DNA of 64,000 nt from Eledone cirrhosa (lineage: Eukaryota), in the NCBI GenBank assembly GCA_964016885.1, contig OZ024760.1, forward strand, positions 5,704,001 through 5,768,000, given 5' to 3'. A program made the translations under genes and the position numbers. Below are positions 1 through 64,000 of this stretch, piece after piece. The notes under the pieces are model-generated. The model ran no database searches and was not told the origin of the DNA. It saw nothing but the letters and a program-made list of their open reading frames with translations. Positions within the stretch are counted from its first letter, which is position 1, and each line of letters begins with the position of its first letter.

Positions 1-14439: not shown

Positions 14440-15180
14440 CACACAGACACACACAGACACACACACAGAGACACACACACACAGGCACACACAGACACAC
14501 ACACATACACACACACACAGACACACACACACATACACACACACACACACATACACACGCTCCTTCATATATCCGTTCTCCACATCCGTTTCAATGAAAC
14601 CTGCTTCTCTATTGGATGTATTAGCCAACTCTTACAAGTTTCACATTGTATGTTGAAGAACTGTAAGGACAATAGTGGTGGTAGTGGTGGTGGTGGTGGT
14701 GGTGGTGGTGGTGGTAGTAGTAGTAGTGGTGGTGGTGGTGGTAGTAGTGGTGGTGGTGGTGGTAGTAGTGGTGGTGGTGGTAGTAGTAGTAGTAGTGGTG
14801 GTGGTGGTAATTGTAGTAGTAGCAGTGGTGGTGGTAGTAGCAGGAGTAGTGGTAGAAGTGGTGGCGGTGGTAGTAGTAGTAGCAGTAATAGTAGCAGCAG
14901 GAGCAGCAGTAGTGGTAGTAGTAGTAGCAGCAGCAGTAGTGGTGGTAGTAGTAGTAGTAGTAGTAGCAGCAGCAGTGGTGGTGGTGGTGGTGGTAGTAGT
15001 AGTAGTAGTAGCAGCAGCAGCAGTGGTGGTGGTGGTAGTAGTAGTAGCAGTAGTAGTGGTGGTGGTGGTGGTGGTAGCAGCAGTAGCAGCAGCAGCAGTA
15101 GTGGTAGTAGTAGTAGCAGCAGCAGTAGTGGTGGTAGTAGTAGTAGCAGCAGCAGTAGTGGTGGTAGTAGTAGTAGTAGT
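14238..15180. repeat. (CA)n followed by (GGT/AGT/AGC)n microsatellites
   Basis: Direct reading. Confidence 0.95.
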
Positions 15181-15299
15181 GTTGATAATGGCTAGTGGAA
15201 TTATGTAAAGCAGTGAACCATGGTGATAGCAGTGGAATATCTCTCATCTCTGATGACAACTAATTGGTGTAAATAGAGATAGGTTTGTGTGGACATGGA

Positions 15300-17180
15300 G
15301 ACATACATATACACACACACATGCATGCATACACATACACACATACACATGCATGCATACACATACACACATACATATACACACACACATGCATACATAC
15401 ACATGCATGCATACACATACACACATACACATACACACATACACATACATACACATGCATGCATATACATACACACATACATATACACACACATGCATAC
15501 ATACACATGCATGCATACACATACACACACACACATACACACACACATACACATGCACATACACACATACACATACGCACATGCATGCATACACATGCAT
15601 GCATACACACATACACATGCATGCATATACATACACACATACATATACACACACACATGCATACATACACATGCATGCATACACACACACATACACACAC
15701 ACACATGCATACACATACACACATACACACATACACACATGCATGCATACACACATGCATGCATACACATGCATGCATACACACACATGCATGCATATAC
15801 ATACACACATACATATACACACACATGCATACATACACATGCATGCATACACACACACATGCATGCATATACATACACACATACATATACACACACACAT
15901 GCATACATACACATGCATGCATACACATACACATACACACACACATACACATGCATGCATACACATGCATGCATATACATACACATGCATACATATACAT
16001 ACACACATACATATACACACACACATGCATACATACACATGCATGCATACACATACACACATACACATATACACATGCATGCATACACACATACACATGC
16101 ATGCATATACATACACACATACATATACACACACACACATGCATACATACACATGCATGCATACACATACACACATACACATACACATGCATGCATACAC
16201 ATGCATGCATATACATACACACATACACATACACATGCATACATATACATACACACATACATATACACACACACATTCATCCATACACATGCATGCATAC
16301 ACACATACACATGAATGCATATACATACACACATACACATGCATACATATACATACACACATACATGCATATATGTACACACATACACATGCATGCATAT
16401 ACATACACACACATGCATGCATATACGTACACACATACACATGCATGCATATACGTACACACATACACATGCATGCATATACATACACACATACACATGC
16501 ATGCATATACATACACACATACACATGCATGCATATACATACACACATACACATACATGCATATACATACACACATACACATGCACACATACACACATAC
16601 ACATGCATACATACACGCATACATGCATATACGTATACACATACACATGCATACATATACACACACACATAAATAGAAAACACCATACACACACATACAA
16701 CACCATATACACACACACATGCATACGTATACATACACACATACATAGACAACACCATACACACAAATACACATGCATACATACACACACACACATACAA
16801 CACCATATACACACATACACATGCATACATACACACACACACACATACAACACCATATACACACATACATAGAGAACACCATATACGTAGACATATATAT
16901 ATATATATACAACACCATACACACACATACACATGCATACATACACACATACATACATACATACACATATAATTACACACACATGCATACACACACAACA
17001 CCATACACACAGACACGCATATACATACATACACACACATATACATACATACACACACGCATACATACATGCACACACACACACATACACCCATGCATAC
17101 AACACCATACACACACAGACACATACATACACACATACACACACGCATACATACACACACATACACACATCCATATACAT
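15300..17180. repeat. Complex (CA)/(CATG)/(CATA) microsatellite
   Basis: Direct reading. Confidence 0.95.
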
Positions 17181-17431
17181 CCCCCACCCCCCACCCCACC
17201 CCCAAATACACACACACGGATACATATGCAACCCCATACACACATATACGCAATCAACCCCCCTCCACACACACACACACACATACCCCCCTCAACCGAC
17301 CTCCCCCCTCCTCCACCCGACCTCCTCCCCCCGACCTTCTCACCCCCCCCCATGTTTGTCACCACAGTTTCTCTTCTCTCATTACATTCCATCGTCTCCA
17401 TAAACAGGTTAAGTGTTTTGTTTTTTTTTTC

Positions 17432-17597
17432 TTTAGATCACCTCTGACCACTTCTGCCAAGATCTTCCTTGGTCATCCTCTACTGCAGCTTCCTTCCACT
17501 GGGATCTCTTGCCACTTCTTCAATCAATGATTAATGTCCACATGTATCAGGTGTCCATACAAGTGCAAGCTTCTCTCCTGCACAGAACACTCGATTC
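17432..17597 (-). pseudogene. Degenerate RTE-like LINE fragment
   Basis: IECSVQERSLHLYGHLIHVDINH*LKKWQEIPVEGSCSRG*PRKILAEVVRGDL aligns to the 39946-40433 peptide, with stops. Confidence 0.75.
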
Positions 17598-17794
17598 GTC
17601 TGTGACGTCAAATCAAATTCTGCGTGTGTTTGTTATAGCTTAATTGCTACGAATTAATGTTTTGTCTCTCGTCTCTTACTCTACTGGACAGCGTTTGGCT
17701 TGTGTCAGTCACTGTGACCATGCTGGAGTAAGGTAACCACACCTGTGCTGTTTAAATGTGGCCATGCTGGGACATTACATCAGCACAGTGCTGT

Positions 17795-19237
17795 TTAACC
17801 CTTTAGTGTTCAAACCGACCAGATTCTCTACCACTTTCTGTTAAAACTGGCTGTAACTGGTCGCTCATACTGATGTTAAGGTATTGTTCTCAAAATAAAT
17901 ACTTTCAAAATCTCATAGATTCGATATTATGTGAGATAATTTTGTGAGGTAAAGCCTTTACCATGAAATATAATTGTTTCTACCTTTGGCACAAGGCCAG
18001 CAATTACCCAGTACATTACTGGTACTTTATTTTATCGACCCCGCAAGGATGAAAGGCAAAGTCAACCTCGGCGGGATTTACCATGAAAATATAATAGTAT
18101 ATATAGAGTAATGTAAATGTTATGTGAGGTAAAGCCTTTACCATGAAAACATAATAGTATATATAGAGTAATGTGAATGCTAAAGGGTTAAATGTGTCCA
18201 TGCTGGGGCTTTACATCAGTACCTGTGCTGTTTAAATATGGCCATGCTGGGGCTTTACATCAGTACCTGTGCTGTTTAAATGTAGCCATGCCGGAGCATT
18301 ATAACCACACCCACTCTGTTGAAACTGGCCACTCATACTGACGTTAAGGTATTGTTCTCAAAATAAATGATATCAAAATCTTATAGATTCGATATCAAGT
18401 AAGATAATTTATGAGGTAAAACCTTTACCACAAAAATACAATAGTAAATATAGAGTAATGTAAAATGCTAAAGAGTTAAACTGGCCATATCTGGTTAGAA
18501 TTCTATCACCTCTTTCTGTTCAAACCAGCTGTAACTGGTCACTCATACTGATGTTAAGGTATTGTTTTCAAAATAAATAACATCAAAATCTCATAGATTC
18601 CTTATTATGTAAGATAATTATATGAAGTAAAGCCTGTACCATGAAAATATAATAGTAAATATAGAGTAATGTAAATGCTAAATATTTAAGATAGTAAGAA
18701 TGGTAGACTAATTACAAAAATTACTATTACAGCAGACACTAGCCATTGAGTAAAACTTGGTAGGATCTTAGATGAAATAGCAGAGGTGATGCATTTAAAC
18801 CAGCTGTATCAGGCCAGAATTCTCTCACCTCTTTCTGTTCAAACCAGCTCTAACTGGCCATTCATACTGATCTTAAAGTATTGTTCTCAAAATGAATAAC
18901 ATCAAAATCTCATAGATTCGGTATTGTGTGAGATAATTATGTGAGATAATAATGTAAAATATTTACCACAAAAATACAATAGTATATATATAAAGAGTAA
19001 TGTAAATGCTAAAGGGCTAAACCAGGCTGTATCAGGCCAGAATTCTCTCACCTCTTTCTATTCAAACCAGCTCTAACCAGTCACTCATACTGATGTTAAG
19101 GTATTGTTCTCAAAATAAATAACATCAAAATCTCATAGATTCGATATTACGCGAGATAATTATGTAAGATATTTACGTCAAAAATACAATAGTATAATAT
19201 ATATAGAGAGAGAGTAATGTAAATGCTAAAGGGTTAA
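17795..19237 (-). mobile_element. Cluster of about five piggyBac-like MITE copies, partly in tandem, one with a SINE C fragment
   Basis: Repeated units of about 220 bp ending AATGTAAATGCTAAAGGGTTAA; SINE C piece at 17972-18078. Confidence 0.75.
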
Positions 19238-19772
19238 TGTCTGTTTTTCCTGCTGTTTTTAAGAGTTAGCGAATAATGAGAGACAGTTAAACTTACATAA
19301 ACACAAGCAGAGATACAGACACACAGATACAGACACACAGATATAAACACATAGAAATACACTTTCACACACCCTCACACAAATACACACACAAACAGAC
19401 ACACAGAAGATGGCCAGTGAAGGTTTTAGAGAAAGATGAGAGACATAGTGAGACTTACATAAACAAAATAAAGATGTACATCCATCTAGTAGGTTCTACT
19501 ACCGATATAGTTAGTGGAATATATACCACAAGATGTGTATTCTACATTGTTTATATATATATATATATATATATATACACCCATATGTATGTGTGTGTGT
19601 GTGTGGTGTATCTCTCTCTCTATCACTCTCTCTATATATATATATGTATGTATGTATGTGTATATGTGTATATGACTATGTGAAGTTAAATTGTCATGTG
19701 AATGATACAAACCACTCCTGTACTTCTGTCATTAAGATATTGTAGACTATTTAACTATGTTGGTAAATAAAC

Positions 19773-20041
19773 TGCCACCACCACCACCGCCACCGCCACC
19801 ACCACCACCACCACCACCGCCGCCAACCACCACCGCCACCACCACTGCTACCACCACCACCACCACCGCCACCACTGCCACCACCACTGCCACCACCACC
19901 ACTGCCACCACCACCACCACCACCACTGCCACCACCACCACCACCACCACCACTGCCACCACCACTGCCACCACCACCACTGCCACCACCACCACCACCA
20001 TCGCCACCACCACCACCACCACCACTGCCACCACCACTGCC
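19773..20041. repeat. (CCA)n microsatellite
   Basis: Direct reading. Confidence 0.95.
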
Positions 20042-20054
20042 ATTGTCGTTGTGT

Positions 20055-20240
20055 AGGCACCACGACAAAAAGCACCAGCCCATACTGTAAAGTGGTTGGC
20101 ATTACGAAGGGTATTGAGCCGTAGAAACCAAGCCAGAATCAGTTCTATATGAGCAAGACACAGTCACCTGACTCAACTTGCCTAAAATGGACAACCCAGC
20201 TAACCCATGTTAGTGTGGAAAATGGGTGTTAAACGATGAT
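20055..20240 (+). mobile_element. SINE A-related 3' fragment
   Basis: GGCACCACGACAAAAAGCACC...AGCCAGAATCAGTTC...TAAACGATGATG. Confidence 0.7.
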
Positions 20241-20241
20241 G

Positions 20242-20274
<33 letters not shown>

Positions 20275-20380
20275 TACATGAGTGTGTGTATTACCCAATA
20301 GCTGACCTCCAACAGTTGTAAGAATGACAACAGTATGTGGCAGTAATCAGGTCAGAAGATGACAACAAAACACTTTAGGA

Positions 20381-22560
20381 GTTTATAGTACATAGCAACA
20401 ACACTATAGATAAATAGAACATCTAACAGTGTATAGAGACTATATAGTAGTGGGTGTGTTGTGGGACAGTTTATAGTACATAGCAACAACACTATAGATA
20501 AATAGAACATCTAACAGTGTATAGAGACTATATAGTAGTGGGTGTGTTGTGGGACAGTTTATAGTACATAGCAACACTATAGATAAATAGAACATCTAAC
20601 AGTGTATAGAGACTATATAGTAGTGGGTGTGTTGTGGGACAGTTTATAGTACATAGCAACAACACTATAGATAAATAGAACATCTAACAGTGTATAGAGA
20701 CTATATAATAGTGGGTGTGTTGTGGGACAGTTTATAGTACATAGCAACAACACTATAGATAAATAGAACATCTAACAGTGTATAGAGACTATATAGTAGT
20801 GGGTGTGTTGTGGGACAGTTTATAGTACATAGCAACACTATAGATAAATAGAACATCTAACAGTGTATAGAGACTATATAGTAGTGGGTGTGTTGTGGGA
20901 CAGTTTATAGTACATAGCAACAACACTATAGATAAATAGAACATCTAACAGTGTATAGAGACTATATAGTAGTGGGTGTGTTGTGGGACAGTTTATAGTA
21001 CATAGCAACACTATAGATAAATAGAACATCTAACAGTGTATAGAGACTATATAGTAGTGGGTGTGTTGTGGGACAGTTTATAGTACATAGCAACAACACT
21101 ATAGATAAATAGAACATCTAACAGTGTATAGAGACTATATAGTAGTGGGTGTGTTGTGGGACAGTTTATAGTACATAGCAACAACACTATAGATAAATAG
21201 AACATCTAACAGTGTATAGAGACTATATAGTAGTGGGTGTGTTGTGGGACAGTTTATAGTACATAGCAACACTATAGATAAATAGAACATCTAACAGTGT
21301 ATAGAGACTATATAGTAGTGGGTGTGTTGTGGGACAGTTTATAGTACATAGCAACAACACTATAGATAAATAGAACATCTAACAGTGTATAGAGACTATA
21401 TAGTAGTGGGTGTGTTGTGGGACAGTTTATAGTACATAGCAACAACACTATAGATAAATAGAACATCTAACAGTGTATAGAGACTATATAGTAGTGGGTG
21501 TGTTGTGGGACAGTTTATAGTACATAGCAACACTATAGATAAATAGAACATCTAACAGTGTATAGAGACTATATAGTAGTGGGTGTGTTGTGGGACAGTT
21601 TATAGTACATAACAACAACACTATAGATAAATAGAACATCTAACAGTGTATAGAGACTATATAGTAGTGGGTGTGTTGTGGGACAGTTTATAGTACATAG
21701 CAACAACACTATAGATAAATAGAACATCTAACAGTGTATAGAGACTATATAGTAGTGGGTGTGTTGTGGGACAGTTTATAGTACATAGCAACACTATAGA
21801 TAAATAGAACATCTAACAGTGTATAGAGACTATATAGTAGTGGGTGTGTTGTGGGACAGTTTATAGTACATAGCAACACTATAGATAAATAGAACATCTA
21901 ACAGTGTATAGAGACTATATAGTAGTGGGTGTGTTGTGGGACAGTTTATAGTACATAGCAACAACACTATAGATAAATAGAACATCTAACAGTGTATAGA
22001 GACTATATAGTAGTGGGTGTGTTGTGGGACAGTTTATAGTACATAGCAACACTATAGATAAATAGAACATCTAACAGTGTATAGAGACTATATAGTAGTG
22101 GGTGTGTTGTGGGACAGTTTATAGTACATAGCAACAACACTATAGATAAATAGAACATCTAACAGTGTATAGAGACTATATAGTAGTGGGTGTGTTGTGG
22201 GACAGTTTATAGTACATAGCAACACTATAGATAAATAGAACATCTAACAGTGTATAGAGACTATATAGTAGTGGGTGTGTTGTGCGACAGTTTATAGTAC
22301 ATAGCAACAACACTATAGATAAATAGAACATCTAACAGTGTATAGAGACTATATAGTAGTGGGTGTGTTGTGGGACAGTTTATAGTACATAGCAACAACA
22401 CTATAGATAAATAGAACATCTAACAGTGTATAGAGACTATATAGTAGTGGGTGTGTTGTGGGACAGTTTATAGTACATAGCAACACTATAGATAAATAGA
22501 ACATATAGTAATGTGTGTGTGTTGTGGGACGGTTTATAGTACATGATAACAACACTATAG
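20381..22560. repeat. 88/85-bp tandem satellite, about 25 copies
   Basis: Unit GTTTATAGTACATAGCAA(CAA)CACTATAGATAAATAGAACATCTAACAGTGTATAGAGACTATATAGTAGTGGGTGTGTTGTGGGACA. Confidence 0.97.
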
Positions 22561-22817
22561 AAAGATAGCACATATAGTAATGTGTGTGCATATGTATATT
22601 GTGCTGTATGTATATGTTGTGGTATATAACAGCAACACTATGATAAACTATATAACAATTTGCGTTGAGTTGCGTTGCGTTGCGTTGCGTTGCGTTGCGT
22701 TGTGTGTGTGTTGTGGGATATTGTGGGTGGCAACTGTCACAATTGGAACACCTTTCACCATAGGGGTACTTTGTCAGAGCTGATCCTGGTATGGTGGGAT
22801 AGGATGGGGTAGGGTGA

Positions 22818-24283
22818 ATGGATAGGGGTCGAGGGTGTTGGTGGATGGATAGGGGTCGAGGGTGTTGTTGGATGGATAGGGGTCGAGGGTGTTGGTGGAT
22901 GGATATGGGTCGAGGGTGTTGGTGGATGGATAGGGGTCGAGGGTGTTGTTGGATGGATAGGGGTCGAGGGTGTTGGTGGATGGGATGGGGTAGGGTGAAG
23001 GGTGTGGGTGGATGTATAGGGGTCGAGGGTGTTGGTGGATGGATAGGGGTCGAGTGTGTTGGTGGATGGATAGGGGTCGAGGGTGTTGGTGGATGGATAT
23101 GGGTCAAGGGTGTTGGTGGATGGATAGGGGTCGAGGGTGTTGGTGGATGGATAGGGGTCGAGGGTGTTGGTGGATGGATAGGGGTCGAGGGTATTGGTGG
23201 ATGGATAGGGGTCAAGGGTGTTGGTGGATGGATAGGGGTCGAGGGTGTTGGTGGATGGATAGGGGTCGAGGGTGTTGGTGGATGGATAGGGGTCGAGGGT
23301 GTTGGTGGATGGATAGGGGTCGAGGGTGTTGGTGGATGGATAGGGGTCGAGGGTGTTGGTGGATGGATAGGGGTCGAGGGTGTTGGTGGATGGATAGGGG
23401 TCGAGGGTGTTGGTGGATGGATAGGGGTCGAGGGTGTTGGTGGATGGATAGGGGTCGAGGGTGTTGGTGGATAGATAGGGGTCGAGGGTGTTGGTGGATG
23501 TATATGGGTCAAGGGTGTTGGTGGATGGATAGGGGTCGAGGGTGTTGGTGGATGGATAGGGGTCGAGGGTGTTGGTGGATGGATAGGGGTCGAGGGTATT
23601 GGTGGATGGATAGGGGTCGAGGGTGTTGGTGGATGGATAGGGGTCGAGGGTGTTGGTGGATGGATAGGGGTCGAAGGTGTTGGTGGATGGATAGGGGTCG
23701 AGGGTGTTGTTGGATGGATAGGAGTCGAGGGTGTTGTTGGATGGATAGTGGTCGAGGGTGTTGTTGGATGGATAGGAGTCGAGGGTGTTGTTGGATGGAT
23801 AGGGGTCGAGGGTGTTGGTGGATGGATAGGGGTCAAGGGCATTGGTGGATAGATAGGGGTCGAGGGTGTTGGTGGATGTATATGGGTCAAGGGTGTTGGT
23901 GGATGGATAGGGGTCGAGGGTGTTGGTGGATGGATAGGGGTCGAGGGTGTTGGTGGATGGATAGGGGTCGAGGGTGTTGGTGGATGGATAGGGGTCGAGG
24001 GTGTTGGTGGATGGATAGGGGTCGAGGGTGTTGGTGGATGGATAGGGGTCGAGGGTGTTGGTGGATGGATAGGGGTCGAGGGTGTTGGTGGATGGATAGG
24101 GGTCGAGGGTGTTGTTGGATGGATAGGAGTCGAGGGTGTTGTTGGATGGATAGGGGTCGAGGGTGTTGGTGGATGGATAGGGGTCAAGGGCATTGGTGGA
24201 TGGATAGGGGTCGAGGGTGTTGGTGGATGGATAGGGGTCAAGGGTATTGGTGGATGGATAGGGGTCAAGGGTATTGGTGGATG
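22818..24283. repeat. 27-bp G-rich minisatellite, about 54 copies
   Basis: Unit GGATGGATAGGGGTCGAGGGTGTTGGT. Confidence 0.97.
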
Positions 24284-24334
24284 GGGTGGAGTGTAGTGCA
24301 GAGGGTGGGGGGACAGGTGTGTGTGTGGTGGGGA

Positions 24335-24850
24335 TAACTAAATAAACAACAACAAAATATGTCTATTGGGTCAGGGTTGGGATGGGGTGAAGGGTGATGG
24401 TAGTGAGGGGATAGATGGGGGGGGCCTCTAAATAAATAACTGTTTCTACATTTGGCACAAGGCCAGTAATTACCCCAGTGTATTACTGGTACTTTATTTT
24501 ATCGACCCCGTAAGGATGAAAGGCAAAGTTAACCAATAAATAACAACAACAAAATAAGTCTCCTGGGTCAGGGTTGAGGTGGGGATGTGGGGTGGTGGTG
24601 GTGGAATAGATGGGCGTGGCAGCTAAATAAACAACAACAACAACAACAAAATAAGTCTACTGAGTAAGGGTTGGGATGTGGTAGAGGGTGGTGGTGATGG
24701 TGGTGGGGGATAGATTAGGGGAGGGAGGATGGCTGTATGTAAACAACAACAAGAACAACACCAACAACAAAATATGTCTCCGGAGTCAGGGGTGGGGTGG
24801 AGGGTGATGGGATAGATGGGGCTGGCGGCTAAATCAACAACAACAACAAC
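24335..24850. repeat. Degenerate tandem repeat (units of about 90-130 bp) with a SINE C fragment at 24440-24533
   Basis: Recurrent (CAA)nAAT..GTCT...GGG..GGG...ATAGATGGG. Confidence 0.6.
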
Positions 24851-25271
24851 AATATTGAGAAAAAGAAACTTACATGGTGTGAACGTAGAAATTAAATTAA
24901 TATACGAGGGAGGAGAAGCAGTACTTGTATGTCTGAGGAAATTATAGGTTTGTGAACAGCAAAAATAAACATCGCAGTGTTTCGTGGATTTAATAGAAAC
25001 GCGAGGGTTTATTGCTAATGTTTTTGGGAGGAGGGAGCGGTTAAAATATGTGGTCATAAGGCTTAGATAAAAGATGTTTATTGTAAAGTAATAATAATGG
25101 AACAATAATAATAATAGTTTCTTTATCAACAACAGCAAGCGCACTAGTAAAGGAATAACTACCTAATTATGTGGAATAATTAAATTTGTTTTGTAAAGTG
25201 AGAGCAGGAAGATAGTCTTAAGAGCACTGATAAAATGTCATTCAACTTAAATATCTATATCTATGTGTGTG

Positions 25272-25302
<31 letters not shown>

Positions 25303-25304
25303 GG

Positions 25305-25632
25305 AAGTGGTTAGAGAATTGGTCTTGCAATCGAAATGTTGTGAGTTCAATTCTCAAACCGGGCGATGTGTTGTTTCCTTGAGCAAGACATTTTGTTTCA
25401 CATTGCTCCAGTTTACTCAGCTGTAGAAATGAGATGATAGGGACTGGGGTCCCTATCATTCCACTGTAAAGTGGACGTGTAGGTGCCACGGCAAAAAAGC
25501 ACCCAGCACTCACTGTAAATGAGGTTGGTGTTAGGAAGGGCATCCAGCTGTAGAAATCAAGCCAGAATCAGTTCCCGTCCCACCCTTGCTAGCAGGGAAA
25601 AAGCGGACGTAAAATGATGATGATGATGATGA
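25305..25632 (+). mobile_element. SINE family A
   Basis: Matches the other copies; (GAT)n tail. Confidence 0.9.
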
Positions 25633-25654
25633 TATATATATATATATATATATA

Positions 25655-25790
25655 TCAGAATGGAGGCTGTAAAAATCAGTTAGACCATTACTCACCAGAG
25701 TACTCAATACTTGGGGTAGTAGAGTGGGTAATATGAAAAATTTGGGACCCCGACGGCTGAGCTCTGGCCATTTCAACAGCTAGATCTAAA

Positions 25791-25794
<4 letters not shown>
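25655..25794 (-). mobile_element. PLE-like terminal fragment of the same family as 10279-10421
   Basis: Reverse complement: GAAATGGC-CAGAGCTCA-GCCGTC-GGGGTC...TATTACCCACTCTACTACCCCAAGTATTGAGTAC; TA-flanked. Confidence 0.7.
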
Positions 25795-25830
<36 letters not shown>

Positions 25831-25959
25831 CATATATGCGTGTGTGTGTGTGTGTGTGTGCGTGTTCCGGACAGATTGTTTGCTGGACACACGAGCAAAA
25901 GGACGTGTTTTTTTCCTGCCAGCGGCATATCACAAAATCGAATTTCATCTGAGGATACC

Positions 25960-25973
25960 GTTCCCATGACAAC
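25960..25973. promoter_or_regulatory. Possible RFX X-box
   Basis: GTTCCCATGACAAC versus consensus GTTGCCATGGCAAC, in a CpG-containing unique stretch. Confidence 0.3.
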
Positions 25974-26221
25974 AACGAACGCATGAATTATATCTTGGAT
26001 TGTATGGGAGAACCGTTGAAATAATTATAATGAATAATGGGTATGGGTTGGTTAATTACCAACACTTCAGTATGCTCTAGTATACTCAGCTGAAAATTAA
26101 AGTAGGTATTTGTTCCTTAACTCGTTAGTGGTTTGGTATGTAGAATAGGCAACTGCTTTTTTAAAGTGAGAGAAGAGAGTGTATTCAGATAATGTAGTGT
26201 TGATGTAATAAAATATTACAT

Positions 26222-26381
26222 TGTTGTGGGCAGTGTCTGGTCGGCTGACCATGCCTTGCTCAAATCAGTTCCTGTATGACCAAGGCATGGTCAGCCGACC
26301 AGACACTGCCCACAACAGGACAGCCCGTCTAACCCATGCTAGCGTGGAAGAACGGACGTAAAACGGTGATGATGATGATGA
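26222..26381 (+). mobile_element. SINE 3' fragment with 5' inversion
   Basis: Perfect 37-bp inverted repeat at 26222-26258 and 26281-26317; tail like 13520-13613. Confidence 0.8.
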
Positions 26382-26623
26382 CCGTATATACTCATGTAAA
26401 AGTTAAATTTTTGGGACCATTTTTTTAAGGTTAAATTTACGGGATCGACTATTACATGGATATTACTTTTGCGGGGTTTGAATCCAAAGTACCATATCAG
26501 TATCAGAAGCCCAACCCTTTAACATTTACATTACTCTATATTTATTATTGTATTTCTGTCGTAACGGTTTTATCTCACATAATATCAATGCTGGCGTAGA
26601 AGATAGACGTTAATCAATAATAA

Positions 26624-26670
<47 letters not shown>

Positions 26671-26928
26671 TACATCATTTGGGAGAAGCATAACAAAGAA
26701 AGATACTGTATATACTTGTAGATTAGTTCACATTAAAAAAATTGGGTTAAAAAAATCCGCAAGCAGCTTATCTCTTGACTCTTGATCTGGGCTTGAGATT
26801 CACAACACTTTTTTTTACATTTTTTCTTTTTTTACATAACTCTATTTCATTATATCCCCTAATTATGTCACTCATAAATAATTGAACATACTTATACGAT
26901 TGATTATCATTCTGTTGTAAATATGACT

Positions 26929-27103
26929 TTAAACAGATAATGTACACATGTATGTATAAAGCAAATGATATATAGTTGTAACTGTGTAAAGTGTGGGACG
27001 TGAACAATCTGGTGTGTTTGTCTTTTTGAGGTTTATCAATGTATGCTGTGAGTTTCCTTGTCCTGAGTGTCGGGAAGACACTCGGCAAGGAATGGAAACA
27101 AAA
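26929..27103 (-). CDS. Probable terminal coding exon of the coiled-coil host gene
   Basis: TCTTCCTTCAG| acceptor in phase with the upstream exon; reads FVSIPCRVSSRHSGQGNSQH...TLSV*. Confidence 0.45.
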
Positions 27104-27298
27104 CTGAAGGAAGAGCAAAAACATAAACAACGACAACAACAACAACAACAACAACAGAAGATAGGAAAAAAAAGAAGAAGAAGACAAAGACGAAGAAGAA
27201 GACGAAGAAGAAGAAAATAAGAAAAATAAGAGGAAGAGGAGGGGTAGGATGGGAAAGAAGAAGAAGAAGAAGAGGAGGAGGAGGGTGAGGCAACTAAC

Positions 27299-27426
27299 CT
27301 TGTATTGATCTGGCGCTGTAGCTGATCAATTTCCTTCTGGAGAAAAGACACAACGGCTCGGTTGGCGTCTAATTCTTCTTCAACAGATGACAAATCATCT
27401 TTCAGTGCCAGATTTTCAAATTCAGA
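27299..27426 (-). CDS. Probable host exon encoding a coiled coil: SEFENLALKDDLSSVEEELDANRAVVSFLQKEIDQLQRQINT
   Basis: TAATTTCAG| acceptor, AG|GTTAGT donor, 128 nt open frame, heptad hydrophobic pattern. Confidence 0.7.
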
Positions 27427-27564
27427 CTGAAATTACAACACAATGTTTATTTATTATTTGGTGGAATTGTAGAATCGGTAGAGCATTGGACAAAATGCAT
27501 TATGCTACAGGTAAAATTCTGTTATAACAAATACCATTATAAAGTTGGGCGAAGCAATAATTTT

Positions 27565-27915
27565 GTGGAGGCACGTGGCTTAGTGGTTAGAGCATTGGCT
27601 TTGCAATCGAAAGGTTGTGAGTTCAATTCTCAGACCGGATGATGTGTTGTTTCCTTGAGCAAGACACTTTATTTCACATTGCTCCAGTTTACTCAGCTGT
27701 AGAAATGAGATGATATGGACTGGGGTCCCTATCATACCACTGCAAAGTGGTCGTGGAGGTGCCACGGCAAAAAAGCACCCAGCACTCACTGTAAATGAGG
27801 TTGGTGTTAGGAAGGGCATCCAGCTGTAGAAATCAAGCCAGCATCAGTTCCCGTCCCACCCTTGCAAGCAGGGAAAAAGCGGACGTAAAATGAAATGATG
27901 ATGATGATGATGATG
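27565..27915 (+). mobile_element. SINE family A, full length
   Basis: A and B boxes, body and (ATG)n tail. Confidence 0.9.
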
Positions 27916-28103
27916 AATGTGAGGTAAAATTCTGTTATAACGAATTTTTCAGTATAACAAAGTTTTTTTTCAATCCCCAAGGTAATAACAAACAAACGCT
28001 CCATTTGTTTCGGTTGACCTCATTATAAAGAATTTTTTCGTTACAATGATTTTTTTTTATACCCTATGAATTTTGTTCTAACGGAATTTCACTGTATTTA
28101 CTT

Positions 28104-28401
28104 ATGACTTTCTATGGGAGCTTCCCAAAAGTCATCTCGAAAGTAACACAGAGGAGACTGAGGTTAGCTGGACATGCTCACCGACATTCAGAGTTGACAC
28201 TGCACTCAGTGCTCCTGTGGGAGCTCCTACATGGACACACTAGAAGAGGGAGACCGAGGTTGATGTATGTTGATGCCCTAAGGACAGACACAGGTCTCTT
28301 GGAGATGCAGGGCATGGCGGCAATGATGAAGGACAGAGACCGCTGGAGAGAATTCATCGATGGATGTCAGGAATTTTAACCACCCTAGATAGATAGATAG
28401 A
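28104..28401 (+). pseudogene. RTE-like LINE 3' end with (TAGA)n tail
   Basis: RRLRLAGHAHRH...RRGRPRLMYVD...DRDRWR C-terminal motifs followed by TAGATAGATAGAT. Confidence 0.8.
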
Positions 28402-28407
28402 TTTCTA

Positions 28408-29130
28408 CATTCTGAGTTCAAATCTTGCTAAAATTAGCTTTGCCTTTCAACCATATGGGGGTTGATAAAATAAAGGTACCAGTTAAGTACTGGGTTGATA
28501 TAATAGACTTTCCCCTTCTTCCAAATTGTTGGTTAGAGCATTGGGCTTGCAATCGAAAGGTTGTGAGTTCAATTCTTGGACCGGGTGATGTGTTGTTTCC
28601 TTGAGCAAGACACTTTATTTCACATTGCTCCAGTTTACTCAGCTGTAGAAATGAGATGATAGGACTGGGGTCCATATCATTAAATCACCCAAGACACCTC
28701 CAACGAGATATACCTTGGAGGAGGCCAGCTAAACCAGCGCAAGTGTGAGCTGTAACATACATACATACTAGTGTGAATGTTAGAAAAAATTATTAAATTT
28801 TGTGTGTGAAGGAGGTGGATTGTCAGTAATCGGTAGAGCGTCGGACGACATGCTTTGTGGTATTTAGTTACATCCCTTAACGTTCTGAGCTCAAATCCTG
28901 CTGAAGTTAGCTTTGCCTTGTTTTATAAGCTATTTTATAGCACTTGAGCATCAGACACCATGCTTTACAGCATAGAGTTATGGCCCTTTACGTTCTGAGT
29001 TCAAATCCCACCGAGGTTAACTTTGCCTTTCATTCTTACAGGGTTGATAAAATAAAGCACCAGTAATGCATTGGGGTTGATTTAATCGACTTTCCACTCC
29101 TCCCAAATTGTTGGCCTTGTGCCTAAATCA
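28408..29130 (+). mobile_element. Cluster of SINE C and SINE A fragments
   Basis: SINE C pieces at 28408-28530 and 28808-29130; SINE A piece at 28530-28675. Confidence 0.7.
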
Positions 29131-29594
29131 AAAATCATCATTATTATTATTATAAGAGATATACAATGACCATCTCTTGTCCTATTATGTTGTCAGCTGC
29201 AATAAAATATTGCAATTAGCCTGACATATACCCCCACACCTGCCCCTAACTGAAAGCCACTTCCTTAAGCAAAATAACAAAAGTTGTGTTCAACAATGGA
29301 GCTATTTTGTATTTAGATTTCAACGACTGTAATTTATATATTTATTACAATCCTTCACAAGTTTTAAAAAATGTTGTATTAATTATTTTAACCAAAGAAA
29401 TACCAAGATTGGAAGTTCTATATATGATTAAAGGTCTACCAAATATAAACAAAATCTTTGAGAACATGGAAGCAATGCAAAGATTCAACAGAGACTTCTA
29501 GCTGTTTTACAGCTTCCCCCATTTCTTATTTTCCCTTTCTTTTTCATTTTCTTATACACAATCTGCCTCTCATTGGCCTTCAACATTTGGAATT

Positions 29595-29930
29595 TTTATT
29601 TTTATTATTATTTTATTTTATTTCTTTTTATTGTTATTTTTTTTTATTATTTCTTTTTATTTTATTTCTTTTTATTTTATTTCTTTTTATTTTTATCTTA
29701 TTTATTTTTATTTTATTTATTTTTATTTTATTTTATTTATTTTTATTTATTTTTATTTTTATCTTATTTATTTTTATTTTATTTTATTTATTTTTATTTT
29801 ATTTATTTTTAATTCATTTATTTTTATTTTATTTATTTTTATTTTATTTATTTCTTTTTATTTTTATCTTATTTATTTTTATTTTATTTATTTTTATTGT
29901 ATTTATTTTTATTTTATTTATTTTTATGGA
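29595..29930. repeat. (TTTTA)n-type low-complexity tract
   Basis: Direct reading. Confidence 0.9.
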
Positions 29931-30270
29931 TTTTTCCCCTTTTTTAATTAATTTTTTTATTGTCACATTAGCTCTTTTTGATTACCAACTGCATAAGGAG
30001 TACTTGCTATTTTCCCCAAGTCTGTCATGGTTTACTAGCTCTATACAGACGTTTAAATTGATTAATTAAATAAATACCTGCCCCTGTTGTTAATAACTGT
30101 TGATGTTTCAAATATTAGGATCTTGTGAAAAGATGAGAGGGGAAAAGGAAAAGAAAAAGGACACTAAAAAAGTGAAAATATGCTAGCGTGGAAGATGGAC
30201 ATTAAACGATGATGATGACAATGTTGAACACTTGAATAATCTCTAAGGATTCTTTATTTTTGAACAGCAT

Positions 30271-31720
30271 GTGGTTAATTTATATCTGACCGTTGTTGTT
30301 GTTGTGGTGGTGGTGGTTGTGGTGGTTGTTGTTGTGGTGGTGGTGGTGGGTGGTGGTTGTTGTGGCTAATTTATATCTGACGGTTGTTGTTGTTGTGGTG
30401 GTGTTGGTGGTTGTTGTTGTGGTGGTGGTTGTGGTGGTTGTTGTGGCTAATTTATATCTGACGGTTGTTGTTGTGGTGGTGGTGGTGGTTGTCGTTGTTG
30501 TGGCTAATTTATATCTGATGGTTGTTGTTGTGGTGGTGGTGGTTGTTGTGGTGGTTGTGGTGGTGGTTGTGGTGGTTGTGGTTGTTGTGGTGGTTGTTGT
30601 GGTGGTGGGTGGTGGTGGTTGTCGTTGTTGTGGCTAATTTATATCTGACGGTTGTTGTTGTTGTGGTGTTGGTGGTTGTTGTGGTGGTTGTGGTGGTGGT
30701 GGTGGTTGTGGTGGTTGTTGTGGTGGTGGTGGTGGTTGTCGTTGTTGTGGCTAATTTATATCTGACCATTGTTGTTGTTGTGGTGGTTGTGGTGGTTGTT
30801 GTTGTTGTGGTGGTGGTGGTGGTTGTGGTGGTTGTTGTGGTGGTTGTGGTGGTGGTGGTGGTTGTGGTGGTTGTTGTGGTGGTGGTGGTGGTTGTCGTTG
30901 TTGTGGCTAATTTATATCTGACCGTTGTTGGTGTTGTGGTGGTGGTGGTTGTTGTGGTGGTTGTTGTTGTGGTGGTGGTGGTGGTGGTTGTTGTGGTGAT
31001 GGTGGTGGTGGTTGTCGTTGTTGTTGTTGTGGCTAATTTATATCTGACGGTTGTTGTTGTGGTGTTGGTGGTTGTGGTGGTTGTTGTGGTGGTGGTGGTG
31101 GTGGTTGTTGTGGCTAATTTATATCCGACGGTTGTTGTTGTTGTTGTGGTGTTGGTGGTTGTTGTGGTGGTTGTTGTGGTGGTTGTTGTGGTGGTGGTGG
31201 TTGTTGTGGTGGTTGTTGTGGTGGTGGTGGTGGTGGTTGTCGTTGTTGTGGCTAATTTATATCTGACGGTTGTTGTTGTTGTGGTGTTGGTGGTTGTTGT
31301 GGTGGTTGTTGTGGTGGTTGTGGCTAATTTATATCTGACGGTTGTTGTTGTTGTGGTGTTGGTGGTTGTCGTAGTTGTTGTGGCTAATTTATATCTGACG
31401 GTTGTTGTTGCTGTGGTGGTGATGCTGTGGATGTTGTGGTCACTGTGGTTGTTGTGATGGTAGTGGTTGTTGTTGTGATGGTAGTGGTTGTTATTGTGAT
31501 GGTAGTGGTTGTTGTTATTGTGGTGGTTCTTGTTGTTGTCATTGTGGTGGTTCTTGTTGTTGTCATTGTGGTTGTTATTATTGTTGTTGTTGTTGTAGTT
31601 GTGGTGGCTGTTGTGGTTGTTATTGTTGTTGTTGTGGTGGCTGTTGTTGTGGCTGTTGTTGTTATTGTTGTTGTAGTTGTTGTTGTGGTGGTGGCTGTTG
31701 TTGTTGTGGTGGTTGTTTAG
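30271..31720. repeat. (GTT/GGT)n array punctuated about 12 times by GGCTAATTTATATCTGAC
   Basis: Conserved 18-19 nt motif separated by variable-length trinucleotide runs. Confidence 0.92.
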
Positions 31721-31824
31721 TGGTGGTTGTCATTGTGCATCTCAGAATTATTGACATTTGAATAATACATGATATGATCATTGCTGCTGCTGCTGGATGC
31801 CATATGCAGTTGTGTGCATGCAGT

Positions 31825-32203
<379 letters not shown>

Positions 32204-32399
32204 ATGTGTATGTGTGTGCACATGTTTATAAACTTTTGCTAAGTTATATTCCAAACATCACCTCACCTTAATAATAAGAAAGTTAGTTATTTTACTAAAT
32301 CTGTCCAAATTTTTTTATTATTTTTGAAATGATTTGAATACCCTGGCAGTGTCTTTCGTTGGGAATATATTAATGAAATGGTTAAATACAATCTCAAAG

Positions 32400-33010
32400 A
32401 AAACATTGAGAAGAGAGTGTTAATAGCTATAGATACTACATTTAAAGTCAATCAACAATAAACAATATGGAAGAGAGTGTTACTAGTTATACATACTATA
32501 TTTAAAGTTACCAGAAAATATTGAGAAGAGAATGTTAATAGCTATAAATACTACATTTAAAGTCAACAATAAACAATATGGAAGAGAGTGTTACTAGTTA
32601 TACATACTATATTTAAAGTTACCAGAAAATATTGAGAAGAGAATGTTAATAGCTATAAATACTACATTTAAAGTCAACAATAAACAATATGGAAGAGAGT
32701 GTTACTAGTTATACATACTATATTTAAAGTTACCAGAAAATATTGAGAAGAGAATGTTAATAGCTATAAATACTACATTTAAAGTCAACAATAAACAATA
32801 TGGAAGAGAGTGTTACTAGTTATACATACTATATTTAAAGTTACCAGAAAATATTGAGAAGAGAATGTTAATAGCTATAAATACTACATTTAAAGTCAAC
32901 AATAAACAATATGGAAGAGAGTGTTACTAGTTATACATACTATATTTAAAGTTACCAGAAAATATTGAGAAGAGAATGTTAATAGTTATAGAGACAATAC
33001 TTGAAGTTAC
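32400..33010. repeat. 111-bp tandem repeat (about 5.5 copies) built from two diverged halves of about 55 bp
   Basis: CCAGAAAATATTGAG recurs at 32511, 32622 and 32733; both halves contain GAAGAG..TGTTA.TAG.TATA.ATACTA.ATTTAAAGT. Confidence 0.93.
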
Positions 33011-33624
33011 AAGAATGTTGGCAAGACAATGGCTGCCATAAAATGGTGTAATATTTTTGGTTTACAGAAAAATGTGTGAATTCTTTTTATACTCTTATGT
33101 TTTTATTTTTATATTTATTTTTAAATTTCATTTCATTAGTCATGAATGATTGATCAGTTTTATTGATACACTGGTTAAAGGTTGTGTTGTATATATTGAA
33201 TGTAATATAGCTGCAAGACTTCTGGACTCTTGGGAAATAGAAATGTTGATACTAACAAAATATAAATACATGCTATGATATAATGAATTTATTATTTGAT
33301 TCTGTCCTCTTCTATTAAGCAGGTCAGTTGGTCGTTTTGTTGCCATGATAAAAAGCACCCAGTCCACACTGTAAACGTGTGCACTTGTGTTTGTGCATGT
33401 CTGTATGTGTCTGTTTGTGCATGTGTTGGTGTGTGTTGGTGTGTTTCTGTGTTTGTTGATGTGTGTGTGTGTATGTGTGTGTACATAGCAGTGTTACAGA
33501 AGGGTCACTACCAGTTTGGTGACAAGCCCCACAGGCACAGAAATGTCAAACAGCTGGCAATATCGAAGATCCACACAGAGTGGTGAACCTGTGTAAACTC
33601 AGCCTGATTAGATGATACACTAAG

Positions 33625-36600
33625 AGAACTCTACACCAACACCACTCTACACCAACACCACTCTACACCAACAGAACTACACCAACACCACTCTACACCA
33701 ACACCATTCTACACCAACACGATTCAACACCAACACCACTCTACACCAATACTACCCTACCCCAACACCACTCTACACCAACACCACTCTACACCAACAC
33801 CACTCTACACCAACACTACCCTACCCCAACACCACTCTACACCAACAAAACTCTACACCAACAGAACTCTACACCAACACTACTCTACACCAACAAAACT
33901 CTACACCAACAGAACTCTACACCAACAGAACTCTACACCAACACTACTCTACACCAACACCATTCTACACCAACACTACTCTACACCAACACACCTCTAC
34001 ACCAACACTACCCTACCCCAACACCACTCCACACCAACACTACCCCAACACTACTCTACCCCAACACTACTCTACACCAACAGAACTCTACACCAACACA
34101 ACTCTACACCAACACTACTCTACACCAACACCACTCTACACCAACACCACTCTACACCAACACCACTCTACACCAACACTACTCTACACCAACAGAACTC
34201 TACACCAACACCACTCTACACCAACACCACTCTACACCAACACCACTCTACACCAACACCACTCTACACCAACACTACTCTACACCAACACTACTCTACA
34301 CCAACACTACTCTACACCAACACCACTCTACACCAACAGAACTCTACACCAACACCACTCTACACCAACACCACTCTACACCAACACAACTCTACACCAA
34401 CACTACCCTACCCCAACACCACTCCACACCAACACTACCCCAACACTACTCTACCCCAACACTACTCTACACCAACAGAACTCTACACCAACACAACTCT
34501 ACACCAACACAACTCTACACCAACACTACTCTACACCAACACCACTCTACACCAACACCACTCTACACCAACACCACTCTACACCAACACTACTCTACAC
34601 CAACACTACTCTACACCAACAGAACTCTACACCAACACCACTCTACACCAACACCACTCTACACCAACACCACTCTACACCAACACCACTCTACACCAAC
34701 ACTACTCTACACCAACACTACTCTACACCAACACCACTCTACACCAACACCACTCTACACCAACACCACTCTACACCAACACCACTCTACACCAACACCA
34801 CTCTACACCAACACCACTCTACACCAACACCACTCTACACCAACACCACTCTACACCAACACCACTCTACACCAACACCACTCTACACCAACACCACTCT
34901 ACACCAACACCACTCTACACCAACACCACTCTACACCAACACCACTCTACACCAACACCACTCTACACCAACACCACTCTACACCAACACCACTCTACAC
35001 CAACACCACTCTACACCAACACCACTCTACACCAACACTACTCTACACCAACACTACACTACACCAACACTACACTACACCACTCTACACCAACACCACT
35101 CTACACCAACACCACTCTACACCAACACTACTCTACACCAACACTACTCTACACCAACACCACTCTACACCAACACCACTCTACACCAACACCACTCTAC
35201 ACCAACACTACTCTACACCAACACCACTCTACACCAACACCACTCTACACCAACACCACTCTACACCAACACTACTCTACACCAACACTACTCTACACCA
35301 ACACTACTCTACACCAACACCACTCTACACCAACACCACTCTACACCAACACTACTCTACACCAACAGAACTCTACACCAACACCACTCTACACCAACAC
35401 CACTCTACACCAACACCACTCTACACCAACACCACTCTACACCAACACCACTCTACACCAACACCACTCTACACCAACACCACTCTACACCAACACCACT
35501 CTACACCAACACTACTCTACACCAACACTACACTACACCAACACTACACTACACCAACACCACTCTACACCAACACCACTCTACACCAACACCACTCTAC
35601 ACCAACACTACTCTACACCAACACTACTCTACACCAACACCACTCTACACCAACACTACTCTACACCAACACTACTCTACACCAACAGAACTCTACACCA
35701 ACACCACTCTACACCAACACCACTCTACACCAACACTACTCTACACCAACACTACTCTACACCAACACCACTCTACACCAACACCACTCTACACCAACAC
35801 CACTCTACACCAACACTACTCTACACCAACACTACACTACACCAACACCACTCTACACCAACACCACTCTACACCAACACTACTCTACACCAACACCACT
35901 CTACACCAACACCACTCTACACCAACACCACTCTACACCAACACCACTCTACACCAACACCACTCTACACCAACACCACTCTACACCAACACCACTCTAC
36001 ACCAACACCACTCTACACCAACACCACTCTACACCAACACTACTCTACACCAACACTACACTACACCAACACTACACTACACCAACACCACTCTACACCA
36101 ACACCACTCTACACCAACACCACTCTACACCAACACCACTCTACACCAACACCACTCTACACCAACAGAACTCTACAACAACACCACTCTACACCAACAG
36201 AACTCTACACCAACACCACTCTACACCAACACCACTCTACAACACCACTCTACACCAACACCACTATACACCAACAGAACTATACACCAACACCACTCCA
36301 CACCAACACTACTACACCAACAGAACTCTACATCAACAGAACTCTACACCAACACCACTCTACACCAACACTACTCTACACCAACACTACTCTACACCAA
36401 CACTACTCTACACCAACACCACTCTACACCAACACAACTCTACACCAACACCACTCTACACCAACACCACTCTACACCAACACCACTCTACACCAACACT
36501 ACTCTACACCAACACCACTCTACACCAACACCACTCTACACCAACACCACTCTACACCAACACCACTCTACAACACCACTCTACACCAACACCACTCTAC

Positions 36601-38205
36601 ACCAACACTACTCTACACCAACACTACTCTACACCAACACCACTCTACACCAACACTACCCTACCCCAACACCACTCTACACCAACACTACTCTACCCCC
36701 AACATTACTCTACACCAACAAAACTCTACACCAACAGAACTCTACACCACTCTACACCAACACTACTCTACACCAACAAAACTCTACACCAACAGAACTC
36801 TACACCAACACTACTCTACACCAACACCACTCTACACCAACACCACTCTACACCAACACTACTCTACACCAACAAAACTCTACACCAACACTACCCTACC
36901 CCAACACCACTCCACACCAACACTACCCCAACACCACTCTACACCAACACTACTCTACCCCAACAAAACTCTACACCAACAGAACTCTACACCAACAGAA
37001 CTCTACACCAACAGAACTCTACACCAACAGAACTCTACACCAACACAACTCTACACCAACACAACTCTACACCAACACTACTCTACACCAACACCACTCT
37101 ACACCAACACCACTCTACACTAACACCACTCTACACCAACACCACTCTACACCAACACTACTCTACACCAACACTACTCTACACCAACACTACTCTACAC
37201 CAACACCACTCTACACCAACACTACTCTACACCAACACCACTACACCACTCTACACCTGCACCACTCTACACCAACACCACTCTACACCAACACTACTCT
37301 ACACCAACACTACACTACACCAACACCACTCTACACCAACACCACTCTACACCAACAGAACTCTACACCAACACCACTCTACACCAACACCACTCTACAC
37401 CAACACCACTCTACACCAACAGAACTCTACAACAACACCACTCTACACCAACACCACTCTACACCAACAGAACTCTACAACACCACTCTACACCAACACC
37501 ACTCTACACCAACAGAACTCTACACCAACACCACTCCACACCAACACTACTACACCAACAGAACTCTACACCAACAGAACTCTACACCAACACCACTCTA
37601 CACCAACACCACTCTACACCAACACTACTCTACACCAACACCACTCTACACCAACACCACTCTACACCAACACTACTCTACACCAACACTACTCTACACC
37701 AACACCACTCTACACCAACAGAACTCTACAACAACACCACTCTACACCAACACCACTCTACACCAACAGAACTCTACAACACCACTCTACACCAACAGAA
37801 CTCTACACCAACACCACTATACACCAACAGAACTATACACCAACACCACTCCACACCAACAGAACTCTACACCAACAGAACTCTACACCAACAGAACTCT
37901 ACACCAACACCACTCTACACCAACAAAACTCTCCACCAACAGAACTCTCCACCAACAGAACTCTCCACCAACAGAACTCTACACCAACAGAACTCTACAC
38001 CAACACCACTCCACACCAACAAAACTCTCCACCAACAGAACTCTCCACCAACAGAACTCTACACCAACAGAACTCTACACCAACAGAACTCTACACCAAC
38101 AGAACTCTACACCAACAGAACTCTACACCACCAGAACTCTACACCAACAGAACTCTACACCAACACCACTCTACACCAACAGAACTCTACACCAACACCA
38201 CTCTA
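33625..38205. repeat. 16-bp minisatellite ACACCAACACCACTCT with variant units, about 4.6 kb
   Basis: Interspersed CAC/TAC/GAA/AAA variants. Confidence 0.97.
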
Positions 38206-38536
38206 AAGAATCACCACTTAACTACACCAACACTACTCAGCTACAGTAATAGCTCAACACATTACTATTATATATATAATAAGTGTTTTTTGATAACAAA
38301 TAACAAAGAAACTTGATACATAGATAAATAGATGTTGTATCAGGAAAGATTTTCTTTAAATATACAGATTAAACAATTTACACACTCTGCTATTATATAC
38401 ACACACAAAGTATGCTTATAGACACCCTCTCTGTATACACCTCTCTCTTATACACCTACTTATAGCATAAATAAGTGTGTATATACATATATCATCATCA
38501 TTTAATGGCCATCTTCCATGCTAGCACACACACACA

Positions 38537-38645
<109 letters not shown>

Positions 38646-38650
38646 ATGTG

Positions 38651-38706
<56 letters not shown>

Positions 38707-39047
38707 TGCGTGTGTGTGTGCATGTGTGTATACAACAGCAAATACTGTCAATTCTCTGCTGGACATAGATATATCATCATCATCATCACCGGTTTACGTC
38801 CATTTTTCCATGCTGGAGGAGATGTATAGGAGGGTGTGTGTGTGTATATATATGTGTGTGTTGTGTGTGTGTATATATGTGTGTGTTGTGTGTGTATGTG
38901 TATGCATATATGTATGTGTATGTGTTTATATATGTGTGTATGTGTATGTATATGTGTATATATATGTGTGTATATGTGTGCCTGTGTTATATGTATAAGT
39001 GTGTGTGTATGGGTTATGTATATGTGTGTATATATATATATGTGTGT

Positions 39048-39099
<52 letters not shown>

Positions 39100-39179
39100 A
39101 TATCATCAACATCACCATTTAATATCCATTTTTCCATGCTGGTATGGAAAAATGGATATTAAACGCTGATGATGATGAT

Positions 39180-39233
<54 letters not shown>

Positions 39234-39534
39234 GTGCGTGTATATATATATATGTGTGTGCATATATATATATATATATATATTTATGTGTGTGCGTGTA
39301 TATATATATTTGTGTGTGTGCGTGTATATATATGTATATATATGTATGTGTGTATATATATGTATGTAGGTCCCCACCAGAGAATACTTCAGAATATAAA
39401 CAAAAGACAGTTTAAACATGAACCAACAGAGACACCACAAGTTACAAATATGGATGATAAGTAGACAACAGAAACAGTGGTGTAATATATATATACATAA
39501 ATATATATACATATATATACATAAATATATATAT

Positions 39535-39790
39535 CATCATCATCATCGTTTAACGTCCATCTTCCACGCTTGCATGGGTTTGGACAGGAGTTTTCCCACT
39601 TGAAGCAAGATTGGTTGTCTTGCTCGTGTAGGACTGTCTGGCAGGTTTTCTACGGCTGGATTCCCTTCCTAACACCAACCACATTTACACACCAACCACA
39701 TTTACAGTGTGGAACTGGGAGGGTTTTACCATGTTACCTACACGGCCACATTACAGCGTGGACTGTGTGTTTTTTTTTCGTGACACCTAC
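39535..39790 (-). mobile_element. Diverged SINE 3' fragment
   Basis: (CAT)nCGTTTAACGTCCATCTTCCACGCT...TTCCTAACACCAACC. Confidence 0.65.
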
Positions 39791-39930
39791 ACTTATGTAT
39801 ATATATATATATATATTTATGTATATATATATATACATAAATATATATATATATTTATGTATATATATATACATAAATATATATATATCATCATCATCAT
39901 TTGATGATATATATATATATATATATATAT

Positions 39931-40433
39931 ATCATCATCATCATTTTACGTCCGCTTTTCCCTGCTTGCAAGGGTGGGACGGGTCTTATTCAGCACAGCA
40001 TCTCTCCACTCGTCACGGTCCTTCGTCATCTCCACCGTGAGCTTCAATGATCTGAGGTCTGTTCTCACCACCTCCGCCCATATTTTTTGTGGTCTACCTC
40101 TACCACGTCTTCCTTCAACTGGCATTTCCTGGCACTTCTTGACCCATCGGTCATCCTCCATGCGCATCACATGTCCATACCACCTCAGTCTCCTCTCCCG
40201 CACACTACATTCTATCCCTCTCAGACACAGTTTCTCTCTCAACACATTTATGCTTGGTCGTTCACGCACATTTACACTGCACATCCAACGGAGCATGCTT
40301 GCTTCATTTCTCTCCAGCCGTCTCATATCTTCTGCAGTTGCTGCCCATGTCACACTACCATGCAGCATCGCGCTCCTCACACAGGCATCATACAACCGGT
40401 CTTTCGTACGCAGGGAGAAACCCTTCTTTGTCA
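39931..40433 (-). pseudogene. 5'-truncated RTE-clade LINE, likely partner of SINE A
   Basis: [20 protein letters not shown]...[12 protein letters not shown]...[12 protein letters not shown]...DRDEWR; 3' end CCCACCCTTGCAAGCAGGGAAAAGCGGACGTAAAA(TGA)n is shared with SINE A. Confidence 0.88.
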
Positions 40434-40706
40434 TATATATATACATAAATATATATATATACATAAATATATATATAGATAAATATATATATAGATAAAT
40501 ATATATATATATACATAAATATATAAAGAAATACATAAATATATATATACATAAATATATATATAGATAAATATATATATATATACATAAATATATAAAG
40601 AAATACATAAATATATATATAGATAAATATATATATATATAGATAAATATATATATATATATACATAAATATATAAAGAAATACATAAATATATATATAT
40701 ATATAC

Positions 40707-40747
<41 letters not shown>

Positions 40748-40862
40748 AATATATATATATATATATACATAAATATATATATATATATATACATAAATAT
40801 ATATATATATATATATACATAAATATATATATATATATACATAAATATATATATATATATAC

Positions 40863-40897
<35 letters not shown>

Positions 40898-41395
40898 AAT
40901 ATATATATATATACATAAATATATATATATATATATACATAAATATATATATATATATATATACATAAATATATATATATATATATACATAAATATATAT
41001 ATATACATAAATATATATATATATATATACACATAAATATATATATATATATATATACATAAATATATATATACAATATATATATATATATACATAAATA
41101 TATATATATATATATATATACAATATATATATATATATACATAAATATATAAAATATATAAATACATAAATATATATATATATATATATATACAATATAT
41201 ATATATACATAAATATATATATATATATATACATAAATATATATATATATACATAAATATATATATGCAAAGTTTTATTTAAATTGTTGGGTTACAACGA
41301 GTAAATATTTATAACTGATATAAAAGCACTCAACAAGTATTTGGAGTATATTTACGATATTAAATAAATGGAAACTATATTTATAAAACCATATT

Positions 41396-41461
41396 TATTT
41401 CATTATATATATTTCAGGGATATCATATTAAAAATATGGTATGCCTTCATCAGACAAAATA
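41396..41461 (-). ncRNA. Type-I hammerhead ribozyme
   Basis: Reverse complement of the 41599-41664 motif. Confidence 0.8.
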
Positions 41462-41598
41462 CAATATAAACAGTCTTATAAATAGATAGATTTGACATAC
41501 CTTACAACTTCAACTTCCATTTAAAAAGTTGATTTTTAAATGGAAGTTGAAGGTGTAAGGTATGTCAAATCTATCTATTTATAAGACTGTTTATATTG

Positions 41599-41664
41599 TA
41601 TTTTGTCTGATGAAGGCATACCATATTTTTAATATGATATCCCTGAAATATATATAATGAAATA
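41599..41664 (+). ncRNA. Type-I hammerhead ribozyme
   Basis: TATTTTGT-CTGATGA-[AGG...CATATT-TTT-AATATG...CCT]-GAAA-TATATA-TA-ATGAAATA. Confidence 0.8.
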
Positions 41665-42538
41665 AATATGGTTTTATAAATATAGTTTCCATTTATTTAA
41701 TATCGTACATAAATATATATATATTTATATATACATAAATATATATATATACATAAATATATATATACACATAAATATATATATATATATACATAAATAT
41801 ATATATACATATAAATATATATATATATACATAAATATATATATACACATAAATATATATATAACACCACTGATGATGTTGCAGATGTGCAACGAAAGAT
41901 TTATGTAAATTATGTAAACTATATATATATATATGTGTTTGTGTCTATATTGTATCTGTATTATTTTTGACCGCTGGTCAGTCAATGGCAACATTGAGGA
42001 CCGAGTAAGTTAGATCGCAGATATAAAAGACAGCGAGAAGCGAAAACCAACCAAACAGTGAGTGTGATCTGTTATTAATTCTGGCAATATTACGCAAATA
42101 TGACCCTCCCCAAGTATAAATATATATATATATACATAAATATATATATATACATAAATATATATACATAAATATATATATATATACATAAATATATATA
42201 TATATATTATATACATAAATATATATATATATATATATACATGAATATATATATATACATAAATATATATATATATACATGAATATATATATATACATGA
42301 ATATATATATATACATAAATATATATATATACATAAATATATATATATACATAAATATATATATATACATAAATATTTAAACATAAATATATATATATAC
42401 ATAAATATAATTATATATACATAAATATTTAAACATAAATATATATATATACATAAATATAATTATATATACATAAATAAATATATATATATACATAAAT
42501 ATAATTATATATACATAAATATATATATATATATATAC

Positions 42539-42576
<38 letters not shown>

Positions 42577-42698
42577 AGTTATATTTAAATTGTTGGGTTA
42601 CAACTAGTAAATATTTATAACTGATATAAAAGCACTCAAGTATTTGGAGTATATTTACGATATTAAATAAATGGAAACTATATTTATAAAACCATATT

Positions 42699-42764
42699 TA
42701 TTTCATTATATATATTTCAGGGATATCATATTAACAATATGTTATGCCTTCCTCAGACAAAATA
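42699..42764 (-). ncRNA. Type-I hammerhead ribozyme (CUGAGGA core variant)
   Basis: Reverse complement: TATTTTGT-CTGAGGA-stem II-GAAA-TATATA-TA-ATGAAATA. Confidence 0.8.
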
Positions 42765-43599
42765 CAATATAGACAGTTTTATAGATAAATAGATTTGACA
42801 TACCGTTCAACATCGACTTGTATTTGAAAAAGTTGATTTGGCAGTGAAAAATTGTAAACAGAAAGAAAGAAAGAGAGAAAGAAGGAAAGAAAGAAAGAAA
42901 ACGAAGAAAAAGAAGAAATGCATGCAACAAAATAGAGAGATGGAAAGATAGATAAAGAGAAGAACTTCATGTAAAGAAACAGAGAGATATATATATAGAG
43001 AGAGGAGATAGAGATAGATATATATAGAGAAAAGTAGGTAGTTGAACATCCGTTGGATGAACGTATCAATAATACATTTATTTATTTATTTATTTATTTA
43101 GCTCTAGTATTAATGTAAGGGAGATATATGTGGTTAGGAAAGAAACCAGCCGTTATATAGAGAGAAAAATGAAAAGTAACCAGACATAGGCGAGGCAGAA
43201 TTTAAAAACCCTATGTTTTAATGTAGAAATATTAGTTCGTTAAAAACCAGGCACTATAATGTAAATATCAGTATTCCTGAATGAGACATGTATCCATAAT
43301 GTGTGAAAAGTAATGATCTTATGTCTAGTTTTAAAAATTCATATGTTTATATGATAACTACAAACATCGATGTGAATTTACGTGATCAACTCTGCAAACC
43401 CCTATTTCACACGGAGAACATTCTCATTGTGCTATAAAAATTTAAGTATACATATATGTGTATATATACACATATATATAGAGTCTATATTCATTTTAAC
43501 AATACTATTCTTGTCTTTACTCTACATGATTATCTATCAAGCAGAAATAGAGAACAGATTTCAATATATTAATAAAAAATATCAGAAACAAAAACAAAA

Positions 43600-43638
<39 letters not shown>

Positions 43639-58544: not shown

Positions 58545-61007
58545 TTAATTAGGTTTATAATATTTAAATGTTTTTTTTAGTTTATGATTACACGATATAA
58601 TTAATTCCTGTCTTTTATTTAATAAGATATCCCTAGACTTCATTATTTCAAATAGTTCTTGGGAACATAATCTACATTCCTTTCTATTATTTTGATAAGG
58701 GGTGGCTCTTTTGAGCACACTCCAGGTCAAATCATATTTTATATTTTTATTTTTATAACTATTGATTTTTTCTGCTAGAGATGTTGTATTAGCCAGTGCG
58801 GCATTTTTAAAGCTATGTTTGTGGGTATTATACCTTGTCTTAAAATTGTTAGAGGTAGCTCCTATATATGAGCAAATAGAATCTTTAGTTTTAACATTAC
58901 ATTTATAGACTATGTTGTTAACAAGACAATTCCCTTTTAATGGGCAGTTTGTTTTGTTTCTACAGTTACATCCTTTCGTTAATTCTGTATTTGAGGAGAT
59001 ATTATTGTTAATTTGATGTACTGGTGGTATACTTATAGTTTTCTTACATTTATATGCATTATATGCACTTATATTTTGTTTTATGTTATTTGTTGTAGAA
59101 TATGAGAATTTAACTGTAGACCTATTTAAGATTTGATGGTATTTGTGGTTTGGCGGGAAGTTTTTCTCAAGGATATAAAAAAATTTTTTAGCAATATTAT
59201 CCTTAACTTGTAAATTAAAAGGAGCATTATACCAAGTAACTCGTCTATTACGGTTTCTATGTTGTTTATTATTTTTATTATTTTTATATGTTGTATCATG
59301 ATTTTTACTAGGAGGAATAATGTTAATGATCTCACCACAACTATTTTTAGTTATATTTGTAGATTTAGGTGTTTTATCTTTTTTATTAGGAGTTTTATTA
59401 TTAATATTTATTATAGTCTTATGATGAGTAGTTTTTTGAGGGTTACTATACTTTATATTAGAAGATTTAGTATTTTGGGGTATACTGTGGGTGGCATTTA
59501 GGTGTGTACCTTTCATTTGGTGTTTGTTGGTAATATTATGCTGTATGTTTTCAGTATTTTTAGTAGAAGTTATATACTCTAATCTATTTTTGTGGCCACT
59601 TCTATCTAGAGCTTCATTATAAAAGGTCGCATTTTTATCAAATACATCTTGGTTAGAAGAAAGGTTAGAAATTCTAAGTGATATATTATATGCAAGGTTT
59701 TTAAGGATAGATTTAGGGTGATTAGATTGTGAGTGTATGTAATGTAAGTTTTGGTTAGGTTTATGGTAAGGTTGGTATATACCCGTAGCTAAATCTAAAG
59801 TTATATCTAGGAAATTTACTACTTTACTTGTTTTTTCAAAAGTAATATTAAGATTATAATAGTCCTTAAGGAAAGTTCTAATATGCTTTTTGTTTTTTTC
59901 GATTTCTGAAAGGCTAAGGTTGTTAGAAAGAAGAAGACAGTCATCACGATATAAACCACCTTTGAGGTGGGGAAAAGAGGCATTTATGTTGAAAAGGAGA
60001 AAGAGGCCCACAAGATCAGTAATTTGGGCAGAATCGCTTGAACCCATAGTAATATCAAAAAGATTACTATAAGTGTTTCTGGTCCAGTATTCATTCTGAA
60101 ATTCAATAAGTGTTTGTCTAGCATGTGTAATAATGTTAATGTCATCCGAAGTTAAATTAGATCTATTTTTAGCAAATATTAATGCTTTGTTCAGGAGTAT
60201 GGGTGATATAGAAGAATAATAGTTATCTATATCAAACTGTAGGAAAGAAGCAGAAGATTTACACCTAATATTTTTAAACCAATTAATTACCTGGGAGGTG
60301 TTTTCCCAGAGTGGTAAAATAACGTATTTTCTTATTTGTGGGATGACTCTATCTAAAATTTTTTTGCTAATTATTCCAATATCTGATTTGGAGGGACATA
60401 TAAGTCTAATAGAAGGATTAGAGTTAAAGTTAGATTTGTGATCTTTCAGGTTGAAGTGTGGACTTCTCAATGCCAAAGGTTCAGTTCTATCTTCAATATT
60501 TAGTTTTTTTACTATGTTGTGTGTTTTGTTGTTGATATTGGTGAGTGACGCATTATTAGATTTTTTATAACTTTTTCTGAGTTCTTTATATATGAACTCA
60601 TTATAATGTTCAATATCCATATGATACAAGTTACCAGTTTTGTCCGAGTGGACATGGATTTTTTTAGACTTTTTTAGGTCCAATAGGGTAGAATCAAGGT
60701 CCTTTTGAAAGACGGATTTATACTTTTTAAATTTGAGATGTTTAATTAAATTAAAAAGGTCTTTCTCGAAGTCTTCAAGTAAAAAGTTGTGTGGTGGATT
60801 CTTGTAAGTGTTGAAATCATACATATATTTCCGATCTGCTTGTTTAGATTTTCTATCAAAGTGGTAGGCTCTCCATCTAACCCTTCTGATAAAATTATTA
60901 GTTTTCTGAATCATAAGGAGTAAGAAGTCGTCCTTAGAAGGTATTGGTATGTTTTTTAAGGAGGTTCCTAAATATTGTTTTTCCATTGTGATATGGATGA
61001 TGGACAA
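58545..61007 (-). CDS. PLE polyprotein: reverse transcriptase plus C-terminal GIY-YIG endonuclease (first ATG at 60986 gives 813 aa)
   Basis: SDKTGN, LKDHK, IRLICP, LQFDIDNYYSSI, ITMGSSDSAQITDL, GLYRDD, VNFLDITL and YIHSQSNHP RT motifs; CNCx5CPx3C linker; NIVY...YIG, R..TH, CRLC, LNKRQE...SCNH endonuclease motifs; no internal stops. Confidence 0.95.
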   Translation of the reverse strand: MSIIHITMEKQYLGTSLKNIPIPSKDDFLLLMIQKTNNFIRRVRWRAYHFDRKSKQADRKYMYDFNTYKNPPHNFLLEDFEKDLFNLIKHLKFKKYKSVFQKDLDSTLLDLKKSKKIHVHSDKTGNLYHMDIEHYNEFIYKELRKSYKKSNNASLTNINNKTHNIVKKLNIEDRTEPLALRSPHFNLKDHKSNFNSNPSIRLICPSKSDIGIISKKILDRVIPQIRKYVILPLWENTSQVINWFKNIRCKSSASFLQFDIDNYYSSISPILLNKALIFAKNRSNLTSDDINIITHARQTLIEFQNEYWTRNTYSNLFDITMGSSDSAQITDLVGLFLLFNINASFPHLKGGLYRDDCLLLSNNLSLSEIEKNKKHIRTFLKDYYNLNITFEKTSKVVNFLDITLDLATGIYQPYHKPNQNLHYIHSQSNHPKSILKNLAYNISLRISNLSSNQDVFDKNATFYNEALDRSGHKNRLEYITSTKNTENIQHNITNKHQMKGTHLNATHSIPQNTKSSNIKYSNPQKTTHHKTIININNKTPNKKDKTPKSTNITKNSCGEIINIIPPSKNHDTTYKNNKNNKQHRNRNRRVTWYNAPFNLQVKDNIAKKFFYILEKNFPPNHKYHQILNRSTVKFSYSTTNNIKQNISAYNAYKCKKTISIPPVHQINNNISSNTELTKGCNCRNKTNCPLKGNCLVNNIVYKCNVKTKDSICSYIGATSNNFKTRYNTHKHSFKNAALANTTSLAEKINSYKNKNIKYDLTWSVLKRATPYQNNRKECRLCSQELFEIMKSRDILLNKRQELIISCNHKLKKTFKYYKPN

Positions 61008-63079
61008 TTGAAAAAGCTCAACTAAATGTATATGGGTTTACAAAATCATACATATATATATGTATATACATAAATATAAAATTAATACACACATACAGTA
61101 CAAAAATACGAATATTTCCGTGAAAATAGGAGCAAAATTATGTAGATAAATCTACCAAGAGTTTACGGTAGTGTCCAATCCGTATGAAGAACTCAATGTA
61201 AAGACAGGAATTAATTATATCGTGTAATCATAAACTAAAAAAAACATTTAAATATTATAAACCTAATTAATAACATTATTCTAGAATTTAATTTAATTTA
61301 AATGTTAGTTAACCTATAAATTTAATTTAATTAATATTTTATTACAGATGAGAAAATATTATGTAATCATTAATTTTGAAAAACCTTTAAATATTACTAA
61401 TATATATTCAGTAATTTAATTTATAGATTAATTTTAACTTATTTTAACCTTTTATTATAATTTTTTAATTTAGTTTAACCTTTTATTATAAAATTTTTTT
61501 TATTATAATTCTTTTACAGATAAAATATAACAAAATAATATCATGTATCCTATGACGGAGAAAGAATTTTTAGTATTATTGACCTAATTAATATACATTT
61601 TGGAAATATATTTATTATTTGGTTTTAGCTTTAATCAACCTAAAACTTTAATTTTAATTTTAATTTGCTTAAAATTAGTATCCTTGTACAGACGAATTGC
61701 AGAATTTCATGTAATCATAGAATGGGAGGTGTTTTTGGATATATACCTAGTTAATATATTCTGTGCAAATTTTTTGAAAAAGATATGTATATCTATATGT
61801 ATATGTATATGTGTGTATTGTATGTGTATCTGTATGTATATTTATGTGACTATATATGTATGTATGTGTGTATATATATGTATATATATATATATATATA
61901 TGTGTATGTATATGTATATGTATGTGTATGTGTATGTATATGTATGTGTATGCGTATTAATTTTGATTTTTATTTGCATATAATTATATTATGCTATTGA
62001 TGAAATACAATATCTGCTTTATGTATTGTATACCTAATTAACATATACTAATTAACATATACTATTGAAATAAATATATAATTTTTAACTTAGTTAACAT
62101 ATAATTTATATGCTACTACCGATGTAATACTTTATTTTATTTTTATTTGGGTTTCTTTTCCCTATTATTAACTTTAATTTAGTTATAATGTAATTAATAA
62201 TCTACTACTGTTTGACTTCATAATTCTGCTTCAAATATTATAAACCTAACTAATTTACACCTTGGAAATCAATATGTTGACTATCTTTGGTTTAGTTGAC
62301 ATATGATTAATGGTATACTTTTTTATTTTGTGATGCATAGATTTCGTATTTCCTAGCATTGAAAATATGTAAGAACATACATTGAATTAAGATATGGAAA
62401 ATATTATAGGTTTCTTGAAACATATATTTACTTTGATCCCCTTCTCCAAACCCCCCCCTTTCCCCCATACTATTATCATCTGTTTTTGTAAGTGTATATG
62501 TATGAATATATGGGTAGATGGGTGTCTATATAGTTTTTTTGGTATTTATTTCTAGATATAAAAATACATATATGAGCATGTAAATATGAATGTAAGATTG
62601 AGTGTGTATATATGATTGTACATACATATGTATGTATATGTATGTATATATATGTATTATATATGTACGTATATGTGAATGTGTGGTATATATATGTGTA
62701 GGTATATGTATATATGTGTGCGTATGTGTATGCTTGTATATAGGAATATATATGTGTGTATATATGTATATATGTATATGCGTGTTTGCATGTATGTGTA
62801 TATGGGTTCTGTATATATTTGTATGTCTCTCTATTTATATGTTTATCTTCGTATCTATGTGATATATGTGTGTGTGTGTGCATGTATGCATATGTATGTG
62901 TTTGTGTGTGTTTGTATGTGTGTGTGTATATATATGTATGTATTTGCGCACACTCACATACACATATATATATATATATATATATATATGTGAGTGTGTA
63001 TGTGTGTCTGTATGTGTGTGCGTGTGTATATATGTGTATATATATATATATGTGTATGTATGTGTATGTGTGTGTATAT

Positions 63080-63119
<40 letters not shown>

Positions 63120-63258
63120 ATATAGGTGTCTATGTGTGAATATATGTCTTTATTCGTATGTGTGTATTTATATATGTTTATATTTAGGTGTATGTATGTA
63201 TGTGTATGTATGTATGTATATGTATGTGTATGTATGTATATGTGTATATGTGTGTATA

Positions 63259-63289
<31 letters not shown>

Positions 63290-63525
63290 TATTCTTTATT
63301 ATTATTGTAATATAACTTATGTGTATATGTGTATAAGTGAGGTTGTGTATGTATATATACTATGTGTATATATAAGGGTAATGAAATGTATATATATATA
63401 TATATATATATATATGTGCATGTCTGTATTTTATGTGTGTGTGTATATATATATATATATGTGTATGTGTGTATATATGTGTGTATATATGCATATATGT
63501 GTACGTGTGTGTATGTTTATATATA

Positions 63526-63557
<32 letters not shown>

Positions 63558-63672
63558 CATCTGGATGTTTGTATGTGTTTTCATGGTGGTATGAGTGTGG
63601 GATATATATGTTTATGTATAAGTATATGTATGTGTATGTATATATATATGAGTCTATGTGTGTGTGTGTATA

Positions 63673-63719
<47 letters not shown>

Positions 63720-64000
63720 ATGTGTGTATGTGTTGCGCGTGTGTGTGTCCGTATTTTTATCTTTTTATATGTGTATGTGTATGTTCGTGTAAATGTATGT
63801 GTGTGTATGACAGTATAGGTATGTGTGTATGTATGTATGTGTAGATATCTCTATGTGCGCGTACATGTACGTATGTGTATGTATATCTGTATGCGTATGT
63901 ACATTATATTATATGTAATATATTTTATTGTTTTTATTTTTTTATTTTTCATAATTTATAGATACATTTATATTAGGCTGTCTGGTCTGACAACCTAATA

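What the first reader, a model, noticed from the sequence alone, without database searches (positions are those of the whole stretch)
61142..61200. Shared TTGAG(T) motif in element tails marks the 5' boundary of the full-length copy
Seen: GTATTGAGTAC (10365, 25700 reverse, 48111), TACATTGAGTTC (50306 reverse), ATACTTGAGTGC (42632 reverse) and TTGAGTGC (41326 reverse) lie 41-59 nt from the 3' end of otherwise unrelated tails; TACATTGAGC also occurs at 9771. The full-length element begins exactly at TACATTGAGTTC (61200), and the solo tail at 2912 begins just after the TTGAG core. Inference: a cross-family cis-element, such as an initiator/transcription start or an RT template-jump site, defines both the RNA 5' end and the tail.
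Basis: partly seen in the sequence, partly recalled or inferred. Interest (0 to 1): 0.7.

Follow-up and report, generated by a model that had tools for sequence, protein, structure and literature searches.

The report
Twin hairpins mark Penelope copy ends
The shared TTGAG(T) word is one strand of a small bulged hairpin that occurs twice in Hydra-type Penelope jumping genes across many animals, and most inserted copies end about five bases before one of the two hairpins, which likely tell the element's reverse transcriptase where to start copying.

Summary
The motif is real, but it is not a linear promoter word. It is the 3' strand of a bulged hairpin: RCTC-[inner stem-loop]-2-nt bulge-GAGY-RC. 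The window's full-length element (55123-61200, minus strand) is a Hydra-clade Penelope-like retrotransposon, and 61200 is its junction with an inverted partner copy. Among 91 related loci (69 families), the hairpin occurs in 56 of 63 5' regions, and twice in 36 of 63 (shuffles 3.5 and 0.16). Its inner pairs covary (30/32, 23/30, 20/23). One hairpin follows the hammerhead; the second precedes the ATG. They track copy 3' ends, not 5' ends. All 5 testable window ends stop 4-5 nt before a hairpin, as do 22 of 34 automated end calls elsewhere (1-7 nt). Tail-less ends stop before hairpin 1 and tailed ends before hairpin 2. 5' junctions are scattered (4 of 18 near a hairpin), so the initiator/start-site reading is not supported. 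Most likely these are two docking sites that position internal reverse-transcription initiation, matching the two start sites shown in vitro for an anole Penelope element. The function is inferred; ten literature searches found no description of the twin hairpin.

The parts
61189..61200 (-).
   Evidence: complete hairpin seen in sister copy 50388-50308
61139..61200 (-). Tail segment as it lies in the 5' UTR of the full-length copy; the tailed end of the sister copy stops at 61139, 5 nt before hairpin 2
61016..61133 (-). Hairpin 2: GCTC-CTA ... TAG-TT-GAGC with a 108-nt insert, 33 nt before the ATG
   Evidence: in the MFE; not in the centroid
61022..61096 (-). Candidate 75-nt GT..AG intron inside the loop of hairpin 2 (untested)
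58545..60986 (-). Intact 813-aa RT + C-terminal GIY-YIG ORF of the Hydra clade (RWR, DKT, YRDD, CxCX5C, CxxC, CxH; no CCHH)
55123..61200 (-). Full-length copy, 6.1 kb, with a 3.4-kb microsatellite-rich 3' UTR; tail-less 3' end 4 nt before hairpin 1
55180..55325 (-). Type I hammerhead-like motif with a long stem II (CTGAAGA ... GAAA, palindromic stem III); read by eye, activity untested
61200..64000 (+). Inverted 5'-truncated partner copy, 99.93% identical, runs off the window; predicted to end with the tail
50257..52180 (-). Older sister copy with hammerhead, complete hairpin 1 (50388-50308, 71-nt insert) and tail
52181..55122 (+). Inverted partner of the older copy; breaks off in an internal (TA)n, so its end class is undetermined
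10209..10422 (+). Family A head-to-head mini-insertion: hairpin 1 at 10350-10373, tailed right arm, left arm ending 5 nt before the hairpin
25655..25803 (-). Family A second copy, hairpin 1 at 25725-25702
48035..48163 (+). Family B hammerhead, hairpin 1 (48101-48119) and tail
45412..45927 (-). Family B inverted arm (99.4% over 527 nt), ending 5 nt before hairpin 1
2913..2955 (+). Family B solo tail starting 2-3 nt after GAGT
41266..41706 (.). Family D head-to-head insertion: tailed minus arm with hairpin 1 (41347-41328); plus arm ending 5 nt before it
42574..42770 (-). Family D second copy; inner stem of the hairpin deleted (42650-42634)
9163..9244 (-). Family F hairpin 1 (9244-9220, TA bulge) plus tail, head-to-head with a hammerhead-bearing arm at 9279-9422
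9771..9780 (+). 3'-strand look-alike without the 5' arm; inconclusive

Best explanation
The TTGAG(T) word is the 3' strand of a conserved bulged hairpin that occurs twice in the terminal region of Hydra-clade Penelope-like elements, and the two hairpins likely act on the element's RNA as docking sites that make its reverse transcriptase start copying about 5 nt upstream of each one. Shown: the order hammerhead, 46-70 nt, hairpin 1, 55-83 nt, hairpin 2, ATG. Also shown: the covarying 4-bp + 2-nt bulge + 3-bp core, tail-less ends just before hairpin 1, tailed ends just before hairpin 2, and a TA dinucleotide peak at -6/-5. Inferred: the RT-endonuclease protein binds each hairpin, the endonuclease nicks (TA)n, and the nicked end pairs with the UA patch 5' of the hairpin to prime synthesis. 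Starts at hairpin 2 give the tail and starts at hairpin 1 omit it, so the tail is the spacer between the two starts. Also inferred: using both sites, on opposite target strands, gives head-to-head pairs with one tailed and one tail-less arm. Position 61200 is where a long cDNA stopped inside the upstream copy of hairpin 1 and was joined to its partner.
For: Conservation: at least one hairpin in 56 of 63 5' regions and two in 36 of 63; 200 shuffles gave means 3.5 and 0.16 (max 9 and 1); ORF interiors 2/60 and 0/60. Covariation, with anchoring blind to the inner stem and one hairpin per family and class: hairpin 1 inner pairs Watson-Crick in 30/32, 23/30, 20/23 against permutation means 15.9, 10.3, 7.9 (0 of 10000 reached); hairpin 2 in 34/38, 18/36, 12/18 (201, 7 and 3 of 10000). 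Only the 2-nt 3'-bulge register fits. On a 32-family tree (median 48% aa identity), inner pair 1 changes 8 times per side with 9 pair-level changes. The outer pair is G-C in 65 of 70 outside hairpins but A-T in all five window hairpin-1 families. A model built from 12 outside hairpins ranks five window tail sites as its top 5 hits, E 0.0013-0.53. Ends: window 5, 5, 4, 5 and 5 nt before a hairpin, 5 of 5. Elsewhere 22 of 34 automated end calls fall 1-7 nt before one, against 11.6% of positions or 26.3% of TA/AT positions (binomial 3e-6; the 22 come from 14 families by my count). Head-to-head pairs have one tailed and one tail-less arm in 8 of 9 (read by eye). Precedent: the anole element PAc initiates at two internal RNA sites that bound the tail (PMC11167929, main text).
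Against: No binding or priming assay exists for any Hydra element. The folds are marginal: z-scores -0.14 to -2.42, and in A, B and F the MFE with the tail attached prefers other pairings. RNA versus DNA strand is weakly resolved: G-U 13 against A-C 7 over four inner pairs (7 against 1 for hairpin 1). 12 of the 34 end calls miss. By inspection 5 used another family as reference, 4 had references lacking hairpin 2, 1 was an upstream arm and 1 overshot; L022 is a true exception, as is L032. One inverted pair in L083 is tail-less on both arms. [quoted passage not shown] The model missed both long-loop hairpins of the full-length family. Families A, B, D and F have no ORF here, so their clade is inferred.
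Confidence: 0.65

Rival explanations
1. The hairpins are read as DNA (single-stranded cDNA or cruciform). The GIY-YIG endonuclease recognises them and nicks at the TA about 5 nt upstream, trimming tandem intermediates into tailed or tail-less ends.
For: TA peak at -6/-5 before both hairpins, 14/29 and 17/37. Several 5' junctions have (TA)n directly before a hairpin: L085, L055, L027, L005 and window 9244. The D. virilis tail was required for endonuclease recognition of a plasmid (as cited in PMC11167929; original not read). Craig et al. ascribe the tail to endonuclease-mediated resolution.
Against: In PAc the tail is bounded by RT start sites on an RNA template. An asymmetric bulge with free loop length (6-24 nt, up to 108 nt here) suits a single strand rather than duplex DNA. 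Wobbles lean to the sense strand.
Confidence: 0.2
2. One reading: a linear initiator or transcription start that sets the RNA 5' end, and so the 5' boundary of full-length copies.
For: The full-length copy starts at 61200 inside the motif. 4 of 9 mapped 5' junctions lie near a hairpin start. Penelope promoters lie in the pseudo-LTR (PMC2377424).
Against: Compensatory pairing with an upstream arm; two copies per element; 14 of 18 informative 5' regions start elsewhere. At 61200 the copy begins in mid-hairpin, with no upstream element sequence. The D. virilis 34-bp repeat is not required for normal initiation.
Confidence: 0.05
3. The hairpins are mainly RT stall or template-jump sites that set 5' junctions; the 3'-end pattern follows from TA microhomology alone.
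For: 5' junctions at 61200, 2913, 9244 and F2 (by eye), and in L085, L055, L009 and L027, lie in or beside a hairpin.
Against: Only 26% of TA/AT positions lie in the windows that hold 22 of 34 ends. Purifying selection on a stall site is hard to explain. This is better seen as a side effect of bound protein.
Confidence: 0.07
4. The hairpins serve translation, export or cis-packaging of the RNA, and the ends track them only indirectly.
For: Hairpin 2 sits about 20-40 nt before the ATG in most families and prefers a C-G first inner pair, 35 of 37.
Against: Hairpin 1 has the same core far from the ATG, and both show the same offset to copy ends.
Confidence: 0.03

Closest known systems
Hydra clade of Penelope-like elements (Craig et al. 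2021, PMC8557442; passages, section 11, supplement parts 1, 2, 23, 52, 53 seen)
   Same: Protein motifs, C-terminal GIY-YIG, type I hammerhead, (TA)n targets, inverted 5'-truncated partner, one-sided tail. By eye the published consensi carry the hairpin: both copies at the 5' end of Hydra-1_Ajap, one near the 3' end of Hydra-2_Amil and of Hydra-2_Ajap, looser forms in Hydra-1_Obim, Hydra-1_Crog and Hydra-1_Amil.
   Different: The passages read do not mention the hairpins, and they attribute the tail to endonuclease resolution. This element is 6.1 kb, against generally under 3 kb. Its tail is about 135 nt counted from the tail-less end, against 30-40 bp quoted for Penelope-like elements.
PAc (Poseidon_Ac) two-site internal RT initiation (Frangieh et al. 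2024, PMC11167929; main text and start of Methods read, supplementary figures not available as text)
   Same: Two internal start sites downstream of the hammerhead, with the tail between them; AT-rich target; both strands nicked and extended; predicted dimer.
   Different: A different clade. PAc starts are described inside an AC-rich stem loop within the ORF. No cross-family structural consensus, twin hairpin or fixed offset is reported in the text read. Whether PAc has an equivalent hairpin was not tested.
D. virilis Penelope 34-bp repeat and pseudo-LTR promoter (Schostak et al. 2008, PMC2377424; passages and Discussion read)
   Same: [quoted passage not shown]
   Different: Treated as a DNA promoter feature and not required for normal initiation; no hairpin is described in the passages read.
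Telomerase RNA template-positioning stems (recalled, no call)
   Same: A protein-bound stem next to a short template patch that pairs with a repeat primer; Penelope RTs are the sister group of TERT (abstract).
   Different: The telomerase boundary stem lies 5' of the template and stops synthesis. Here the hairpin lies 3' of the start and synthesis continues for kilobases. An analogy only.

Membership tests
Hydra clade PLE (full-length element) | Single ORF, RT plus C-terminal GIY-YIG | tested here: met
   813-aa ORF with YRDD and VY..YIG motifs; 67 homologues at E<=1e-10, many carrying PF26215; the Pfam scan of the query itself returned nothing
Hydra clade PLE (full-length element) | RWK-type and DKT motifs | tested here: met
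   RWR and DKT; RWK is the majority in alignment A1
Hydra clade PLE (full-length element) | CxCX5C linker, CxxC and CxH, no CCHH inside the GIY-YIG core | tested here: met
   CNCRNKTNC, CRLC, CNH; definition; absence of CCHH judged from the Cys/His list
Hydra clade PLE (full-length element) | Canonical type I hammerhead | tested here: inconclusive
   Core and stems read by eye at 55180-55325 with a stem II of about 130 nt; missed by the short-spacer scan and not among the 150 Rfam rows shown; cleavage untested
Hydra clade PLE (full-length element) | (TA)n insertion site | tested here: met
Hydra clade PLE (full-length element) | Generally under 3 kb | tested here: not met
   6.1 kb; a tendency, not a strict criterion
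Hydra clade PLE (full-length element) | Placement in the published PLE phylogeny | not tested
   Reference proteins lie in a paper supplement and were not entered into tools
Hydra clade PLE (window families A, B, D, F) | Diagnostic ORF | not testable with these tools
   No ORF in these fragments and no genome held; assigned by hairpin, hammerhead core and (TA)n only
RT-initiation signal of the PAc type | Copy ends fall at two adjacent sites that bound the tail | tested here: met
RT-initiation signal of the PAc type | Initiation and protein binding shown in vitro | not testable with these tools
   needs biochemistry
Core-promoter initiator | Linear motif fixed at the transcript 5' end | tested here: inconclusive
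   No RNA run listed; indirect evidence is against it
Rfam RNA families | Match to a curated model | tested here: not met
   0 matches at E<=1 in 6 loci carrying both hairpins

The most novel reading that the evidence does not exclude
A dimeric Penelope RT-endonuclease docks on two tandem bulged hairpins of one RNA. Each subunit primes from one nicked strand of a (TA)n target on a short UA patch, much as telomerase positions its template, and the two cDNAs are joined head to head. One 20-nt RNA code would then explain the one-sided tail, the inverted partner and the clustered 5' junctions, and would give a portable 'start here' tag. Slippage on the UA patch might also lengthen the (TA)n runs.
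Probability: 0.3. Interest if true: 0.85.

Novelty: new variant of a known kind. Interest (0 to 1): 0.62.

Why it matters
How Penelope-like reverse transcriptases, the sister group of telomerase, choose their internal start sites, and why insertions carry a tail at one end only, is open. The one in vitro system shows two starts but gives no recognition rule. A twin hairpin with strong covariation across dozens of families and a fixed offset of about 5 nt supplies a specific, mutable candidate. It predicts copy boundaries for annotation, gives a way to find non-coding passengers of these elements, and makes a two-primer model directly testable.

Tried and rejected
No genome is held for this window, so the genome-wide motif survey could not be run. 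A single-sequence metagenome scan found no relatives and a viral-contig scan found none; the alignment query worked. The Rfam scan of the window showed only microsatellite and fold-back matches to miRNA models among the 150 of 385 rows displayed. Pfam and PDB sequence search returned nothing. No RNA holder was listed; this is no evidence either way. Laying four runs on 50236-50760 was uninformative on termini, because reads were cut at the repeat; it showed depth about ten times higher over 50272-50631 than upstream in X1 and X2. The reverse-complement control (32/63) is not independent, since a hairpin is self-complementary. The pair count (98.1% of cells paired, 0/500 shuffles) is on a model-fitted alignment and is treated as secondary. 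Pooled permutations were replaced by within-class ones. A look-alike in Naiad_Mmer lies about 400 nt from the 3' end and was not counted; other Naiad/Chlamys hits appeared to lie in coding sequence. An assembly fold-back at 61200 was rejected: the duplicated 'flank' is the element's own 3' UTR, present in the older copies at about 91% identity. The second 5'-junction survey (10 starts, 3 of them cross-family artefacts, 2 near a hairpin, 17 long) also showed no fixed 5' boundary. Ten literature searches found no description of the twin hairpin. The library lacks most subscription papers and Repbase notes, and the PAc supplementary figures could not be read as text, so prior description is not excluded.

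Full report
Observation. The six tail sites belong to four families, not six. The bare hexamer is not enriched: 14 in the window against a mean of 41 in shuffled islands. No whole genome is held, and the host was not determined.

The element. The frame 61037-58545 (minus strand, Met at 60986, 813 aa) has RWR, DKT, YRDD, CxCX5C, a C-terminal GIY-YIG, CxxC and CxH. These are the features given for the Hydra clade of Penelope-like elements (PMC8557442, section 11). The copy runs 61200 to 55123 and includes a 3.4-kb microsatellite-rich 3' UTR. From 61200 onward lies an inverted 5'-truncated partner, 99.93% identical over 2801 nt, and an older insertion of the same design occupies 50257-55122. So 61200 is the inversion junction that is common in these elements, and it falls inside the motif.

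What the motif is. In each family an RCTC lies upstream and pairs with GAGY, closing an inner stem with a 2-nt 3' bulge. A descriptor scan gave 5 window hits against 0.13 in shuffles, and 8 against 0.98 when long loops are allowed. These include a fifth family (9244) and a second hairpin in the 5' UTR of the full-length copy (61133-61016). One of the 8 (43389) is not in a tail.

Related loci. They form 69 families. Of 63 regions upstream of an ORF start, 56 hold at least one hairpin and 36 hold two; shuffles gave 3.5 and 0.16, ORF interiors 2 and 0 of 60. Hairpin 1 lies 46-70 nt after the hammerhead core in 33 families, and hairpin 2 lies 55-83 nt further on in 37 references.

Covariation. With anchoring blind to the inner stem (97 of 111 GAGYDC sites had an upstream RCTC; 70 kept as family-unique), only the 2-nt 3'-bulge register pairs. 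Within-class permutations give hairpin 1 30/32, 23/30 and 20/23 Watson-Crick pairs, with 0 of 10000 permutations reaching them, and weaker support for hairpin 2 (34/38, 18/36, 12/18; 201, 7 and 3 of 10000). On a tree of 32 families the first inner pair changes 8 times per side with 9 pair-level changes. A covariance model built from 12 outside hairpins ranks the window's A, A', D, B and F sites first to fifth and the damaged D copy seventh; two weak hits fall elsewhere, and it misses the two long-loop hairpins. By eye, published Hydra consensi from coral and sea cucumber carry clear copies, and the octopus and sea louse consensi carry looser ones.

Which end it fixes. In the window, the tail-less ends of families A, B, C and D stop 5, 5, 4 and 5 nt before hairpin 1, and the tailed end of C stops 5 nt before hairpin 2 (TA microhomology blurs this by a few bases). 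In the loci, of 101 hammerhead-anchored queries 26 had no reference, 27 ran on, 10 hit a contig end, 4 outran their reference and 34 were called as ends. Of these, 22 lie 1-7 nt before a hairpin, against 11.6% of positions or 26.3% of TA/AT positions (P 3e-6, overstated because the 22 come from 14 families). Of the other 12, I judge 10 uninformative, 1 an overshoot and 1 (L022) a true exception; L032 is another. Head-to-head pairs have one tailed and one tail-less arm in 8 of 9 cases read by eye (window A, B, D, F; L021, L081, two in L083; exception in L083). The 9-of-10 figure counted F twice; 8 of 9 gives about 0.02 under coin-flip ends.

5' junctions. These are not fixed. Of 34 regions with a reference, 16 begin at a contig edge, 9 extend more than 400 nt upstream, 5 start 43-257 nt before hairpin 1 and 4 start near a hairpin. 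With 61200, 2913 and 9244, this suggests a modest excess, not a rule.

Mechanism. Purified PAc protein nicks and extends both strands of AT-rich DNA and starts at two internal RNA sites that bound the tail (PMC11167929). The simplest reading is that the two hairpins are the Hydra-clade recognition signals for those two starts. Protein binds a hairpin, the nicked (TA)n end pairs with the UA patch at -6/-5, and synthesis begins about 5 nt upstream. Hairpin 2 yields tailed copies and hairpin 1 tail-less ones; using both on opposite strands would give the one-of-each inverted pairs. Structure, order and end positions are shown. Binding, priming, dimer use and the RNA-versus-DNA question are inferred. 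The folds are weak alone and would need protein to stabilise them. The main rival is recognition of the same hairpins in DNA by the endonuclease (0.2). Transcript ends could not be tested.

What is known. The clade, the tail, inverted partners and two-site initiation are published. Ten searches and Rfam gave no twin bulged hairpin. Papers seen: PMC8557442 (passages, section 11, five supplement parts and one supplement search); PMC11167929 (parts 1-2 of 4 and passages; supplementary figures not readable); PMC2377424 (passages, Discussion); bioRxiv 10.64898/2026.07.22.740005 (part 1 of 5, passages); PMC7761336 and PMC7229834 (passages). An earlier unchecked note of this scan (e1-9578672, another genome) reports a similar stem-bulge-stem hairpin in Penelope tails. 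It came after my analysis and is not independent support; the lines shown mention neither a second hairpin nor the offset.

Verdict. New variant of a known kind; interest 0.62.

Noticed in passing
window:55123-58545: A 3.4-kb microsatellite-rich 3' UTR travels with the element (four copies in the window), making it about twice the usual Hydra length.
   Followed up: partly
window:61022-61096 (-): A 75-nt GT..AG candidate intron fills the loop of hairpin 2; its AG forms the hairpin's inner pairs, so splicing would break hairpin 2. This could favour retention of the intron in new copies. Untested.
   Followed up: partly
window:55180-55325 and about 50452-50600 (-): Hammerhead-like motif with a stem II of about 130 nt and a palindromic stem III; standard descriptors miss it.
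   Followed up: partly
window:44120-44797 (-): 3' part of a second, distinct Hydra-type ORF (CxCX5C, GIY-YIG); no hammerhead core or matching hairpin found downstream.
   Followed up: partly
window:4666-4832: Head-to-head fold-back between TA-rich flanks whose arms both pass a GCTC without a matching 3' strand; family unassigned.
   Followed up: partly
window:9095-10744: Nested cluster: two inverted copies of family F (96.7%) enclose the 9771 fragment and family A, all in (TA)n; probably one F insertion duplicated.
   Followed up: partly
window:41870-41897 (+): Isolated small hammerhead core between TA runs, with no hairpin found downstream.
   Followed up: no
L085:2383, L055 5' region, L027 5' region, L005 5' region, window:9244: (TA)n lies directly before a hairpin at 5' junctions or inside a tandem; could be microhomology joining, self-targeting or RT slippage.
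   Followed up: partly
L078-L091: Animal retrotransposon contigs sit inside bacterial genome bins of the genome collection, i.e. likely host contamination; one bin gave seven loci.
   Followed up: no
window:39940-40428, 20380-22647, 33530-38300: A LINE-like 3' fragment ending in (TA)n without the hairpin, an array with a unit of about 85-88 nt, and a 16-nt satellite array.
   Followed up: no
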